Shown here piece by piece: positions 1 to 64,000 of a DNA stretch of 64,000 nt; position 1 is the first letter of the stretch; each line of letters opens with the position of its first letter. This DNA is from a virus. Where the stretch lies: the IMG/VR virus record IMGVR_UViG_3300044957_000346, positions 10,429-74,428 of that record. One strand, given 5' to 3'. The notes beneath the pieces were generated by a model, which saw nothing but the letters and a program-made list of their open reading frames with translations, was not told the DNA's origin and did not search any database. Position numbers and translations under genes: made by a program.

Positions 1-30
1 GTATTTTTTAAAAAATTATAACGATATAAG

Positions 31-1050
31 ATGAAAGTTATTGCTGACCTTAAATTTCCAAAAAGCATCTGTGTGCAGACAGGAAGTTTAGACCCAAATA
101 GAGAAAGAATAATACCTGCACAAATTGTTGTTATTAAAAATAACATTGAGTTTTTACCATACATTGATCCATTAGAAATATATTTAAATCAACATAATTC
201 TTCAATCGGTAAAACTTGGGATTTACATAATGACAATTTTGCTAAAAAAATAGCAAATTATGAATATGAAAATATAGTTGAGATAGGCGGTGGATCTGGA
301 AACATATATAAAAAATATAAATTGATTAATAAAAATATTAATTGGACTTTAATTGATTTAAACCCAACAATTGTTGATGAAAATGTTAAAGTTATAAAAG
401 ATAAATATAATATAAATTACATTAACAAGAATGACACTGTTATTAGTTCACATTTTGTAGAACATATTAATGATATTGAAAATTACTTTGTAGAGTTACG
501 ATCAAAGAATCCAAAATATCACATTTTTTCAATTCCTAATTTCAAAAAGTATGCTGAGTCAAAATTTTGTTCAACGTTAATGTTTGAACATCCTCATTTT
601 TTGACCGAAGAAAGAATTGAATATATTCTACAAAAGACACAGTGGAGAATATTAGAAAAAAATTATTACCGAGATCATTCTATTTTTTTTGTTACCGAAC
701 CAAGCAATCATTCTGTTGACATTGAAGATTTCAATATAGACCAATCACAATTAATTATAGATTGGATTGATTATATAAAACGCAGAAGTGAAGATGTTAA
801 GCGTATAGAAAAATTTTATGTGTTTGGAGCACACTTTCCATATTATTATTTTTTAAATTTCGGAGTTAAAGAAGAACAAATTATTGCAGTTGTAGATAAT
901 GATAAATTAAAATGTGGTCGGAGAATGTATGGAACAAACACAAAAGTTATTCATTCATCTGACTTATCTGTAAATTCAGATATTGTAGTTGAAATGGGCC
1001 CTTACACACACGAAATAAAAGATAATTTATTAGGAATGAACTTTATATGA
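31..1050 (+). CDS. SAM-dependent methyltransferase (sugar C-methyltransferase-like)
   Basis: VEIGGGSG motif I, SSHFVEHI, FEHPHF, C-terminal VFGA...VVDND region. Confidence 0.6.
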   Translation: MKVIADLKFPKSICVQTGSLDPNRERIIPAQIVVIKNNIEFLPYIDPLEIYLNQHNSSIGKTWDLHNDNFAKKIANYEYENIVEIGGGSGNIYKKYKLINKNINWTLIDLNPTIVDENVKVIKDKYNINYINKNDTVISSHFVEHINDIENYFVELRSKNPKYHIFSIPNFKKYAESKFCSTLMFEHPHFLTEERIEYILQKTQWRILEKNYYRDHSIFFVTEPSNHSVDIEDFNIDQSQLIIDWIDYIKRRSEDVKRIEKFYVFGAHFPYYYFLNFGVKEEQIIAVVDNDKLKCGRRMYGTNTKVIHSSDLSVNSDIVVEMGPYTHEIKDNLLGMNFI

Positions 1051-1484
1051 AATTAATCGCTCACCGAGGTAATGTACACGGTCCTAATATCAATAGAGAA
1101 AATCAGCCTGATTATATTAAAGATGCTTTAACAGATGGTTACGATGTTGAAATTGATGTCTGGTTCTTAGAAAATAAATGGTATTTAGGTCACGATGGAC
1201 CACAATACAAAGTTAAATATGATTTTTTAACACTGGATGGATTGTGGTTACATGCAAAGAACGGAGATGCATTTTATCATCTATTACAAGATTGTTATTG
1301 CAATGTATTTTGGCACACTGATGAAGATTGGGTTTTAACAAGTAAAAATGATATATGGACATATCCAAATAAATTTTTATATCCAAATAGTATTTGTGTT
1401 TTACCAGAATTGGGATATAATGGTGATATAAAGAACTGCAAAGGTATTTGTAGTGATTTTATATCTAGATATGAAAAAAATTAG
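1047..1484 (+). CDS. Glycerophosphodiester phosphodiesterase-like small protein
   Basis: IAHRGN...EN...GYDVEIDV...LGHD motifs. Confidence 0.65.
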   Translation: MKLIAHRGNVHGPNINRENQPDYIKDALTDGYDVEIDVWFLENKWYLGHDGPQYKVKYDFLTLDGLWLHAKNGDAFYHLLQDCYCNVFWHTDEDWVLTSKNDIWTYPNKFLYPNSICVLPELGYNGDIKNCKGICSDFISRYEKN

Positions 1485-1887
1485 TGAATTGTTAACTATA
1501 CCAATTGACGGTGCAAAAATTTCTCTGTATGCAAAACATCCATCTTATAATGTAATTGCGGATAAATATCAAAGGGTGGTAATCGGTCAACGAGGTCCAT
1601 ACATAGAATTTACAAAAAATCAAATTGTGGATACACAATTATATATTCCAAAGGGACAATTATATAGATTGAGTGATCCAAAAGTATACTACATTGAATT
1701 CAGAACAATTGAAAATGATGTAAAGGTTTATTATCAAATGAGAAGCGTAGCATATGCTGATTATTTAATTAATCATTTTTATATAAGTCCATATGATTTA
1801 TACAAAGATGATGGTGAATGTTGTATATTGTCGCCGGTTGATGCAACAAAACATTCAGAAGAATTCTTTGACTTTGCGGTAAAATAA
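1471..1887 (+). CDS. Hypothetical protein
   Basis: ORF in operon; ATG at 1471 overlaps upstream gene end. Confidence 0.55.
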   Translation: MKKISELLTIPIDGAKISLYAKHPSYNVIADKYQRVVIGQRGPYIEFTKNQIVDTQLYIPKGQLYRLSDPKVYYIEFRTIENDVKVYYQMRSVAYADYLINHFYISPYDLYKDDGECCILSPVDATKHSEEFFDFAVK

Positions 1888-1925
1888 CTTGAATGCGGGA
1901 ACAGAATAGAGTAAACTAATAGAGT

Positions 1926-2663
1926 ATGAAAAAACAAACATTAAATTCATTTATTGACAAATATTCACTCAACGGAACCATTGAAAGTGTAAAATGGGTA
2001 GTTGACAACAACGATAAACAAATCAAGACATCATCAATTAGTGATGACAAAAATGTTTTGAGCTTCGTAGTAATCAAAGATACCGCCGGTCTTGAAAATG
2101 CTGAGTTGGGTGTTAATGATACTACCAAGCTTAAGAAGCTATTGAATGTTCTTGGCGATGAAGTAAACATCACATTTAATAAACGAGATGACAAGGTTGT
2201 ATCGTTGTCTCTGAGTACGGAAAGCACCGATGTACAGTATGTTACTGCGGATTTGAGTGTCATTCCAAATGTACCAGCTTTAAAGAAACTTCCACCATTT
2301 AACTTAGAAATTCCTCTAACTAAAGAATTTGTAAGTACATTTGTAAAAGCCAAGGGTGCTTTGAGTGATGTTGACACTCTTACATTCCTTAAAGATAAGA
2401 AAGACAAGATCAAGTTGGTTATCGGATATAGTAGCGTCAATAGTAATCGTATCAATATTGATGTAAAACCATCGGAAGGCAAAGATACCTTGGGTAAGAC
2501 ACTACATTTTAGTGCTAAATATCTAAAAGAGATTCTTACCAGTAACAGTGATTGTGAAAATGCTGTACTTAAGGTTAGTGATGCTGGATTGGCACATGTA
2601 GAGTTCAATAACGATACATTCAACAGCAATTATTATCTAGTTGAAATTAAGAACATTGATTAA
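1926..2663 (+). CDS. gp45: DNA polymerase sliding clamp (T4 gp45-like)
   Basis: 245 aa beta-rich clamp-sized protein ending YYLVEI, directly upstream of the clamp loader. Confidence 0.8.
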   Translation: MKKQTLNSFIDKYSLNGTIESVKWVVDNNDKQIKTSSISDDKNVLSFVVIKDTAGLENAELGVNDTTKLKKLLNVLGDEVNITFNKRDDKVVSLSLSTESTDVQYVTADLSVIPNVPALKKLPPFNLEIPLTKEFVSTFVKAKGALSDVDTLTFLKDKKDKIKLVIGYSSVNSNRINIDVKPSEGKDTLGKTLHFSAKYLKEILTSNSDCENAVLKVSDAGLAHVEFNNDTFNSNYYLVEIKNID

Positions 2664-2669
2664 TCATAT

Positions 2670-2942
2670 ATGAGTTTCTTTAGCGAAGAAAGTTCCTCTT
2701 CCGTCAAAAATCATTCTTTGTGGTCGGAAAAATATCGTCCGGATGTATTGGATGGTTATATCTGTGATAGCAATCTAAAAAGCATTATTACAGATTTTAT
2801 CAATCGTAAAGACATTCCGCATATATTGTTACATGGTAATGCTGGTACTGGAAAATGTTTAGATTATGATGAATTTATAGATGTAGAAATGGAAGTAACA
2901 AACGATGAATATGAAATTTTAAAAAAATATGAAATAAATTGA
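2670..2942 (+). CDS. gp44: Clamp loader gp44/RFC piece 1: 62-aa extein (LWSEKYRP...GNAGTGK) + 28-aa split-intein N-part
   Basis: RFC box WxEKYRP, Walker A ending GK, then intein block A CLDYDEFIDV and TGA at 2940-2942. Confidence 0.9.
   Translation: MSFFSEESSSSVKNHSLWSEKYRPDVLDGYICDSNLKSIITDFINRKDIPHILLHGNAGTGKCLDYDEFIDVEMEVTNDEYEILKKYEIN
2856..2939 (+). mobile_element. Atypically short split-intein N-fragment (IntN1, 28 aa)
   Basis: Begins with Cys right after Walker A Lys; acidic; followed by a stop. Confidence 0.85.
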
Positions 2943-2957
2943 AATCGTGATACTGTG

Positions 2958-3003
2958 TATAGTTATGCAGGATTTGGACTTTTCCGATACCGGCATAACT
3001 ATA
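2958..3003 (+). promoter_or_regulatory. RNA hairpin just upstream of the endonuclease start
   Basis: TATAGTTATGC (2958-2968) is the exact reverse complement of GCATAACTATA (2993-3003); extra inner pairing; ends 4 nt before ATG 3008. Confidence 0.7.
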
Positions 3004-3007
3004 AATT

Positions 3008-3977
3008 ATGAAAATAATATATAAACAATATAAAATTTTATCGGATGTTAAAAATTATAAAGAATTAGAAAATTTTATTATATCAAATCATTTGTTGAAA
3101 AATTTCAAATCGTTCGATGTAAAATTTATTAATATTATTAATGTGGAAATTAACAAGACCGATAAAGTCTCTTTTAAAATATTTAAAAACAATTTTATTA
3201 AAAAATGGGTTAATTGTGGTACTTTTTTAAAAACTGAATATTGGACTCAGAGAGGTTGGACAATGGATGAAGCCATTGAAAATATTAAAAAATCCAATCT
3301 AATTATTCAAAAAAATCAAATTTAAAAAATAAACCGTGAGCACTTAATACTAGAATTGAATTTTGGTTAAAAAAAGGATATTCACAATCGGAAGCGGTTG
3401 AAAAATTGAGAGAAAGACAGTCGTGTTTTTCCAGAAATAAATTAATAAAGAAGTATGGCGAAGAAATTGGAAACAGAATAGTTGATGAACGAAATAAAAA
3501 ATGGGTTGATTCTTTGAAAAAGAATAATGATTGGGATGCATTATCAATTAAAAAAGGAAATAATGGTTTGAATAAATATAAAAGTCTAAATGATATGATC
3601 TCAGTATATGGAGAATTGGAAGGTAGAATAATATTTTCGTTAAGATATTGGGGGAAAAAAATTTCAACCGTCGAAGAATTTAATGAAATAGACTTATTTA
3701 AAAAAAGAGAACGAACATCATTATTTTACAATAAAAATTACAGATTTAAAATATTATCCAAACAAAATTTCAGTTGTGGGGAATGTGGGGAATGTGGGAT
3801 TTCAAATAAAGAACGTTTATTTCATCTACATCATATAGATTTCGATAAAAAAATGATAAAATTGACAACTTGATCTTTTTATGTCATAATTGTCATGCAA
3901 AAACTACAAATGCGAAGTTAGAAAAAAGAAAATGCTTAATAGAAAAGTTTAAAAAATTGAATGAAAAATACACTTAA
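3008..3977 (+). pseudogene. Free-standing HNH homing endonuclease, frameshifted
   Basis: Pieces join to CGEC...HLHHIDFDKK/NDKIDNLIFLCHNCHAK; repeated EYW/EFW..GxxxxEA motifs; frameshifts in A-runs; stop 3975-3977 overlaps the next ORF. Confidence 0.75.
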
Positions 3978-4830
3978 AAAGTTTCGTATTCCAATTGGGG
4001 AACTGTTCACATTTTTCAATTTAAATGGAAATGATTATGACATTCCAAAGAAAATTTCCAGATTATTAAAAATAAAAACAGCTGACGGAAAATATACCGA
4101 CATATTATATTTAATCAAAAAGTTTGGTAAAATTTATAATTATAAATTGGAAAATGGTATTGAAATAACTTGTGATGAAAACCATTTAGTTAAATCAAAC
4201 GGAAAATTTACTTTTATAAAAGACTGTACTTTGGTCGATACTATAAATGGGTCGTATAAAATTATAAATTCAACCTATCTAAAAGATGGTGATGTATATG
4301 ATATGTCATTAAACGATCCTCATGAATATATTACTTCATCTGGAATTATTTGTCATAATACAACCTTAGCTAAGATTATTGTAAAAAATATTCCATGTGA
4401 TTGTGTTTATATTAATGCTAGTGATACTAATGGTATTGAGATGGTAAGAACTAAGATTAAGGGATTTGCTGGATCCGCAGGTTTCCAACCATTAAAAGTG
4501 ATTATATTAGATGAATGTTTGGATGAAAATACTTTTGTTTATGTATTGAGAAAAGGTATTGAAACCAAAGTAAAAATAAAAGATGTCAATGAGAATGAAG
4601 ATTTGATAAAATCTTTCAATATTAAACAATCTAAAATAGAATGGAGAACATTTTATTTGTGGGACAAAGGTGAACAAGAATGTGTGAGAATTGAATTGGA
4701 AAACGGAGAATCCGTAATTTGTACATTAGATCATAAATGGTATGTTTTAAACGATAAAAACGAACCAATAAAAGTAAAAACAAAAGAATTAGTAGAAGGT
4801 AAATATGATTGCATTTTGTCTCCAGAATAA
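3961..4830 (+). CDS. gp44: Clamp loader piece 2: IntC1 (133 aa) + 52-aa extein (TTLAK...KVIILDE) + IntN2 (104 aa)
   Basis: ITCDENH block B, VYDMSL...IICHN|TT; INASD RFC motif; Walker B IILDE|CLDENT block A; CTLDHKW block B; stop. Confidence 0.9.
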   Translation: MKNTLKKFRIPIGELFTFFNLNGNDYDIPKKISRLLKIKTADGKYTDILYLIKKFGKIYNYKLENGIEITCDENHLVKSNGKFTFIKDCTLVDTINGSYKIINSTYLKDGDVYDMSLNDPHEYITSSGIICHNTTLAKIIVKNIPCDCVYINASDTNGIEMVRTKIKGFAGSAGFQPLKVIILDECLDENTFVYVLRKGIETKVKIKDVNENEDLIKSFNIKQSKIEWRTFYLWDKGEQECVRIELENGESVICTLDHKWYVLNDKNEPIKVKTKELVEGKYDCILSPE

Positions 4831-4895
4831 AATTATTTGTCTCTTGACTCACAAATTTCATATATGTTATATAATAAAAAAGTAATTTAATTTAT

Positions 4896-5480
4896 ATGAA
4901 ATTGAACGATATAATGATTTTTGATATAAAAAGTGAAACGCCAATAATATTTGATTTAGGTGGACATAAGGGAGATTGGGTTCAGATAGCTTTAACTAAG
5001 TATCCGAAATCGATCATTTATGTATTTGAACCCATAAAACTATATTATGATTTAATTTGTGATCGATTTAAATCTATAAATAATGTTAAAGTTTTTAACT
5101 TTGCTATTTCGGACAAAACATATGAAACTGAGATTTCTATAGAAGGAGATCGATCATCTATTCATTTTGATTCAAAAACAATAGAGAAAGAGTGTATTAA
5201 AGTAAAGAATATCAGAGAATTTTTATTTGAAGAACAAATATTTTTTGTGGATTTAATAAAAATTAACATAGAGGGTGAAGAGTATAATTTATTAGAATAC
5301 TTGATGAACACCCCTGAATTATGCGTTTTTCAAAACTATGTAGTTCAGTTTCATAGAAACATTGAAAATCATATTTCTAGACGAAATTTTATATTAAACA
5401 ACATTAAAAAATTCTACGATATAATATTTTCTGTAGATTTTGTTTGGGAAGGTTGGTCTATTAAAAAAATTAAAAAATAA
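4896..5480 (+). CDS. FkbM-family methyltransferase lying inside the fractured clamp-loader locus
   Basis: FDLGGHKG, YVFEP, FNFAISD, DLIKINIEGEEY motifs. Confidence 0.85.
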   Translation: MKLNDIMIFDIKSETPIIFDLGGHKGDWVQIALTKYPKSIIYVFEPIKLYYDLICDRFKSINNVKVFNFAISDKTYETEISIEGDRSSIHFDSKTIEKECIKVKNIREFLFEEQIFFVDLIKINIEGEEYNLLEYLMNTPELCVFQNYVVQFHRNIENHISRRNFILNNIKKFYDIIFSVDFVWEGWSIKKIKK

Positions 5481-6509
5481 ATGCTAAGTCAACTAGAGAA
5501 AAATTAAAAAATGCAGCAATAAATCAAGGATTGGGAAAATATAAAATATATGAACGAGAAAATTATTGTGATACGGAAATTAAAAGTTTAGTAGAAAAGT
5601 ATAAAAATTTGCCAAAATATACCGATATTTTTAATTCAACTATAACATATAAATCGGAACATATTTGGAGAAACTCTATAATAAGAAAAATGGATATTTC
5701 TTCGTGTAATTTATTTTTCTATCTTTTAGAAGATAATATTCCCGATTGTAAGTATTGTAATATTAAATTATCAATTGATTCATATTCATATGGTGGGAAG
5801 GGTTTTTCATTTAAAGGATTTAAAAAATATTGTCTAATTTGTACAAATAATCAAAACTATAAAAGATATAAACATTCTAAAGAATCAGTTTTAAAATTTA
5901 AAATTTCAAAATTAAAATGGACAAATTCAAAATCAGGAAAGTTATTTTATAAAAAACTCGGAAAACAAAATAGTATAGGTTTAAAAAAAATATTTTCAAA
6001 CAGATCAGGGGCGTAATCAAATTGAAAAAACATCATTAAAACAATCAAAAATTTTAAAAGAAAAAATATTAAAGGGAGAATTTCATCCAAATATAACAAA
6101 CAGTTGGACAAATTGGAATGCTATAATTACATTAGAAAATAAAATATATAAGTTTAGAAGTTCATGGGAAGCTTCATTTTTTGTTAGTAACACTCATTGT
6201 AAATATGAGTATATTAGGATACCATATATTGATAAACATGACAAAACTAAAACTTATATTGCGGATTTTTATGATGAAAAAAACAAAATTTTATATGAAC
6301 TAAAACCTAGATCCGTATTTAAAAAAGAAGTAGTAAAAATAAATCAAGTTATAGAATATTGCATAAAAAATGAAATAAAATTTATATGGTTGAATGAAAA
6401 CAACATTCTAAATCATATTGACAAAAAAGATTTCTCGGATGATAATCTAAATCAATACAATAAAATGTTAGAGGGTATTTATGGTAAAAATAAAAATAAA
6501 ATCAATTAA
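5474..6509 (+). pseudogene. Free-standing PD-(D/E)xK (TnsA-N-like) endonuclease with CxxC pairs, frameshifted
   Basis: CKYC/CLIC in 5531-6016; after a shift in the A8 run near 5983-5990 reads FRSSWEA...YIADFYD...LYELKP; stop 6507-6509 overlaps the IntC2 start. Confidence 0.7.
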
Positions 6510-7215
6510 AAAATTGGAAGAAAAAATGCATGTATATGATTTATCAGTGGATGGAAATCATAACTTTTTCATAGGAAACAAACCAACTTTAACATCAAAT
6601 TGTGATTTTTTAACGACTGAAGCTCAGGCATCTCTTCGTAATTTGATGGAAACATATAGTCAAACTACGAGGTTTATTTTGACTTGTAATTATGTTGAGA
6701 AGATCATCAAGCCTCTTATTAGTCGTTGTCAAGTGTTTGATATTGAACCGCCTACTCCAAAGAATGTAGCGATTCATATCAAGAATATCTTGGATAAAGA
6801 GAATATTAAGTACGAATTGCCATCTCTTAAGAACGTATTGGATGATTTTTATCCAGATGTACGGAAGATTATCAACTTCGTACAACAGAATAGCACTAGT
6901 GGTACATTGAAGATTGTCAAAAATCAAAATGCAAGTTTTGATCTTAAAAACAAAATTATTGAACTTCTGAAGGGTTCAAAAACAAACTCAAGTGCGTTTA
7001 ATGATATTCGACAACTTGTAAATGACGCGGGTGCAAAAGTATATGACGAACTGTATAGTGAATTGTATGTCAGAACAAAAGAATATGCTCCTAATAAAGA
7101 AACTTCAGTAATTATTGATATAGCAGAACATACTTATCAAAGTAGCATGGTTGTGGATAAAGAAATTACGTTCATGGCTTGTATTGCTAAATTGATAAAA
7201 ACAATCGGTAAATGA
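6481..7215 (+). CDS. gp44: Clamp loader piece 3: IntC2 (40 aa) + 204-aa extein
   Basis: MVKIKIKSIKK...VYDLSVDGNHNFF...TSN|CDFLTTEAQASLR, FILTCNY, LISRC; GAGGGT SD upstream. Confidence 0.9.
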   Translation: MVKIKIKSIKKLEEKMHVYDLSVDGNHNFFIGNKPTLTSNCDFLTTEAQASLRNLMETYSQTTRFILTCNYVEKIIKPLISRCQVFDIEPPTPKNVAIHIKNILDKENIKYELPSLKNVLDDFYPDVRKIINFVQQNSTSGTLKIVKNQNASFDLKNKIIELLKGSKTNSSAFNDIRQLVNDAGAKVYDELYSELYVRTKEYAPNKETSVIIDIAEHTYQSSMVVDKEITFMACIAKLIKTIGK

Positions 7216-8312
7216 TAAAGAAACTGGCAAGAATAGTTAATAGTAAACCAGTCATTCTTTCATCTGTCGAAATAAACGACATAGGTAATATTAAATATAT
7301 TGGTCAAAGCGGCACTAGCGGTTATGCTAGTGCCGCTAAAGGATATTTAGCAGACTATGTATTACGTAATGTATCTGTTAGTTGGGTACCTTTAATATTT
7401 GACAATAGTAACAATGACAAAAAGTATTATGTAGATGCTTTGGCTGAGAGCACGATAGGTATATCATACGATAGTTACGATACTTTAATATTACACAGTA
7501 CGCCGGATATTTGGAACGATTTACTGTTGACGCACAGAGATAGAACTAAAAATATAGTAGGATATTGTACTTGGGAAACAAACAAACTTCCTCCAAAGTG
7601 GATAAATTCTATTAATCTTGTATCGGAGGTGTGGGTACCATCTGTCTTTAATAAAGAATGTTTTATAAATTCAGGAGTAAAATCTGATATAAAAGTTGTA
7701 CCTCATATATGGCATCCTCAAAAGTTAATAGACAAAGATAACATAACCATATATGATCATGTTAGAAATGTGGTATCAAAGAGTAAATATACATTTTATA
7801 GTATTGGAGAATTAAATTTCAGAAAAGGTATAGAGGATTTGGTAAAAACATTTGATAAATTTAACGATGATTATCCAGATACTCAACTAATATTAAAAGT
7901 TCATTATAAAGAGTACTCTCAAGTTAATAAAAAATATTGTATAGATATTCTAAGTAAATTAACAAACAAACTAGGCAAATCAATTTATCTTATACTAGAT
8001 AATATAAGTAATAAACAAATTTTAGCTTTACATAGTTTTGGTGATTGTTATGTTAGTCTAAACAAAGGTGAGGGATTTGGTTTAACTATATTTGACGCGT
8101 TTAATTATGGTAATAAAGTTATTACTACAGGTTATGGTGGTCAAGTAGATTATCTCGGTTTAGATTATGAGGGATTAGTAAAATATAAAATAGATAAAGT
8201 AAGTGGTATGGAGTCGTTTAGCACTAATTATTCTATAGATCAAGAATGGGCATATCCAAATCTAGATAGTGCTTATGAATTAATGAAAAAATGTTATGAA
8301 GCTAAATTTTAA
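7212..8312 (+). CDS. GT4-like glycosyltransferase
   Basis: SGYA, WET, VPS, RKG, GEGFGL..DA motifs. Confidence 0.85.
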   Translation: MIKKLARIVNSKPVILSSVEINDIGNIKYIGQSGTSGYASAAKGYLADYVLRNVSVSWVPLIFDNSNNDKKYYVDALAESTIGISYDSYDTLILHSTPDIWNDLLLTHRDRTKNIVGYCTWETNKLPPKWINSINLVSEVWVPSVFNKECFINSGVKSDIKVVPHIWHPQKLIDKDNITIYDHVRNVVSKSKYTFYSIGELNFRKGIEDLVKTFDKFNDDYPDTQLILKVHYKEYSQVNKKYCIDILSKLTNKLGKSIYLILDNISNKQILALHSFGDCYVSLNKGEGFGLTIFDAFNYGNKVITTGYGGQVDYLGLDYEGLVKYKIDKVSGMESFSTNYSIDQEWAYPNLDSAYELMKKCYEAKF

Positions 8313-8658
8313 ACAGTTAGATAAAACCAAAAAACAAATACAATTTGTTGAAGGTATATACAACTTTGAGGAAAACAAAAATTCAAAGTGGATATGGACA
8401 TCGGCAAAGTTTTCAGGCTATGCTAAAAATATAGAATACATCACATTAACAGTTGTTAGTGAAATGGAAAATGTTTTGACATGCGATGAAGAATCTGTGG
8501 ATTTAAAACCCGCGTGTCTAAATATAGTTAAAATTAAAGTTAATGATGGTGGATTGTTTAGTCTAAAATTGAATAATTCATATTTTGCCGTTGGAGATAA
8601 TCGTGAATTGGGTGTAAAGATAATTGGCATATCAGTTGACAATGATGTAATTTTTTAA
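8296..8658 (+). CDS. Hypothetical protein
   Basis: Overlapping operon ORF with W.WT and D.R.LG motifs. Confidence 0.55.
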   Translation: MKLNFKQLDKTKKQIQFVEGIYNFEENKNSKWIWTSAKFSGYAKNIEYITLTVVSEMENVLTCDEESVDLKPACLNIVKIKVNDGGLFSLKLNNSYFAVGDNRELGVKIIGISVDNDVIF

Positions 8659-8662
8659 ATGT

Positions 8663-9586
8663 ATGAATAAAACTGATAAAATTTATATTGCGGGCCATAA
8701 TGGACTAGTTGGATCTTCTATTGTGAGATTATTGAAAAAATTGGGATACAATAATCTATTAACCGCAGACTTTAGTGATCTTGATTTAAGGAATCAATTG
8801 CAAGTTAACAATTGGTTTGTTAAAAACAAACCTGATTATGTATTTCTTGCTGCTGCTAAAGTTGGAGGTATATCTTATAATAAAACATATCCAGCAGATT
8901 TTATATATGATAACTTAATGATTCAAACCAATGTTATACATGCGAGTTATCTAAATAATGTAAAGAAGTTATTGTTTCTTGGTAGCAGTTGTATTTATCC
9001 AAAAGAAAATCCATTACCTATCAATGAAAATAGATTATTAACCGGACCATTAGAACCAACTAATGAATCGTATGCATTGGCAAAAATAACAGGGTTGAAG
9101 ATGACGCAATATTATAGGGACCAATATGGATGTAATTTTATATCTGTTATGCCTTGCAATTTATATGGTCCAAATGATTGTTTTGATGTGAATAAATGTC
9201 ATGTCATACCCGCGTTAATTACAAAGTTTCATAATGCCAAGATCAATAAATTGAATGATATTGTAATGTGGGGTACTGGTGCTGCAAAACGAGAATTTTT
9301 GTATGTAGACGATTTGGCAGAAGCTTTGTATTTTTTAATGAAAAACTATAATGACCGTAATCATATTAATGTCGGATCTGGATACGAAGTAGGAATGAAA
9401 GAATTGTTTACTATGATATCTGAATTGGTTGGATACACCGGTGAGTTAGTATTTGATACATCTAAACCAGACGGAACTATATCCAAGATGATTGATAATA
9501 CCAAAATCAAAGATTTAGGGTGGTCGCCAAAAATTCAATTGAACGATGGATTGAGAGAAACTTACGATTGGTATATAAATAATTAA
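8663..9586 (+). CDS. fcl: GDP-L-fucose synthase (WcaG/ColC-type epimerase-reductase)
   Basis: AGHNGLVGS, AAAKVGGI, LGSSCIYP, YALAK, PCNLYGP. Confidence 0.93.
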   Translation: MNKTDKIYIAGHNGLVGSSIVRLLKKLGYNNLLTADFSDLDLRNQLQVNNWFVKNKPDYVFLAAAKVGGISYNKTYPADFIYDNLMIQTNVIHASYLNNVKKLLFLGSSCIYPKENPLPINENRLLTGPLEPTNESYALAKITGLKMTQYYRDQYGCNFISVMPCNLYGPNDCFDVNKCHVIPALITKFHNAKINKLNDIVMWGTGAAKREFLYVDDLAEALYFLMKNYNDRNHINVGSGYEVGMKELFTMISELVGYTGELVFDTSKPDGTISKMIDNTKIKDLGWSPKIQLNDGLRETYDWYINN

Positions 9587-9590
9587 ATTT

Positions 9591-10535
9591 ATGAAGTTTA
9601 AAACTGTCTTTATAGCAAGCAAAAGAATAAATTATTTTGAAATAACATTATTGTCTATTAAAGATCAAATAGATGAGTGTGAACTTTATATAGACGGAGA
9701 CGAACATGATGTGGGGATAATGCAAAACATTAATACTTTTAAAAAATATTTTCCAACTTCAATTATAAATAAAGTTTCTCATAAAAATCCAGATCTAACA
9801 ATTAGTAAAATATTTATCGATAATTTTAATAAAAATATTGAAAATTTGTTTTTGGTCGAGGACGATTTGTATTTTAGTCACAATTATGTAAAACAATCTA
9901 AGCAGTTATATGAATTTATAAAAGATGACGATAGAATAGTGACATTCAGCTGTTTTAGTAGAGAAACATTAGGATGGTCACACGAAGAAATTGTTAAATA
10001 TAAAAACTGTCTAGTACCACAACACAATCACATAGGAACATTTATAAAATTTGATCTCTTTGAAAGATTGTACAAAAATTACATCGAAGAATATCATAAT
10101 TTATTAGTAAGAGATAGAACTACACAATTAATTAAAAATTATTGCAGACGAGAGTTGCAAATTTACAACAATAGTTATCCTATTGACGCATTTTATTCGA
10201 TGTTAATTCGACGAGATGGCAAATATAGAGTATCAACTGTTTATAATAAATTGATCAATCGTGGAGAAATTGGTACCAATTGTAATCCAAAAGTTTATTT
10301 AGACGAAGGGTGGTATAAATGTAATTATATAGAAGATTTTATTAATAATTTTTCCTTTGAACCAGATAATCCAAATTGGCCAACGTGGTATTACTTTAAA
10401 GTTATAAGAAATCTTTTTGTGGGTAGAGATTGGATAGAAAAATTCGTTGGTGATCACGAAAATGCAACTGAAGAAGGTAAACTGGAAAAAATTGAGAGAC
10501 TTAAGGTTGAGTACAAAGATTCATTTGATATGTGA
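9591..10535 (+). CDS. Putative GT-A glycosyltransferase
   Basis: LVEDD motif, NRGEIG; glycan cluster context. Confidence 0.5.
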   Translation: MKFKTVFIASKRINYFEITLLSIKDQIDECELYIDGDEHDVGIMQNINTFKKYFPTSIINKVSHKNPDLTISKIFIDNFNKNIENLFLVEDDLYFSHNYVKQSKQLYEFIKDDDRIVTFSCFSRETLGWSHEEIVKYKNCLVPQHNHIGTFIKFDLFERLYKNYIEEYHNLLVRDRTTQLIKNYCRRELQIYNNSYPIDAFYSMLIRRDGKYRVSTVYNKLINRGEIGTNCNPKVYLDEGWYKCNYIEDFINNFSFEPDNPNWPTWYYFKVIRNLFVGRDWIEKFVGDHENATEEGKLEKIERLKVEYKDSFDM

Positions 10536-11587
10536 AAGTTTTAGTTACCACAACTGCATTTAATTTATATCAGAGGCTGTCGCCATTTTACGACACACTT
10601 CGTAAAATATATGGGTATGAAATTATATATCTTCCTATAGAAGAAGTTACATCGACTACACTCAACAATGTAGACATTTGTTTATATGATTATTTTGACA
10701 TGTCACATAGTCGTGATGCTCATAACTCAATGGTTATAGGTGCAAACTCAAAAAAAGAAATATTTTTTAATTTTAAAGGCAAGTTATATTTTTTTATAAC
10801 CGACGATGGAAATGCATCTTATATACAAGGGTTGGATGAAGAGATATTTGACAGATTAGATGGTTGGTTGTGTTTGATGAAAAGATCTGACACGGATGTA
10901 TTTTATAATAAAAAATACAATCATAAATATTGTTTGATGCCTAGATATGTGATTCGGGTTAATGAACCAAGACTGTCATATCTATCTAAACAAAATAATT
11001 TGTTTTTTTATGGAAGAACTAGTGGCGCAAATTCTTTTAATGGTAAAAATAAAAGAGTGGAGAGTTTAAAAATAATTCAAAAAAATAAATGTTTATCCGA
11101 ACATTTCTCAGGAGGCACAATTGATGATACAATACTAGAATTAGGAAACAACCAGAATGAAGAGTATAATAAAACGATTCCATATGTGCATAAAGATCAA
11201 TGGCTTACATTTGATGAATTTTTAAAAAAAATAAATGAGAATAGATTGAGTCTTTGTATACCTGGAAATTCTAATCTTGGAATTCGAAATTATGCTACAT
11301 TGGGTGTGGGATCTACAATGATATCCACAAATTTATTGAAAGATCCAGTTGATTGGTTCTTTAGTGAAAAATTAAAAGATTGTTTTTATGAAATTAAAGA
11401 CGACTTAAGTGATTTAGAATATATTTATGAATATGCTTTGACGCACGAAATTGAATCTGAAAAAATTGCTGATCGTGGATATCATATTTTTATGAAATAT
11501 TTTCAACTTGAAATTGACAATACATATAATTCCATAGTTTTAAATCACTTGAAAGAAGATCTTAAAAAAATTAATTTTCCTATATGA
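10532..11587 (+). CDS. Putative GT-B glycosyltransferase (GT90/exostosin-like)
   Basis: LFFYGRTSG, LSLCIPGN..R, DLSDL...IADRG. Confidence 0.5.
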   Translation: MKVLVTTTAFNLYQRLSPFYDTLRKIYGYEIIYLPIEEVTSTTLNNVDICLYDYFDMSHSRDAHNSMVIGANSKKEIFFNFKGKLYFFITDDGNASYIQGLDEEIFDRLDGWLCLMKRSDTDVFYNKKYNHKYCLMPRYVIRVNEPRLSYLSKQNNLFFYGRTSGANSFNGKNKRVESLKIIQKNKCLSEHFSGGTIDDTILELGNNQNEEYNKTIPYVHKDQWLTFDEFLKKINENRLSLCIPGNSNLGIRNYATLGVGSTMISTNLLKDPVDWFFSEKLKDCFYEIKDDLSDLEYIYEYALTHEIESEKIADRGYHIFMKYFQLEIDNTYNSIVLNHLKEDLKKINFPI

Positions 11588-12264
11588 TCGATCAATTTGT
11601 AGATAAAATTTTTATTATAAATTTAAATCATCGAATTGATAGATGGTCTCTTATTACTTCACAATTAGATCGGCTCAATATTAAAAATTATGAAAGATTT
11701 CCCGCATATATTTATAAGAATGATAACATTTCTAATTATATATGTGGAAATGTGGGGTGTATAATTTCACATTACTTGATAAATGAAGTATCAAGATCAC
11801 ACGGATATAAAAAAATTTTAATATTGGAAGATGATTGCGAGTTCTTAGAAGAAAATTATTATAATTACAATTTTAAAAAATCATTCATGTTTCTAGAAAA
11901 TTGTGGGTACGATATGTTTTATTTAGGCGCTACATTTCATAAATATGATATCGAACCTATTAATGATTATGTTGATCAAATAAACCAATGTTGTGCAACG
12001 CATGCCATAATTACAGATGTTAATATAATATATGACAGGTTTAAAACTAGATATGACAGTGTTGATGGAATAATAAATTATTCTGCCAAAAGTGATGTTG
12101 ATACATCCATATTTACTATCGATGGTACTTATGGATCATTTAATCTGAGGAGATTTGTAACAAACCCTATATTGGCTATTCAACGGCCATCTCACAGTGA
12201 TATAACTGGTCATTTTGCTGCCACAAATCAATATAATATGTGGAAAGAAGCAAAAGTAATTTAA
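11584..12264 (+). CDS. GT25-like glycosyltransferase
   Basis: IINL.HR.DRW, GC..SH, ILEDD, FYLG. Confidence 0.8.
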   Translation: MIDQFVDKIFIINLNHRIDRWSLITSQLDRLNIKNYERFPAYIYKNDNISNYICGNVGCIISHYLINEVSRSHGYKKILILEDDCEFLEENYYNYNFKKSFMFLENCGYDMFYLGATFHKYDIEPINDYVDQINQCCATHAIITDVNIIYDRFKTRYDSVDGIINYSAKSDVDTSIFTIDGTYGSFNLRRFVTNPILAIQRPSHSDITGHFAATNQYNMWKEAKVI

Positions 12265-12336
12265 TTTATATGACTTGGGACGATGTAAAATTAAAAGACA
12301 TATCAGAATTAAATATCCGGAATTTGGAGATGTTAC

Positions 12337-13098
12337 TTAAATTTTAGCCCATCTATCTGGAAGTATGTCTTTACTATTAATTTGTTCAAACCACTTTGAT
12401 GGACATATCACTTTATTATTATTTTTATTCATCCAAGCTCCCCACCAACTGAATGTGCTATTTGATATGATATTATGATCACAAAATGACATCAGATACA
12501 TGTCAATTAAATCGGACTCATTTTCTACGAAGTAGAATTTATCACCGATAAACGATTGCTTACAGTAATCTATATCGTCGCTAAAAATTAAAAATTTACA
12601 ATTTTTGAAATTAGTTATAGCACTATAATAGTACTCTAAATTACATGGGGGATGTATATGTGATAAATTCATATAATTTCCCCGTCTAACATGAATAGAT
12701 ACCGTGTTGTTATGAATAAACTCAGAATATTTGGTGTTAATATAAGATTTTATGTCGTCCGTTGGAGAAAATAAATCTAAAATTTCCTCTCTATACCGCA
12801 TAAAATATTTTTCACATTGAAAATATCCATTTAATTTTATATTAACGTCCAATGGAATTGATATTGGGGTGTATGTAAATGAAGGTTCATTATATAGATG
12901 AAAGTTTGATATATCGTTTATTAATTTAAATTTTCTAAATATGCTGCTTGTATAATTACTAGGGTGTGTATGTAAGTACCCTTTATGATCTAGATGTATA
13001 CAAGGTGTTAGTTTTTTTTCAAGACCAACTGCATATGTTGTTGCTAGTCCAAACATCATATTTCCTAATCCGCCTAATAATTGACAAGTAATATCCAT
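12337..13098 (-). CDS. GT11 alpha-1,2-fucosyltransferase-like protein
   Basis: GGLGN.MF, GYFQ, SIHVRRGNY, IFSDD, NSTFSWWGAW. Confidence 0.9.
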   Translation of the reverse strand: MDITCQLLGGLGNMMFGLATTYAVGLEKKLTPCIHLDHKGYLHTHPSNYTSSIFRKFKLINDISNFHLYNEPSFTYTPISIPLDVNIKLNGYFQCEKYFMRYREEILDLFSPTDDIKSYINTKYSEFIHNNTVSIHVRRGNYMNLSHIHPPCNLEYYYSAITNFKNCKFLIFSDDIDYCKQSFIGDKFYFVENESDLIDMYLMSFCDHNIISNSTFSWWGAWMNKNNNKVICPSKWFEQINSKDILPDRWAKI

Positions 13099-13121
13099 AA
13101 TATAATTTAATAAACCTTAAA

Positions 13122-14048
13122 ATGCGTCAATATATATGTATGACAGTTGCAAATAAACCGATGATTTTCGATTTAAGACATTTAGATGTTGAAGTGTTTA
13201 AAAAGTTTGACGGTATATGTAATTATTTTAATCCGTCACATTTTAACGGTAAAACTATATTTCGTCGTGAAAGTAAATTTGAAAATAAACTATTATTTAG
13301 TGACATAGTAGATGATCAAGATAATATCATATTACAACATCGTATAGACGAAAACTATTTATGGAGTTATGAAGATGCTAGATTTATTAATGAAAATGAA
13401 ATAAGCGTATGTTGTTGTAAAAGAGATAAAAATCGCTTGGGTAAAATAATTAATGTAGAGTTTAAAAAATATAATTTAACTACAAAAGAATTCACACATT
13501 TTAAAACACAAAACTCATATTTCGAAAAACACTGGCAGTTTTATAGTGATAAAATTATCTATCATGTTAATCCATACACAATATTAGATCTTAATGAAAA
13601 TATTATTTATAAAAATCTGATTAATTGGCAACCGTGGATAGAGAAGTATGGTAATCCGGGGTTAAGTACAAATATATTTGAATTAAATAGTAAAAAATAT
13701 CTATTGTTTCATAGTTATATAGCATTAGAAAAATTATATTTTAAATATTATGTTGGTATAATGTCATTAGATAATGATTTGAAGCCTATTGGATATTCAC
13801 AAGACGCATTGTTTGAATCAAATAAATCATATAGCGATCCTACACTTCTTGAATCTTTGTGGCAATGGCGTAATACTGAACTAGCACCAGTTGTTAAATA
13901 TGAAGTTATATTTCCAATGAATGTAGTGGTGGATAATGAAAATATTAATATATATAGTGGATTAAATGATTGTAGTGCTGTAAATATAAAAATAGATAAA
14001 CAAGTTTTTATAGATGAAATAAAAAATCAACCGTTTGTATTAGTATGA
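13122..14048 (+). CDS. Hypothetical protein, possible beta-propeller glycosidase
   Basis: FNPS, EDAR, EKHW, VIFP, YSG..D resemble GH130-like propellers. Confidence 0.4.
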   Translation: MRQYICMTVANKPMIFDLRHLDVEVFKKFDGICNYFNPSHFNGKTIFRRESKFENKLLFSDIVDDQDNIILQHRIDENYLWSYEDARFINENEISVCCCKRDKNRLGKIINVEFKKYNLTTKEFTHFKTQNSYFEKHWQFYSDKIIYHVNPYTILDLNENIIYKNLINWQPWIEKYGNPGLSTNIFELNSKKYLLFHSYIALEKLYFKYYVGIMSLDNDLKPIGYSQDALFESNKSYSDPTLLESLWQWRNTELAPVVKYEVIFPMNVVVDNENINIYSGLNDCSAVNIKIDKQVFIDEIKNQPFVLV

Positions 14049-14680
14049 ATAATTTTTTTAATAAGATATATATAATATCATCGTATGACACTAAAAATAG
14101 ATTATCTGAATTAATTCCATTTTTAAAAAATGAAGGCATTGACGTAGAGATTGTTATAGCTCCTAAAAAAGAATATTTTATTCCGGATTTTTCTAAAACA
14201 TGTAAGTCGAAAGGAGCATTTAGTCATATTAGCGCAGCTGAGTCGATTTTCTTGAAAGAATCATTTTTAAAGTCTGATACTTTTTGTATCATGGAAGATG
14301 ATATATTTTTTGCAGATGATTATATTAACAAATTAAATTTATTTTTCTCGAAATTATCAGACGATTGGGAAATTTTAAATTTAGGATTTCATGAATATAA
14401 TAATTTTAAATCTAAAACATCAAATTTGTTTTATAAATTAAAAACCGAAGATCGAATATGTGGTGCGCATATCGTTGCATATAAAAATAAAACCGTTCCA
14501 TTTTTAATAGATAAGTTGAACATATGTGAACATCCAATGGATTGGTTTTTGTGTGATCACATTTATCCAAATTTTAATACTTATTTGTGTTTAGATAATA
14601 TATTTTATGGTTCTTCATATAGAGAAAACGAAAACAATAAACATTTATATTATAAAAAATATGAATCGTCCTTGTTATGA
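14045..14680 (+). CDS. GT25-like glycosyltransferase
   Basis: IMEDD, DWEILNLG, GAH, PMDW. Confidence 0.7.
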   Translation: MNNFFNKIYIISSYDTKNRLSELIPFLKNEGIDVEIVIAPKKEYFIPDFSKTCKSKGAFSHISAAESIFLKESFLKSDTFCIMEDDIFFADDYINKLNLFFSKLSDDWEILNLGFHEYNNFKSKTSNLFYKLKTEDRICGAHIVAYKNKTVPFLIDKLNICEHPMDWFLCDHIYPNFNTYLCLDNIFYGSSYRENENNKHLYYKKYESSLL

Positions 14681-15240
14681 AAAAATTAATAGTCGCGAGA
14701 TATAATGAAAATTTAGATTGGTTAAATAAAATTAATTTTGAATCCGTTATATATAATAAAGGTGATATTGATTCAAATTATATAAATTTACCAAATATAG
14801 GTCGTGAAGCTGATACTTATTTAAATTATATACTTTCTAATTATAATAATCTATCTGACATTACTGTTTTTACACAAGCTAATCCATTTGATCATTGTTA
14901 TGATTTTGTTGAAAAAGTTAATACTACCACTGATTTTAATAATGTGGTTTGGTTAGGTACAAACTGGGGTCCTGTAACTAAAAATTTTGAAGGTGGGCCT
15001 GGTGAACGGCCGTTACCATTATTAGATATATGTGAAGAATTATTTCAAATCAAATTTAGTAAAGATAAAACATTTATTTTTTCAGCAGGTGCTCAATATA
15101 TGGTTCCTAAAAATTTTATTTTAAAAAAATCGTTAAACTGGTGGAAAAACTGTTATATTGTTTTTAATAAGTATATTGAAACTTCGCCGTGGGCGTATGA
15201 AAGAATTTGGCCTTTAATATGGAATTATGAAAATTTATAA
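14677..15240 (+). CDS. DUF3431-like protein
   Basis: VARYNENLDW, LPNIGREADTYL.YI..NY, FTQ..PFDH, ERIW. Confidence 0.7.
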   Translation: MKKLIVARYNENLDWLNKINFESVIYNKGDIDSNYINLPNIGREADTYLNYILSNYNNLSDITVFTQANPFDHCYDFVEKVNTTTDFNNVVWLGTNWGPVTKNFEGGPGERPLPLLDICEELFQIKFSKDKTFIFSAGAQYMVPKNFILKKSLNWWKNCYIVFNKYIETSPWAYERIWPLIWNYENL

Positions 15241-15792
15241 AACAAGAATAGATCTTATAAAAGATTTGGTTAATGAATCGTCAATTTGTGTTGAATTGGG
15301 TGTTTTATACGGAGGATTTGCACAGCATATTCACAATCAAAATCCTAAAAAATTGTATTTAGTTGATTTGTGAAATTGTTCAATGTTTTGTGGCGATGAG
15401 GATGGAAAAATTTACAACTATATAATCATTTAAGTTGTTTAAATACAGTAAAAAATAAATTTGGCGATTCATATAATACGGAAATTATATAAAATGATTC
15501 TATTTCTTTTATGAAATCGTGTGAAAATAATTATTTTGATTTCATTTATATTGATACTACGCATACCTACGAACAAACATTAAACGAATTGGAAATTTCT
15601 TTTTTAAAATGTAAAGTCGGTGGATATGTGCGTGGTCATGATTTAGATATAAATGTTGATAGATGCGTTAATCCGCCATATTCATTTCAAGTTGATAAAG
15701 CTGTATATGAATTTTGTACAAAATATAGTCAAAAAATATATGCTATTTCTCTAGATGGATGCATTAGTTTTGCAATTAAAAAATGTGTATAA
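15227..15792 (+). pseudogene. Class I SAM methyltransferase (Methyltransf_24-like), disrupted
   Basis: VELGV..G, LVDL then in-frame TGA, later frameshift and TAA, then FDFIYID..H, GHD. Confidence 0.7.
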
Positions 15793-15816
15793 CTTCTTGA
15801 TATTATATATAACTTA

Positions 15817-16536
15817 ATGATTACTATTGTTTCCCCCATATATTTAGGTCAACAACATAGAGTTGAATATTATCAAAAGTTTATTAATTCGTGTAAAAAT
15901 CAAAACAATTTTAATAAAATACAATTTATTTTTTTCTATGAAAATACTATAGTAGATTATAATTTAATTTACGAATTAAAATCATACAATAACATTGATT
16001 TACATATAAATTCATACGACTTTAAAACTTTCCTAAATCAGTATAATTGTTTGAATTATTGTTTTGAACATCTAAAATTAGATCATGTTATATATCTTGA
16101 AGACGATGTAGAAACATCCAATGATTTATACGATATAACAAATTTTTATATAAATTCCGAACATTATCATGATAATAATATATTTTGTTATCTAAATAAA
16201 GATAATTTGATAGATGATGTTTTGACTAAATCCGATCTAATCCAAGTCAAACCATTCATGCGTGGAAATATGGGTTACTTTACACCGTGGGGATTTTTAG
16301 CGACAAAATATATGTGGAATAATGCTTTAAAATATTGGAATAAGAAAAGATCATTTGATTTCGAAATTGTAGAAATATTTAAAAATACTCATCAAATTAT
16401 ATCACCTCAAGAGTCTAGAGTAAATCATATTGGAGAAATAGGTGCGAGTTATAACAAGGCGTTATTTGAATCACACAACTTTAATACTTATAAGGTAAAA
16501 CAATATCAAAATCCAATAATTTATACTTATGTATGA
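15817..16536 (+). CDS. Putative GT-A glycosyltransferase
   Basis: IYLEDD, FTPWG, SRVNHIG..G. Confidence 0.55.
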   Translation: MITIVSPIYLGQQHRVEYYQKFINSCKNQNNFNKIQFIFFYENTIVDYNLIYELKSYNNIDLHINSYDFKTFLNQYNCLNYCFEHLKLDHVIYLEDDVETSNDLYDITNFYINSEHYHDNNIFCYLNKDNLIDDVLTKSDLIQVKPFMRGNMGYFTPWGFLATKYMWNNALKYWNKKRSFDFEIVEIFKNTHQIISPQESRVNHIGEIGASYNKALFESHNFNTYKVKQYQNPIIYTYV

Positions 16537-17629
16537 CTATATAATAGTAGGATCTGGGTTATTTGGATCTACATTTGCAAACTTAGTACATTCATGTGGA
16601 AAATCGTGTCTTGTTTTGGAAAAAAGAAATCACATAGGCGGTAACATTTATACTGAAAAAAAAGATGGTATTAATATACACATGTATGGTCCACATATAT
16701 TTCATACATCAAATGAAAAAATTTGGAAATACATCAATAAATTTTCTAAATTTAATAATTTTTTAAATAGACCCAAAGTAAAATATAAGAATAATATATA
16801 TTCATTTCCTATTAATTTATTAACTTTATATCAGTTATGGGGAGTTATCACTCCAGAACAAGCAAAGAATAAATTAAATAGTGTTAAACTTAAAATAAAA
16901 AATCCTAGTAATCTAGAAGAGTGGATTTTAAATCAAGTTGGAGAAGAAATATATGAGACATTCATATACGGTTATACTAAAAAACAATGGGGCAAAGAAC
17001 CTTGTGAATTACCGAGTTCAATTGTTAAAAGATTGCCCATACGATTAGATTTTAATGATGGATATTATAATAATGAAGACATTTATCAAGGAATTCCAAT
17101 AGATGGATATACCGTTATTATAAATAATATGTTAAAAGATATTCAGGTGGAATTAAATGAAGATTTTAATAAAAACAAAGCTTATTGGCTTCCAAAAGCA
17201 AAACATATTGTCTATACAGGAGCCATTGATCAATTATTTGATTATAAATTGGGAGTACTTGAATATAGAAGTCTTAAATTTGTACACGAAAAATTAAAAA
17301 TTGGAGATTTTCAAGGAAATGCAATAGTTAATTATACGGAATATCAAGTTCCGTATACTAGAATTATAGAACATAAACATTTTGAAAATGTAAATGTAGA
17401 ACATACAATAATAACAAAAGAATTTCCTGAAAAATGGACTATTGGTAAAGAAAGTTACTATCCTTTGAACAATAGTCAAAATGATGAATTGTATAAAAAA
17501 TATATAGAATTGGCAAAAAAAGAATATCCTAATTTTATATTTGGTGGCAGATTAGCATCGTATAAATATTTTGACATGCATCAAGTTATAGGGCAAGCTA
17601 TGCACAAAGCTCAAGAACAATTTTGTTAA
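16529..17629 (+). CDS. glf: UDP-galactopyranose mutase
   Basis: VGSGLFG, HIGGN, YGPHIFHT, YT.KQWG, GRLA.YKYFDMHQ. Confidence 0.95.
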   Translation: MYDYIIVGSGLFGSTFANLVHSCGKSCLVLEKRNHIGGNIYTEKKDGINIHMYGPHIFHTSNEKIWKYINKFSKFNNFLNRPKVKYKNNIYSFPINLLTLYQLWGVITPEQAKNKLNSVKLKIKNPSNLEEWILNQVGEEIYETFIYGYTKKQWGKEPCELPSSIVKRLPIRLDFNDGYYNNEDIYQGIPIDGYTVIINNMLKDIQVELNEDFNKNKAYWLPKAKHIVYTGAIDQLFDYKLGVLEYRSLKFVHEKLKIGDFQGNAIVNYTEYQVPYTRIIEHKHFENVNVEHTIITKEFPEKWTIGKESYYPLNNSQNDELYKKYIELAKKEYPNFIFGGRLASYKYFDMHQVIGQAMHKAQEQFC

Positions 17630-18257
17630 CTTGATTCATCAGTTCAAATTTTGAATTTGTAGTTAAAGCACAATTTGCATGATAAAGTAAAATATCTTTA
17701 TTTATATGTTTGAAACCGACTGAAGTTTATAAAAATGTCGCTGGTAGTAAATCCCATTTTAAATTATAATTTTTGTTTTTATATAAAAATTCATTGATCA
17801 CTTTTTGTTCCCAAGTACCACTTTTACAAACTTCAAATATAACATCTTGGAAAAAATTAAGAGTTTTTTGATTAGATCGTATGATATTAAATCCAAAATT
17901 AATATTACCTCCTTGTAATTCAAATATACCATCATAAAATTCTCGTAAAAATAAAACATCATTATTTTCTATTAAATTTAAAATTGTAGGAATGATTGGT
18001 TTATAAAATACAATATCAATATCCGAGAATACAAATACTTCATTTTCCGGTAACATTTTTATTATCTATACAATGTTATTCACACGTGATTTCCATATTT
18101 CGATTCCACCTCCGTATTTGAGATGTTCCGGCAGATTTACATCAAAAACTGGAGAATTTATTTTTATTTCAATTTTATTAAAATTGTCTTTGACACTTTC
18201 AATAAAAGAGTTTTTAAGATCTAAAAATTTGTCATCATACATGTAATAAAGATTCAT
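17598..18257 (-). pseudogene. Nucleotide-diphospho-sugar transferase (GT77-like) with two in-frame stops
   Basis: One frame spans the ORFs 18066-18257 and 17727-18056 through TAG and then TAA; FSDIDI, NFGF, EQ..IN, YHANC. Confidence 0.7.
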
Positions 18258-19195
18258 AAGTTTTTAAAGAAATATATCATTTTTCTACGATTATTATCGT
18301 TTATACTTTTAAATAAGTTACATCTCTGTTTATTTTTACCAATTAATTTAAAATTTTCTAAAACATCCTTAAATTTAGATTTATTTACGAAAAATGATTT
18401 TCTAAACGGATATAAATTATTTGTATTGTCTGTACAATATATATAGTTTTGATCGATAAATTCTTCGACTGGTATAAAATGTACCAAGTCTGGGTCTAGT
18501 TGTTCTCTGAATACCGGTATATCACTGCAAATAATTTCAGCTCCTGTAGATAATCCTTCAAACAGATAATGTCCCCAACTTTCATATAAGCTACAACATA
18601 TGTGAATATTGTGTGAATTTAATAGATACGATATACTTTCTTCAGATTGATATGTGTTTATATGATTGAAATTTGAGGGTGGAATATATCTATTGTATGA
18701 ATCGACCAAAGTAATCGGAATAGTCTGCGTCAGAATTAATTCTGTATTTTTTTGTATTGATCTGCCTACAAAATGTAAAAAAGAACTGGTACGTTCAACA
18801 TTTATATTATATAAATTTTTTGAAATAAAAGGTAAACAAATTGCATTACAATAATTTTTAATTATATTGTATGCATAATTTGATTTGCATATTACATAAT
18901 CAAATCTTTTAAGATCCTCGATGTTGTAATCAAACCATTCTTCATTTATATAAAAAATATTTATTTTAAAATTTTCCAGCAAATGACCATAATAATTTTG
19001 TATCCAAATTCCTATATCAGATTTATACTTTTGATCAAATTTATCCAAAAAAATAATATGTGTATCTTGTAAAGAAATTTCTTCTAAAATATTTTTTAAA
19101 ATTAGTGCGTCTGTCACTAATCCAACATAATTATTAAAGGTCAATATATTATACCTCATATATGTTAAATAGTTGTGCATACAAGGTTTATTCAC
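18254..19195 (-). CDS. GT4-like glycosyltransferase (start may be downstream)
   Basis: GRS.QKNT, ESWGHYLFEG, SDIP. Confidence 0.7.
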   Translation of the reverse strand: MNKPCMHNYLTYMRYNILTFNNYVGLVTDALILKNILEEISLQDTHIIFLDKFDQKYKSDIGIWIQNYYGHLLENFKINIFYINEEWFDYNIEDLKRFDYVICKSNYAYNIIKNYCNAICLPFISKNLYNINVERTSSFLHFVGRSIQKNTELILTQTIPITLVDSYNRYIPPSNFNHINTYQSEESISYLLNSHNIHICCSLYESWGHYLFEGLSTGAEIICSDIPVFREQLDPDLVHFIPVEEFIDQNYIYCTDNTNNLYPFRKSFFVNKSKFKDVLENFKLIGKNKQRCNLFKSINDNNRRKMIYFFKNL

Positions 19196-19312
19196 AAAAT
19201 GGTGAAGATGGAATAATAGATATATCTCAGTGTTTTACTAATGATAAAGTAAAATTTAAAATGGAGCATAGATGGCCAAGAACAAAAAATATGGAATGGA
19301 TATCGGTATAAT

Positions 19313-19987
19313 ATGATAAATTCAATTGCAGATAAAGTATTTGTTATAACAACAGTTGATTCAAATCGGACAAATTATATAAAAAATCATTTAAATGAAA
19401 ATAATATTAAATTTGATTTTTTTGTAGCACCAGAGAAACTAATTGTAACTGACAATATTATTGTAAAAGACGGTGGGGATGTTAGTAGTAAAAATCACAA
19501 AGCGTCTATCAGTTTAACATCTGCTTATACGTCTATAGTAGAAGTATCGAGGATAAACAATTTTACAAACATTTGTGTTATAGAGGACGACTGTTTTTTT
19601 ACTAAAAACTGGATACAAAAAATTGATATATTTTTAAAAAATATACCCAATGATTGGGATGTATTAAATCTTGGTTATCATCCGTTACATGATACTGACA
19701 CTATAAAACAAATGTATAATGATTATGTAAATATTCCATTAAATTGGCATCACACGGCACACTGCATGATGTTAAAAAATACATGTTTTAATGAATTTTT
19801 GAATTTAATAAACATTTGGAAATATACAATACCTGTCGATTATATTTTCAATGAAATATATAAAAACAAACGATTTAAATGTTTTTTTCCAAGTGGAAAA
19901 ATTATACACCAATTATCAGTTAGAGATCATAGATATGATATTGAAAATATAAATTTGAGATTTAAAAGTTTTGTTTATGATACCTAA
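19313..19987 (+). CDS. GT25-like glycosyltransferase
   Basis: VIEDD, DWDVLNLG, PVDY. Confidence 0.7.
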   Translation: MINSIADKVFVITTVDSNRTNYIKNHLNENNIKFDFFVAPEKLIVTDNIIVKDGGDVSSKNHKASISLTSAYTSIVEVSRINNFTNICVIEDDCFFTKNWIQKIDIFLKNIPNDWDVLNLGYHPLHDTDTIKQMYNDYVNIPLNWHHTAHCMMLKNTCFNEFLNLINIWKYTIPVDYIFNEIYKNKRFKCFFPSGKIIHQLSVRDHRYDIENINLRFKSFVYDT

Positions 19988-20167
19988 AAAAATACATCAT
20001 ATATGGGTAGGTAATACTTCAATTCCTGATAGGTTTATGTCTTACATAGAAATGTGTTATCAATTATATACGGATTATCAATTTTTTTATGGGATGATAA
20101 ATTAGTAGATGATGAAAATATAATACCAAATGATTTAAAGCCATATTATAATAATAAATTATTATAG
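19977..20167 (+). pseudogene. Truncated DXD glycosyltransferase (GT32-like N-terminus)
   Basis: MIPKKIHHIWVG...Y.FFLWDD then early stop. Confidence 0.55.
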
Positions 20168-20203
20168 AATATTATTGAATAATTATATTTATATATTATA
20201 TAT

Positions 20204-20737
20204 ATGTCTAAATTACAAGAATTGGGTGATACCGGTGATAGAATGATGCAAGGTTTACCTTATGGACAAGGAGGTGCTGTTACCGGAGCATCTAGTTTTG
20301 ATACTTTCAGTAGTCCAGATGTATCACAAGATCCTAACAAATTCGGTACACTCACCGATAAAAGTAAGATTACAGCTACAGATAAGCAATCTATGCAAAA
20401 GATTGCTCCATTTGGACCGTATACAGGCCAAGATCCAAAGTCCTTTGATACCGATGTCGCACAAATCAAATACAAAGTAACTCCGGATGAGGTTTTGACT
20501 GGTATTGATTACGAAATGAAAAAGATGGTTCTTAAAGATAAACAAGTCGCTAAACAAAATGTAGTATCCAATCTCAAGAAAGATCCACAATACTATAGCA
20601 AATTAAGAATGTTAGTCATTGAAGACGAAGACGGGGGTAAAAATCAGACTGACTATAGAACTCCACAAGAAAAAGCTATAGCAGAAGTTATGCAACAGTT
20701 ACACAAAGATAAGTTAAATCGTCGTAACTGGAGTTAA
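20204..20737 (+). CDS. Hypothetical, probable late/virion protein
   Basis: GIDYEM...NLKKDPQYYSKL resembles the GIQIEMEH...DHLYEDPAYYTKL motif of ORF 21177; upstream TATTTATA. Confidence 0.55.
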   Translation: MSKLQELGDTGDRMMQGLPYGQGGAVTGASSFDTFSSPDVSQDPNKFGTLTDKSKITATDKQSMQKIAPFGPYTGQDPKSFDTDVAQIKYKVTPDEVLTGIDYEMKKMVLKDKQVAKQNVVSNLKKDPQYYSKLRMLVIEDEDGGKNQTDYRTPQEKAIAEVMQQLHKDKLNRRNWS

Positions 20738-20749
20738 TATTTATTATAT

Positions 20750-20950
20750 ATGCGTAATTTTGCTAAAGATGGTCCTCAATATCGTAAGCCAGATCCGCTT
20801 AAAAAGAATTGGCATTATATAGGAGACGGTAAACCTCATGATATTACCAAAGGACATCCTGAAATGCGTGGTAGAACCTGGATAATTGATCCCAGTTATC
20901 ATAGTGGTAAAAGTTTTGAAAAATTTCAACAAGGTTTAAAAAATGATTGA
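20750..20950 (+). CDS. Small hypothetical protein
   Basis: ATG ORF preceded by TATTTATT. Confidence 0.5.
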   Translation: MRNFAKDGPQYRKPDPLKKNWHYIGDGKPHDITKGHPEMRGRTWIIDPSYHSGKSFEKFQQGLKND

Positions 20951-20970
20951 TAATTTAATTAATAAAAGAA

Positions 20971-21105
20971 TTGGGATATTTTGTTGATGGTAATGATAAA
21001 GAAAAAAATGTAGTATTTGAATTTGACGAAAAATGTCATTATGATATTAATAATAACTTAAAAGAAAAAGGCATCCTTAGATGCATTCTATCAAACAGCA
21101 TTTAA
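20971..21105 (+). pseudogene. Remnant of a Vsr/EDxHD-like endonuclease
   Basis: LGYFVDGNDKEKNVVFEFDEKCHY without an intact start. Confidence 0.5.
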
Positions 21106-21176
21106 ATAATTGTAAATTCATACGATATAATGAGAGATTAAATGAAATAAAAGAATATTAAGTAATATTTATATTT

Positions 21177-22997
21177 ATGTCGGATTTAAAAAATTTAGAT
21201 AAATTACCGGGTGGTGTAGGCGATGGTGTAGATGCCTCAAAATTCAATCCTATACAACTTTCTTTAGGAATACAAATTGAAATGGAGCATACAAATGATC
21301 CTGAAATAGCACAAGAAATCGCGTGCGATCATTTATATGAAGATCCCGCTTATTATACAAAATTGGTAAAAGCTGGTTTAGCCAAAGAATTTCAACCGTC
21401 ACACAACAGCGGTCTCGGTGATCCTGATTATTCAGCTAACGATGCTTCTAGAGTAGGCATCGACGGTTTAAAGAAAGGAAATATGGGTGGTAAAATTGGT
21501 AATACATCTAATGGTCAAGTTGACGGAAGAAATAGTGAACCTATTGTAAATAAAACCGTTGATATTGAATTAGACGAAAAGAAAGGTAAAAAGAAACCAA
21601 AACCAACCAATCCAACTTTATGGGCAAGAGCTAAAGCTGCTGCAAGAGCCAAATTTGATGTATATCCGTGCGTACCACTTGATAGTAAAGCTCTTACAAA
21701 AAATGGATGGAAAACATATGAAGAATTAACTATAGGCGAATTGATATTGACTTATAATATTAATAAAGATGAATTGGAATGGAAACCAATATTAAATCTT
21801 AATTTTTTTGAAAATGCAGAGTTAGTAAGAATGTATAAACCTACAGGTTTTTCAATAAAGTGTACACCTAATCATAAGTGGGTTGTACAAAGAGGAAATG
21901 ATTATTCTATTGTAGAATTGATAGAAACAAAAGATTTACCTAAAAGAGCTAGAATAATAGTATGTGCAGAGTTAAAAAATAATGACAAAATATTATTAGA
22001 AAATTTTTCTAAAACCGATAATTGGACTGAAAATATCATTAATATGAGTTCTGAACAAAGAAAGTCGTTTTTAGCAGCATCTATAATATATGATGGGTGG
22101 GATAAGGGATCTTCTTCAAAAATAGAAGGTCGTCATACTTTTGGATTTGTACAAAAAAATTCAGATCATTTGGATGCTGGTTTATTGGCAGCGTATTTAA
22201 GTGGATATTATGTATCTGTATGTGATAGAGAATCTATAACGTCTGCAAATTTTATAAGAAACAAAAAATTTCATTGTGTTCAAAATATAAAGTTTGAGAA
22301 AACAGAAAATGAGGATGTTTGGTGTCCGACTACCGAAAATAATACCTGGATAATGTACCAAAACGGATTAATTACAATTACAGGCAATTCGGCTTATGCT
22401 AATGGATGGGCCGCTAAGTGGTATAAAAAACACGGTGGTGGCTGGAGAATGAGTGAAGATGCCGAATCTAGTCCAGCCGCAGCTTATGATGGACCATTTC
22501 CATCACAAGTATCTCCAGATGGACAAGGCACTTATGGAAGTGGATATGATTTTGTAGGTTTTGCGGAAAATAAAGGTACAATTATGAAAAAAGAACAACT
22601 TAAAGAAGCTATCAAAAAATTAGTAAAACAAACATTGATTGAACAAGAACAAGACGATGTTGATGTAGCAGCCGAAGATGAAACTGTTACTATTACATTG
22701 GACAAACAACTTGCACAAAAATTGCATGATTTATTAATGACTCAACTTCAACCAGAAACTCCAGCAGGTCCAGAAGATGCAAACGATGTTGTGACTGCAG
22801 AAGATGACAAAGAAACAGTTGCTGCAAATATGAGTAGCGACCGACTACCACCAGGAGCTCTTCATAAACAACTTGGAGTTCCATCTGGAGAAAAAATACC
22901 AGCTGGTAAATTAGCAGATGCTGCTAATAAAGGCGGTAAACTTGGTAAGAGAGACAGATTAGCTCAAACATTGAGTAAGATTGCCAAGAAAAAGTAA
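21177..22997 (+). CDS. Modular putative virion protein (DUF5661-like N-terminus) containing an intein
   Basis: GIQIEMEHT...DHL.EDP.YY.KL; KFDVYP|intein|SAYANGW..KWYK..GGGW; C-terminal PGALHKQLGVP.GEKIP motif. Confidence 0.75.
   Translation: MSDLKNLDKLPGGVGDGVDASKFNPIQLSLGIQIEMEHTNDPEIAQEIACDHLYEDPAYYTKLVKAGLAKEFQPSHNSGLGDPDYSANDASRVGIDGLKKGNMGGKIGNTSNGQVDGRNSEPIVNKTVDIELDEKKGKKKPKPTNPTLWARAKAAARAKFDVYPCVPLDSKALTKNGWKTYEELTIGELILTYNINKDELEWKPILNLNFFENAELVRMYKPTGFSIKCTPNHKWVVQRGNDYSIVELIETKDLPKRARIIVCAELKNNDKILLENFSKTDNWTENIINMSSEQRKSFLAASIIYDGWDKGSSSKIEGRHTFGFVQKNSDHLDAGLLAAYLSGYYVSVCDRESITSANFIRNKKFHCVQNIKFEKTENEDVWCPTTENNTWIMYQNGLITITGNSAYANGWAAKWYKKHGGGWRMSEDAESSPAAAYDGPFPSQVSPDGQGTYGSGYDFVGFAENKGTIMKKEQLKEAIKKLVKQTLIEQEQDDVDVAAEDETVTITLDKQLAQKLHDLLMTQLQPETPAGPEDANDVVTAEDDKETVAANMSSDRLPPGALHKQLGVPSGEKIPAGKLADAANKGGKLGKRDRLAQTLSKIAKKK
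21669..22388 (+). mobile_element. Contiguous intein (240 aa) with degenerate LAGLIDADG-like segment
   Basis: CVPLDSKALTKNGWK block A, CTPNHKW block B, FLAASIIYDG, VWCPTTENNTW...ITGN|S. Confidence 0.9.
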
Positions 22998-23018
22998 ATA
23001 ATAAATTAAAGGATATAT

Positions 23019-24878
23019 ATGTCTTTATTTAAAATTAAAAAAACTGGGGAAATAGGATTCTTTTCAGATAAGTTACGACCATCGTATGACATCTATCATA
23101 GTAAAGTTTATTATTTTTTAGACATTGTTGATCCTACAACTGATTGGGAAGCAGCTACGGAACCTGGATACTATAAGTTCACAGGAGACCACAAAAGAGT
23201 GTCGTCTGTTGAATTGGTACCATTATCTAAGAAAGATTTAAAAAAAGCTCAAAAAAATAATACAATGGATGTTTTATTAAAACCGGAATTATTGGAAGAA
23301 AATGCGGAAATGTCGCAAAGCGATGTAAATAAGATAATCAAATACAGTGAAGAATTGCAGAACATGTTCTCTATAAATGATAATCTTGAGGATTGGGTTA
23401 AGGCTAAATTGAATCATGCTTGTGATTACGTAGCTACTGTAAGAGATTATTTAAAGTTTTATAGAGATGAAAAAGAATCTTTACAAAAACTTTTTAAAGA
23501 AGCGAGAGAATTAGAGTCTAAATATAAAAATTTTAATGATGTAATTGATGGTATTCAATACGCATTGGATATTGCTGGTTTAGAACCTACTTTCGGTACA
23601 GCAGCTGATGCAACGAATGTTGTAATTAGTCTTTTAAGAGCAGCTTTAGCTAAAGAAAAAAATGAATCCAAAAAACATTTATTAAATTCCGCTATAAGTG
23701 CTGTTTCTATAATACCATTTGGGGATTTAGCAAAATTAATAAAAATAAGACTAATTAGAAAACCCGCAGTAAAACTTTTAAAATTTGCTAAAAAATATTT
23801 AAACTCCAAAACCCCATCATATTCCGAAAAATTATTTGAAAAGTGGACCAAAAAATATAAGAAAAGTATAAATTGTGACGCTCCAAAAGGTTTCAGTCAG
23901 AAAGCACATTGTAGAGCCAGAAAGTTGAGACAATCTGGTCAGCCTACAAGTAGTAAACCTGTGAGAGAAGTTTATAAAGAGGTTACGAATCAACTCCTTA
24001 AAGAGTTTAATAGTAGTATGGCTATGGGCGCATTGAAACAAATACACAATGACGCAAAAGAATTAGAAAGTATGCTACAGCCTAATACACAATTGGAAGA
24101 TTGGGTAAAAGCTAAGTTAAACTTGGCCGGTGAATACTTGGACGATGTGTATCATCACCTAGATCACTTCGGTCCAGAGGGTAGAACCCTTGATGAAGTA
24201 CGTGTGTCAAGAGAACTTGAAGAAGGTTGGAAAGATTGGGTCGTCGCCGGAGCTTTGGGTTTGGGGACATTAACTGGAAAAGTTGATGCTGCAAATGTAA
24301 AACAACCATCACGTTCGGTTGTACAAACAGCTACAAAGAATAGTGAATCGTCGTTATTAGATAAAAAGACTAGTGATTATATTGGACAGTGGGAAGGAAA
24401 ACGAAATGGTGTATATTTGGATACCGAAAAGAACCCTACAATTGGCATTGGTCATTATCTAAACAATACTAAACAAGATCGTGATTTGTTCAACGCTCTA
24501 TTTGGTAATTCTGTAAATTATGATGCGATTTTAAACGGTAAACAAAAATTGACAGACGATCAAATTGAGAAGTTGTTCAATGTAGATGTAAAAGTAAAGG
24601 AAAGACTGGCAAGTAACAAGATTAGCGATTTTGAATCACTTCCGCAATATGTAAAGAACGGAGTCGTTAATGGTTTTTATCGTGGTGATATTGGACCAAA
24701 AACTATTAAGTTGATGAATAGTGGTAACTGGGGAGCTGTTGCTAAAGAATATTTGAATCATCAAAATGCTCGTAGTGGTCCGGAGCAAATTCAAAGAAGA
24801 ATGAAAACAAATGCTTTAGCTTTTGCTAAATATGCCAAGGCTAAGAACGAATATTTTGGTTTTAATTATTATTTTTAA
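23019..24878 (+). CDS. Modular putative virion protein with C-terminal phage lysozyme (GH24-like)
   Basis: Two LEDWVKAKLN repeats, a pre-toxin-TG-like segment, KW.KKYKKSINC..PKGFSQKAHC motif, WEG...YLD...PTIGIGH catalytic E/D/T. Confidence 0.75.
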   Translation: MSLFKIKKTGEIGFFSDKLRPSYDIYHSKVYYFLDIVDPTTDWEAATEPGYYKFTGDHKRVSSVELVPLSKKDLKKAQKNNTMDVLLKPELLEENAEMSQSDVNKIIKYSEELQNMFSINDNLEDWVKAKLNHACDYVATVRDYLKFYRDEKESLQKLFKEARELESKYKNFNDVIDGIQYALDIAGLEPTFGTAADATNVVISLLRAALAKEKNESKKHLLNSAISAVSIIPFGDLAKLIKIRLIRKPAVKLLKFAKKYLNSKTPSYSEKLFEKWTKKYKKSINCDAPKGFSQKAHCRARKLRQSGQPTSSKPVREVYKEVTNQLLKEFNSSMAMGALKQIHNDAKELESMLQPNTQLEDWVKAKLNLAGEYLDDVYHHLDHFGPEGRTLDEVRVSRELEEGWKDWVVAGALGLGTLTGKVDAANVKQPSRSVVQTATKNSESSLLDKKTSDYIGQWEGKRNGVYLDTEKNPTIGIGHYLNNTKQDRDLFNALFGNSVNYDAILNGKQKLTDDQIEKLFNVDVKVKERLASNKISDFESLPQYVKNGVVNGFYRGDIGPKTIKLMNSGNWGAVAKEYLNHQNARSGPEQIQRRMKTNALAFAKYAKAKNEYFGFNYYF

Positions 24879-24881
24879 ATT

Positions 24882-25217
24882 ATGGACGATTGGCCTACAA
24901 TGGGCATGGATCATCTTTCCTCTAGAATGATTCAGTCTAAATTGACGCAAACCAACTCTGTAAATGGTTTCGATCCATATCAAGTAATGTTGAAACGAAA
25001 TCGTTCTACTGTTGAAAATGATTGTGGGTATATTAATACACCAGTACAACAATATGATCCCAAAGATATACAAGAGTTGGAAGAGTTTTGTCAACAGTAT
25101 GGTATAGTAGGATTTAACTTTGGCAAAATGCATCCTAAGTCGGCGTTGCAAATGCTCAGGAACAAAATGGGGATTGTTAAAGAAAATACCATCAATAAAA
25201 AAATGTTGTGTGGGTAA
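24882..25217 (+). CDS. Hypothetical protein
   Basis: ATG ORF in operon. Confidence 0.6.
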   Translation: MDDWPTMGMDHLSSRMIQSKLTQTNSVNGFDPYQVMLKRNRSTVENDCGYINTPVQQYDPKDIQELEEFCQQYGIVGFNFGKMHPKSALQMLRNKMGIVKENTINKKMLCG

Positions 25218-25220
25218 AAT

Positions 25221-26627
25221 TTGTTATTTATAACAAATAACATTGTTATGATAAAATTTGTAGAAAAAAATGACGACCCACTTTTAGTACGATTTGAAGT
25301 TAACTATAATTGCGTCAATGAAAAGGTTCTTATATTATGGGAGGACGAAAAAACTTTAATTCCACAATATTCTGACTTTTTATCCATATCACAGAATGGT
25401 ATATACTATTGTACATTAAATAAGTCTCTCAATTTTTTTAAGAATGATTTAAATTTTAAAATAATAAGCTTAAAAACATATGAAGTTTTATTTTGTTATA
25501 AATTTATAAATCTGTCATTCTTAAGAGAAAAAAATATATTATACATTTCTCAAAATAACCATACTGGATATAGTTACGCTGCCAAAAATTATATATATCA
25601 ATTATTACAACAGGGGTATAATATAACGTGGGATGTTTCAAAATTTGGAAATTCTTCATATAAGGCTTGTAATGATTATGAAAAACTAGTTGCCGATTGT
25701 ATAAATAAAAATATTAATTATGATGCGGTTATAATACATCATGTACCAGACATATGGGCAGATATTGCAAAAACTATACCCAGAGGTAAAAAAATATATG
25801 GATTAACCGTTTGGGAAACTAATAAATTACATGAAGATTGGGTTAATTTTATAAATAATAGCGGAGTAGATGAGTTGATCGTTCCTTCATTTTTCAATCA
25901 AAAAATTTTTAAAAACAGCAAGGTAAACAAAAAAATAAATGTTTGGCGTCACGATATATTTCCGTTCACAACAAATAACAATTTAGATTCGGAAAAAATA
26001 TTTTCTAGATTTTATTATTATGATAATAACAAGTTTACAAACAAAGATGTGGATGTTAAATCTATTATAAAAAATAGAACGGTGTACTATAATATAAGTC
26101 AGTATAATGAACGAAAAAATATAGATCAAGTATTAAAAACTTTTTGCAAAAAATTTAAAAAATCTGATAATGTTTGTTTGTTTATTAAAACATTTTTCAA
26201 AGAATTTTCAGAATGTCAAACAGAAATGTTAAAATATAAATTTATGAACATACTTCGTGAATATAAAGATATTCCTCCCATAATTTTTTGTTTTGACAAT
26301 TTAAACAACGATGAGATTAATTTCATACATGAATTTGGAGATGTATATTTTACATTAAATCGTGGAGAAGGATTTGGTCTTTGTACATATACCGCAAAAA
26401 AAATTGGAAATAAGGTTATATGTGGTAAATTCGGTGCGGAAAAAGAATTTTTAGGAGAGAATGATATAGTGTTGGACTATACATTAGTAGACACATTTAA
26501 TATGGAGGTATACCACAATTGGTACGAAAACCAACAGTGGGCATCATATGATTTTGATTTGGTATTGTCTAAGTTGAGATATTTTCCAAAAACAAATAAA
26601 AAATTATATAATTATACACATGATTAA
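25221..26627 (+). CDS. GT4-like glycosyltransferase
   Basis: TGY..AA, WET, VPS, RKN, RGEGFGL; paralog of ORF 7212. Confidence 0.8.
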   Translation: MLFITNNIVMIKFVEKNDDPLLVRFEVNYNCVNEKVLILWEDEKTLIPQYSDFLSISQNGIYYCTLNKSLNFFKNDLNFKIISLKTYEVLFCYKFINLSFLREKNILYISQNNHTGYSYAAKNYIYQLLQQGYNITWDVSKFGNSSYKACNDYEKLVADCINKNINYDAVIIHHVPDIWADIAKTIPRGKKIYGLTVWETNKLHEDWVNFINNSGVDELIVPSFFNQKIFKNSKVNKKINVWRHDIFPFTTNNNLDSEKIFSRFYYYDNNKFTNKDVDVKSIIKNRTVYYNISQYNERKNIDQVLKTFCKKFKKSDNVCLFIKTFFKEFSECQTEMLKYKFMNILREYKDIPPIIFCFDNLNNDEINFIHEFGDVYFTLNRGEGFGLCTYTAKKIGNKVICGKFGAEKEFLGENDIVLDYTLVDTFNMEVYHNWYENQQWASYDFDLVLSKLRYFPKTNKKLYNYTHD

Positions 26628-27026
26628 AAAATAAGCACAGCCGATATTATTGTGTGTAGAATTATAGATGGAAATACAGAAATACTATTAACATTGATAT
26701 CTCCACATAGTTTTTGTGGTAACAAATGGTGTATTCCTGGTGGGCATTTAAATGAAAATGAAAATCCGATTGATGGAGGTATTAGAGAGTTATGTGAAGA
26801 AACTGGTATAGATTTACGAAGTATTAGAAATAAAGTAAAAAAATTATTTGTACACAAATTAAACGAACACAGAGCTAAATTTGGAGCGACTTATGTGTGC
26901 ATACTGCCTAAGAATTTCAAATATACTGTGAGTGTTCAACCATCGGAAGTTTCGGAGGCTCGCTGGTTTGATATACAAAAATTCCCCATGATAATATTGC
27001 ATTTGATTATGGGGATATTCTATTAA
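26620..27026 (+). pseudogene. NUDIX hydrolase, apparently frameshifted at both ends
   Basis: Nudix box GGHLNENENPIDGGIRELCEETG; ATG 26620 out of frame by an A-run; IAFDY tail in another frame. Confidence 0.7.
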
Positions 27027-27042
27027 AATTTAAGAAAAAAAA

Positions 27043-27294
27043 TTACAAAGTAAATTTTGGCTTCTTCAGATCTTCTGGTAATAAATCTTGTAGAGGTGCT
27101 TGACATTTTGTGCAAACTGGTACTGCAATAGGTACTAATGCATCTTTAGTTGTGCCTGTTAGTAGTCTACTGACTTTACGAAACATATTACCTTGTACAA
27201 ATACTTCATTTCCACACTCACACGCAACTGGTGTAGTATCTTTAATACCAAAAGGAAGTGTTTGTGGAGGTTCTGGTTGTTCAAATCTATTCAT
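27043..27294 (-). CDS. Small Zn-ribbon protein
   Basis: CECG ... CTKC. Confidence 0.65.
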   Translation of the reverse strand: MNRFEQPEPPQTLPFGIKDTTPVACECGNEVFVQGNMFRKVSRLLTGTTKDALVPIAVPVCTKCQAPLQDLLPEDLKKPKFTL

Positions 27295-27297
27295 ATT

Positions 27298-29736
27298 TTA
27301 TCTTATTCCTTTTCTTTTTTTGTAATCGTCTAACGCGGCATTAAGTGCTTCCTGTGCTAACACACTACAGTGAATTTTAACTGGTGGAAGTCCACCCAAT
27401 GCTTCTACTATGTTATCATTGCTAAAATTTTTTTCAAGATCTTCTATTGTTCTACCCTTAATAAGTTCGGTTGCCACACTAGAAGCAGCTATAGCACTGC
27501 CACAGTTATGTGACATTGCTCTTAATACAAAGAAACAGTTTGAACCTTCATTTAATTCTAAATCATAAACAATATAATTGTCATTAGATTTTTCCAATCC
27601 TCTTAATTCATTAACATGTGTAATTTCTTTTTTTGATTTTAATGCAATTCCATTATGAATAAATCTTTGAATATCATTAATGCAAGTATCCAATTCATTT
27701 TTTTCAACAAACATCACATCAAAACCAGCAGATGAATAATCTTTTCTTTTTTGTATCATCCATCCTTGATTTTCACGATTTTGCATAAAATGAGGTAAAT
27801 TTTTAGTATAAACTTCAATTACTTTTTTTTGACCATTTACTTTAAAATCAGGATTAAATCTTTTTCCATCTGGTGTGTTTATCCAAAACTTATAATCTCC
27901 TACGTATCTTAAATCTAGATTTTCATTTACAAATTTATTAATAAACTTTTTTTCTAATAAAGTTGGTCTTTTCCACTGATCTTTTTTAATTCCCTCTTGC
28001 CAGTTTTTAACATATTCTGGATTTTTCCACATTTTTTTACAAGAAATGCTTGTTTTAAAACTAGAAATTTCAAGATTTTTTCTTTTGTATTTTTTTTGAT
28101 TCTGAGGCAATTCTTTTTGTTTCATCAATCCAAGATTATTTCTTTTTGAAATTTTTTTTGAATTGATATCTTTTAACCATTGTTGTTTTCTAACATTATT
28201 AATTGAACGGAGTTCTCGTTCTGTCATTTCCAATACTTCCATTCCAATTTCAAAATTTTCTGTTACTAATGGTCTATTATCTGCGCCCCACCAAACATGG
28301 TCTTTAGTGCAAATTATTTTTTTCCTTAATCCAAAATCTAATACACATAAATCATCGGAAGATACTTCTTTTTTAACAATATTTTTAACAGTATTTTTAA
28401 CTACAGAGCTTCCATTCCATGTCCAAATTTGATCACCTATTTTTAAGTTTTTAATGGATGTATATCCGTTTGGAGTAGCAATTGGACTATTACCACCTAA
28501 GCATCCAAATGTCTTGAATCGAGCATCAATAACTTTATTGGTTTGTTCATCGATTCTGAGACTAATCTTCATTATATCACCACAATTTTTAACGACTATT
28601 CCTTCTTCAACATTCAGGGTGATACGTGATAAAACAATATAATTATTATTTTCCTCAACTTGTAATGTATATGTTTGAATTTCTCCAATATATTCTCGTT
28701 TGATTATATTGTGATTATAATGTTTGCATTCATCAAAAAACTCAGTCCATGATGGAAATCTTGTTGATAAAGACTGTGGAATTTTATTTTGTTTGGCATA
28801 AGATCGCCAAAGATTAGCGGTCAACTTACCGTGTTGTTTATATAAATTATTTCCTATTTTGAATAAATCTTCATCCGAATATCCTAACCACTTCGGATTT
28901 TTATTTCTCGGCTTAGAAGCGAATTTATATTTCCATTCATCGGACGTTTTATGATAACAATTATTATTTCCTTTTTGTCTTAGAGATATTAACTTCCTCT
29001 GTTCTTCGGTGGCCAATTTTGAAAAATGATTTGCCAATTCACTTTTGTCATCAAACTTGTTAATGTTTTCCAATAAAATGTCTTTATTAATACATACATC
29101 AAATGTTTTTGGTCTATCCCAATTTGGGTTTGTCAACTTAGTATGATCTGATTTTGGTAATCCTTGCAAATTACTAATACAGTTATTTTGTTTGTTTTCA
29201 TCTATGTGATGTATATCATATCCTATAGTATTATGGTCAGGATTGTGAAATTTATAAATTTCAATGTGTTCTTTCCTATGTTTGGTTTTTCTAATTTCCC
29301 AATATCCATTTTTGATTATTTTTCGTTTGAATGGATAAATAGAATCATCACTTGTTAATAATTTATTTTCAACATATTGTTTTTTAGGACGAGTGAGAAA
29401 TTTATGATCTTCCGTACATGTTATTGTACCGCCATCATTTAATGTCAATTTATATACTTTTTTGACACCAGATACAACTCCTATAGCATTTTTTATTTCA
29501 AATAAATTTGTTTTAGTATTAAAGCTCCAAACAGGGGTTATTTTGTTTACTAAATTTTTAATAGGAGTATGTAAATTACCATCCGCTGTTGCTATTAAAG
29601 TATCACCATCAAAACATGCTGCAGCCCCTACTTCACCTATAGCGTTTGCTTCTTTTATGTCACCCATATTTCTGGGATTCATAAAATGATCCATTACAGT
29701 TTGATTATATAGAGTATAAGATTCATTCATACCCAT
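27298..29736 (-). CDS. iscU: Fe-S cluster scaffold IscU/NifU-N with two inteins (mature about 135 aa)
   Basis: Exteins join to VMDHFMNPRNMG...GAAA-CGDIMKI...FKTFG-CGSAIAASS...GGLPPVKIHCSVLA. Confidence 0.93.
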   Translation of the reverse strand: MGMNESYTLYNQTVMDHFMNPRNMGDIKEANAIGEVGAAACFDGDTLIATADGNLHTPIKNLVNKITPVWSFNTKTNLFEIKNAIGVVSGVKKVYKLTLNDGGTITCTEDHKFLTRPKKQYVENKLLTSDDSIYPFKRKIIKNGYWEIRKTKHRKEHIEIYKFHNPDHNTIGYDIHHIDENKQNNCISNLQGLPKSDHTKLTNPNWDRPKTFDVCINKDILLENINKFDDKSELANHFSKLATEEQRKLISLRQKGNNNCYHKTSDEWKYKFASKPRNKNPKWLGYSDEDLFKIGNNLYKQHGKLTANLWRSYAKQNKIPQSLSTRFPSWTEFFDECKHYNHNIIKREYIGEIQTYTLQVEENNNYIVLSRITLNVEEGIVVKNCGDIMKISLRIDEQTNKVIDARFKTFGCLGGNSPIATPNGYTSIKNLKIGDQIWTWNGSSVVKNTVKNIVKKEVSSDDLCVLDFGLRKKIICTKDHVWWGADNRPLVTENFEIGMEVLEMTERELRSINNVRKQQWLKDINSKKISKRNNLGLMKQKELPQNQKKYKRKNLEISSFKTSISCKKMWKNPEYVKNWQEGIKKDQWKRPTLLEKKFINKFVNENLDLRYVGDYKFWINTPDGKRFNPDFKVNGQKKVIEVYTKNLPHFMQNRENQGWMIQKRKDYSSAGFDVMFVEKNELDTCINDIQRFIHNGIALKSKKEITHVNELRGLEKSNDNYIVYDLELNEGSNCFFVLRAMSHNCGSAIAASSVATELIKGRTIEDLEKNFSNDNIVEALGGLPPVKIHCSVLAQEALNAALDDYKKRKGIR
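27505..28503 (-). mobile_element. IscU intein 2 (333 aa) with PD-(D/E)xK/Vsr-like domain
   Basis: CLGGNSPIATPNG, CTKDH, PT.LE...NPDF...VIEVY, VYDLEL...SHN|C. Confidence 0.9.
28585..29616 (-). mobile_element. IscU intein 1 (344 aa) with HNH domain
   Basis: CFDGDT block A, CTEDHKF block B, IHHIDENKQNNCISNL, TYTLQVE..NNY...VKN|C. Confidence 0.9.
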
Positions 29737-29738
29737 AA

Positions 29739-30845
29739 TTATATTCCTATTTGCTGTAAATCGTGAATTACCATTTTTTCTACAAGTTGTTTAAAATATG
29801 TCTTTGGAATCCAGTTTAATTCATTTCGTGCTTTTGTACTATCTCCGAGTAATAAATCTACTTCTGCGGGCCTGTAGAACTTGTGATTTATTTTAACTAA
29901 TACACTATTTGATGGATCGTATCTATTTGCATCTTTTACGCTAATACTAAATTCTGCATTTTCGGCTTCTCCGTGCCATATTCCATCAATGTCGGCAGCT
30001 TTAAAAGCTTCAAATACAAATTCTTCAATAGTATGAGTTTCATTGCTGGATAGTACATATTCTTTTGGTTCATTTTGATTTAACATTTTCCAAATACCGT
30101 CAACAAAATCTTCGGCATCACTCCAATCTCTGCTAGCTTTAACATTTCCCAGTTCAATACTGTCAAACGGTTTACCTTCTAAAAGCGCTTTTTTAATTCT
30201 AGCTACGCCCTTAGTGATTTTACGAGTTACAAACTCTTCACCTCTTCTAGTTCCTTCGTGATTGAATAATAAACCTTGTATTGCAAACAGATTGTAAGAT
30301 TCACGATATACTTTGACCAACTGTCGTGCTGCCGATTTGCTTGCGCCATATGGACTACGAGGTTTATATGGATGTTTTTCATCTTGCGGAACATATTCTA
30401 CGTCGCCGTACTCTTCACTACTTCCAGCATTATAAAATCTACAAGATGGCTTGTATTGTTTAATAGCCTGCAATATATGAATTATACCGCACGTATTACA
30501 TTCCCAGGTTTGTGATGGAAAATCCCAGGAAGATCCAACAAATGATTGCGCTGCTAAGTTTATAAAATAATCTGGCTTTAAATTTTCAACAATATTGTAT
30601 ATACTATGTGCATCGCTTAAATCAAAATTTACAAGATGAAATCTTGGATTGTTTTCTAAATGTACGATGTTGTCGTGGTTTTTGATGCTCAATCTTCTTG
30701 TTCCGCCAAAAATTATGTAATCGGTATTTTTTAGCAAATAATCAACCATGAAGCTACCATCTTGACCAGTCACTCCTGTAACGAATACTGTTTTTTTATC
30801 TTTGTTTAAAAACGAAACTGCATCTTTCACATTATATGTTTGCAT
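29739..30845 (-). CDS. gmd: GDP-mannose 4,6-dehydratase
   Basis: TGVTGQDGS, NLAAQSFV, SPYGASK, FNHE..RRGEEFVTRKI, RPAEV. Confidence 0.95.
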   Translation of the reverse strand: MQTYNVKDAVSFLNKDKKTVFVTGVTGQDGSFMVDYLLKNTDYIIFGGTRRLSIKNHDNIVHLENNPRFHLVNFDLSDAHSIYNIVENLKPDYFINLAAQSFVGSSWDFPSQTWECNTCGIIHILQAIKQYKPSCRFYNAGSSEEYGDVEYVPQDEKHPYKPRSPYGASKSAARQLVKVYRESYNLFAIQGLLFNHEGTRRGEEFVTRKITKGVARIKKALLEGKPFDSIELGNVKASRDWSDAEDFVDGIWKMLNQNEPKEYVLSSNETHTIEEFVFEAFKAADIDGIWHGEAENAEFSISVKDANRYDPSNSVLVKINHKFYRPAEVDLLLGDSTKARNELNWIPKTYFKQLVEKMVIHDLQQIGI

Positions 30846-30859
30846 AAATTATTTGTTTA

Positions 30860-31315
30860 TTATTCATTATCTAAATAGTCTTCACCGTCGTCGTTATCAA
30901 TATTATATTTTTGTTTAAAACGAATCATATCTTCATTTGTTATTTTCATATAATGTAAAATTATTTGTATCAAAAATATAATGCTATCTTTGGAGAAATT
31001 ATATTTTTTACAATATTCTGAGATTTTGTTCGCTATAAATAATATTTTTTTTCGGGTATTATCGGCTATGCCTAACTCTAATTTATGTGGTTGACGGGTG
31101 GGATATAATCCCGGTATGTCATTTTTATTAATAAATTTTTGTGTATTTATAATAATTTTTTTGTTGATTTCTTCTTCAATTTCGATGTCATTTTTTCCCG
31201 CATCTTTTAACTTTTTCTCCAACGATCTTATATAAGAAGGCTTTATTTTTTTAGCAATATTAAAATTGCTTAATACTCCGTGTTTTGTTAACAAATGTTG
31301 AAATTTACTGTTCAT
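30860..31315 (-). CDS. Hypothetical protein
   Basis: ORF in minus-strand operon. Confidence 0.55.
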   Translation of the reverse strand: MNSKFQHLLTKHGVLSNFNIAKKIKPSYIRSLEKKLKDAGKNDIEIEEEINKKIIINTQKFINKNDIPGLYPTRQPHKLELGIADNTRKKILFIANKISEYCKKYNFSKDSIIFLIQIILHYMKITNEDMIRFKQKYNIDNDDGEDYLDNE

Positions 31316-31499
31316 CTAGATATATTAAATATATATATAATTATGAACAAAGTAGCTTTATTTATTGATGCGTTTATAACATCCGATGAAAAATTTCATG
31401 TATTTACAAATAATATTCATAAATTTGCAAAGTGTGATTGGGATATATTCGTTATAAACAATAAAAAATATAACAATGCAACATTAAGAAAAATTTAGA

Positions 31500-32234
31500 T
31501 TAAAATCTTTGTTTTAATATCTTCTTTCCATCTTGTAGAATATCTGGATCAAATACCTTTGGACCTTTACTTATATAACCTTTACCACATGTAAATGTGC
31601 AGTTATAACAAAGTAACCTAATGTTTTCCAATTTATGGTTTTTGTTATTGCCATCTTCAAAATTTAATAATAATGGTATTTTACCATCCGTGAGTCTTCG
31701 TTCGTGATAACCACATTGTTCACACTCTGATTTTTTAATACCACTTCTTATGAGTTTATCCTTTAATCTGTGTATTGGGAAATCTGGATGTTTACCATCT
31801 AATATATCTTGTATTGGAAATTTACCTTTATTAGGATCTATAGGCCCCCTACAACATACACCTTTCGTAACAGGCCATCCTTTGGTTTTGTGTATGCCGT
31901 ATAGTTTTGCATATTTCTTGAATGTGATATAACTTATACCAAGTAGTTTTGCAGCTTTTTTTGCGGTAGGTGCTCTATCAATTGCTTCTTGAACTTCCGA
32001 TTGTAATATTGGTTTTTGGTTTCTACTGTGAGTTTTTCTTTTTGGATATAATTGTTCGGAAAATTGTTTTTCCAAATGAGGTATGGTGACTCCTTTTGAT
32101 TGAAGTATTTTAAATTCTTCTATCTCATTTCTTACATCTTGACCCAACTGACTTAAACTAAGTAATTCTTCAACTTTGCTTTTAAGCTGGTCAAGTTCTT
32201 GTAACTTTTTTTCTATCTGTGATTGATCCATCAT
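31500..32234 (-). CDS. HTH plus HNH-like Zn-binding protein
   Basis: AAKLLGISY.TFKKY; CEQCG...DGNNKNHKLENIRLLCYNC. Confidence 0.7.
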   Translation of the reverse strand: MMDQSQIEKKLQELDQLKSKVEELLSLSQLGQDVRNEIEEFKILQSKGVTIPHLEKQFSEQLYPKRKTHSRNQKPILQSEVQEAIDRAPTAKKAAKLLGISYITFKKYAKLYGIHKTKGWPVTKGVCCRGPIDPNKGKFPIQDILDGKHPDFPIHRLKDKLIRSGIKKSECEQCGYHERRLTDGKIPLLLNFEDGNNKNHKLENIRLLCYNCTFTCGKGYISKGPKVFDPDILQDGKKILKQRF

Positions 32235-32566
32235 GTTTTTGAAGCCGATAACGGTTCTTTAGCTAAATCTATCGAGGTATTCATATAAAACACTTTCCTC
32301 AACACTTCGGCTCTAGATGGTGATCCGGCATTTAATAAAACTTTATATGTATTTATAATTTTTTTCTTTGCGTTTTTTCTTTTGAGTGATTTGACAAACA
32401 TCACAGGATTTACTAAAAAATCGGAATCCCCCTCAATTGTTTTTTTAATTTTAAATTCAACACCTCTTGTACATGCCTCGACATGTGGATCTGCAAATAT
32501 AGATTCGTCAACATATACTTCTAACGACCAATCTGCTGTACTAACTGAATAATTATTTTTATACAT
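32231..32566 (-). CDS. Hypothetical protein
   Basis: Overlapping operon ORF. Confidence 0.55.
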   Translation of the reverse strand: MYKNNYSVSTADWSLEVYVDESIFADPHVEACTRGVEFKIKKTIEGDSDFLVNPVMFVKSLKRKNAKKKIINTYKVLLNAGSPSRAEVLRKVFYMNTSIDLAKEPLSASKT

Positions 32567-34163
32567 AGTTCATATCCCCGTCGTTAAGTAAATCCAAGTT
32601 GGTTAGTTTTTGATTAACACTATCACAAACTTTTTCTTCAACGGTATTAGCAACAAATACAATTTTCTGTATACTCTTGCTTTTTGCACCATCACGCCAG
32701 ACTCTACCAGTGGCTTGACGCATGTTTACAGCTGAATATGATGGGCTAATTAATGCCAATCTTGGATGTTTACCGGTTATATCGTGTAAGCTTAACCCAG
32801 CACCACCCGCTGCTAGATTTAGTAGTATCACGCGTTGTTTATCACTTTGAAAATCATCAATGCTTTGTTGACGAGTTTTTGCGTACTTAGCTTCACCATT
32901 CACAATACATTTGGTATTTAGTCTTTGTGATAAAGCTTCTATAGTTTCTGAAAAGTTCAAAAATACAGCAATACTCATATTATTTTCTAAAGCATCTTCA
33001 ACCATTTCAACAAATAGGGGAACTTTTGTCATTTCTACCTTTTGCCTGGATCTCAGAATAGCTGTAAGTTCGCTGCTCTTTTTATCTTTCTTTAGTAACT
33101 TTTCAATCTTAAGCAATTCAAGTCGCATTTCATCATACGCGGCATTAATTTTATCCTGATCTTCTTTATCCATTTCATAACAGTTTGCGATGATTTGACT
33201 TTCTGGAAAGTTTGGAATTGTATCTCTACTCAATCTTACGCCTCTGTTTGTAAATATATCGGTGCTTAATTTAGTTAATGATTTGCGATCACCTGTGAAT
33301 TCCATTCCGAATCTACCTCTTACCACACCATGTGCATAAGCCCAATCATAATATTGTTTGTTGTTATTAAACAACTTTATACACTGTCCTACAGTACGAA
33401 GTTCAAGTGGATTTGTTGCCATAGTAGCGCTACAAAATAACATCTTATATCCAGATTTAAGCGCGGCCATACAAGTTTCACTGTTCTTGGTTTTTGCGTT
33501 CTTTAATTTTTGAGCTTCATCCCAAACAATCAAAGTATTCTTAGGAAGCTTCCAAACAAATTCTTTACGACGAGTGTCTCTTCGTTTAACTATAGATACA
33601 TAGATGCTATCTGATTTACCTATACGAAGAGTTTCATAATTAACAATGCCAATACAATTGCCCCAATACTTAAAGTGATTTTTTATAACTCTTTTCCAAC
33701 TTTCCATGACTGCTTTTGGACATACAACCATAATATCCACATTTAATTCTCTAGCAACGGCGGTGGCTGTATATGTTTTGCCAACGCCGACATCGCTTCC
33801 GTCTACCGCAGCCCCCCACTTTTTAATTGAGGCTACTATTTTGCTTACCGCATCAACTTGCCACGGTCTTAGACCCGTTGTATTTTTAACCTCATATAAA
33901 GGCAAAGATTCATCTTGTTTTTCATTGGCTTTTTTGGGTTCTTTAAACAGTGTTGGATTATCTTTAATCTCGGTTAGAATCCAATTATCTCCCAATTTTG
34001 TTACGCCATATCCACGATCCTTTAATATGAGTCTATTTACCTTCCAGTAGGTAAAAAATTGGTTTAAATATGCTTGAGGTATAACCCAACTTCTTTGAAA
34101 CAGAACATCGCCGTTTTTCTCAATTTGAACTGGATCAGACCATTGTATGTTCAAATTAATCAT
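32559..34163 (-). CDS. Superfamily 2 helicase (SNF2-like)
   Basis: LRPWQ, GVGKT, VVCP, WDEAQ, SAT, GAGLSL, QATGRVWR. Confidence 0.88.
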   Translation of the reverse strand: MINLNIQWSDPVQIEKNGDVLFQRSWVIPQAYLNQFFTYWKVNRLILKDRGYGVTKLGDNWILTEIKDNPTLFKEPKKANEKQDESLPLYEVKNTTGLRPWQVDAVSKIVASIKKWGAAVDGSDVGVGKTYTATAVARELNVDIMVVCPKAVMESWKRVIKNHFKYWGNCIGIVNYETLRIGKSDSIYVSIVKRRDTRRKEFVWKLPKNTLIVWDEAQKLKNAKTKNSETCMAALKSGYKMLFCSATMATNPLELRTVGQCIKLFNNNKQYYDWAYAHGVVRGRFGMEFTGDRKSLTKLSTDIFTNRGVRLSRDTIPNFPESQIIANCYEMDKEDQDKINAAYDEMRLELLKIEKLLKKDKKSSELTAILRSRQKVEMTKVPLFVEMVEDALENNMSIAVFLNFSETIEALSQRLNTKCIVNGEAKYAKTRQQSIDDFQSDKQRVILLNLAAGGAGLSLHDITGKHPRLALISPSYSAVNMRQATGRVWRDGAKSKSIQKIVFVANTVEEKVCDSVNQKLTNLDLLNDGDMNYV

Positions 34164-34166
34164 AGA

Positions 34167-34466
34167 TTAGTCACCCATTTCGTTTCTATACTTTAGATTT
34201 CTTTGTAATTCATGAATATTTGTTTTTACATGACGACCATCATCTCTAAGTACTCCAATATCAAAATGGCCACTCATTAATTCTGTGAAATAAATTCCCT
34301 GCACATCGTCAAATCCATGACCCAGAGTTTGCATCTCAAACATCCAGTTTTTACGGTTTTGATTAAATTTCTTTTTACAAAGTTGTTCCAAATAACCTAC
34401 AATGTCGTTAACATCTTCAAAATAAACAACCTTGTTGATAGTGGTATCTCTTATATAGTATTTCAT
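34167..34466 (-). CDS. Hypothetical protein
   Basis: ORF downstream of a minus-strand TTGACT-N17-TAGAAT promoter (34475-34503). Confidence 0.6.
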   Translation of the reverse strand: MKYYIRDTTINKVVYFEDVNDIVGYLEQLCKKKFNQNRKNWMFEMQTLGHGFDDVQGIYFTELMSGHFDIGVLRDDGRHVKTNIHELQRNLKYRNEMGD

Positions 34467-34519
34467 AAAAATTATTCTACTATATGACTATTACTTAGTC
34501 AACTACTTTTAGTGTTATA

Positions 34520-35092
34520 TTATTCGTTATTTCTTTCGGTTTGACTTCTTATAGTTTCAAAATACTGAATTATATGATTTATAACCACGTCCGTTATATC
34601 TTCTAACCAATCGTCCGGTTTAAATTCGGTCGCACTTAAACCAGCATGTATTGGCTTTAAATGTCCATCTTGAAATTCTTGTCTTAAAAAGTCAATTAAA
34701 TCTCTTTTTAGACCTTCTTTGTGGGCTATCACAAATATCTCACTTAGCGATTCTTTATAACCTACTCTCACCGGATTCTTACCCTTACCACCACTACCTT
34801 TTTCTCCTCTACCCGCGGCTCTTTGAGCAGCTTTCTTTCTTTTTACCCAATTAGCTATAGCCTTCTTGCCACCTTTTGCTCTTAATCTAGCAGCGTATTT
34901 TTTACCTAAACATGCGCTATAACTACTACCTTTCTTTGCATCTCCACACTTGCCAGCCTTTTTGCCCGTACTATCGTATCTATCCCAACCACCTCCACTG
35001 GAGCTACCAACTGGTCCCTTACCAAACCAAGCTCTTAACCCACCACGGTATGCTTCGTCTAACTTTGTAAAATATAAATCGTTTGTATCCAT
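34520..35092 (-). CDS. Basic Gly/Lys-rich putative virion protein
   Basis: KLDE then GGLRAWF..W.R...GKCG...CL; upstream TATTTATT. Confidence 0.6.
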   Translation of the reverse strand: MDTNDLYFTKLDEAYRGGLRAWFGKGPVGSSSGGGWDRYDSTGKKAGKCGDAKKGSSYSACLGKKYAARLRAKGGKKAIANWVKRKKAAQRAAGRGEKGSGGKGKNPVRVGYKESLSEIFVIAHKEGLKRDLIDFLRQEFQDGHLKPIHAGLSATEFKPDDWLEDITDVVINHIIQYFETIRSQTERNNE

Positions 35093-35284
35093 TTACAATA
35101 AATATCACAAAACATTATTAAACCTGTCTACTAAATTATTAAAGAATTTCTCAACCCTATTCTTTTCAACTTTTTTCTTTTGGGTTTCGTTTAAGTAAAA
35201 ATTAATTTCAGATTCTCCCAACTCAATGTCTGAGTCTTTTAACTTGATGGTGATTTTTTTTTGTTTTTTCATAGTGGAATCAAT

Positions 35285-35322
35285 AAAAAAAAAAGATATG
35301 TAATCTAAGATTACATATCTTT
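35285..35322 (-). terminator. Intrinsic terminator
   Basis: 14-bp perfect stem AAAGATATGTAATC/GATTACATATCTTT with a T-run on the minus strand. Confidence 0.7.
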
Positions 35323-35347
35323 GCGATTAGAAAAAATTCTAAATAAT

Positions 35348-35995
35348 TTATTTGTTCACCAAAAAATGTTTCCAATCTTGGTGTTTCGCTTCTTTGATTA
35401 GAGCATATACTGGAATAGGCTGAGGCGCCGCTGGATTTTTCAATAGTTTCAAACCAGCTTCACTGTTTAGTCTATTACCCTTTTTGGAGTTAATATCTTT
35501 TGAACACAATACCAGATTGGTCCAAGAATCTTCTCCACCCTTACTACGAGGAATAACATGGTCAACTGTGGCCCGATGTTTTTCAATTTTTTCACCGGTG
35601 TATTGACAAACACCATTGTCACGGTTAAAAATTGCGTCCTTACTAGGTTTACCCCTAAAATGCTTTACAGGCATCTTGTTGAAGTTAACAGAAATTAATA
35701 CTGTTGGAACACGAATAATTCTGTTTGGAGAATTTATGGTCAAATCCCAACTACGAATCGGTAGAGTCATCCATTCAGTCCAAGATACCGGAGTCATGCT
35801 TTTAGGATCATCCAATATTGGATCCCCATTTTCGTCGGTCTCGTAATCAATATCCAATGCTGAACTAGTTGGCTTGCCATCAGATTCAGCGCCGCATAAA
35901 TCAATAATTGCATCTTTTACGGTTTTAAATCCAACTGGTTGCCAGTTGGCATTCAAATTTAGACATATTAACTTATTTGCTATTGTAGTATTCAT
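35348..35995 (-). CDS. HNH endonuclease (McrA-like)
   Basis: LNANWQP, IFNRD..CQYTG, TVDHVIPRSKGG.DSWTNLV..N..KG. Confidence 0.88.
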   Translation of the reverse strand: MNTTIANKLICLNLNANWQPVGFKTVKDAIIDLCGAESDGKPTSSALDIDYETDENGDPILDDPKSMTPVSWTEWMTLPIRSWDLTINSPNRIIRVPTVLISVNFNKMPVKHFRGKPSKDAIFNRDNGVCQYTGEKIEKHRATVDHVIPRSKGGEDSWTNLVLCSKDINSKKGNRLNSEAGLKLLKNPAAPQPIPVYALIKEAKHQDWKHFLVNK

Positions 35996-36009
35996 AACTC
36001 ACAATATAA

Positions 36010-36354
36010 CTATACCACACTTTTTATAAATGTCAAGGGATTTTCTTCTCGTTCAAGACTTTCGTCAAGTCTATTCTTAATCATATGTAATGGGCACCGA
36101 AACCATTCCTTTTTTCTGTCGGTTGCAAAATATTTCATATTTTCTTGAATTTTCTTTTCTGCTGAATAACAATCCGGGTGTTTTACATAGTGCTCTATCT
36201 TATAATCCCGAAATGGAGACGAAGTTTGATAGGTTCTTAATCTGGAGTTTATATCGTGTGTAACTCCAATTTTGTAATATTCTGGAAAATGAATATTACT
36301 GATTATATATATGTATCCTTCTTTTTTTCTAGATAATTTCGTCTGCGAGTCCAT
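36010..36354 (-). CDS. T5orf172/GIY-YIG-like protein
   Basis: GYIYII...YKIGVT...RL..YQT..P...EWF. Confidence 0.8.
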   Translation of the reverse strand: MDSQTKLSRKKEGYIYIISNIHFPEYYKIGVTHDINSRLRTYQTSSPFRDYKIEHYVKHPDCYSAEKKIQENMKYFATDRKKEWFRCPLHMIKNRLDESLEREENPLTFIKSVV

Positions 36355-36931
36355 ATTTTACAGCATCTTCTGCGTTCAAATATATATCACGTTTTAATAC
36401 CTCATTTAACTCAGACTCACCAAATTTAGTATGTTTTAAGTAAATAGACTTAATTATATCTGATAACATATCCAAATTGTGAGTTTCGTCTTTAAAGTTT
36501 TCATGAGTTCCTTGAAACCAACTACGAACTTGATGAATCAACATTACTGAATTTTTATTGATATATCTTTTATGACAGCTTACGCTGATGAGTGTTGCAG
36601 CGCTGGCAACCAAACCTTCTACATAACTGTGTACAGGCACTTTACTGGTTCGTATTCTGTCTACAGTGGACAAGGCTCCAAATACCTGACCCCCATCGCT
36701 ATTTATGTATAATTTTATTGGAGCCGGATTTGGTAAATCAAAGGTTATTTGGTGTATTAACAGTTGTTTGGAAAGATCGGTTATCGATTTGTTTATTGTG
36801 AATATAGACTCATTATTTACATCCGAATAAAAATATATATCATTACTTGTTATAACCGATGAATATTTTGTTTTATCGTGTTGAATATCTTGGTCATCTA
36901 AATCAGCAGTTAGCATTAATTTTTTAGACAT
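36329..36931 (-). CDS. clpP: ClpP-like protease
   Basis: YINSDGG, ASAATLI, MLIHQ, RD.YL.A.DAV.YGL.D.I. Confidence 0.88.
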   Translation of the reverse strand: MSKKLMLTADLDDQDIQHDKTKYSSVITSNDIYFYSDVNNESIFTINKSITDLSKQLLIHQITFDLPNPAPIKLYINSDGGQVFGALSTVDRIRTSKVPVHSYVEGLVASAATLISVSCHKRYINKNSVMLIHQVRSWFQGTHENFKDETHNLDMLSDIIKSIYLKHTKFGESELNEVLKRDIYLNAEDAVKYGLADEII

Positions 36932-37002
36932 GTTACTTTATAAATAGAAATCGTGTAAATTATAAAATTATTTTTATTGATCTAATCAATACATATGGAA
37001 GT

Positions 37003-38133
37003 ATGAATACTTGGAAACTTAACGAAAACCACTTCACTTGGTTAGATAGGTTAAAAATTTGCAAGTTTTTTTTAAATACTAAAAATTTTTGGACATATGG
37101 TAAATATGTTAAAAAGTTTGAAGAAGAGATGACAAAATATGTAGGCGTCAAACATGCGTTATTTGTTTCAAGTGGGTCAACGGCCAATACAGTATTAGCA
37201 TATTATTTAGGAACCGTGACGACCAAAAAGAAGATTATATTTCCATCTGTGACTTGGGCAACATCAATTACACCATTTGTTAAGTGCGGATTTGAACCAA
37301 TATTTGTAGATGTGTCATTAAATGATTTATCGGCAAATTTAGATGAAATTGAAACTATACTTCAAAATGACAAAGATATCGCTTTGATATTTGTCACATC
37401 CCTATTGGGTGTATCTCCCGATATTGGTAGATTAAAACAAATAGAAGCTAAGTATGGTGTTAGGGTTATGTTGGATAATTGCGAAAGTACACTTAGTAGT
37501 TATAATGGAAAAAATTTAAGCAGTTATTTCACATCTACTACTAGTACATATTTTGGACATTTGTTACAAAGTGTAGAAGGCGGATTTGTGTTCACCAACG
37601 ATGATTCAGAATACGAAATGTTCAATATGATTCGAAATCATGGTATGTACAGACATTTGGAGCCAAACAGAACCGAAAAGTATAGAAATAAAGATGTAGA
37701 TTCTAGGTTTGATTTTTATACCATTGGAAATAATTTTAGAAATAGTGACATTCACGCATTCATAGGATTATTAGACTTTTCTAGAACCAATAAATATATA
37801 AGTCATAGAAAAGATTGTTATCAACACTTTGTTAAGTGTCTTAATAAAGATAGATACTACACCATTGATTTTAATGATGAAAATATTATGTTTTCGTTGC
37901 CTATAATCTGCAAATCATCGTCTGACCTACAATCAATTAAAGATTATTGTGACAAAAACAATATAGAGTATAGACCGATTGTAGGTGGTAATATTTTGAA
38001 ACAAACCGCATTTAAAAAATATTCGTATAAATCATATGAAAACGTTGACACCATACATCAATGTGGAATTTATATTGGGTTACATTATGGTGTCAACAAA
38101 TCTCAAATAGAAGAGTTTTGTTCTTCTATTTAA
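37003..38133 (+). CDS. PLP-dependent DegT-family enzyme, ColD/E1-type dehydratase
   Basis: VSSGSTAN, DNCE, STYFGHLLQSVEGG with His at the usual Schiff-base Lys position. Confidence 0.75.
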   Translation: MNTWKLNENHFTWLDRLKICKFFLNTKNFWTYGKYVKKFEEEMTKYVGVKHALFVSSGSTANTVLAYYLGTVTTKKKIIFPSVTWATSITPFVKCGFEPIFVDVSLNDLSANLDEIETILQNDKDIALIFVTSLLGVSPDIGRLKQIEAKYGVRVMLDNCESTLSSYNGKNLSSYFTSTTSTYFGHLLQSVEGGFVFTNDDSEYEMFNMIRNHGMYRHLEPNRTEKYRNKDVDSRFDFYTIGNNFRNSDIHAFIGLLDFSRTNKYISHRKDCYQHFVKCLNKDRYYTIDFNDENIMFSLPIICKSSSDLQSIKDYCDKNNIEYRPIVGGNILKQTAFKKYSYKSYENVDTIHQCGIYIGLHYGVNKSQIEEFCSSI

Positions 38134-38138
38134 TTACT

Positions 38139-39137
38139 TTATATACGAGTTATACATAATATTTTATCGTCGGTATCATACACTATTGTGTTGACAACCG
38201 AAGTATTGTTTTTATCAGTCAGTTGTATTGAAACTTTAGTGTTCGAATCTATATTTCGGGTCTGATACCAGCTTCTTGACCCCCTATATTCATCGTACAC
38301 TAAATTTTCGTTTATATACACTTTTACCTTATACACTTCGGTTGATGTGGTGTTATAATACATTGCATGCACCGACCCGGTTACACTTTTTGTCAAAAAA
38401 AATGACTGCGTAGCTTGAAAATTTATGTTATTGTGTCTAATATTAAATTCTTCATTTCCATTTAAATACGGAAAGTCTTCAAGTTTTATTTCATAAATAT
38501 CATCGTTTTTATGTCTGAAACAATTGTAGAACGCGACCTCTTATATTTTGTGAGTGCCAATATTGTGGGAGTTTTGTGGTAAATTACAATCGTGGTAGTT
38601 ATCAGGATATTGTAAATTTTCAATTACAAACTTTATGTTTGCAAAAAAGTTTGTGGTGTGTAACATTTTTTCATATGAAAATTCTCCTACTACAGCACAC
38701 ATTTTTTTAACATTTAGAATATCAAAGAAATATTGCAATTGATTTACATTGACTAAAATATCATCTTCTGTGTAATACGCATTATCGAATCCAAGAAAGT
38801 TTGCGGTATTAAATAAAAATTTGATGTTTCTATTGATTATCAAATCTGTTGAATCTTGAAACAAAATGTAGTCAATATTTGATATATTAAATGTAAAACA
38901 TGCGACACCTCCGAGACCGGAACAATATGCATTTCTATAAAATGATGCTGGTTTTATTTCTTTTTCTTTATTTATAATGATATAATCGACCATCGAATAA
39001 ATTGATTGTGGAACTTCACATCCAGAACACAAAATTATTGGAATGTTTAATGTTTTAAAACTTAAAATTTGTTTTTCCAATACTTTTATTTTTTTCTCAT
39101 TTATTGGATACGAATTTATAAGTATGCATTTTTTCAT
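38139..39137 (-). pseudogene. Hypothetical GT-like protein with one in-frame TAA
   Basis: ORFs 38541-39137 and 38139-38396 are in the same frame (HKI*EVAFY); YTEDD motif. Confidence 0.6.
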
Positions 39138-39946
39138 ATATGTGAGTATATATATCCTTCATTAGAGTGTCTCATATGGAATAAGTCTATGGTTTTTCTC
39201 TTATAGTATATTTCTCCATCAAAGTACGGTGCATTTTGCAATCTTTCTATTAAATTTTGTTGGAATAAAAATCCTAATTTTGGATTGTCTAATGTGAGAC
39301 GACCGTGAATTTCGACGCTGATATTTTTTATTTTGGATAAATTTTCGTCACTTATTCCCTCAAATACATTATATTCGTGTCCTTCAACATCCACCTTTAG
39401 AAAATCAACAGTATCTAAAAGTTTTTGGTCAAATAAATAATTTAGAGTTACACAGTATGTGAGAGAATCGTCTTTTTTACGATATTTATCATCTTGCAAA
39501 TTATTTTCTTTGCTCCAAACGGTGTTTAAATTTTTGAACCCAACTTCATCGCTTATTGCAAATTGATATAACGATGAATTTGGAATATTGTTCATTAAGA
39601 ATGCTTTGCTTTCTTTTGAAGACGGCTCAAATGCTATAATCTTTTTTGCTCCTCTCTGATAAGCAAAATAAGAAGTTAATCCACAGCTTGCACCTATATC
39701 TACAAACACATTGCACGAATTATCTATAATACAACCCCCAGCTTCTATTAATGAGTTTCCAGATGTTAAGAATTGTGAATCGTGATATTTCGAAAAGTCA
39801 AATGCTTCCAAATAAGTGTAACATGCTTTTGGATATTGTCCACATCTAATATTATCATAATTATATACATTTGGCTCAAAATGATACAATGTGGGATCAT
39901 TGTGATAGCCGTCTACATAACAATAAAATGGAAATTTTTGTGTCAA
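39134..39946 (-). CDS. FkbM-family methyltransferase
   Basis: VDIGASCG, AFEP, DFLKVDVEGHEY, VEIH. Confidence 0.85.
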   Translation of the reverse strand: MTQKFPFYCYVDGYHNDPTLYHFEPNVYNYDNIRCGQYPKACYTYLEAFDFSKYHDSQFLTSGNSLIEAGGCIIDNSCNVFVDIGASCGLTSYFAYQRGAKKIIAFEPSSKESKAFLMNNIPNSSLYQFAISDEVGFKNLNTVWSKENNLQDDKYRKKDDSLTYCVTLNYLFDQKLLDTVDFLKVDVEGHEYNVFEGISDENLSKIKNISVEIHGRLTLDNPKLGFLFQQNLIERLQNAPYFDGEIYYKRKTIDLFHMRHSNEGYIYSHI

Positions 39947-40449
39947 AAGTCTAAATATAGTTGGTTTGTATTTTCCGTTTTGGTATTTGATAATAATTTT
40001 CTAAGTTCGTCGTCATCAACAAAATTATAATTTTTTGAATTTTTTGCACCATCAATATGCTGTGTCTTTAACCATCCTTTTTTATTGACAACTATATTAT
40101 CAGTTTTGCCTGTGGATTCACAAATAAACCCAGATATATATTCGGCAAAACTAATTATGGCGTTAGTTCGTTCGTTACCACCTTCAATATAGAATCTGAG
40201 TATAGCAAACTTTTCTTTAACTTGTTTTACTTTGATTTGCTTAACAGGCAAATATTTATCCGGATATTTTTCCGACCATTTATTTTGTTGGTCAATGTAG
40301 TCTTGTAGATAACGACTCAACCAAAGTATAAGTCTGAACCATCCGTCATTACATTCAAATCCAAAAAGTGTAAATGGTTCGTTTTGACCACAGCCTTTAT
40401 ACATCTTTGGAAATTTTTTTATCAGATAATTTTGTAAATTTTCGTTCAT
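39943..40449 (-). CDS. Conserved phage hypothetical protein
   Basis: FEC.DGW...QVKEKF..LRFY...ICE.TG. Confidence 0.65.
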   Translation of the reverse strand: MNENLQNYLIKKFPKMYKGCGQNEPFTLFGFECNDGWFRLILWLSRYLQDYIDQQNKWSEKYPDKYLPVKQIKVKQVKEKFAILRFYIEGGNERTNAIISFAEYISGFICESTGKTDNIVVNKKGWLKTQHIDGAKNSKNYNFVDDDELRKLLSNTKTENTNQLYLDF

Positions 40450-40536
40450 AACACTCTGTATACTACACTATGCAATTTTTGTTTATAAATCAAGTTAAAT
40501 TAAATAGATGCCAAAAAATATTTTCTATTTATAAAT

Positions 40537-40734
40537 ATGAGTCACATTATACCAAAACATGGAATGGTATACGGAATAAAATTTCAAATTAAGGATACAA
40601 ATACAATCCGAATTTGGAAGCCAACAGATATTACATTTTCAGCTTTCAAATATAAATGTGATTTTATAATAAAATATTTAATAGATGAGGGTTTTTTTAA
40701 TAAAACTAAATGTAAGGTTGAAGTGGTTACATAA
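40537..40734 (+). CDS. Small hypothetical protein
   Basis: ATG preceded by TATTTATA. Confidence 0.5.
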   Translation: MSHIIPKHGMVYGIKFQIKDTNTIRIWKPTDITFSAFKYKCDFIIKYLIDEGFFNKTKCKVEVVT

Positions 40735-40737
40735 TTT

Positions 40738-41773
40738 ATGAGTAATAATGTTATTTTGTTTTTAACCTCGCCAACATCGTGGGATAGGAGTGAGATGTGT
40801 TTATCCAATTTTAAACAGTTGGAAAAACTTGGATATGATATAATTACACTTACAACATCCGATGGACTTCCAAAGTATATTTATGAAAAATCTAGATTGG
40901 TTATTCATGATTATGCAGAACATAAATGTGAAAAAAAACATTATTACAAACATTTTAAAAACGCCGGGGTTTGGTTATTTTTCCTGGCAATCATTGTCTA
41001 ACGATTCTTATGCCGAAGCAAGGTTCTTTCATGAAACTCACTTTCCATCACTATTAAGAAATACACGAACTTTAATAGAAGTTAGTAAATCGTTTGGATA
41101 TGAAAAGTATTTCTATACAGAAGACGATCATTATATAAACGATGATGATTTTCATCTGGTTGAGTCAAATTTTAAACTATTAGATTCAAATGATTTGGTC
41201 ATATACAAATTTGACCCACGCTCACAGAATTCATCTGGAGAATATGTATACTGTTCATATTTACATTTTGGAAAATGTAATTCTATGCAAAACATTGTGA
41301 AAAACTTTCCGTATACATCATATCAATTTATAAAATCTGATCCTTCTATTTTTATGCATTTTTATGAACGTTTAATAACTACTCTGATCAACGTGCATAA
41401 ATACGAAGGGTTTAAAGTTTTTGAACACTCGGAGTTAATCACGAATATGTTCAAAAACTCCAAACTAAACATGGTGTACTCTTACTGTAACTTACTGGAC
41501 GATTCTAGATGTAATATTATTTACGATAAAAATAACAATAAAAATGTTTTTTACTACAATTCGACTGGCATACCTCAGAGTCTTAATTTAAAAATTCGCA
41601 TTAATGATTCTATTATTACAGACAAAATCATGCATCCTGGATGCTGGTTTTGTCTGGAGATTGGTGATCAAGACTTAAATAATACGGACATTATAATTAA
41701 TGATAAACTAATTAAGTCGTTCAAAAGTTTAAACATTAATGATGTTGTTTATAACGGAGAAATTAGTTATTAA
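40738..41773 (+). pseudogene. Hypothetical GT-like protein, frameshifted; paralog of 38139-39137
   Basis: Two overlapping ORFs join near 40930-40970; FYTEDD motif. Confidence 0.55.
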
Positions 41774-42070
41774 CTCATCAACATTTTTAATATCTGTCAA
41801 ATTAAATTCGTCATTGCAATTATTGATAATAATTTCGGTATAACCAAATTGTTTCAAAAATTTTAATATTGATGTCAAACTGGCAGTCAAACTAGTTTCT
41901 TCCTTTATATGAAAAATTTGTTCAAAATCTTTATATATTGTTTTTTTTAAGTCACATTCGTTTGTTACCAAAAAATGTTTGTATATATACTCACATAAAT
42001 TTTTATGTTTGAACAAATTGTTTTTATTTGCATCTTTATCTTTGTAGAGTATATGTACAACTGCTTTCAT

Positions 42071-42820
42071 TTATTTTATTTTATATATAAATTCATTTGA
42101 CTCTGGTTCAACACCTTTTTGCAAAAAGTTATAACTGTATTCATATCTTCCAATATGCGCTAGTCTAATTGTGGTGTCACAATATATATCTGTTCCACTG
42201 TCTCTAGCACGCTTACAGAACGAAAAGTCTTCGCCAACATAATTATCTTCTATAATCATTGGTAAAAACCAAGGATGAGCTTTATATTGACCACCCCAAA
42301 TATTTACTGGTTTAAGATCGAAAGTTTTTGCAATTTTTTCGTATACATTTACACGCGTATACATAAATCCGGTTGCAGCATACTCAGCTTCATATAAACC
42401 GCCTTTGTTGCCGAATATAATTTCTTTAAAATCACTTTTAAATTTTGTGGTGAGAGTAGGCCACCCTTTAACACTATATGCTCCTGTAACGAATGGGAGA
42501 TTGTAATTTAAAATTTTGTAAACATCTGGAACATAAAAACTAATGTCGCTGTCTATCCAAAACAAATGTTCATATCCATTGTCAATTGCTTGTTGTGCCA
42601 TTACACATCTTCCCTGATCGATAGCGCTAAATCCAAATTTTCTATACACTTTTACACCATCTTTTTCCAGTTGACGAAGCGACTCATCACATGCTGGCTC
42701 TATGTGTGATGCCACAGGAACTAGAATTATTAATTTAGAAAGTTGATCTTTAGTGGGGATGAAATTAATTTCTTTACGAAAAACGGACGTCGAGTCTGAT
42801 TTTTTTATAAAATTAAACAT
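42071..42820 (-). CDS. GT2-like glycosyltransferase
   Basis: I..GR, LFWIDSDI, ATGF, GEDFSFC.R, H.G. Confidence 0.75.
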   Translation of the reverse strand: MFNFIKKSDSTSVFRKEINFIPTKDQLSKLIILVPVASHIEPACDESLRQLEKDGVKVYRKFGFSAIDQGRCVMAQQAIDNGYEHLFWIDSDISFYVPDVYKILNYNLPFVTGAYSVKGWPTLTTKFKSDFKEIIFGNKGGLYEAEYAATGFMYTRVNVYEKIAKTFDLKPVNIWGGQYKAHPWFLPMIIEDNYVGEDFSFCKRARDSGTDIYCDTTIRLAHIGRYEYSYNFLQKGVEPESNEFIYKIK

Positions 42821-42876
42821 AACATATCTTATATATATTTATTGTCGTATCTATATATTATTATATTTAAAGTTTT

Positions 42877-43410
42877 ATGCAGCAAAATTTAGTTAATATT
42901 CCACAACCAGCATTGTTTCCACTCAACGTACATACTATCGTAGAAATACCAAAGGATACAAATGCAAAGTATGAATATGATGCTAAATTAAATGTTTTGA
43001 GGTTGGATAGATGTCTGATTAGTTCTCTTCAATATCCCGCGAGTTATGGTTTTCTGCCACAAACATTGTCCGAAGATGGTGACCCAACTGACATTTTAAT
43101 TTATAATACTGTTCCACTTGTGCCACTTTCACTCGTAACAGTCAAAATTGTTGGAGGGTTAGTTACATATGATCGTGGTAAAAGGGATTATAAAATGTTA
43201 GGTGTGCCTACCTATAACCCAAATAATTATGAGGATATAGATGATTTAGATCCTATGTTTCTGACTGTGTGTGAGGACTTTTTCAGACTATACAAAAAAG
43301 TTAATAAAAAGCCGAATCCTATCAAAGTAAAAGGGTGGATTCACCATAAGGAAGCTCAAAAGTATATTATTGACTGTCATAACAATTTTAAAGTCAATTT
43401 TAACAAGTAA
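42877..43410 (+). CDS. ppa: Inorganic pyrophosphatase
   Basis: VEIP...KYE, LDR, YP..YGFLPQT..EDGDPTD, D.K, FF..YK. Confidence 0.92.
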   Translation: MQQNLVNIPQPALFPLNVHTIVEIPKDTNAKYEYDAKLNVLRLDRCLISSLQYPASYGFLPQTLSEDGDPTDILIYNTVPLVPLSLVTVKIVGGLVTYDRGKRDYKMLGVPTYNPNNYEDIDDLDPMFLTVCEDFFRLYKKVNKKPNPIKVKGWIHHKEAQKYIIDCHNNFKVNFNK

Positions 43411-43427
43411 TTATATATTTATATCAT

Positions 43428-43790
43428 ATGTTAGTCACCAATTTACTTACATTACACAACCAGCTTAAAATACATCACTGGCAAACAAAAAGTTATGCCG
43501 AACATCAAGCACTTGGATCCGCATATGACGAATTCACCGACTTGATAGATGAATTTATTGAAGTCTTGATGGGTAAGTATGGCAGAGTAAAAAGTGAAAG
43601 TGGGTTCAAAATTGAACTGTCTAATTATGAAGATTTATCAACCGTGGACTTTGTAGATAAATATATTGATTATTTAATTACCGAAGTACCAAAGGGATTG
43701 GAAGTTGAAAAAGATACTGATCTATTAAACATTCGTGACGAAATGTTAGGCACGCTTAATAAACTCAAGTACCTATTAACCCTACAATAA
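43428..43790 (+). CDS. Ferritin/Dps-like protein
   Basis: HHWQT.SYAEH.AL...YD...D.FIE...G, LNKLKYLL. Confidence 0.75.
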   Translation: MLVTNLLTLHNQLKIHHWQTKSYAEHQALGSAYDEFTDLIDEFIEVLMGKYGRVKSESGFKIELSNYEDLSTVDFVDKYIDYLITEVPKGLEVEKDTDLLNIRDEMLGTLNKLKYLLTLQ

Positions 43791-43791
43791 C

Positions 43792-44160
43792 ATGGATAAG
43801 CTTGACAAGTATGCAATAGTTAAATTCATCAAGTTCATACACGATGAATTAAATTTGAATTCCCCATTTAAAGTAAAATTAGTGACTAATCATGATGTGG
43901 ATTTAAAAACATATGCATATTATGATCCGAACAGTGGTTTTGTAAAAGTTTATTGTAAAAACCGAGGTTTAGCCGATGTTTTAAGAAGTATAGCTCACGA
44001 ATTGATTCATCATTTGCAAAATCAACGTGGTGAGTTGAATCAACCTGTACCTGATATTGGTGGTAAAATTGAAGACGAAGCTAATAGTGTGGCTGGACAA
44101 CTTGTGAAAATGTTTGGATATCAAAATCCAAATCTTACAATTTATAATAAAAATTTATAA
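43792..44160 (+). CDS. Zincin-like metallopeptidase domain protein
   Basis: AHELIHH.Q...E.EAN. Confidence 0.7.
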   Translation: MDKLDKYAIVKFIKFIHDELNLNSPFKVKLVTNHDVDLKTYAYYDPNSGFVKVYCKNRGLADVLRSIAHELIHHLQNQRGELNQPVPDIGGKIEDEANSVAGQLVKMFGYQNPNLTIYNKNL

Positions 44161-44526
44161 ATTGCGGACACTTTTAAAAAATTTTAAGTTGATATTGTCT
44201 GTGTCGTATACTTTTATATCGGAGTCTTTTAATCCAAAAAACCTTTTTGATTTTGTATATAATCTAGTTCCAATCTTTTTTCTACGGTATAATTTCTTGA
44301 CATATACCATAAATTGATAGTTTTTATTGGTTTTTTGAATTATACTCCACCCAACACATTTTGATCCACATTTTGCAATAAAAACTCTATTCTTTATTGA
44401 TTTTTCTGGATTGCAACATTCAACATACACGTTGTATATTGCTCCCGTACTGACCATTTTAGCGCACGCTTTTTCTTCAAATGGCGTTAAGTCTTTAGCT
44501 TGTTTGGAATATATTCTAATCCTCAC
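44155..44526 (-). CDS. GNAT acetyltransferase-like protein
   Basis: VYVKKLYRRKKIGTRL motif A, N..FF. Confidence 0.65.
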   Translation of the reverse strand: MRIRIYSKQAKDLTPFEEKACAKMVSTGAIYNVYVECCNPEKSIKNRVFIAKCGSKCVGWSIIQKTNKNYQFMVYVKKLYRRKKIGTRLYTKSKRFFGLKDSDIKVYDTDNINLKFFKSVRNL

Positions 44527-44529
44527 ATA

Positions 44530-44667
44530 TTATAAATATGATTTAACTGTTTGATACAATTCATCGTTGAATTGAGTTAATTTAAAAGTGGGAAATTCCA
44601 TTTCAAAATCTTTAACATCAATTGCATATCTGTACTCGGGCCCTTTACGACCAGTTACATATTCATA
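44530..44667 (-). pseudogene. C-terminal remnant of dTDP-glucose 4,6-dehydratase (RmlB)
   Basis: YEYVTGRKGPEYRYAID...TVKSYL* resembles the RmlB V.DR.GHD.RYAID tail; lies directly after the RmlD-like gene. Confidence 0.6.
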
Positions 44668-45529
44668 CGGTCCAATTTTTGATACAATAATCTACAGCTT
44701 CATACGACGTTTTCATTTTTATCCCAGTTGATAGTAACTTCTCATTACTCATAACGCAATTTGAACGAGAAGTTTTGACTACATTTTTATAGAACTCATC
44801 TTCGTCTACAAATTGGAAATTTTTATCTTTAGCAATGGTATTTTTTAACTTCTCTACAATACCTTTTGTAGTGATATACCCCCCATTGGTCACATTATAT
44901 GTACCATATGGTACTTTTTTGGTTAGTGTTTGAATACAAGCACTTACAAACTCTTGTTTATTGCTCACACTGTTTTCGGCATCTAACAATCGTTCATACT
45001 TTAATATTTTGCTTATATAATTTCTAGAATTATCATTTTCTTCAAATGGAATTCTTAATCTCCAAATATAATTCTTTTCCCACTTGGATATGATTTGTTC
45101 AGCAATTGCTTTTGTACCGCTATAAAAACTGCTGTTGTTATACTTAAAATTTAAATTTGGTTCGTCCTCTTCAGTGAATGGTTTGCCGTCTAATCTTCTT
45201 CCATCATATATACAACCACTTGATACATGACCTAATGGAATATCGTTCAACATACACCAATCGGTTAGTATTTGTGGCCAAATAATATTACCGTGTATTG
45301 TATCTTCTTTATTAAGTTCACACGCATCAACATTTGGTTTTCCAGTATAACCCGCCGCGTTTATTACACCACCGATTAGTGGATAACCGGCTTCTTCGTA
45401 CCATTTTTCTAAATCAACGAATGTGGTGGTTTTAGCGTTTGGCCATAAAAAAACAGGAAGTTTAAGTTCGTCGAGTTGTTTTTTAAATTCTCCGCCAATA
45501 TAACCTGTTGAGCCAAATAATATTATCAT
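44663..45529 (-). CDS. RmlD-like NDP-4-keto-sugar reductase (epimerase/reductase type)
   Basis: FGSTGYIG, AAGYTGKPNVDACE, SSGCIY, FYSGTK, LRIPF. Confidence 0.8.
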   Translation of the reverse strand: MIILFGSTGYIGGEFKKQLDELKLPVFLWPNAKTTTFVDLEKWYEEAGYPLIGGVINAAGYTGKPNVDACELNKEDTIHGNIIWPQILTDWCMLNDIPLGHVSSGCIYDGRRLDGKPFTEEDEPNLNFKYNNSSFYSGTKAIAEQIISKWEKNYIWRLRIPFEENDNSRNYISKILKYERLLDAENSVSNKQEFVSACIQTLTKKVPYGTYNVTNGGYITTKGIVEKLKNTIAKDKNFQFVDEDEFYKNVVKTSRSNCVMSNEKLLSTGIKMKTSYEAVDYCIKNWTV

Positions 45530-46368
45530 AGTAGTTTAGTTAAATATTGTTTATATTCGCAATTTGGCAATTTGTCAATTAAATTTTCGAATTGCGCTTT
45601 ATTTATTAATTTTCTTTTCAAGCACTCTTCTTCTATACATCCTATTTTTATACCCTGTCTGGATTGTAGTGTGTAAACATAAGCACTGCTTTGAAACAAT
45701 GTTTCCGCGCTACCGGCGTCTAACCACGCTGTGCCTCTTGCAAATTTTATAGCAGTTAGATCACCTTTATCAAGATATATTAAGTTTAAATCAGTTATTT
45801 CAAGTTCTCCTCTCGCAGAGGGTTTGAGCGTTTTTGCGTAATTAATAACATTATTATCATAAAAGTATAAACCAGGCACCGCATAATTGCTTTTGGGTTG
45901 TTTTGGTTTTTCTTCTATACTTAGTACTTTGTTATCTTCACCAAACTCGATAACGCCATATGATGTGGGATTATTTACTTCATATCCAAAAATAACTGCG
46001 CCTTTAAGGGTCGGTTTGACTCTAGGCGTTCCGTGGAAAATATTATCACCCAATATTAATGCCACATTATCTTCACCAATAAAATCTTCGGCGATAATAA
46101 AACTTTCAGCAATTCCTCTTGGCTTGTACTGAACTTTATAAGTGATTTTCAATCCTAATTGACTGCCGTCTCCGAATAATTTTTCATATAAAGGTAAATA
46201 ATTCGGCGAAGAAATTATGCAAAATTCCGTTATTCCACATTTTAGTAAAGTGTAAAGTGGATAATAAATCATTGGCTTATCGTAGACAGGCAATAATTGT
46301 TTATTTATAGTTGAAGTTAATGGGTAAAGTCGGCTACCAACCCCCCCAGACAAAATTATACCTTTCAT
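45526..46368 (-). CDS. rmlA: Glucose-1-phosphate thymidylyltransferase
   Basis: GG.GSRLYPLT...KQLLPVYDKPMIYYP, LGDNIF, EEKP, SARGELEITD, WLDAG. Confidence 0.95.
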   Translation of the reverse strand: MKGIILSGGVGSRLYPLTSTINKQLLPVYDKPMIYYPLYTLLKCGITEFCIISSPNYLPLYEKLFGDGSQLGLKITYKVQYKPRGIAESFIIAEDFIGEDNVALILGDNIFHGTPRVKPTLKGAVIFGYEVNNPTSYGVIEFGEDNKVLSIEEKPKQPKSNYAVPGLYFYDNNVINYAKTLKPSARGELEITDLNLIYLDKGDLTAIKFARGTAWLDAGSAETLFQSSAYVYTLQSRQGIKIGCIEEECLKRKLINKAQFENLIDKLPNCEYKQYLTKLL

Positions 46369-46447
46369 GTATTTATATGTATTTTACGAACATATTTAAA
46401 ATTTTTTATATATTGACTGAGTGTAAAAATGCGTTACGATGTGATAA

Positions 46448-46680
46448 TGGAAACAGAGCTAACTATTAAAAATAAAGTAAAAAACCCAATCTTAATTCAA
46501 CATGATGATTTAAAGTTTGACGGTAAAAATATTACCATTCCAAGTTATTATGTTGACACTGTGTTGGAGTATTTAAAAGATTGGAAACTGGATGGAGTTC
46601 CACAGGTTGATATTGAGGACTATCAATCATTTCGTAATTTTTTATATGATATCCAGGAATATAAAAATCGAGGAAACTAA
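46448..46680 (+). CDS. Hypothetical protein
   Basis: ORF after a TTGACT...TACGAT promoter (about 46413-46440). Confidence 0.55.
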
Positions 46681-47384
46681 TGACAATGAAAGAAATACTG
46701 ATATTCAGCCACAATTATCTAATAAATAACTGGTACGATGTTGTAAGTGAGCAGCTAATATTGTTAGTAAAAAGTGAGTTGTATGAAAATTCCACGACAA
46801 TATATTATTGTGGATATGGGGATGATGAACTTCAGATTCATAAATTTGTGAGTCTCTTAAAAAAGACTGACATTAAGAAAAAAATTTACATTTTAATTTT
46901 TCCCTATAACGACCGGGAAAAAAGTACAATTTCATTTCTGCAACGGATTTGCAAATCTCATAACAATGCTTATGTCTTATATTATCATACAAAAGGAGTT
47001 TACTCCGCATGTGTAGAAAATTCAAAAAATGCTAAAACTGTAAATTCTTGGCGGGATGTTTTAAATTATTTTAATATTGAAAACTGGAAAAAATCTATAA
47101 GCGCTTTAGATAGTCACGATATTTGTGGAGTATTATATGCAAATTGGCACATAAGTGGTGTAAATGGAGATCCTGATAGGTTCTCACATTTTTACGCTGG
47201 AAATTTTTGGTGGACAACTTCAAATTACATCAATAAATTGCCAGATGCCAATTTGATGAATAATTATAATGACATGGAAACGTTTATAACATCAATACCT
47301 CATCGTTGGGCCAATGGGGAAGTGCAATGCGCTGGCAATATATATAATATTTATTTCGACCCAAAAGAATATAGAAAGAATTAA
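46680..47384 (+). CDS. Hypothetical protein (glycan-cluster type, LYYHTKG)
   Basis: E..T...L, LYYHTKG, WR, FYAGNFWW. Confidence 0.6.
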   Translation: MTMKEILIFSHNYLINNWYDVVSEQLILLVKSELYENSTTIYYCGYGDDELQIHKFVSLLKKTDIKKKIYILIFPYNDREKSTISFLQRICKSHNNAYVLYYHTKGVYSACVENSKNAKTVNSWRDVLNYFNIENWKKSISALDSHDICGVLYANWHISGVNGDPDRFSHFYAGNFWWTTSNYINKLPDANLMNNYNDMETFITSIPHRWANGEVQCAGNIYNIYFDPKEYRKN

Positions 47385-47387
47385 TTT

Positions 47388-47969
47388 ATGGGAATGTTTG
47401 ATGACATAACGTGTAAATATCCCCTTCCTTTACCCGCAGATACCAAAGGATATTTTCCAGAAAACTTTCAAACCAAAGATTTTGACTGTGCCTTGGATTT
47501 TTATGAAATCCGTGAAGACGGTACACTCTGGCTTCGTGAATGTGAACGAGAATACATTGGGGGCGACCCCAAAGGTAAAACTTGGTCAGAAAAGCGTGGT
47601 GTTGTAAAAGAAACCAAAGTTTGGTGGACTCAAGTAAATGCGACAAAAACGATTAGTATGTATAATTCCCAACGAGGTGACGGTGAATATGATTATTGGA
47701 TTGAATTTTTAATTGTGTTTGTTAACGGCGTTGTTGATAAGATTGATCTTGTAGAGTTTGACGCAACTGATAATGGTGAAAGAAAAGAATCATACAAGAA
47801 ATTTGCAGAGGAAATGAAACTTAGGATGGAGTTTGAAAAAACACTACGATATAAAATGTTTTACGGACCATACAATAAAATCTTAAGGTTTGTTTTTAAA
47901 TTAGCGTCTAAAGTCAACGGATACATTTGTAATAACTTATGGAAGTGGGAAAGAAAATTGAGCATATGA
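47388..47969 (+). CDS. Conserved phage hypothetical protein
   Basis: MGMFD...FQTKD..C.L..Y.I..DG.L. Confidence 0.65.
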   Translation: MGMFDDITCKYPLPLPADTKGYFPENFQTKDFDCALDFYEIREDGTLWLRECEREYIGGDPKGKTWSEKRGVVKETKVWWTQVNATKTISMYNSQRGDGEYDYWIEFLIVFVNGVVDKIDLVEFDATDNGERKESYKKFAEEMKLRMEFEKTLRYKMFYGPYNKILRFVFKLASKVNGYICNNLWKWERKLSI

Positions 47970-48223
47970 AGGATCAAGATTCAAAATTTTTGATATGCGA
48001 CTGTTTCAGTCACGGACTCCTTGTTGAAAAATTTAAAGATGAAGAGGAAATCAGCATCAGCGTGTTTGAACGAGGCTTAGAAGGGCGAATCTTGTCTTGG
48101 AAAGAAAGACTAAGATGGTGCTGGCAAATCATTAGACATGGAAGACCGTGGTCAGATTTTGTGATATTAAACATTGAGAATCAAAAAAAATTAAAAGAGT
48201 TTTTACGTGCATCTACTAAATAA
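47966..48223 (+). CDS. Hypothetical protein
   Basis: CDC.SH motif; overlapping operon ORF. Confidence 0.55.
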   Translation: MKDQDSKFLICDCFSHGLLVEKFKDEEEISISVFERGLEGRILSWKERLRWCWQIIRHGRPWSDFVILNIENQKKLKEFLRASTK

Positions 48224-48743
48224 AACAAAAACCTACCTTGTAGGACATATGCAATATGCGGATGGATCTAGTTGGAGACGATATGTTAGACAACAATTGT
48301 CCCCAATGGGTATTACGGTATTCGATCCATATGACAAACCTTTTATTAAAGATGTGGCTGAAGGATATGAAATCAGAAAGTCGTTGTCAGAACTGATATC
48401 TAACAACAAATATGATGATGTGCAAGAAAGAATGAAAGAAATTCGCATTTACGATTTAAATTTGGTAGATAGAAGTGATTTTATTATTGCACATATTCTT
48501 CCAGAAGTTGCTAGTTGGGGAAGTGCGGAAGAATTAGTAACCGCTAATAGATCAAAGAAACCCATATTCTTAAGCGTAGAAGGTGGAAAAAATAAATGTC
48601 CATTATGGATATTGGGAATGTTGCCTCACAGATATGTATATAATAGCTTATCGGAGATAATATCAACAATAATCGGAATAAACAGTGGATTTGTTGAGAT
48701 CGATAGTGCTAGATGGAGACTACTAAGGGAGGAATATAGATAA
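48207..48743 (+). CDS. Nucleoside 2-deoxyribosyltransferase-like protein
   Basis: YLVGHM...WR...FDP, DL..VDRSDFII, GS.EE, KP. Confidence 0.7.
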   Translation: MHLLNKTKTYLVGHMQYADGSSWRRYVRQQLSPMGITVFDPYDKPFIKDVAEGYEIRKSLSELISNNKYDDVQERMKEIRIYDLNLVDRSDFIIAHILPEVASWGSAEELVTANRSKKPIFLSVEGGKNKCPLWILGMLPHRYVYNSLSEIISTIIGINSGFVEIDSARWRLLREEYR

Positions 48744-48935
48744 CATGAATCCAAACGAATTTGAAAGAACAAAACCTACAATAACTATGAAAAAAATCAA
48801 TGACCCAATAAAACTCATTGATGAAGAACGAGTCAAAACCGAAATTTTATATATAGAGATAGAATTAGAAGTCTTGAGGACATCAGCTTACTAATTAAAG
48901 ATATGAAAACTAGTTTTAAAAAAGGAGAATAATTT

Positions 48936-49301
48936 ATGAATAAAAATGGACAAAAAATTTTAATGTATGCCGAGGTTGGTAGAAAACTATCGGAAGTTCA
49001 AGATACATATGTTACTAATATTGTTGATGAACTATTAAAAATTCATCCGGACATCAACGAAATTAATCCAGAGGATTCGGCGGAAAATTGGGCATATGAT
49101 ATTATAAATGCTAGTGATAATCACGAAGTTATTGAAACTTTAAATAGATTAAACGATATCTTACAAGAAAAAAGAAGCACAAATAAAGAATTGTCAAAAG
49201 AAGAAAGATTAAATATTAAAAATAAGGAGTTAATGGAGTATATTGGTAAACTTGAAAGAGAGTTGTCAATAGTAAAATCCGTTCATGAAAGTAATTATTA
49301 A
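48936..49301 (+). CDS. Hypothetical protein
   Basis: AGGAG SD, followed by a terminator. Confidence 0.6.
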   Translation: MNKNGQKILMYAEVGRKLSEVQDTYVTNIVDELLKIHPDINEINPEDSAENWAYDIINASDNHEVIETLNRLNDILQEKRSTNKELSKEERLNIKNKELMEYIGKLERELSIVKSVHESNY

Positions 49302-49305
49302 TTTC

Positions 49306-49328
49306 AATCCGCTTCGGCGGGTTTTTTT
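49306..49328 (+). terminator. Intrinsic terminator
   Basis: AATCCGC-TTCG-GCGGGTT plus T-run. Confidence 0.85.
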
Positions 49329-49368
49329 ATTTCTTTGACTTCCATGAAATTTGTGGTATGATGACTAT

Positions 49369-49620
49369 ATGATTAACTGTGGATGTGGAAAAGAAATTCA
49401 TTCTGAGCGTCATGCTTTGGGATACAAGGTGTGTCTTGACTGTGGAGACAAACATGCTATTAAAAATAAAAAATATGGTTATGTCAGTTATGGACACAAA
49501 ACTGCTGGTGCTATTGTAGTGACCAGTAAAAAAGCGTTTGATAACTATACTAAAGTGAGTTATCGAATGGGTAAATCGAGTAATATGGGATATGCAAGTC
49601 GTTTGACCACATCATTTTAA
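49369..49620 (+). CDS. Small Zn-finger protein (DksA/TraR-like CxC...CxxC)
   Basis: CGCG.EI..ER..LG...CLDC. Confidence 0.55.
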   Translation: MINCGCGKEIHSERHALGYKVCLDCGDKHAIKNKKYGYVSYGHKTAGAIVVTSKKAFDNYTKVSYRMGKSSNMGYASRLTTSF

Positions 49621-49632
49621 TATTTATTATAC

Positions 49633-49887
49633 ATGACATCTAAACAATATAAAATTGCATACGATAAGTTGTTTAATCAATTGCCTAAGCGGAAACAATT
49701 GGCGGTCAAAGAGGATAGTAAAAAAAACAACTGGAGTGGTATTTTAACAGATTTTGTGAGGGGTGTTATTTATAACGCTGAAAAAGAATTTGATCAGAAT
49801 CAACTGACAATGGTTGATGAAGTTTCACCTTCTAATGCAGAAAAAGGAACAAAACCTTCAAAAAAATTGAAAAATAAAAAGATTTGA
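49633..49887 (+). CDS. Hypothetical protein
   Basis: ATG ORF. Confidence 0.5.
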   Translation: MTSKQYKIAYDKLFNQLPKRKQLAVKEDSKKNNWSGILTDFVRGVIYNAEKEFDQNQLTMVDEVSPSNAEKGTKPSKKLKNKKI

Positions 49888-49912
49888 CATTCTATAAAAT
49901 CTTTACTACAGT
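49884..49912 (+). promoter_or_regulatory. sigma70-type early promoter
   Basis: TTGACA-N17-TACAGT; similar elements at about 50685, 51453, 63148 and 63915. Confidence 0.65.
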
Positions 49913-49921
49913 AAAGGTACT

Positions 49922-50461
49922 ATGAATGTTTTGGATCATCTTAAGTCTAGTTCTGTAGACGAAATCAAGAGTTACTGTAAGAATACATGTATTGATGCAG
50001 GGGCTGCAATGATGCACGTTGGTGGAGATTTTAATCTATCCACCTTGGTTCGTAATGCCAATTTTTTTGGATTCAAGGAAGCATTTTATGTAGGGGGATC
50101 CAAGAAGTGGGACCGTCGTGGTACGGTTGGAACGCATCATTACACCGATCTTAAGCATATTAAGACCGAAGAAGACTTCATTACTTATTGTAAGTTGAAT
50201 TCTTACACCATTATTTCTGTCGAGAATAACATCCCAGAGCACAGTGATAAGACCGTATCTATTTTCAATCAATGGGTGTTTTCTGGAGTTGACAAGCCAA
50301 TGTTCGTATTTGGAGAAGAAAAGATGGGATTGAGCAATTATATTCTTGAAAACAGTGAATTTATTATTACCGTCCCAGCTTTTGGTAGTGTACGTTCGTT
50401 GAATGTTGGAACAACTAGCGGAATCGTGATGTCTTTTTATAGAAACTGTAACAATATTTAA
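49922..50461 (+). CDS. SpoU/TrmH-family RNA 2'-O-methyltransferase
   Basis: NL..L.R.A..FG, VFGEE..GLS, VP.FG.VRSLNV. Confidence 0.88.
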   Translation: MNVLDHLKSSSVDEIKSYCKNTCIDAGAAMMHVGGDFNLSTLVRNANFFGFKEAFYVGGSKKWDRRGTVGTHHYTDLKHIKTEEDFITYCKLNSYTIISVENNIPEHSDKTVSIFNQWVFSGVDKPMFVFGEEKMGLSNYILENSEFIITVPAFGSVRSLNVGTTSGIVMSFYRNCNNI

Positions 50462-50475
50462 CAATAAATAAAAAT

Positions 50476-50688
50476 ATGAGTACACAAACTGTATATGATG
50501 GTAATGGTCGTAGGGCCGGATATTACAACGAAATGAGCAATGTCATTTATGCACACGACTCTAATGGTCGTAATGTAGGATATTATAATAAAAGTACAAA
50601 TACTACATTTGATAAAAATGGCAGACGATATGGTTTTGGAAATCTAGTTACTTCACTAATTATGGAGTCACATCAAAATGGTCGTTGA
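50476..50688 (+). CDS. Small protein with three (Y/H/F)DxNGRxxG repeats
   Basis: Internal repeats visible in the translation. Confidence 0.6.
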   Translation: MSTQTVYDGNGRRAGYYNEMSNVIYAHDSNGRNVGYYNKSTNTTFDKNGRRYGFGNLVTSLIMESHQNGR

Positions 50689-50754
50689 CAAAAAGATAAT
50701 TGTGTGGTAATATGAAGTTGTAGTCGGTAAACAAAATAAAAAAATATAAATAAA

Positions 50755-51015
50755 ATGAGCAATACAAATAAGACTGGGCGTAAGCCTACTCAACTAAACG
50801 AAATCACTGACCGTGCTTTTACGGTTGTTGATTTGATCAACCTAAACACCAATGTTAAGGCTCTTACTGTTAGGATGTATGTTAAACGAAATGTTGAACA
50901 GGGGCGATATGTAATCACTGGTACATTTAAGAGTGGTAAGCGTGGTAAGCCTAGTACTACTTATACCTTCGTGCAGTCACAGACTGCAAATGTAACTGAA
51001 AAGATTGCTTCTTAA
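50755..51015 (+). CDS. Small putative winged-HTH DNA-binding protein
   Basis: FTV.DL...TVR...GKRGKP...Y; own promoter. Confidence 0.55.
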   Translation: MSNTNKTGRKPTQLNEITDRAFTVVDLINLNTNVKALTVRMYVKRNVEQGRYVITGTFKSGKRGKPSTTYTFVQSQTANVTEKIAS

Positions 51016-51099
51016 AAAATTATTTGGGGGTTATATACAAATAAAAATATATGACCTTTTAAATTTAAAATATATTTATTATTAAAGATAAATACTAAC

Positions 51100-51255
51100 A
51101 TGGGAAAGAGTTGGAAAGATAAGAATCGTAGGGATAAGTGGGACAACTACGGTAAGGGTGGAGCCAAAAAGTCTAAGAAGTTTGGCCACAATCAAAGGTC
51201 AGTTAAACAAAATAATAAGTGGGACAATTATGAAGACTACTCAGAAGGTTATTGA
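51100..51255 (+). CDS. Small basic 51-aa protein (not in the ORF track)
   Basis: MGKSWKDKNRRDKWDNY...KWDNYEDYSEGY*; TATTTATT upstream. Confidence 0.5.
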   Translation: MGKSWKDKNRRDKWDNYGKGGAKKSKKFGHNQRSVKQNNKWDNYEDYSEGY

Positions 51256-51487
51256 TAATCTAAAAAGTAAGATTGTGGATCGTAAATTGCAAATGAATGA
51301 CTCGTACAGTGAGTACATTTATAAGTCGGCAATTAAGTCAACTGTAAATGAAATGATTGGTCTCGAACCAGAGTATCTGGACACCAAAAATCTACCGCAT
51401 GTAGGTCAATAATAAATAAATTTAAAGGTGGGTAAAACCACTTTTTTTGTTATTGACTTTTTATATTGATTGTGTTATGATTTAATA

Positions 51488-51700
51488 ATGATTAACAATC
51501 AAGAATTATATTCTAAGAGCCTAAAGGATTGTCCGCCACAATATCGTATCGGTGATAAGGTAAAGACCAGTCAAGGTATCAGTTATATTAACGGACACGT
51601 TTTCAAGGAAAGAGAAAAAGTTTGGAAATATACAATGTATCCACATGGATTGAAAAATTTTTTAATTGATGTTGACACTGTATATGTAAAGGTAGAATAA
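51488..51700 (+). CDS. Small SH3/KOW-like hypothetical protein
   Basis: YRIGDKVKT..G; TTGACT-N17-TATGAT promoter upstream. Confidence 0.55.
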   Translation: MINNQELYSKSLKDCPPQYRIGDKVKTSQGISYINGHVFKEREKVWKYTMYPHGLKNFLIDVDTVYVKVE

Positions 51701-52224
51701 GTTATGGAACCAGATTCAAATGAGCAAATTTTAGCGAATCTAATGGATAATATCAGAAATTTACATGAAGAAAACGCTAAGCTATCTCAAGAGGTTGAAC
51801 GATTGCGAGAAGAAAATAAAGAATTAAATCGTAAATTAAAAAGTATACAAGCATTGTTCTTATGAAGAATATTTTTTGGGAAAAATGTTCCTCCATCAAT
51901 TATTGGTATGATGTTGATTTTGATTTATGTTGGAGTTGCATCACTGTTTGATAAAGGCGAAGAATGATTATACATGTTCCAGACAACATAAAACAAAAAT
52001 ATCCAAACTTTGAGTTTAGAGGTAGACAAAAAGAAGTTAAGGGTAGAATTGTTATTGATGCGTTTAATCGTGCAACCGATCAAAGTTTTCAATATAGCTT
52101 TGACGAGGACTTTTTTTTGGTTTGCTGAACAATGTGAGGGTATGATAAACAATAGAACCCATTATTAATTTGATGGGTTTTATTTTTTGTATATATTTAT
52201 ACTTTATAGGAATATTTTAAACTT

Positions 52225-52896
52225 ATGAGCGATAAACTAAACGAAACATTTGCAAAACATTCAGGTTTGTTAAAGAACAAACTAAATGAAGGATGGAATG
52301 ACAATGAAGATAAGATGTTGGACTATCTTCAACGATTAGCAGACAATGATAGTGATAATTTTTATGATGCAATGCGTGATTTCAAAGGATCATTTGGATA
52401 CACACCAAGTATTCGTAAACGTACTTCTTCACACAGTTCTCGTCAATCATTGACTGGTAAAACATTGTATTTTTATAATGTACCATCTGACAAACAAAAT
52501 GATGCGTATCGTTTGCTTAAGAAGACCAAGAGTGGAAAGTGGTATAGTCTTGTTCCAAATCCAGAAGCCGATAAACTATTTGGAAAAGGTAGACCTTGGA
52601 CCGCAAAACGATTGACACAGATTATCGAAGATTTAGCTAAACCACAAGTTAAAGAAGCTGTGGATCCATCTTTATTAAAATTAATAGATGAAGTTATACG
52701 CGACACAAATGTTTTGGTTGTAAATAACTTAAAAATAATAAAAAATATAATATCTAAAGAACCAATTGATAAAGCTAAATTGGATGTAGCTTTAAGTAAT
52801 TATAAACGTTATTTTAATAGAGACAATGGTGGTACACCTGAAGTAATTCGTGGCACAACCATGCAAAGCAAACTAGACAAATTATCAAACGGTTAA
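52225..52896 (+). CDS. Modular putative virion protein
   Basis: KLNE, KLNE and VKE boundary motifs; TATTTATA and AGGA upstream. Confidence 0.55.
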   Translation: MSDKLNETFAKHSGLLKNKLNEGWNDNEDKMLDYLQRLADNDSDNFYDAMRDFKGSFGYTPSIRKRTSSHSSRQSLTGKTLYFYNVPSDKQNDAYRLLKKTKSGKWYSLVPNPEADKLFGKGRPWTAKRLTQIIEDLAKPQVKEAVDPSLLKLIDEVIRDTNVLVVNNLKIIKNIISKEPIDKAKLDVALSNYKRYFNRDNGGTPEVIRGTTMQSKLDKLSNG

Positions 52897-53012
52897 CTTG
52901 GATTGAAAACAGACATTCTACTATGGGTGAATCCAACATCGTTAAAGATATTGATGCAGGGTTTATTGCTGTAGGACAAAATTGGAACGGTAAACATGTG
53001 GTACAAACACAA

Positions 53013-53151
53013 AAGAGTGTACTGGACTTTTTTGGAAACCTATTACCCCGAAATATTTGAAAATAAAATAAATCGGTAGGGTTTTTATTACTATGTATAT
53101 GCTGATAGTCAATAACGGCTATCATAACACACACAAACACAAAAGGAAATA
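53013..53151 (+). repeat. 139-bp direct repeat A, copy 1 (structured leader with SD)
   Basis: Matches 54489-54627 with 2 mismatches. Confidence 0.92.
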
Positions 53152-53152
53152 T

Positions 53153-53368
53153 ATGTCAGATAATAATAAAACTCCCTACGAACTACGTTGGGATATATTG
53201 AGAGAAATGATCACCATCACTCAAAATGAGTGGTTCACAAAGAAAGATATTGCTGAACGTAATGCAGAAAAGAGTGGAAAACAAATAGAATATTTGGGCG
53301 ACTTTCCTCTACAAACTGCGGTTGAAAGAGCGGAGAATGTATATAATCAATTCATCTGTAAGAAATAA
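53153..53368 (+). CDS. Small hypothetical protein
   Basis: AAGGA SD; KTPYELR..IL...A...Y.FI. Confidence 0.65.
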   Translation: MSDNNKTPYELRWDILREMITITQNEWFTKKDIAERNAEKSGKQIEYLGDFPLQTAVERAENVYNQFICKK

Positions 53369-53400
53369 TAAATAAATAAAAAGTTAATGTTCCGTGTATT

Positions 53401-53471
53401 AAAACACTTGACCACTGTGACCACCCGTGTTATAGTGGTCTTGTTATTGGTACACACAAGTAAATCAAAAA
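53401..53471 (+). promoter_or_regulatory. About 70-bp direct repeat B, copy 1: sigma70 promoter with dyad
   Basis: TTGACC(53408)-N17-TATAGT(53431); near-identical copy at about 56500-56568. Confidence 0.85.
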
Positions 53472-53474
53472 ACT

Positions 53475-54467
53475 ATGATTGAAAAATTGACTCAACTGCA
53501 ACAAGATAATTTGCCCGGATACGTTAAAAAATGGGTTGATATTGGAATCAATACCGATGAGATTGACTTTTTGGAATGCGTAAATCAAATCAAGAAAGCG
53601 TACGAAGTGGTTGGCCTTGCTTCTCCTACTTATTTTATCGGTCCAGTAAATAATCCGTATGAAGCCGCAGTAGCAGAATACATTATTGGCCAATTTAGCA
53701 AAGAAAAAAAACAGTTCAACAATCCGGCGCATTTGAATCAAATGGTCTTGGAAGAAATACAAAATCAAATTAAGAGTAGTAATACTGGGAATACAAAGAG
53801 TAAATTGTCCATTTCTAATCAGGCGTATGGGTTTCAAGAGTATTGGTTGAGTTACTATGATTTTTTTATAAATGAATGCAACCTTGCAATTAATCTCGTT
53901 AAACCGCTTATTGATCTTAGCAAAGTTTGCGGTTGGTGGACTCCGTTGAAGGACGTGGCTATCATTCAGCACCGGCCTCTTGAAATTCATCGTGACAACG
54001 CCGGTCGTTTACACAATGCTGATGGTGCTGCCGTCAGATATCTAGGTATTGGTGCTGATGTCTTTTTTATTCACGGTGTTCGCGTGACCAAAAAGATAAT
54101 TGACCGTGATTTCACTGCTGATGACATCGAAAAAGAATCTAATGCTGAAGTTCGGCGTGTGATGATTGAGATATATGGACAAGCCAACTTCTTGATTGAA
54201 AGTTGTGCAGTTAAAATTCATGAGGACGATTTTGGTGTATTATATCGAAAAGACTTACGCAATGACGAGCCATTGATGATGGTAAAAGTTGTTAATTCTA
54301 CTATTGAATCCGATGGAACATTCAAGGATTATTTTATTCGTGTTGACCCTAACGCTTATGGTGGAATCAAAACTGCACACGCTGCTGTAGCTTCGACATG
54401 GAGAAATAAGGATGGAAGCATGCTCTTTAATAAACCAGAAGACTATAATTGTGATATTCAAACTTAA
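53475..54467 (+). CDS. DUF6745-like protein
   Basis: MIEKLT..Q...W..IG, WLSYYDFF, GWW.P......RP..IHRD..GRLHN.DG.AV, HGVRV, NAE.RR, NST.E.DG..K.Y..RV.P...A..A.A.T. Confidence 0.75.
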   Translation: MIEKLTQLQQDNLPGYVKKWVDIGINTDEIDFLECVNQIKKAYEVVGLASPTYFIGPVNNPYEAAVAEYIIGQFSKEKKQFNNPAHLNQMVLEEIQNQIKSSNTGNTKSKLSISNQAYGFQEYWLSYYDFFINECNLAINLVKPLIDLSKVCGWWTPLKDVAIIQHRPLEIHRDNAGRLHNADGAAVRYLGIGADVFFIHGVRVTKKIIDRDFTADDIEKESNAEVRRVMIEIYGQANFLIESCAVKIHEDDFGVLYRKDLRNDEPLMMVKVVNSTIESDGTFKDYFIRVDPNAYGGIKTAHAAVASTWRNKDGSMLFNKPEDYNCDIQT

Positions 54468-54488
54468 TCAATAACTAACAAATCATAC

Positions 54489-54627
54489 AAGAGTGTACTG
54501 GACTTTTTTGGAAACCTACTACTCCGAAATATTTGAAAATAAAATAAATCGGTAGGGTTTTTATTACTATGTATATGCTGATAGTCAATAACGGCTATCA
54601 TAACACACACAAACACAAAAGGAAATA
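54489..54627 (+). repeat. 139-bp direct repeat A, copy 2
   Basis: Matches 53013-53151. Confidence 0.92.
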
Positions 54628-54629
54628 AT

Positions 54630-54956
54630 ATGTGCAAAAAATCAAATAAAAAATCGGTATATCGTCAAGGTGATGTCTTGATTCTGCCAATCAATGAAAT
54701 TCCTAACAATTTGAACCGAACAAAACGTGTGACTCTTGCTCTTGGAGAAGTCACCGGACATCATCATAGCATTTCAGATGGTGCTGTTGGATACGCGGAT
54801 GACTCAGATGCCTTGGCAGATTATTTTGAGGTGAATGATGAATCTGCCGATTTAACTCATCAAGAACACGATACTATCACTCTTCCAAAGGGTAAATACC
54901 GTAAAGTCATTCAAGTAGAATACACTCCAGAAGCTATCAGAAATGTTGCTGATTGA
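54630..54956 (+). CDS. His-rich RQGDV protein (usual neighbour of DUF6745-like genes)
   Basis: YRQGDV...LA.GEVTGHHH...L.HQEH..I.LP.G.Y....Q.EY.P...R.VAD. Confidence 0.7.
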   Translation: MCKKSNKKSVYRQGDVLILPINEIPNNLNRTKRVTLALGEVTGHHHSISDGAVGYADDSDALADYFEVNDESADLTHQEHDTITLPKGKYRKVIQVEYTPEAIRNVAD

Positions 54957-54993
54957 GTATGTATAAGTAATCAAAATAATGACAGACAGTTTT

Positions 54994-55019
54994 AAGGGAT
55001 TATATAAAAATCCCTTTTT
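54994..55019 (+). terminator. Terminator-like hairpin abutting the first array ATG
   Basis: AAGGGATT/AATCCCTT stem plus T-run, ATG at 55020. Confidence 0.55.
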
Positions 55020-56467
55020 ATGACATTATCCGAAGAACAAATTCAACCAGTTCGGAACCAAGTTTGTGACCAAGTTCGGATCCAAGTTCGGAACCAAGTT
55101 TGTGACCAAGTTTGTGACCAAGTTCGGACCCAAGTTCGGAACCACGTTTGGCCAAACTTGGTACCAAGTTTTGGACGAAGTTTGGGACCAAGTTTGGAAC
55201 CGAACCAAGTTCGGAACCAAATTTGGAACCAAGTTCAAGAATGAACTTATGACATTATCCGAAGAACAAATTCAACCAGTTCGGAACCAAGTTTTGGACG
55301 AAGTTTGGGACCAAGTTGGGAACCAAGTTCGGATCCAAGTTGGGAACCAAGTTTGGGACGAAGTTTTGGACGAAGTTTGGAACCAAGTTGGGAACCAAGA
55401 TCGGATCCAAGTTGGGAACCAAGTTTTGGACGAAGTTTGGTTCCAAATTTGGAACCAAATTTGGAACCAAGTTCAAGAATGAACTTATGACATTATCCGA
55501 AGAACAAATTCAACCAGTTCGGAACCAAGTTTTGGACGAAGTTTGTGACCAAGTTTGTGACCAAGTTCGGAACCAAGTTGGGGACCAAGTTGGGGACCAA
55601 GTTCGGAGCCAAGTTCGGAACCAAGTTCGGGGCCAAGTTCGGGGCCAAGTTCGGGGCCAAGTTCGGGGCCAAGTTCGGAACCAAGTTGAGAGCCAAGTTT
55701 GGAACCAAGTTTGGAGCCAAGTTCGGGGTCAAGTTCGGGGTCAAGTTCGGAACCACGTTGGGAACCAAGTTCAAGAATGAACTTATGACATTATCCGAAG
55801 AACAAATTCAACCAGTTCGGAACCAAGTTTTGGACGAAGTTTGGAACCAAGTTTTGGACGAAGTTCGGAACCAAGTTGGGAACCAAGTTGGGAACCAAGT
55901 TCGGGACCAAGTTTGGAGCCAAGTTTGGAGCCCAGTTCGGGACCAAGTTCGGAACCAAGTTCAAGAATGAACTTATGACATTATCCGAAGAACAAATTCA
56001 ACCAGTTCGGAACCAAGTTTTGGACGAAGTTTGGGACCAAGTTTGGAACCGAACCAAGTTCGGAACCAAATTTAGAACCAAGTTCAAGAATGAACTTATG
56101 ACATTATCCGAAGAACAAATTCAACCAGTTCGGAACCAAGTTTGGAGCCAAGTTCGGAACCAAGTTTGGAGCCAAGTTCGGGACCAAGTTTGGAACCAAG
56201 TTTGGAGCCAAGTTCAAGAATGAACTTATGACATTATCCGAAGAACAAATTCAACCAGTTCGGAACCAAGTTTTGGACGAAGTTTGGAACCAAGTTGGGA
56301 ACCAAGTTTGGAACCAAGTTGGGAACCAAGTTCGGAACCAAGTTGGGGACCAAGTTGGGAACCAAGTTCGGAACCAAGTTCGGAGCCAAGTTGAGAGCCA
56401 AGTTGGGAACCAAGTTGAGAGCCAAGTTGGGAACCAAGTTTGGAATGTAAAATCAATATTTTTATAA
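55020..56467 (+). repeat. Seven-unit array of mini-ORFs: constant junction plus variable 12-bp tandem repeats
   Basis: ATGACATTATCCGAAGAACAAATTCAACCAGTTCGGAACCAAGTT at 55020, 55249, 55487, 55785, 55975, 56098 and 56228; units 1-6 end CAAGTTCAAGAATGAACTT. Confidence 0.97.
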
Positions 56468-56499
56468 AAATCATACTAAACAAGATAAACATCATTAAA

Positions 56500-56568
56500 A
56501 AAACACTTGACCACTGTGACCACCCGTGTTATAGTGGTTTTGTTGTTGGCACACAAGTAAATCAAAAA
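56500..56568 (+). promoter_or_regulatory. Direct repeat B, copy 2: sigma70 promoter
   Basis: TTGACC(56507)-N17-TATAGT(56530). Confidence 0.85.
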
Positions 56569-56584
56569 TAAAAAACTAAAACAT

Positions 56585-56920
56585 ATGAAGAATAATTCAC
56601 TGGTTCAATTCGTTCGGGATCGTAAGGGTCAACCCCGTGGTATGGTAATTGCTACTGTGATTGATAATACTATCCGAGTTGGTTGGAGTTATACTAATAC
56701 AAAGGCTGGGGACCGATTCAATAAGAGTCGTGCATACCAAATTGCACTTGGTCGTGCTGATACTGGTCAGGGTAACAAGGTTATGACCCCTCGTTCGGTT
56801 TACAAGGTTATGAACAAACTTGCTGTTAGGGCTGAACGATATTATAAGAATGTGCCAATGGAGTCTGGTCATACGAGCTATGTTCCTGCTGACTTTTCTG
56901 AAGATATTCGTGGCGAATAA
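56585..56920 (+). CDS. Hypothetical early protein
   Basis: Follows promoter B; GWS......D.F.K......A..RA. Confidence 0.65.
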   Translation: MKNNSLVQFVRDRKGQPRGMVIATVIDNTIRVGWSYTNTKAGDRFNKSRAYQIALGRADTGQGNKVMTPRSVYKVMNKLAVRAERYYKNVPMESGHTSYVPADFSEDIRGE

Positions 56921-56945
56921 TTTAAATAATTAATAATTATATATC

Positions 56946-57272
56946 ATGGATCGTTCTAAACAAAAGGGTACATTTACTGGTTCAATTGATGAGCTATTGA
57001 AGCGTTGTGCGAGTATTGATGTAGATAAACTTTATGCTGACTGTGAAAAGAGAGAATGCATTGATGCATTGATGCGAGAGATGGAGTGTACTGAAGAAGA
57101 AGCGGACATTCTTTATAAAGAGATTGCTTTGACTGAAGTAAAAAACACCGTAGACGATCTTGTCAAGGAAGGTCTTGTTGAAATAATTGGGTTTACCGAA
57201 GATGGTGAACCGCTGTTTGATCTGACTGAACTTGGGAAAAAAGCTCAGAATCAAATTAAAAAGGGTAAGTAA
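56946..57272 (+). CDS. Hypothetical protein (winged-helix-like C-terminus)
   Basis: LVKEGLVE...LTELGK. Confidence 0.6.
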   Translation: MDRSKQKGTFTGSIDELLKRCASIDVDKLYADCEKRECIDALMREMECTEEEADILYKEIALTEVKNTVDDLVKEGLVEIIGFTEDGEPLFDLTELGKKAQNQIKKGK

Positions 57273-57287
57273 TAATTATTTTAAGTT

Positions 57288-57364
57288 GGCCTCGTAGCTC
57301 AATTGTATAGAGTACTCGGTTTCTACCCGAAGGGTTGCAGGTTAGAGTCCTGCCGGGGCTACCA
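57288..57364 (+). tRNA. tRNA-Arg(UCU)
   Basis: Cloverleaf GGCCTCG/CGGGGCT, anticodon loop TT-TCT-AC, T-stem GCAGG/CCTGC, encoded CCA. Confidence 0.9.
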
Positions 57365-57476
57365 CTTTTTTGGTAATTTTTCAAATACTAATAATATTTA
57401 TAAGTTACCTCAAGAACTTTTTAAAAGTTCTTGATCTTTGAAAATTGAATGTTAAGATAGTTAAGTAGTAAGCGAT

Positions 57477-57565
57477 TGTTCTTTACCGCATGGTGGGAGA
57501 AGCACTCCTCTGGAACATCTATGAATGGCGGAACTGCCTCGGCCTTTAACCGAAGGGGGTCACCA
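57477..57565 (+). ncRNA. Candidate structured RNA between the two tRNAs
   Basis: GC-rich island with stems TGTTCT/GGAACA, GGAG/CTCC, CCGC/GCGG, TCGG/CCGA, ending CACCA. Confidence 0.35.
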
Positions 57566-57568
57566 AAC

Positions 57569-57768
57569 AAAGAATACAGAAACAGTATATATAAATATGA
57601 TTTTGCTTGGTTAAAAGAAAAGATTGATGTAGAAATAGATGGTGGTACACATAAAACAGAAAAAGTTAAAAAAAAATAGATAGTAGAAAAGACGAATTTA
57701 GTAGACAAGATGGTTGGCTTGTAGTAAGATTTGATGCTGACCAAGACAGAAAAATAAAGTATAATTAA
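57569..57768 (+). pseudogene. DUF559/Vsr-like endonuclease remnant
   Basis: YKYDFAW...VEIDGGTH, shift in the A9 run, then D.RKD.....GW.VVRF. Confidence 0.7.
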
Positions 57769-57783
57769 TTTAAAATTTGTAAT

Positions 57784-57861
57784 GCGCTTGAAGCCACAGT
57801 AGACCGGCAGCAGACTTTTAATCTGTCAATGGTGAGGTTGCAACTACCTCCGGGCGCACCA
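57784..57861 (+). tRNA. tRNA-Lys(UUU), atypical
   Basis: GCGCTTG/CGGGCGC acceptor, GCAGA-CTTTTAA-TCTGT, GAGGT/ACCTC T-stem, CCA. Confidence 0.8.
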
Positions 57862-57941
57862 ATTTAAACTGGTAACAACAATAAACAATGAAATCATTTG
57901 GACCTACGAAAATGTCTTTGCCGGATAGTAGCATCATCTGA

Positions 57942-60275
57942 ATGAAAACTATTGCTTCAAAGAACACGGTAGTCAACAGTCCGAACCTCACTTCGTCTGG
58001 CTTCACGATTCGTCAAAAGAATCTTGCCAAGATCATCAATATTGTTGAGAATGACATCTATTCCGACAAGATTCTTGCAGTTATTCGTGAGTATAGCTGT
58101 AACGCCTATGATGCCAACGTGGAAGCTGGCAAGCGTGATGTGCCCATCGTGGTGAATATGCCTAGTCGGCTCAGTCCCGAGTTCAAAGTGCGTGACAACG
58201 GAAATGGATTGACCGAGCAGGAAATCCATGAGGTCTACACGTCCTATGGTGAATCTACCAAGGAAAACAGCGACGACTATATCGGTCAGCTTGGTATCGG
58301 CAGCAAAAGCGGTTTTGCTTATGGTGACAATTTTGTTGTAACCAGTTGGAAGAACGGCACCAAGACGGTTTACAACGCCGTCAAGGGCAGCGACGTGCGT
58401 GAAATGGTGAAGCTCTACAGCGAGCCTAGCAACGATCCGTCTGGTATCGAGGTCAGCATTCCCGTCAAGACTGGCGACGAAGCTGTTTTCAAGAGCAAGA
58501 GCATAAATTTCTTCAAGTATTGGCAGACCCAGCCTCACATTGTTGGTGTTTCCGAGCAGGAAACCAAGACCACCGATGTTGTGATCATTGACGGTGGTGA
58601 CTGGAAGGTGGTGGATACTGAGAACAGTTATGCCAGAAACCATCGGGCTATTGCCATCATGGGCAACATTTCGTATCCTATTCAGTGGGATTTGGTTATG
58701 GAAACGCTGAACAAGAACAATCGTTGCGACTTTCGCACCAACAGCATTGTGCGATTTATCACCAACAACAGCGTGGTGATTCGTTTCAAGATTGGTGAAA
58801 TTCAGATGGCTCCCAGCCGTGAGGCTTTGCAGTACACCGAGCATACTGTTAGCAATATCGTCAAGAAACTGGAGCAGATTTGCGGCGAGCTTGAAAACAT
58901 TTTGATTGCGCAGATAAATTCTGCCAAGACGTTGTGGGAATATAAGTGCAATATCAATTGTGTGTTCAGCCGTCAGGTCAAAGGAGACCGGTATCTGAGC
59001 AATTATGGCTTGCTGGAAAACCTTGAGCTTATCTTTGAGCTTGTGAAGCCCAAGCTGACGTTCAACGGTGTCAACGTGTTGAATCCAAATTATGATGGTA
59101 TGAACGAGTGGGATCGCAATCTAGGCAAGGTTAACATCGAAGAACGAGTCAAGAATTTCACCAAGGCGTTTGATCCGCTCGTTTATGCCTACAGCTTGAC
59201 CGTCCGCAACAAGCTCAACATTGAGACTGCCTCTCATACCAATCATCTTTTCAGGTTTACTGCGAGTGATCGTAACCAGATCATGATTATGGATATGGAC
59301 CGCAAAACGCACGTCAAGCAGTGCCTCAAGTGGTACATTGGCACCAACAACATTGGACGTTTGTATGTTCTGTACTTCGGCAATGATGCTGTCAAGACTT
59401 CGTTCTTTGCCAAGAATGATATGTCTGGTGCTACAATCGTGAAGTTCAGCGACGTGTTTGCCAAGTTCAAGCCGCTCATTCCTAAGCGTAAAAGCACTGG
59501 AAAGCTGGAGGATAATACCGTCAAGTGCGGTATTCTCAATCCCACCAACCGCTTTAGCTATTACAGTCGCAATACTCTTGACAAACTCTGGGAATATCGT
59601 TCCGAGGTGAACCTCAAGACTGAATCTGGATACTATTTGGATTACAGCAACAACGAGTCTGTTACCATCAATGGCGAGAAGATGGGTGTGTGTATGTTTA
59701 TGGGAGTTGTGAATGAACTGCATTACGAGCGTATTTTGAATCTGACGCACATCAACAAAGTGCATGGTTTTGGTACGACGATTATCAACGGCAAAAAGTT
59801 TGCCCAAAACAAGTCGAACTGGACCAACATTGTTGATTATATTGAGACTGAATTGAAGAATCTCAACAAGGATGAGTATGTATTTTCTGCACTTATGAAT
59901 GAGCGCATCGAGAAGTTCGATCTGAATCTGTTCTACATCCATAAGGGTGTGCTCAATCAGTTTGTGACTCGTCTGACTCATGACAATATGTTTTCTGATC
60001 TGTATAAGATAATGCCCGAGATTAGTGAGAGCACCAATGAAAAGATGAAACTTCTGGAGCGTATCAAGGTGTCGTGTGTTCAAACCTATCACCAAAAGGC
60101 TCTCAAGCAAAAAATTGAGAACGGTTTCAATTTGATTGCTGCCAAGTATCCCATGCTCAAGACTCTGATTATGTCGTTCAATTGGAACAATATCGACACC
60201 ATGCTTCAGGCGTCAGTCGTTGATGAGATTGTCAACTATATTAATTTTGTTGACAGCACCACCAAGAAGGTGTAA
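57942..60275 (+). CDS. rIIA: rIIA-like protein (N-terminal GHKL ATPase)
   Basis: IYSDKI.AVIRE..CNA.DA, RD.G.GL, YGESTK, GQLGIGSKS, PSREAL.Y. Confidence 0.9.
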   Translation: MKTIASKNTVVNSPNLTSSGFTIRQKNLAKIINIVENDIYSDKILAVIREYSCNAYDANVEAGKRDVPIVVNMPSRLSPEFKVRDNGNGLTEQEIHEVYTSYGESTKENSDDYIGQLGIGSKSGFAYGDNFVVTSWKNGTKTVYNAVKGSDVREMVKLYSEPSNDPSGIEVSIPVKTGDEAVFKSKSINFFKYWQTQPHIVGVSEQETKTTDVVIIDGGDWKVVDTENSYARNHRAIAIMGNISYPIQWDLVMETLNKNNRCDFRTNSIVRFITNNSVVIRFKIGEIQMAPSREALQYTEHTVSNIVKKLEQICGELENILIAQINSAKTLWEYKCNINCVFSRQVKGDRYLSNYGLLENLELIFELVKPKLTFNGVNVLNPNYDGMNEWDRNLGKVNIEERVKNFTKAFDPLVYAYSLTVRNKLNIETASHTNHLFRFTASDRNQIMIMDMDRKTHVKQCLKWYIGTNNIGRLYVLYFGNDAVKTSFFAKNDMSGATIVKFSDVFAKFKPLIPKRKSTGKLEDNTVKCGILNPTNRFSYYSRNTLDKLWEYRSEVNLKTESGYYLDYSNNESVTINGEKMGVCMFMGVVNELHYERILNLTHINKVHGFGTTIINGKKFAQNKSNWTNIVDYIETELKNLNKDEYVFSALMNERIEKFDLNLFYIHKGVLNQFVTRLTHDNMFSDLYKIMPEISESTNEKMKLLERIKVSCVQTYHQKALKQKIENGFNLIAAKYPMLKTLIMSFNWNNIDTMLQASVVDEIVNYINFVDSTTKKV

Positions 60276-60331
60276 GATTATAACAAGACGAATAAAGTAG
60301 GTCGGCTAAACAAAAAAACAAAAATAAACAT

Positions 60332-61432
60332 ATGATTAGTACCAGTATCAGCACCAACAGTATCACCGTGGTTGTTATTGACGACTCCGGCAACAAGGTT
60401 TACACGCTCGCTCGCAGCCATCCCAATTACGATGCTGTGCTTGAGGCGGTTCGCAACAACGACGAAGCCAGCATTCACAGTTTGTGCAACGTCGCCAAGT
60501 CGATTGAGAATTTTGCCGAGGGCAAGGTCCGAGTCGAGAACGGTCACGTTTATTATGGCAATCTGCTGCTTGAGGGAATTATTGTTGAGCGCATCCTTGG
60601 TTTCATCAAGGAAAAGCTTCCGGTCATTCCGTTGCTCAAGTTCATCAACAAGCTCTACGAGAATCCGTCGAGTCGTGCCACCAGCGAGCTTTACAAGTTC
60701 CTTGAGCACAAGAACATGCCTATCACTCCCGACGGTAACTTCCTTGCCTACAAGGGTGTGCAGAGCGATTACTTCAGCAAAACTGCTGGCAACATCGAAG
60801 TGCTTCAAGGCAAGGTGGTTGACGGCAAGATTTTCAACGGTGTCGGCGAGACCATCATTGTGAAGCGCAATCAGGTCTGTGACAACAAGGAAGTGGGTTG
60901 CAGCAAGGGTCTTCACGCCGGTAGCGTCGAGTATGCCACCGGTTTTGGTGCTGGTGGCAAGGTTGTGATTGTTGAAATCAACCCCGCCAATGTGGTCAGC
61001 ATTCCTACGGATTGTGAGTGTCAGAAGCTTCGTGCTTGCGCCTACAAGGTTGTGGGTGAATTTGAGGTTCCGCTCAACGACAATTATTGCGATGCTTATT
61101 GCGATGATGAAATCGACCGCGACGGTGAAGTGGACGGTGAAGTGGACGGTGAAGTGAACGGTGAAGTGAACGGTGAAGTGAACGGTGAAGTGAACGGTGA
61201 AGTGGACGGTGAAGTGGACGGTGAAGTCACTGTTGAGGGCGTGCTGGACTCAGCATATGCCGACGGATTTGACTCTGGTTATGACGACAGTATGAACCAC
61301 AATCGTTTCTGCAACCAAGAGGTTGATCTGGAGTCTTTTGTTGAAGGTGTTGTCACCAAAGACGAGTATACCGATGCCTGGAAGAAAGGTTATCAGGCCG
61401 GCTACGATGACGGTGTGGTTGATCGAGACTAA
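60332..61432 (+). CDS. rIIB: rIIB-like protein
   Basis: ENPS....ELY.FL...PIT.DG.FLAYK.V, CS.GLH.G, V.INPA.VVSIP.D..KLR.C.Y.V. Confidence 0.9.
   Translation: MISTSISTNSITVVVIDDSGNKVYTLARSHPNYDAVLEAVRNNDEASIHSLCNVAKSIENFAEGKVRVENGHVYYGNLLLEGIIVERILGFIKEKLPVIPLLKFINKLYENPSSRATSELYKFLEHKNMPITPDGNFLAYKGVQSDYFSKTAGNIEVLQGKVVDGKIFNGVGETIIVKRNQVCDNKEVGCSKGLHAGSVEYATGFGAGGKVVIVEINPANVVSIPTDCECQKLRACAYKVVGEFEVPLNDNYCDAYCDDEIDRDGEVDGEVDGEVNGEVNGEVNGEVNGEVDGEVDGEVTVEGVLDSAYADGFDSGYDDSMNHNRFCNQEVDLESFVEGVVTKDEYTDAWKKGYQAGYDDGVVDRD
61121..61228 (+). repeat. 9 x 12-bp coding tandem repeat (D/N)GEV in the rIIB tail
   Basis: (G/A)ACGGTGAAGTG x9. Confidence 0.95.
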
Positions 61433-61453
61433 CCCATAAAATATAAAATATAA

Positions 61454-61495
61454 CAAATCACAAAGCGAAGCAGCAATGCTTCGCTTTGTGATTTG
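61454..61495 (+). terminator. 19-bp perfect hairpin with GCAA loop after rIIB
   Basis: CAAATCACAAAGCGAAGCA-GCAA-TGCTTCGCTTTGTGATTTG. Confidence 0.75.
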
Positions 61496-61505
61496 AAGTA
61501 GCCAT

Positions 61506-61694
61506 ATGAAATACAGACATATTATAAAAATACACACGGTGCTTGATTACGGCGAACTTGAGAATGTAATGAATGACTATGGAAAAGAAGGTATACGTGT
61601 CATAAAGGCAGAATTTATGTGCGATTCATTTGAAAAAGGTAGACCCATGAAAAAATTTGTATTATACTTGGAGAAGAAGTTAAAATCTAAATAA
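61506..61694 (+). CDS. Small hypothetical protein
   Basis: ATG ORF. Confidence 0.5.
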   Translation: MKYRHIIKIHTVLDYGELENVMNDYGKEGIRVIKAEFMCDSFEKGRPMKKFVLYLEKKLKSK

Positions 61695-61877
61695 TAGTTA
61701 AGTTATGAAACAAAAGTATTTAAGAACACAATTCCGTGGTTAATTATTGTATTTTTTTATATCTATCGTTGGCTTGTGCTATATTTGCTATAAAACATCC
61801 GTGGCCAACTGATATGGAACGATTTATCCATATAGGAGATGCTTTAACATTTAAAAAGATATCATACAAAGAAATGC

Positions 61878-62138
61878 GTGGCGATTATGAAAAATAATAT
61901 AATGGAAATTATTGAAGACAACGAATTACTTACAATTGATGGTTATGATGATTGTATTGTAGGTATTGGTTATAGAGCCGGCACTCAGTCAACATATGTT
62001 GTATATAATACTCAGAAGATTATCAATAAACTGATGAAAGATGGTATGTCATATCACGAAGCTGTGGATTTTCATGAATTCAATCAAGCTTGTGCTTGGG
62101 TAGGTGACAAAACTCCTGGGTTTGTAGACACACATTAA
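61878..62138 (+). CDS. Conserved phage hypothetical protein
   Basis: DGYDDCIVG...VVY...GM...EA..F.EFN...AWVG..TP.F. Confidence 0.7.
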   Translation: MAIMKNNIMEIIEDNELLTIDGYDDCIVGIGYRAGTQSTYVVYNTQKIINKLMKDGMSYHEAVDFHEFNQACAWVGDKTPGFVDTH

Positions 62139-62476
62139 TGAAATTATTCTACGGAATATCACTTTTAATCATTGTTTATATAATTGCTTGGCACCAATTG
62201 TACGGTCAATTTATCAACGATTTTTTTAAAAAGCATCAAACTATACTGATACTGTTAAGCGTTCCTTGCACATGGGCATCTATACATGCTATTCGGTTTA
62301 TAACTGAACATTTTAAAGGCGAAATATGGCCAAATAGAATACTAACATTCAGTATAGGAATTGTTATGTTCACACTACTGACTACTATTTATTTTAATGA
62401 ACGAATAACAACAAAAACATTAACATTAATTGCACTAAGCGCTTTAATTGTTATACTACAAGTTTTTTGGAAATGA
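62138..62476 (+). CDS. Small membrane protein (about 4 TM)
   Basis: Four hydrophobic segments. Confidence 0.65.
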   Translation: MKLFYGISLLIIVYIIAWHQLYGQFINDFFKKHQTILILLSVPCTWASIHAIRFITEHFKGEIWPNRILTFSIGIVMFTLLTTIYFNERITTKTLTLIALSALIVILQVFWK

Positions 62477-62660
62477 ATGCTATAATAAAAAAAGATATTA
62501 ATTGTATTACGACACAATTTGAAAAATGTGTTATTTGTAATATTGAAACCGATGTTCCTGTTAACGAACATATTGATTTTAGAAAAAATTATATAGAAGG
62601 CGGCGGACAATTTTGTGAACAATGTTACATCGATTTAGATACTAAAAAATATATAAAATT

Positions 62661-63056
62661 ATGAACAAATCAACCAAACCAAACGCTTTTATATTTAAAG
62701 CTTTAATTGAAAATGAATACAAACTTTGTGTATGTCCAAGAATAGACGGACAGTGGAGTGAAAAAGATATTGTATATATAAAAGACAACCCCTATACCAC
62801 ATTTGATGATGTATTAGATAATGTTTTATTTAGCGTATTATTTGTGGGATATGAAGAAGATCCAACTGTTGTAGGTGGACTTAAAATTAGCCATGTAAAT
62901 AGTAAATTTATGCGTAGTGATAAGGATACATCTCAAGATCTTTATCAACGAGATTTATTCTTTAGTACCGTAGAGAAAGGATATCAACAATTTTATGAAC
63001 AACCAGAACAAACAAGCTGGGAAAGGATCGAAACCCAGACCGGTGAAAAAAAGTGA
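62661..63056 (+). CDS. Hypothetical protein
   Basis: ATG ORF in operon. Confidence 0.55.
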   Translation: MNKSTKPNAFIFKALIENEYKLCVCPRIDGQWSEKDIVYIKDNPYTTFDDVLDNVLFSVLFVGYEEDPTVVGGLKISHVNSKFMRSDKDTSQDLYQRDLFFSTVEKGYQQFYEQPEQTSWERIETQTGEKK

Positions 63057-63116
63057 ATATGATTCTAATTATGATGCAATAAATTGGAATCGTAAAGATA
63101 AAAAAAAAATAAACAC

Positions 63117-63142
63117 CCGCCAATAATAAATTGGCGGTTTTT
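63117..63142 (+). terminator. Intrinsic terminator
   Basis: CCGCCAAT/ATTGGCGG plus T-run. Confidence 0.75.
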
Positions 63143-63607
63143 TAATATTGACAATATACAAAAAATTTGTAGAATTATGTGTTATGAAGTTTGACCCAAA
63201 AGATTGAATGTCATAAGTCAGAAGGCTTTATGAATCCACTTGATGCAAACAATCTCTGTATTGATACAAATCTAGAAGAATATCTAGTATTTACTGACGG
63301 TAAGAAAGAGATTTAGTGATTTGTGACAATTCAGTGAACAACACTATAGTATCTTTACTTTATGATAAGTTTATGATACTATATAGTGTATGATTGATAT
63401 ACGCTGTAATTATTGTGACGAACTGGCTGTTTTAAAAAATAACTATATTCATATGAATTGTCATTGTTGTGATGATAATCGTATTATACCTCTAGAAGAT
63501 CACTTGGATTATGATCGTCATAAAGATTATTTATATAGTATGATAAGTGATAATTTTTTGTTCAATGAAGAAAAGTAAAACTATTTATAGTTAAAGAAAG
63601 GTTTATT

Positions 63608-63847
63608 ATGCCAGGTCCAATTTATTTAGGTATCAAAACACAAAATCCAGTACTAGGCGTCCCTAGCACAAATCCAGGCACAGCCAACGCTATGGCAGCA
63701 GCCCAACAAATGGCACAATCACAACAACCACCACAACCTCAAGCTCAAGCTCAACAACAAGCTGGCAGATGGAATCAAGGTCAAGGTGTGCCTGTAATTG
63801 AAGTGCCATGGCACAAAGCTACACCGGCCATGAAGAATATTAAATAA
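63608..63847 (+). CDS. Gln/Pro-rich small protein
   Basis: TATTTATA and AAGG upstream, terminator-like hairpin downstream. Confidence 0.6.
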   Translation: MPGPIYLGIKTQNPVLGVPSTNPGTANAMAAAQQMAQSQQPPQPQAQAQQQAGRWNQGQGVPVIEVPWHKATPAMKNIK

Positions 63848-64000
63848 TTTCTTTTGTTCGTTTGTATTAATATAACCCCCCCCCCCCCCACACATTTTTG
63901 TGGGGTTTTTTATTTGACATTTTGTTATTATAACTTACAATCGTGATATGGATAATACTGTGAAAAAAATAAACGACAAATTAATAGAATCTGAAAATAC

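Follow-up and report, generated by a model that had tools for sequence, protein, structure and literature searches.

The window, the whole stretch of DNA that was analysed, comprises 64,000 nt of IMG/VR record IMGVR_UViG_3300044957_000346 (record positions 10,429 to 74,428) and derives from an uncultured large phage, of which the 74-kb contig represents about 21% of the estimated genome (CheckV). Three plus-strand open reading frames (ORFs), which a sequence-only reading of this DNA had interpreted as fragments of one clamp-loader gene, are present at the positions given there and are accompanied by the following features:

2670..2942, + strand: piece 1 ORF (90 aa), consisting of E1 and IntN1, then a TGA stop
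2670-2855, + strand: N-extein E1 (62 aa), its C-terminal end being Walker A GNAGTGK
2856-2939, + strand: IntN1 (28 aa), N-terminus CLDY, net charge -8
3008..3977, + strand: HNH homing-endonuclease pseudogene of gap 1, with homology to intact relatives over its whole length
3862..3890, + strand: sigma-70-like promoter match (TTGACA-17-CATAAT, 11/12, TG extension), ~70 nt upstream of piece 2
3961..4830, + strand: piece 2, the middle ORF (289 aa), consisting of IntC1, E2, and IntN2
3961-4359, + strand: IntC1 (133 aa), ending in ICHN
4360-4515, + strand: extein E2 (52 aa), TTLAK...VIILDE, spanning Walker A Thr through Walker B
4516-4827, + strand: IntN2 (104 aa), starting with CLDENT, block B CTLDH
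4884..5485, + strand: insertion within gap 2 with an FkbM-family methyltransferase gene (ORF 4896-5480), from DNA comparison
5531..6509, + strand: zinc-finger and TnsA-like PD-(D/E)xK homing-endonuclease gene of gap 2, broken
6418..6446, + strand: sigma-70-like promoter match (TTGACA-17-GATAAT, 11/12), ~35 nt upstream of piece 3
6481..7215, + strand: piece 3 ORF (244 aa), consisting of IntC2 and E3
6481-6600, + strand: IntC2 (40 aa), ending in TLTSN
6601-7212, + strand: C-extein E3 (204 aa), starting with CDFLT, with ISRCQ (SRC motif), lid, and collar domains

Pieces 1 and 2 end in ...EIN-TGA and ...SPE-TAA, respectively, and piece 3 opens with MVKI; TGA is an ordinary stop here, terminating 12 of 42 long frames. 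Both sigma-70-like promoters are consensus matches only, of a kind that is common in this AT-rich DNA. A split family-B DNA polymerase is also found on this contig.

The exteins of the three pieces (62 + 52 + 204 = 318 aa) tile one gp44/RFC-type clamp loader, and the junctions, GNAGTGK/CLDY, ICHN/TTLAK, VIILDE/CLDE, and LTSN/CDFLT (slashes mark junctions), read exactly as first reported. In the PHROG 168 (clamp loader) profile, piece 1 covers positions 4-55, piece 2 position 56 onward, and piece 3 positions 109-307 (E 4e-36), and a PDB profile search gave a match to T4 gp44 8uk9_B (E 5e-8). Walker A (GxxGxGK[TS]), Walker B (hhhhDE), the SRC arginine-finger motif, the lid, and the collar are all present: Walker A (GNAGTGK + TT) straddles pieces 1 and 2, VIILDE closes E2, and ISRCQ lies within E3. 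The earlier claim that the joined exteins give a 318-aa protein with both Walker motifs is thus borne out by the PHROG 168 tiling and by collinearity with uninterrupted 318-aa genes. No second, intact clamp-loader copy was found on the 74-kb contig.

The locus was compared to related metagenome contigs. An uninterrupted 318-aa gene, 85–98% identical, is present in L098-L103, where the empty-allele junctions read GTGK/TTLAK and ILDE/ADFF. The window DNA is collinear with these contigs except for insertions at exactly 2856-4359 and 4516-6600, which are precise, in frame, and seamless, lying between K62/T and E/A(C). A +1 Cys after Walker B is confined to intein-bearing alleles, the empty ones having Ala or Ser at this position. 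Contiguous forms exist for both intein 1 (P0004, P0022) and intein 2 (P0049, P0076), and every combination of absent, contiguous, and split states of the two inteins was found among relatives. When we looked for other IntC-extein-IntN middle ORFs, as had been recommended, they were recovered in 14 protein clusters and in at least four other IMG/VR contigs with the three-piece layout (L013, L014, L016, and L022; probably L015). In L014 and L016, the gaps are just 46–244 nt and contain no endonuclease gene, showing that the split state outlasts the selfish gene. The entire intein-1 cassette of the window is shared with L093 and L094 (85% nt identity), and these inteins are horizontally mobile.

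Intein 1, located in Walker A, has its 28-aa IntN and 133-aa IntC encoded by different ORFs that lie 1 kb from each other, and thereby fits the atypically split class (IntN of ~15-37 aa, IntC >100 aa, separate genes; range from PMC13014065). Cys1 and the GTGK/C(L) junction are invariant in seven split loci, and GTGK/C also occurs in the contiguous P0004 and P0022. The C-terminus reads HN/T in 10/10 loci and is invariant in the alignment of the middle ORF (14 clusters, 47–85% identity), as are D72..H75 and H132-N133/T134; block B has the invariant His75, with Asp (D72, CDENH) rather than the consensus Thr in 14/14 sequences. The fold was modelled on P0004, a contiguous relative whose IntC1 part is ~88% identical, rather than on the window's own two fragments (51-row alignment; pLDDT about 83–94 across the insert). 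In this model, residues 63-224 adopt a HINT fold, superposing on 5o9i (Z 17.6, rmsd 2.1, 140 aligned), VidaL 6vgw (Z 17.3, rmsd 2.4, 138 aligned), and numerous further inteins, and the non-intein part matches RFC (Z 17.3) and T4 gp44 3u5z_B (Z 15.5). In a PDB profile search, the Spl DnaX mini-intein was also a match for IntC1 (E 7e-4). The break (90/91 in the P0004 model) follows strand 69-75, an extra helix (78-87), and strand 88-90, and precedes strand 96-102 and helix 103-109, which resembles canonical alpha-1 (PIGELF); its predicted position therefore looks S1-like (S1, after beta-2; S2, after alpha-1).

The two halves of intein 1 are complementary in charge (IntN1, -8; first 40 residues of IntC1, +6), and their predicted binding is supported by modelling IntC1+E2 in complex with the N-terminal ORF. 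The model gave an ipSAE of 0.83 (best of three controls, 0.00), passing a mark that 58 of 80 solved complexes attained, compared with 2 of 110 mismatched pairs, although this pass may partly reflect likeness to solved split-intein complexes. The runs share at least 70% of contacts with a partner pLDDT of at least 53, and the modelled contacts are concentrated between IntN1 residues 60-90 and IntC1 residues 2-15, 34-39, 69-76, 111-115, and 123-134.

Intein 2, located at Walker B, is canonically split (104 + 40 aa) and carries Cys1, a block B TxxH, a terminal Asn, and a +1 Cys. Residues E185/C186 and T255..H258 are invariant in the 14 middle-ORF clusters (47–85% identity). The C-junction is N/C in all loci (HN/C in 48, SN/C in 16, and GN/C in 2 among relatives), and the window has Ser instead of His before the terminal Asn, a state seen in 16/71 related loci. 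IntN2 and IntC2 both match Pfam Intein_splicing (PF14890, E 2.8e-12), and IntN2 matches DnaE inteins (7qil, E 1e-7) in a PDB profile search.

Each gap holds an endonuclease gene, and both of these genes are recently dead in this copy. The gap-1 HNH gene, intact in L093, L094, and L013 (ORFs of 320–325 aa), has suffered -1 shifts in the A-runs at 3287-3292 and 3847-3853, an in-frame TGA at 3337-3339 (TGG in L093), and an in-frame 6-nt duplication; its last 17 nt are shared with the beginning of piece 2. The gap-2 endonuclease gene, intact at the same position in L013, L019, L022, L024, L029, and L036 (297–339 aa), has been divided into two pieces, 5531-6016 and 5985-6509, by a +1 shift within the A8 run (5983-5990), and its last 29 nt are shared with the beginning of piece 3. 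The methyltransferase ORF in this gap (Pfam PF05050, E 2.4e-7; PHROG 8156) lies in an insertion that is absent in the otherwise collinear relative L095, and site 1 of L018 and L022 harbours a Vsr/MTES_1575-like nuclease. The proposed likeness to fractured phage genes with a free-standing endonuclease holds for the layout, which at both sites is host-N + IntN, endonuclease gene, and IntC + host-C on one strand, but the endonucleases themselves are pseudogenes here and intact only in relatives.

Empty and contiguous alleles, fold, invariant residues, selection, the IntN1-IntC1 binding model, and recurrence agree in identifying the middle ORF as IntC1-extein-IntN2, as the sequence-only reading had it, and support the conclusion that one clamp loader is encoded as three polypeptides with two different split inteins. 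We propose that the clamp-loader gene was invaded twice by mobile inteins, each of which was split by a free-standing homing-endonuclease gene, such that the two endonuclease genes would be the cause of the fractures. Translation would yield E1-IntN1, IntC1-E2-IntN2, and IntC2-E3. The acidic 28-residue IntN1 would dock on the 133-residue IntC1 to form an atypically split HINT domain that joins GTGK to TTLAK and restores Walker A, and IntN2 (104 aa) and IntC2 (40 aa) would assemble into another HINT domain, unrelated to the first and canonically split. This second domain would ligate VIILDE to CDFLT, so that Walker B is complete and the sensor, lid, and collar domains are added. The expected product is a 318-residue clamp-loader subunit that differs from the uninterrupted allele essentially by Cys for Ala after Walker B. 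That two split inteins stitch the three pieces into this protein is, in our assessment, highly probable. We infer that both reactions take place in vivo, independently of each other; the earlier description of trans-splicing as ordered was dropped, as there is no sign that one reaction precedes the other. The intein pairs probably do not cross-react, because their split topologies differ and they lack sequence similarity: IntN1 + IntC2 would supply too few residues for a HINT fold, and IntN2 + IntC1 too many.

The pieces could alternatively be a disabled gene that is being lost, with the phage using an intact paralogue in the unsampled ~79% of its genome or the clamp loader of its host. Such decay would accord with the two endonuclease pseudogenes, and the sampled 74 kb (about 21% by CheckV) leaves room for a paralogue, although the contig itself has no second copy. 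However, the exteins are 85–98% identical to intact alleles and evolve at a dN/dS of 0.05–0.09, the intein halves show a similarly low dN/dS (0.07–0.10; IntC1, 0.10; IntN2, 0.07) with all splice residues intact, and the layout persists in diverged lineages, some of which have no endonuclease. Judged by these ratios, strong purifying selection acts on the intein halves, and loss of the gene appears quite improbable.

The intein halves could instead serve only as non-covalent dimerisation modules, making the ATPase a three-chain complex formed without peptide bonds. Tight binding of split inteins precedes splicing, and our complex model sets E1 strand 51-56 beside E2 strand 178-184, like an assembled AAA+ core. 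[quoted passage not shown] We regard this reading as very improbable. An assembly or sequencing artefact, in which chimeric joins or false stops mimic the split, is extremely unlikely because this architecture was found again in assemblies made independently from other samples. Sequencing errors are typically of the kind seen in three of the four endonuclease lesions, +/-1 changes in poly-A runs, but the splits are kilobase insertions carrying their own genes, not point errors, and the intein-1 cassette is common to L093 and L094.

The RFC of Methanocaldococcus jannaschii contains three cis-inteins. Contiguous clamp-loader inteins are described at RFC-S site a in the P-loop and in cyanobacterial PolIII gamma/tau at Walker B (Novikova et al., PMC4760082), so the earlier description of both Walker motifs as recognised clamp-loader intein sites is correct for contiguous inteins. 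The phage locus resembles these cellular cases in the two motifs targeted and in having several inteins per clamp-loader gene, whereas the cellular inteins splice in cis from one polypeptide and here both are split over three chains. Fractured genes, in which split intein halves flank a free-standing endonuclease gene, are known for phage gp41, NrdA/NrdJ, IMPDH, DnaE, and ligase (Dassa, London, Stoddard, Schueler-Furman, Pietrokovski 2009; PMC2677866). They share with our locus the one-strand gene order, the phage metagenome setting, charge-complementary fragments, and the model of an endonuclease gene invading a mini-intein, but each of those 26 loci is in two pieces, and clamp loaders are absent from the published set. 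In contrast, two fractures in one gene generate an internal IntC-extein-IntN polypeptide here, the nucleases belong to the HNH and TnsA-like types instead of the GIY-YIG or Vsr-like ones, both are dead, and one gap has gained a methyltransferase gene.

Natural atypically split inteins include AceL-TerL, GOS-TerL, VidaL, and PolB16 OarG (PMC13014065, PMC12707363). Intein 1 resembles them in its short IntN, long IntC, and Cys1, and its contiguous relative matches the VidaL fold, but it differs in host and site (the clamp-loader P-loop), in its +1 Thr, and in a predicted extra acidic helix after strand beta-2 in IntN1; no significant sequence match of intein 1 to the published atypically split inteins was found. 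Tandem trans-splicing with two orthogonal split inteins has been engineered for three-segment labelling (Humberg et al. 2025, PMC12707363), likewise with a middle IntC(a)-segment-IntN(b) ligated to two outer fragments. Unlike that laboratory construct, whose inteins come from different sources, the pair described here is natural, resides in one locus, and is maintained by selection in several phage lineages. A natural three-fragment layout of this kind was not described in the literature searched.

These results indicate that an essential replication ATPase can tolerate three-piece encoding. Alleles that are empty, contiguous, split once, or split twice are all still in circulation, providing a record of each step in the intein/homing-endonuclease life cycle. 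The double split may have been retained as a post-translational checkpoint, with obligatory tandem trans-splicing gating replisome assembly. We consider this unlikely, but it is allowed by the persistence of L014 and L016 without both endonucleases and by the strong purifying selection on the intein halves. If true, the checkpoint would consist of two clamp-loader events and a third in the split family-B DNA polymerase, and could sense fragment stoichiometry, timing, or redox state via the Cys nucleophiles.

Split inteins are central protein-engineering tools. Three-segment protein assembly currently needs two orthogonal split inteins of unrelated source that are checked for cross-reactivity (PMC12707363). 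This locus offers a natural candidate pair, combining a canonical intein with an atypical one whose short IntN, at 28 aa, is accessible to peptide synthesis. The two are co-expressed and selected to act on one protein, and phage lineages provide them in many sequence variants.

The clamp-loader gene (gp44/RFC) of this virus occupies three ORFs in the first 12 kb of the window, an AT-rich region (21–36% GC) of an IMG/VR viral contig of 74,428 bp that is ~21% complete by CheckV. The coordinates that the sequence-only reading had assigned to these ORFs proved exact, and all three lie on the + strand.

Clamp-loader ORFs in the window (E1–E3, extein segments; IntN and IntC, halves of inteins 1 and 2)
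2670–2942, + strand, piece 1 ORF, 90 aa: E1 (62 aa) and IntN1 (28 aa)
3961–4830, + strand, piece 2 (middle) ORF, 289 aa: IntC1 (133 aa), E2 (52 aa), and IntN2 (104 aa)
6481–7215, + strand, piece 3 ORF, 244 aa: IntC2 (40 aa) and E3 (204 aa)

The exteins tile the profile of DNA polymerase clamp loaders (PHROG 168) at positions 4–55, 56 onward, and 109–307. A profile search with the middle ORF matched T4 gp44 residues 57–110 over E2 (8uk9_B, E 5e-8), and E3 includes the SRC motif (ISRCQ). The clamp loaders nearest to this extein come from uncultured phages (mega-, jumbo, and T4-like); the top match, at 39%, is in a 484-kb uncultured phage. We found an uninterrupted 318-aa clamp-loader gene, i.e., empty alleles, in metagenome contigs L098–L103, with a product 85–94% (E1), 96–98% (E2), and 83–90% (E3) identical to that of the window and with junction sequences ...GNAGTGK-TTLAK... 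and ...ILDE-ADFFT.... The DNA of these contigs and the window is collinear, flanking genes included, and the sole large insertions in the window are 2856–4359 and 4516–6600; therefore, the joined exteins (62 + 52 + 204 = 318 aa) reproduce a known full-length protein. Systematic divergence from the empty alleles is limited to position +1 of intein 2, where the window has Cys, the nucleophile that inteins require, and the empty alleles have Ala or Ser.

Recoding of TGA was considered as an explanation of the broken frames and rejected: 12 of 42 long frames end in TGA, and readthrough of the stop at 2940, which meets a TAA after 24 codons, also counts against it. Because the genome is incomplete, a second clamp-loader gene may exist elsewhere in it. 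The 318-aa ATPase is most likely the product of two independent protein trans-splicing events that would ligate the three polypeptides. E1 stops at the P-loop Lys, E2 starts with the Thr of the P-loop and finishes with the Glu of Walker B, and E3 contributes the sensor, SRC motif, lid, and collar; no fragment holds a complete nucleotide site until ligated. The proposal of three polypeptides and two split inteins is thus supported by exteins that tile a clamp loader and by precise insertions relative to the empty alleles, apart from the term ‘ordered’, since nothing in the sequence bears on a fixed order of reactions.

Intein 2 is split canonically. IntN2 begins with CLDENT and has CTLDH as its block B, IntC2 ends in ...TLTSN/C (slash, splice junction), Pfam Intein_splicing matches both halves, and DnaE inteins were matched by profile at E 1e-7. 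C186 and T255..H258 are invariant, and the residue before the terminal Asn is Ser in 16 of 71 related loci and His in 48. The intein is contiguous in two related proteins (P0049, P0076) and at one locus (L023).

Intein 1 fits the atypically split class, in which the natural IntN fragments published are 15–37 aa long, with the split at S1 or S2 (PMC13014065). IntN1 (CLDY...EIN) has a net charge of -8, and the first 40 residues of IntC1 have a net charge of +6. Every locus with a split intein 1 has a 25–33 aa tail after GTGK, with an invariant Cys1; H132-N133/T134 and D72..H75 do not vary across 14 clusters, and block B has Asp in place of Thr. Related protein P0004 (480 aa, on a 2.8-kb Logan contig) carries a contiguous intein 1, with a single Cys codon linking IntN1 to IntC1 at exactly the position occupied in the window by TGA, 1 kb, and ATG. 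It may be either an ancestral mini-intein or a re-fusion following endonuclease loss. A shorter loop is present in the contiguous intein 1 of P0022 and L019–L021.

Using IntC1 alone, phmmer returned only weak intein matches from the PDB (E 0.04). P0004 was folded by AlphaFold with a 51-row alignment, giving pLDDT ~83–94 across the insert, whereas the model without an alignment reached only 36 and was unusable. Residues 63–224 of the model are exactly the part that superposes on solved inteins, with the TFIIB mini-intein 5o9i as the top match of the insert (Z 17.6, rmsd 2.1 A, 140 aligned), followed by VidaL 6vgw (Z 17.3, rmsd 2.4 A, 138 aligned) and by NpuDnaB, gp41-1, NrdJ-1, and PolB16; the rest of the model matches RFC and gp44. 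These intein matches came solely from a structure search independent of Foldseek, and Foldseek of the whole model against the PDB returned RFC chains and no inteins. A complex model of IntC1 and E2 with the N-terminal ORF gave an ipSAE of 0.83 (best control: 0.00). Of 80 solved complexes, 58 attained this mark, as did 2 of 110 mismatched pairs; because split-intein complexes have already been solved, this value expresses likeness to them and is not proof of binding. Runs shared at least 70% of contacts, with a partner pLDDT of at least 53, and the modelled contacts placed IntN1 (60–90) against IntC1 strands 2–15 and 34–39 and catalytic regions 69–76, 111–115, and 123–134. In the P0004 model, the split position resembles S1, and an additional helix is present.

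On structural grounds, cross-reaction between the two pairs is unlikely, because the two inteins are cut at different fold positions and share no significant sequence similarity (best blastp E 0.12 over 14 residues). Both pairs have the same charge polarity (N acidic, C basic), therefore charge alone would not separate them.

The gap between pieces 1 and 2 contains an HNH endonuclease gene with full-length homology to intact 320–325-aa ORFs of related loci L093, L094, and L013. It carries -1 shifts in the A-runs 3287–3292 and 3847–3853, a TGG-to-TGA change at 3337–3339, and an in-frame 6-nt duplication. The dN/dS of its pieces relative to L093 is ~0.1, therefore these lesions are recent. The gap between pieces 2 and 3 contains a gene for a zinc-finger and TnsA-like PD-(D/E)xK endonuclease (PF08722, PHROG 15427), intact in many relatives; in the window, a +1 shift within A8 (5983–5990) breaks it. 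An FkbM methyltransferase gene lies in this gap as cargo, between IntN2 and the endonuclease gene, and its 602-bp segment (4884–5485) is missing from L095, a collinear relative; with it, the intein-2 gap of the window is the longest of 70 split loci (1642 bp vs. a median of ~934 bp). The endonuclease remnants overlap the starts of the next IntC ORFs by 17 nt (gap 1) and 29 nt (gap 2). The two best sigma-70-like matches of the region (11/12), which are consensus matches only, precede pieces 2 and 3 by 35–70 nt, and no terminator-like site was found in the clamp-loader region. At two loci (L018:5995–7017; L022:5506–7005), a Vsr/REase_MTES_1575-like nuclease (PHROG 22677) and not HNH occupies the intein-1 split site, implying either that one endonuclease was replaced by another or that this loop was invaded independently.

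A search for further middle ORFs, which the sequence-only reading had proposed, recovered the IntC1-E2-IntN2 architecture in at least 14 protein clusters (47–85% identity); P0002, a three-piece middle ORF 85% identical, is among the closest relatives. Among 81 viral loci selected for carrying intein 2, both inteins are split in five (the window, L013, L014, L016, and L022) and probably in a sixth, L015, the contig of which ends too early to tell. One locus is split at intein 1 and contiguous at intein 2, one is contiguous at both, and L019–L021 appear contiguous at intein 1 and split at intein 2. Intein 2 occurs alone as the split form in 56 loci (median gap ~934 bp) and as the contiguous form in six. 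The gaps of L014 and L016 are merely 46–244 nt, therefore the split state outlives the endonuclease.

Sequence comparison shows both inteins to be horizontally mobile. L093 and L094 share the entire intein-1 and HEG cassette at 85% nucleotide identity, along with ~45 and ~110 nt of extein on its flanks, vs. ~66% for the rest of the gene; dS is 0.57 for IntC1 and saturated for the exteins. IntN2 of L095 is 86% identical (aa), and the exteins around it 49–67%. The dN/dS values (IntC1: 0.10; IntN2: 0.07; exteins: 0.05–0.09) show purifying selection on the intein halves as strong as on the exteins.

The fractured genes described in 2009 (gp41, Nrd, IMPDH, DnaE, and a few others; PMC2677866) are two-piece loci and include no clamp loader. 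Contiguous inteins are known at the RFC P-loop and the PolIII gamma Walker B (PMC4760082), atypically split inteins are already known, and two orthogonal split inteins have been combined by engineering for tandem trans-splicing (PMC12707363). No natural three-piece or doubly split gene was found in the literature searched, which mostly excluded subscription journals, and novelty is unproven. The three-piece clamp loader is of interest to intein biologists and protein engineers, yet introduces no new principle.

The intein content of this phage is unusually high. The family-B DNA polymerase, encoded on this contig immediately upstream of the window, is likewise divided between two ORFs (L007:1–2734; G000:C1:3577–6310). 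The first ends in ...VIYVDTDS and an IntN of ~100 aa (block B TEDH), and the second, ~46 nt on, starts with an IntC of ~42 aa ending DILVHN/SCF. The two halves form a canonical split intein whose gap is endonuclease-free; therefore, at least three trans-splicing events would be required for the replisome of this phage. An 811-aa NifU-like protein (27298–29736, -) has one intein with an HNH endonuclease domain (residues 50–367) and a second Hint-domain match (residues 411–459), and a contiguous intein sits at residues ~177–399 of a 606-aa protein (21177–22997, +) that has DUF5661 as its N-terminal domain.

Directly upstream of the clamp loader, at the position of T4 gene 45 (sliding clamp), a 245-aa ORF (1926–2663) is syntenic in the empty-allele loci. 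Its only match was PHROG 12062, of unknown function, and a sequence search of the PDB gave no hit; a firm sliding-clamp call was rejected on these results, and the ORF may be a divergent clamp. The window also contains many sugar-nucleotide genes (8663–9586, a putative epimerase-like ORF; 16529–17629; 29739–30845; 37003–38133), with GDP-mannose 4,6-dehydratase, UDP-galactopyranose mutase, and DegT-type aminotransferase confirmed by Pfam, and several putative glycosyltransferases. This gene set suggests modification of virion or host-surface glycans.

Follow-up and report, generated by a model that had tools for sequence, protein, structure and literature searches.

Why should a phage gene for the iron-sulfur (Fe-S) scaffold IscU consist mostly of intein, and why should both inteins lie immediately before cysteines that bind the cluster? 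The gene that raises this question lies in a 64,000-nucleotide stretch of viral DNA, hereafter the window (positions 10,429 to 74,428 of the IMG/VR record IMGVR_UViG_3300044957_000346). Three answers are weighed here: a working gene invaded by homing elements, a gene whose inteins are kept as a regulatory gate, and a gene that has ceased to function. We favor the first, with a probability of roughly 85%, and in the form that a working phage auxiliary iscU was invaded independently by two unrelated homing inteins.

The Phage and Its iscU Locus

The window belongs to a 74-kb viral record and encodes rIIA, an SNF2-type helicase, a lysozyme-bearing protein and many sugar-nucleotide and glycosyltransferase genes. 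Because its rIIA is only ~31% identical to the rIIA of KVP40-like phages, the genome can be placed with an uncultivated, distant T4-like phage. Megablast of a 20-kb segment surrounding the gene gave no match among 50,697 phage records, and tblastn against isolate phages returned intein matches (mainly in ribonucleotide reductase genes) and IscU matches separately, with no intein-bearing IscU. Upstream lies a GDP-mannose 4,6-dehydratase gene (29739-30845), whose stop immediately adjoins the start codon of the IscU precursor, and the gene order reads helicase, orf111, HNH, orf151, GDP-mannose dehydratase, IscU, orf83, NUDIX, glycosyltransferase and lysozyme protein. This order is largely conserved in ten related viral contigs, with single genes absent in some; the NUDIX match was not found in contigs L008 or L020. 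Elsewhere in the window, the ORF at 21177-22997 also has a Pfam intein match.

That T4-like marine phages carry iscU as an auxiliary gene is already known (Nishimura et al. 2017, PMC5332604). The phages described in that study resemble the window in carrying iscU as an Fe-S-related auxiliary gene in uncultivated T4-like genomes, but the paper makes no mention of inteins (0 occurrences). Partner Fe-S genes, i.e., IscS-type proteins, IscA-type carriers and radical SAM proteins, were sought in the 74-kb record and none was found; the single weak match was to the DegT aminotransferase. Since the record is estimated to be only ~21% complete, these missing genes say little.

The Precursor and Its Exteins

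The precursor is encoded by an ORF of 812 aa plus stop at 27298-29736 on the minus strand, which is also the strand of every feature located below, and was delimited by ORF reading, Pfam and NCBIfam. The Pfam profile NifU_N (PF01592) matches it with an E value of 1.7e-38 and 132 bits (cut-off 22), the match being divided into three stretches that tile profile positions 2-124. The NCBIfam models TIGR01999 (iscU) and TIGR03419 (NifU_clost), for which the precursor was likewise scored in three pieces, gave 119.8 bits against 192.4 and 142.6 bits against 187.9, respectively.

Reading of the junctions assigns these stretches to three exteins. The N-extein (residues 1-40; 29617-29736, minus strand) ends in ...GEVGAAA and corresponds to NifU_N positions 2-38. 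The middle extein (residues 385-411; 28504-28584, minus strand) comprises 27 aa, CGD...KTFG, corresponds to NifU_N positions 31-61 and carries the equivalents of Cys37 and Asp39. The C-extein (residues 745-812 plus stop; 27298-27504, minus strand), located by Pfam and the junctions, opens with CGS, in which the cysteine is the Cys63 equivalent, and contains the stretch LPPVK-I-H-C with the His105 and Cys106 equivalents. In IscU, Cys37, Asp39, Cys63, His105 and Cys106 are cluster-binding residues and LPPVK is the chaperone-binding motif; all of them are retained in the exteins.

In bacterial consensus numbering, the +1 cysteines of the two inteins are Cys37 and Cys63, and in a homologue profile matched to E. 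coli IscU (2l4x), intein 2 separates residues 1-63 from residues 63-127. An earlier sequence-only reading of this DNA had described a 135-aa IscU with LPPVK motif, split 27 residues apart by inteins of 344 and 333 aa, each ahead of a cluster-ligand cysteine, in an ORF that is about 83% intein. That description stands: junctions, Pfam and NCBIfam agree on the division of the protein, consensus numbering and the 2l4x match identify both cysteines as ligands, and the inteins account for 677 of the 812 residues (83%), with 135 aa in the three exteins together.

A gene interrupted to this extent could be dead or crippled, such that one or both inteins no longer splice, no functional IscU is produced and the gene is heading to loss. 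The reading frame itself speaks against this: in a genome of 29% GC (26-36% around the gene), a frame open for 812 codons has a chance probability of ~4e-35, calculated from the base composition of the same strand. The exteins speak against it as well. When they are joined in silico as the spliced 135-aa IscU and compared with five intein-less relatives, dN/dS is 0.03-0.12, with dS saturated, and by this measure the exteins are under strong purifying selection. Such selection argues, from sequence, that the host gene works and therefore that the inteins splice.

Intein 1: A Site-a Intein with an HNH Nuclease

Intein 1 comprises 344 aa (residues 41-384; 28585-29616, minus strand; Pfam, NCBIfam and alignment) and precedes the Cys37 equivalent, an insertion point referred to here as site a. 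It starts with CFDGDTL and ends at the junction VVKN|CGD, and it has Cys1, a block B T-x-x-H, a terminal Lys-Asn and a +1 Cys. The Pfam profile Intein_splicing recognizes intein 1 alone with 37.5 bits (cut-off 35.8), and NCBIfam run on the precursor finds the N- and C-terminal intein models in it (intein_Nterm 52 bits, intein_Cterm 18.1 bits). An HNH_3 nuclease motif lies at protein residues 157-199 (29140-29268, minus strand; Pfam) and scores 27.8-29.9 bits against a cut-off of 24.8. Among 12 IscU site-a inteins, C1, T68, H71 and N344 are invariant, as are the HNH residues H137 and N149, while H158 is nearly so.

The site-a inteins of IscU form a group of their own, in which identity to intein 1 ranges over 35-83%; P0109 and P0099, which also occupy site a of IscU, are less similar to it (25-30%). 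Outside IscU, the closest relatives are the HNH inteins of ribonucleotide reductase large subunits. These phage inteins align with intein 1 over nearly the full length at 26-34% identity and share the same HNH_3 module, but they occupy a different host gene and a different insertion site.

Two features of intein 1 could be taken as signs of damage and supply what support there is for a dead gene. The first concerns splicing: intein 1 has neither the canonical penultimate His nor the block-F Asp and His, its C-terminal end being V-V-K-N and its block F reading T-Y-T-L...N-N-N-Y, and efficient splicing would for these reasons seem less assured. Inteins that have no penultimate His are nevertheless known to splice. 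Moreover, 10 of the 12 site-a relatives have Lys or Arg in the penultimate position, and this, together with the absence of the block-F Asp and His in relatives too, makes these residues a family trait rather than a lesion; the non-canonical residues recur in relatives that share as little as 25% and as much as 83% identity with intein 1.

The second feature is a 60-nt in-frame deletion, placed approximately at 29015-29030 (minus strand) by comparison with L020, P0007, P0085 and other full-length site-a inteins. It has cost the window's intein a segment of about 20 residues, situated downstream of the HNH motif and retained in all other full-length members of the site-a group; the missing segment has no Pfam name. 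The deletion falls within the nuclease/DNA-binding insert and outside the splicing domain, and hence tells little in favor of a gene that can no longer be spliced, although it renders the HNH nuclease activity of intein 1 uncertain, and the nuclease or DNA-binding module may be beginning to decay. With Cys1, T-x-x-H, the terminal Asn and the +1 Cys intact in both inteins, with the frame open and with selection on the exteins, we reject the dead-gene reading as highly improbable.

Intein 2: A Site-b Intein with a Vsr-like Nuclease

Intein 2 comprises 333 aa (residues 412-744; 27505-28503, minus strand; junctions, homologue alignment and model) and precedes the Cys63 equivalent, referred to here as site b. 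It starts with CLGGNSP, ends at the junction MSHN|CGS and is canonical throughout, with Cys1, a block B T-K-D-H, a block F VYDL, a terminal His-Asn and a +1 Cys. Pfam Hint_2 matches its start (precursor residues 412-460), and the splice motifs are conserved in 60 homologues. In a structure model built from these 60 homologues (mean pLDDT 89), the splicing domain matches solved HINT domains with Z scores of 15-19 and a Foldseek E value of 5e-6.

The nuclease of intein 2 has neither a Pfam nor a PHROG match, and its assignment comes from alignment and structural comparison, which delimit a Vsr-like domain of PD-(D/E)xK fold at intein residues 178-286 (27646-27972, minus strand). The nearest solved structure is the catalytic domain of I-Bth0305I (3r3p_B; Z 10.9, rmsd 3.4 Å, 94 of 98 residues), followed by the DUF559-like 3hrl (Z 9.0) and Vsr itself (1cw0, Z 8.6), and a model of the insert alone again gave 3r3p as its top match. 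These Vsr-type matches show that the label "PD-(D/E)xK-like", given from the letters alone, was correct. They also bear out the claim that the two inteins carry different types of nuclease, intein 1 having an HNH_3 motif above cut-off and the intein 2 model a Vsr-like PD-(D/E)xK fold.

The Vsr-like "EDxHD" homing endonucleases, with I-Bth0305I as their prototype, are a family that accompanies introns and inteins in genes from phages and marine metagenomes (PMC3239194). The I-Bth0305I catalytic domain is the best structural match to the intein 2 nuclease, but the two share only 21% identity and differ in their conserved residues. Across 60 site-b inteins at 31-90% identity, P218-D219-F220 is invariant, E184, K227 and E230-V231-Y232 are nearly invariant, and R243 is also among the conserved nuclease residues. 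The pattern is thus E...PD...ExY, with E184, P218-D219, E230 and Y232, rather than an obvious E-D-x-H-D motif, and the alignment shows no conserved core His. This conservation points to selection on the intein 2 nuclease.

Occupancy of the Two Sites among Syntenic Relatives

When the window is taken together with its syntenic relatives, all four occupancy states are found at one locus. L003-L009 have neither intein and encode a plain IscU of 134-138 aa, L001 and L002 have intein 2 alone, L020 and P0007 have intein 1 alone, and the window has both. The empty sites of L003-L009 are exact and their flanks nearly identical, as in ...AAGACATTTGGA|TGTGGTAGTGC at the position of the window's intein 2. 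It had been proposed that iscU is an auxiliary gene conserved enough among these phages to support homing; this is upheld by the conservation and synteny of the gene in related viral contigs and by the exact presence or absence of inteins at both sites.

The two inteins differ in their apparent history. Between the window and L001, intein 2 is 92.9% identical in nucleotide sequence, as against 72-77% for the flanking genes, and the synonymous difference (pS) is 0.14 in intein 2 and 0.83 in the adjacent exteins. Such a discrepancy shows a recent transfer of intein 2 between the lineages, long after they diverged, and the comparison indicates that it was passed on without intein 1. Intein 2 is therefore a recent arrival that is probably still mobile. 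For intein 1, comparison with the L020 copy gives 78-81% nucleotide identity, the same as for the flanks, and thus no signal of recent transfer; this intein looks older in this lineage. Taken with the 20-residue deletion, the missing transfer signal makes the mobility of intein 1 doubtful.

Homing or Regulation?

These observations fit a model in which an uncultivated low-GC T4-like phage carries iscU as an auxiliary gene, and two unrelated homing inteins have entered it independently. Homing inteins need both a conserved DNA target and a +1 nucleophile, which is why they usually sit before a functional Cys; in iscU, the codons for Cys37 and Cys63 supply both. Each intein would excise post-translationally through the standard Cys1/Cys+1 pathway, the exteins being ligated to a 135-aa IscU that would presumably act as an Fe-S assembly scaffold during infection. 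In a mixed infection, the HNH nuclease of intein 1 or the Vsr-like nuclease of intein 2 would cut the intein-less alleles of co-infecting relatives, and the intein would be copied into the cut allele during repair. All three activities, splicing, DNA cleavage by the nucleases and the scaffold role of IscU, are predicted here from sequence. In both families (60 site-b inteins at 31-90% identity and 12 site-a inteins), the residues for splicing and for the nuclease show little or no variation, and this conservation, like that of the exteins, indicates that both the intein cores and the host protein are under selection.

The position of the inteins also invites an adaptive reading, raised in the earlier sequence-only account, in which two Cys1/Cys+1 inteins would form a double redox/metal gate, so that active IscU would be obtained only in an infected cell that is reducing and appropriate in its metals. 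Both inteins do have Cys at positions 1 and +1, with a metal ligand as each +1 residue, and alleles that carry inteins persist in many lineages. There are precedents too: in mycobacteria, the SufB intein splices in a manner sensitive to stress and metals (PMC8891592), and in M. smegmatis the two inteins of DnaB differ in their response to stressors (PMC6195587). However, no sensing-specific feature was found in the precursor, and in close relatives the syntenic locus does with neither intein or with just one of the two, as expected if such elements are selfish and can be dispensed with. That intein 2 arrived recently by horizontal transfer and that intein 1 has a deletion likewise accord with a homing cycle and not with a regulator under maintenance. 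In vitro, oxidants, Zn or Cu inhibit nearly every intein that depends on Cys, so that a sensitive intein would not by that fact be an adapted one. None of the present evidence favors such a gate, and we regard it as unlikely. The more elaborate form, in which the inteins would be kept in some phage lineages as a two-input post-translational gate, each answering a different signal as in mycobacterial DnaB and together releasing IscU only in a reducing cell free of inhibitory metals, seems to us quite improbable.

Invasion by homing inteins remains the preferred reading, and comparison with known systems places it in context. The intein of M. tuberculosis SufB (Pps1), the system used to study how stress and metals affect splicing (PMC8891592), resembles those of the phage IscU in residing in a core Fe-S assembly protein and in its Cys chemistry, but SufB belongs to the SUF system, has a single intein and is encoded by a cellular genome; the likeness drawn here is one of host function and chemistry. 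M. smegmatis DnaB (DnaBi1 and DnaBi2; PMC6195587) shares with the phage protein the presence of two inteins in one host; DnaB is a replicative helicase, whereas the phage inteins lie 27 residues apart in a protein of only 135 aa and make up most of its precursor.

IscU Inteins in Databases and in Print

The novelty that might have been claimed for an intein-bearing IscU does not survive a database search. With the C-extein alone as query, proteins restricted to 446-1421 aa and clustering at 90% identity, 84 clusters of over-long IscU were returned, so that at least 84 intein-bearing IscU clusters exist. Their junction motifs indicate an intein at site b (Cys63) only in ~69 clusters, at site a (Cys37) only in 3 and at both sites in 11, the last including P0065, an 843-aa protein whose inteins are members of the same two families. 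The double form also occurs in the viral contigs L022 and L023. Carriers among GenBank-derived records include Candidatus Achromatium, Thiotrichaceae, Alphaproteobacteria, Polyangiaceae, Myxococcales and Crocinitomicaceae, and the giant-virus bins L030, L034 and L036 encode a mitochondrial-type ISCU with a site-a mini-intein.

A literature search found no paper describing an IscU or NifU intein. IscU inteins thus seem to be absent from the literature searched yet frequent in bacteria, phages and giant-virus bins. The locus adds a further case of homing inteins, in a host gene seemingly undescribed in print but abundant in databases; it establishes no new principle but is useful as a model, since it combines two inteins, a phage host, a Vsr-like nuclease and a transfer caught in the act. 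The four occupancy states, with one intein soon after transfer and the other perhaps decaying, suit work on how homing proceeds and on intein nucleases of the Vsr-like kind. The debated idea of inteins as sensors could conveniently be examined in a host protein of 135 aa whose two +1 nucleophiles are both metal ligands. As a separate observation, annotation pipelines label intein-bearing IscU proteins as "hypothetical" or as over-long NifU-like proteins.

Distribution and relatives of the IscU inteins

The pairing of an intein at site a with one at site b in IscU is found beyond the window, in an 843-aa, two-intein IscU represented by the database protein P0065 and by the IMG/VR viral contigs L022 and L023. 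Both inteins of this protein belong to the same two families as those of the window (37% identity each), and its extein is of the bacterial type, so the a-plus-b combination has arisen or spread more than once. A relative of intein 1 that has lost its nuclease, a mini-intein of about 160 aa, occupies site a within an ISCU of the mitochondrial type, whose N-terminus resembles a presequence, in three contigs of IMG/VR giant-virus MAGs (L030, L034 and L036; match near 3820-4750). This intein-bearing ISCU is either encoded by the giant viruses or part of eukaryotic DNA within the bins.

Intein 2 is matched across almost its full length, at 31-38% identity, by three database proteins of 312-334 aa (P0103, P0113 and P0149) that lack exteins, Cys1 and the terminal His-Asn. 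The three appear to be free-standing intein 2 relatives and may be intein-derived, stand-alone HINT-plus-nuclease proteins. Yeast HO is a stand-alone protein of this kind and of intein origin.

Other features of the window

A second intein-bearing ORF (21177-22997, + strand) has Pfam matches to DUF5661 and Intein_splicing. Because the two halves of its protein match contiguously in the related contigs L005-L009, this intein is absent there, and it is a further presence/absence polymorphism within the same clade. An HNH endonuclease ORF (31500-32234, - strand; phrog_14736) has a counterpart, 47-86% identical to it, in the same syntenic place in each of the ten related contigs, a stability that is unusual for a free-standing homing-type nuclease. 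Across the rIIA region (54000-62000) the GC content reaches 0.39-0.45, up from about 0.30, which may mark a block of different derivation or under stronger constraint.

Follow-up and report, generated by a model that had tools for sequence, protein, structure and literature searches.

The locus lies in a 74-kb IMG/VR viral record (IMGVR_UViG_3300044957_000346), estimated to be 21% complete, from a large uncultured lake-water phage. The window, i.e., the whole stretch of 64,000 nucleotides that was analysed, has a GC content of about 30%, and five lake-water metagenome runs contain 85–90% of the sampled words of this stretch. Read in the 5' to 3' direction, a promoter and stem-loop block is followed by a gene for a DUF6745 protein, a 147-nt block, a gene for a protein of 108 amino acids, a weak hairpin with a T-run, an array of putative mini-genes and a second promoter and stem-loop block (Table 1), and rIIA and rIIB are encoded just downstream of the array. 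The same record also encodes helicases and several sugar-modifying enzymes. A megablast search of positions 53400–57400 against GenBank phages gave no match, and an Rfam search of positions 52000–58000 found only a tRNA and no CRISPR repeat family.

Table 1. Coordinates of the module in the window
Feature	Positions	Strand	Remarks
Promoter and stem-loop block, copy 1 (PeSL-like)	53401..53456	+	TTGACC, 17-nt spacer, TATAGT, overlapping strong hairpin; upstream of DUF6745
DUF6745 gene, 330 aa, no internal tract	53475..54467	+	PF20530
Intergenic block, 147 nt	54481..54627	+	97% identical to 53005-53151
Small all-beta partner protein (predicted), 108 aa	54630..54956	+	phrog_27831, E 5.8e-16
Weak hairpin, then TTTTT	54994..55019	+	-9.4 kcal/mol, z -2.05; abuts ATG of first mini-gene
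Mini-gene 1, 74 aa	55020..55244	+	head intact; leaves QV register mid-tract, returns before QVQE and stop
Mini-gene 2, 77 aa	55249..55482	+	regular (QVxx)n unit
Mini-gene 3, 97 aa, longest	55487..55780	+	regular (QVxx)n unit
Mini-gene 4, 61 aa	55785..55970	+	regular unit; used for docking
Units 5 and 6 as one ORF, 82 aa	55975..56223	+	second head at 56098
Mini-gene 7, 79 aa	56228..56467	+	tail VKSIFL and stop
Promoter and stem-loop block, copy 2 (PeSL-like)	56500..56555	+	ends module, begins next gene

The two promoter and stem-loop blocks are 95% identical, with a TG upstream of the TATAGT and a hairpin of -19.3 kcal/mol (z -4.5). Judged by description they fit PeSLs (promoter-early stem-loops), i.e., composite sigma-70-type promoters with a stem-loop that are repeated at cassette borders in T4-like phages (PMC2839356, PMC4122927). 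The position of the module, beside rIIA/rIIB and bracketed by two such blocks, is like that of the PeSL-flanked cassettes in the hyperplastic regions of these phages (Arbiol et al., 2010, PMC2839356; Comeau et al., 2014, PMC4122927). PeSLs account for the movement of cassettes between genomes but not for an internal array of mini-genes as found here. The 147-nt block was seen in two contexts, at loose ends of Logan contigs. No promoter was seen between the weak hairpin and the array. Shine-Dalgarno sites were found for 6 of the 45 genes in the window, and as they are this rare in the phage their absence ahead of the mini-ORFs is uninformative.

The array is organized around a 45-nt head, ATGACATTATCCGAAGAACAAATTCAACCAGTTCGGAACCAAGTT, which is present in seven copies without a single mismatch, one at the start of each open reading frame of the array and the remaining one at 56098; the window holds no further copy, and the shuffled window sequence gave 0 matches. 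The spacing from ATG to ATG is 229, 238, 298, 190, 123, and 130 nt and the last unit measures 240 nt, while TRF reports a 12-nt period with 117 copies from 55045 to 56445. A preliminary description, made from the letters of this DNA, had noted a constant junction between tracts of 12-nt units and four ATG-to-ATG lengths that differ by exact multiples of 12. Both observations stand, the former in view of the seven exact heads and the TRF period and the latter because 238, 298, 190, and 130 all equal 10 modulo 12. The same description counted seven mini-genes, each with a product consisting of a head, a (QVxx)n tract and a terminal QE. There are indeed seven heads, but unit 5 is short by 5 nt, which removes its own stop so that it reads through into unit 6, and only six open reading frames result. 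The product is as described for units 2, 3, 4, and 6, which encode a 13-residue head followed by (QVxx)n and a final QVQE before a TGA stop, but not for units 1, 5, and 7, which are irregular: unit 1 is out of the QV register for about 60 nt (~55148–55205) before it returns to it, and unit 7 has a different tail (..QVWNVKSIFL and stop). After the TGA of each regular unit the next ATG follows 4 nt on, in the +1 frame, and the period is 1 modulo 3 in five of the six neighbour pairs. Each junction also contains a perfect 7-bp inverted repeat (AAGTTCA/TGAACTT).

In its alternation of a constant sequence and variable tracts the array looks like a CRISPR array, and it had been called CRISPR-like. 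This analogy is visual only, as the presumed spacers are low-complexity 12-nt repeats in runs of 70–240 nt and not unique sequences of similar length, and the constant part, unlike that of a CRISPR array, encodes a start codon and the head of a peptide. Short direct repeats separated by unique spacers were not found in the array.

The content of the array is reproducible across runs. Logan contigs from four lake-water runs, representing four samples, contain positions 55370–55480, 55693–55790, 55824–55980, and 56411–56529 without differences, and junctions between units lie within the second and third of them. As the array is not covered from end to end by any Logan contig, the order and number of units rest on the metagenome assembly; an alternative continuation after 56166 was present in one run and a small indel at 55103–55105 in another. 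It is conceivable that a short-read assembler has expanded or chimerised a single repeat-bearing gene, and the metagenomic origin of the sequence, the many DUF6745 contigs that break exactly at the tract, the missing spanning contig and the two local discrepancies are all in line with such an artefact. We nevertheless consider it extremely improbable, as the pieces found exactly in four runs are unique and two of them cross junctions, as about 40 further loci, drawn from many projects, gave the same multi-unit architecture in independent assemblies, and as a collapsed single gene would still be without a DUF6745 domain.

The DUF6745 protein, its relatives and its small partner

The product of the gene at 53475–54467 matches PF20530 with an E-value of 2.5e-44 (151.5 bits against a cut-off of 27, model positions 28–194 of 206). 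It has no tetrapeptide tract. At about residues 104–113 it has an inter-domain loop that is predicted to be disordered, and the AlphaFold2 model, which has a pLDDT of 86.6, falls below 50 at residues 104–106. Up to an E-value of 0.001 Foldseek found no structure for the protein, and the best VIA-align match (Z 5.0) was a partial START-like one covering 90 residues with an rmsd of 3.9, i.e., no convincing solved fold. PHROGs likewise contained no match to DUF6745 at E 0.01 or better, PADLOC and NCBIfam returned nothing for the DUF6745 protein, the partner protein or the mini-protein, and a literature search on DUF6745 found no publication or function. In a phage collection searched by tblastn only one record, a Mycobacterium abscessus prophage, contained DUF6745. 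An identical DUF6745 protein is present on five contigs.

Homologues of the mini-proteins are found within longer proteins. With the product of mini-gene 2 as query 136 longer proteins were matched, most of them PF20530 members and with E-values down to 4e-37, and an exhaustive search with a mini-protein profile found 2,547 cluster representatives, the best of which are 350–600 amino acids long with a tract beginning at about residue 70–130. These fused proteins read N-terminal domain, (QVxx)n, DUF6745 domain. In one relative, P0114, the tract fills precisely the site of the short bare loop of the window's protein (alignment A1). Gene 38 of Mycobacterium phage prophiGD102-1 (MW584211.1), which is annotated as hypothetical, contains some 55 xxQL units, and the gene ahead of it encodes a homologue of the small partner, likewise labelled hypothetical. 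The preliminary description had stated that DUF6745 proteins often carry an internal QVxx tract and that the adjacent DUF6745-like gene has none at that position; the former is correct in view of the 136 matches and the tracts of P0114 and gene 38, and the latter in view of the PF20530 match and alignment A1. The homology of the mini-proteins is confined to the repeat tract of the tract-bearing members, which lies outside the Pfam domain, and those of units 1 and 3 gave no match to PF20530.

The tract-bearing DUF6745 proteins, e.g., that of MW584211.1, thus have the same x-x-Q-V/L repeat as the mini-proteins, including its variable residues (W/R/G and D/N/S/G), they carry it at the inter-domain loop that is bare here, and the same RQGD/HxEH partner gene adjoins them. 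They differ in that their tract is one in-frame segment whereas seven tandem heads are found outside the protein at the present locus. As judged from sequence they are the closest known relatives of the locus, which is a split and amplified form of them.

For comparison 160 loci with relatives of DUF6745 (numbered with the prefix L) were obtained from alignment-based scans, while a single-protein locus search gave none. In about 105 of these loci the partner gene directly precedes or follows DUF6745, regardless of whether the DUF6745 protein bears a tract. Its product has the invariant motifs RQGD, GExTGHxH, HxEH, and QxEY and a C-terminal D (alignment A3), and it is predicted to be all-beta with a pLDDT of 78.8. 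Foldseek found no related structure and VIA-align reached a Z-score of 2.8 at best, which leaves no convincing solved fold for the partner either, and the ESM Atlas contained unnamed clusters only.

Coding character of the mini-genes and the source of their variation

The tracts are open in all six frames and intact reading frames alone are therefore weak evidence for coding. There are, however, other features that point to genes. Among about 40 loci with arrays 177 of 199 tract frames start with an ATG head of the M-K-x-L-T type, and the 15-residue head of the window aligns with MKLTKEHLKPVRKQV of the L095–L104 group. In these loci the ATG-to-ATG period is 1 modulo 3 in 98 of 105 neighbour pairs, and the junction keeps its design, in which the QV frame ends in a stop and the following ATG is in the +1 frame. 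The stop and the next start overlap by 14, 17, 20 or 23 nt in relatives or are separated by a gap of 4 nt as in the window. By its stop/start geometry and frame relation the array has the form of a translationally coupled gene chain. A single polyprotein, made by a programmed +1 frameshift at each junction, was also considered and set aside, because no slippery site or stimulator was found and because the next ATG of the relatives lies 14–23 nt upstream of the stop.

Between lineages the amino acids have been retained in spite of codon drift. Valine of the repeat is encoded by GTT in the window and in L089, by GTC in most lineages, by GTG in L090, L091, and L153 and by GTA in L039, so that the repeat DNA reads CAAGTT, CAAGTC or CAAGTG in QV-type arrays and TCTGTA in an SV-type array. 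In the head, serine is encoded by either AGT or TCT, and the codons for leucine and threonine drift as well. By this comparison, conservation of the motif lies in its amino acids rather than in its DNA. Within the window, the third position of the glutamine codon is constant in 96 of the 98 in-register 12-mers and that of the valine codon in all 98, whereas positions 7, 10, and 11, which set the two x residues, are highly polymorphic. In all, 30 distinct 12-mers occur in the array. Homogenisation by recombination would act on all sites alike, and the contrast between the third codon positions and those of the x residues therefore points to selection that keeps the diversity of the x residues within a fixed QV scaffold. 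Considering heads, frame geometry, codon drift and pattern of polymorphism together, it is very likely that the units are real genes and unlikely that they are incidental open reading frames, and we infer that they are translated in vivo.

It could be argued that the array is non-functional debris, i.e., a repeat region duplicated by slippage in which open reading frames are incidental, since the 12-mer is free of stops in every frame. The six open frames, the broken or irregular units 1 and 5 and the scarcity of such mini-proteins among called proteins (a near-length protein search with the mini-protein gave only 5 matches) agree with this. Debris is nevertheless improbable, as the head peptide and the QV residues have been kept through synonymous changes across lineages, as the junction design and period recur in about 40 loci, and as polymorphism is confined to non-synonymous positions. 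Even less probable, and in our opinion very much so, is that the feature acts as DNA or RNA, either as iterons bound by a protein or as a recombination hot spot like the flanking PeSL blocks. The repeated promoter and stem-loop blocks that bracket the module and the perfect inverted repeat at each junction would suit such a role, but the motif is conserved as amino acids while codons vary, QL and AT variants of the tetrapeptide occur elsewhere, the same tract is clearly coding within DUF6745 proteins and no Rfam family matched the array.

Less can be said about the origin of the head. The N-terminal pattern M..LT is present in 46 of 68 heads and in 29 of 75 DUF6745 N-termini compared to 167 of 2,914 background open reading frames, and a few pre-tract segments of fused proteins look head-like. 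This is suggestive of where the head came from, but the segments are too short for proof.

The variation between units is most readily related to the repeats themselves. In the relatives L095–L101 the DUF6745 genes are 98–99% identical in DNA while unit lengths, in these short-read assemblies, differ by multiples of 12 nt. Such close relatives thus seem to show repeat slippage of the contingency type, and length differences in 12-nt steps fit slippage or unequal recombination. The preliminary description had instead suggested a dedicated diversification system, with silent donor cassettes as one possibility, and the constant junction with its variable tracts and the variation of arrays between strains would agree with cassettes or with a substrate of a diversity-generating retroelement (DGR) or gene conversion. 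Neither proposal is borne out. Cassettes of the vls or pilS type are argued against by the fact that each unit has its own ATG and stop (the stop of unit 5 excepted) and that the 74-kb record contains no tract-bearing acceptor gene, its sole DUF6745 gene being tract-less and no second DUF6745 gene or second array being present. As for a DGR, no reverse transcriptase (RVT_1) was found in the 74 kb, estimated to be 21% of the genome, nor was a template copy or an adenine-specific pair of template and variable repeats, and the substitutions, C/T/G at position 7 and A/G at positions 10 and 11, are not adenine-specific. Taken as one class, such mechanisms are hardly plausible here.

Other tandem gene families change size in a comparable manner. 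The Vlp and Vsa proteins of Mycoplasma are encoded by tandem paralogues and change in size by in-frame repeat slippage; they are full-size bacterial surface lipoproteins with their own promoters and phase switches. Tandem paralogues, a constant N-terminal part and in-frame repeats with a fast-changing copy number are common to these families and the array. The products here are, in contrast, phage peptides of 60–100 amino acids that are encoded in a chained row and derived from the linker of another protein.

Arrays and tract state in related loci

If the repeat module has been moved out of the DUF6745 protein, as proposed in the preliminary description, arrays should be found next to DUF6745 genes that lack the tract, and a comparison of homologues had been set beforehand to examine this. 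Loci were classified by script and the main count was limited to complete DUF6745 genes. Arrays of QV or SV mini-ORFs flank 33 of 67 tract-less genes but none of 46 tract-bearing ones (Fisher p 4e-10), a p-value that overstates independence because the loci are phylogenetically clustered; a rough count at the level of lineages gives 5 of 16 against 0 of 25 (p 0.006). When any 12-nt-periodic DNA outside the gene is considered the figures are 37 of 58 tract-less and 5 of 55 tract-bearing loci, and the five tract-bearing exceptions are accounted for by unrelated low-complexity DNA or by contig edges. Although common, arrays are not a fixed companion of tract-less genes, as about 21 tract-less loci show none within reach in spite of adequate flanking sequence.

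In a tree of the core domain arrays occur in several clades, i.e., the clade of the window, L124/L105–L131, L112 with L039, and L106, and some of them encode other motifs (SVxx in L039 and L112, xxAT in L106). The arrays strictly adjoin DUF6745 in clades with as little as about 40% identity to each other. The tract is absent from the core, present as an adjacent gene, and fused at the same site in relatives, which is what is expected of a split form. Together with the bare loop in alignment A1, the association of arrays with tract-less genes supports the proposal that the module has been externalised.

Whether a separate mini-protein could return to its core was addressed by complex prediction. 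DUF6745 with mini-gene 4 scored 0.75 compared to 0.01 for the best of three controls, and in the calibration of this docking 58 of 80 solved complexes and 2 of 110 mismatched pairs reached the mark. Three docking runs had at least 54% of contacts in common, with a pLDDT of the docked partner of at least 68. The contacts of lowest error are between head residues 6–12 and DUF6745 residues 157–161, which are part of the nearly invariant GWWTPL..V segment in the most conserved strand, and the modelled tract runs along both DUF6745 domains with a helical contact period. The model thus supports binding of the mini-protein to the tract-less DUF6745 in trans, but as it was built on custom alignments and may recall the fused architecture of the family it is not independent proof of such binding. 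The earlier suggestion that the units encode trans-acting peptides gains support from this placement of one mini-protein on DUF6745 as well as from the codon drift and the stop/start geometry. Such peptides may be the specificity subunits or decoys proposed in the same description.

The mini-proteins could, on the other hand, be real but independent of DUF6745, e.g., as decoys or binders of host factors, in which case adjacency would reflect common descent only. The absence of arrays from about 21 tract-less loci is compatible with this, as is the possibility that the docking result mirrors the fused form. In addition, fused tracts reach about 80 units (L066), which is far beyond any interface that a core of 330 amino acids can offer, and most of such a tract must point away from it. 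We regard independence as unlikely, however, as the arrays stay beside DUF6745 across such distant clades and as the conserved heads are what the model sets on the most conserved strand of DUF6745.

Proposed splitting and amplification of the DUF6745 tract

Weighing the above, we lean towards the explanation that the array is a split and tandemly amplified DUF6745 tract, encoded as mini-genes whose products anchor on the core. The array would then be a chain of separately translated mini-genes, each consisting of a short conserved head and a (QVxx)n tract of variable length. The tract, homologous to the cis tract that lies between the N- and C-terminal domains of most DUF6745 proteins, would have been detached from the DUF6745 gene by gene fission and then amplified in tandem in this phage lineage. 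The head would anchor each mini-protein to the tract-less core, which would work with the conserved small partner and its metal-site-like motif, and in this manner one core would meet several repeat rods differing in length and surface, possibly in a conflict between phage and host. Differences between units would arise by slippage or unequal recombination in the 12-nt repeats and require no dedicated mutator, while diversity at the two x residues would be maintained by selection. Two observations do not sit easily with splitting and amplification: units 1 and 5 are irregular in a way that resembles decay or assembly error, and a weak hairpin resembling a terminator lies directly ahead of the first ATG, no promoter being seen between it and the array.

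The processes underlying such a locus, i.e., gene fission, tandem duplication and repeat slippage, are ordinary ones, yet the resulting architecture appears to be undescribed. A search of the literature on DUF6745, phage tetrapeptide repeats and PeSL found no description of it, and only the PeSL papers were relevant.

Tract-bearing DUF6745 proteins are widespread and found in phages and prophages of freshwater, marine and soil samples as well as in the Mycobacterium abscessus prophage. The split form amounts to a natural experiment in which the conserved core is separated from the hypervariable tract. It suggests that the tract can stand alone as a microprotein, and it points to the short head as the candidate for an anchor. 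The arrays, moreover, clearly exemplify microgenes of 40–100 amino acids that are mostly missed by gene callers and that break short-read assemblies, which matters for the annotation of phages.

It is tempting to speculate, although this can only be put forward tentatively, that the locus represents "one core, many inserts", where DUF6745 and its RQGD/GHxH/HxEH partner receive in trans a rapidly evolving library of rods that are anchored by their heads. If this is true, a single infection would deploy several variants for the job that fused proteins perform with one tract, and this would be a modular and previously undescribed route by which a phage diversifies an early-expressed factor for host interaction or anti-defence. 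If the units are interchangeable inserts, they would constitute a new way in which a virus can diversify a protein, one that needs no mutator enzyme.

Borders and gene content of the module

The module made up of the DUF6745 gene, its partner gene and the array of QV-repeat mini-genes is enclosed by two promoter/hairpin blocks (see table). Each block carries a sigma-70-type promoter, i.e., TTGACC and TATAGT separated by a 17-nt spacer, together with a strong stem-loop (-19.3 kcal/mol, z -4.5), and the two are similar to the promoter-early stem-loop (PeSL) elements found at cassette borders in T4-like phages. A second repeated element, a 147-nt intergenic block, has a small gene directly downstream of either copy, and both of its contexts are present in Logan contigs. 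A linked pair of differences (54519 C>T and 54523 T>C) separates the block copies or strains. The 108-aa partner protein is a near-obligate neighbour of DUF6745 (about 105 loci); fold and family searches with it gave no match, and its invariant motifs look like a metal site.

Features in the window and in loci encoding DUF6745 relatives
Feature	Position	Description
Promoter/hairpin block, two copies	53401-53456; 56500-56555	95% identical to each other
147-nt intergenic block, two copies	53005-53151; 54481-54627	97% identity
Partner protein, 108 aa	54630-54956	all-beta; invariant RQGD, GExTGHxH, HxEH, QxEY
Junction inverted repeat	55231-55248	AAGTTCA-AGAA-TGAACTT, perfect 7 bp; recurs at every array junction
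tRNA-Arg	57288-57364	anticodon TCT; between module and rIIA
Sugar-modifying gene cluster	7212-8312; 25221-26627; 29739-30845; 37003-38133	two glycosyltransferases, nucleotide-sugar epimerase, aminotransferase
812-aa ORF	27298-29736	helicase-like, HNH-like and NifU-like matches together
Mini-gene arrays, xxAT and SVxx	L106 4683-6767; L039 132-723, 9551-10464; L112 23-661

Array junctions and variants

The inverted repeat spans the stop codon, and its end directly abuts the ATG of the next mini-gene. Inside it lies a three-codon ORF, ATG AAC TTA TGA. The start of this ORF overlaps the adjoining stop codon and its stop overlaps the adjoining start; the ORF is possibly a remnant of the overlapping M-K-N-L-T heads (N-terminal segments) found in relatives. 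Among the lake-water metagenome runs, one contig of X3 departs from the array after 56166 into different sequence, CAATTTAGAATGTTGTAAATATTAATATGC, and X2 holds a variant with a 1-nt shift within array unit 1 (55103-55105). When read together, these two differences suggest strain variants or a second array.

Tracts and arrays in relatives

Many viral contigs of 35-60 kb stop exactly within the DUF6745 tract (L016, L023, L033, L034, L037, L038 and about 20 more), and the tract is a systematic breakpoint of short-read assemblers. Some DUF6745 genes that have no tract are flanked by mini-gene arrays whose tetrapeptide is xxAT or SVxx instead, and the mini-gene architecture is therefore not bound to the QV motif.
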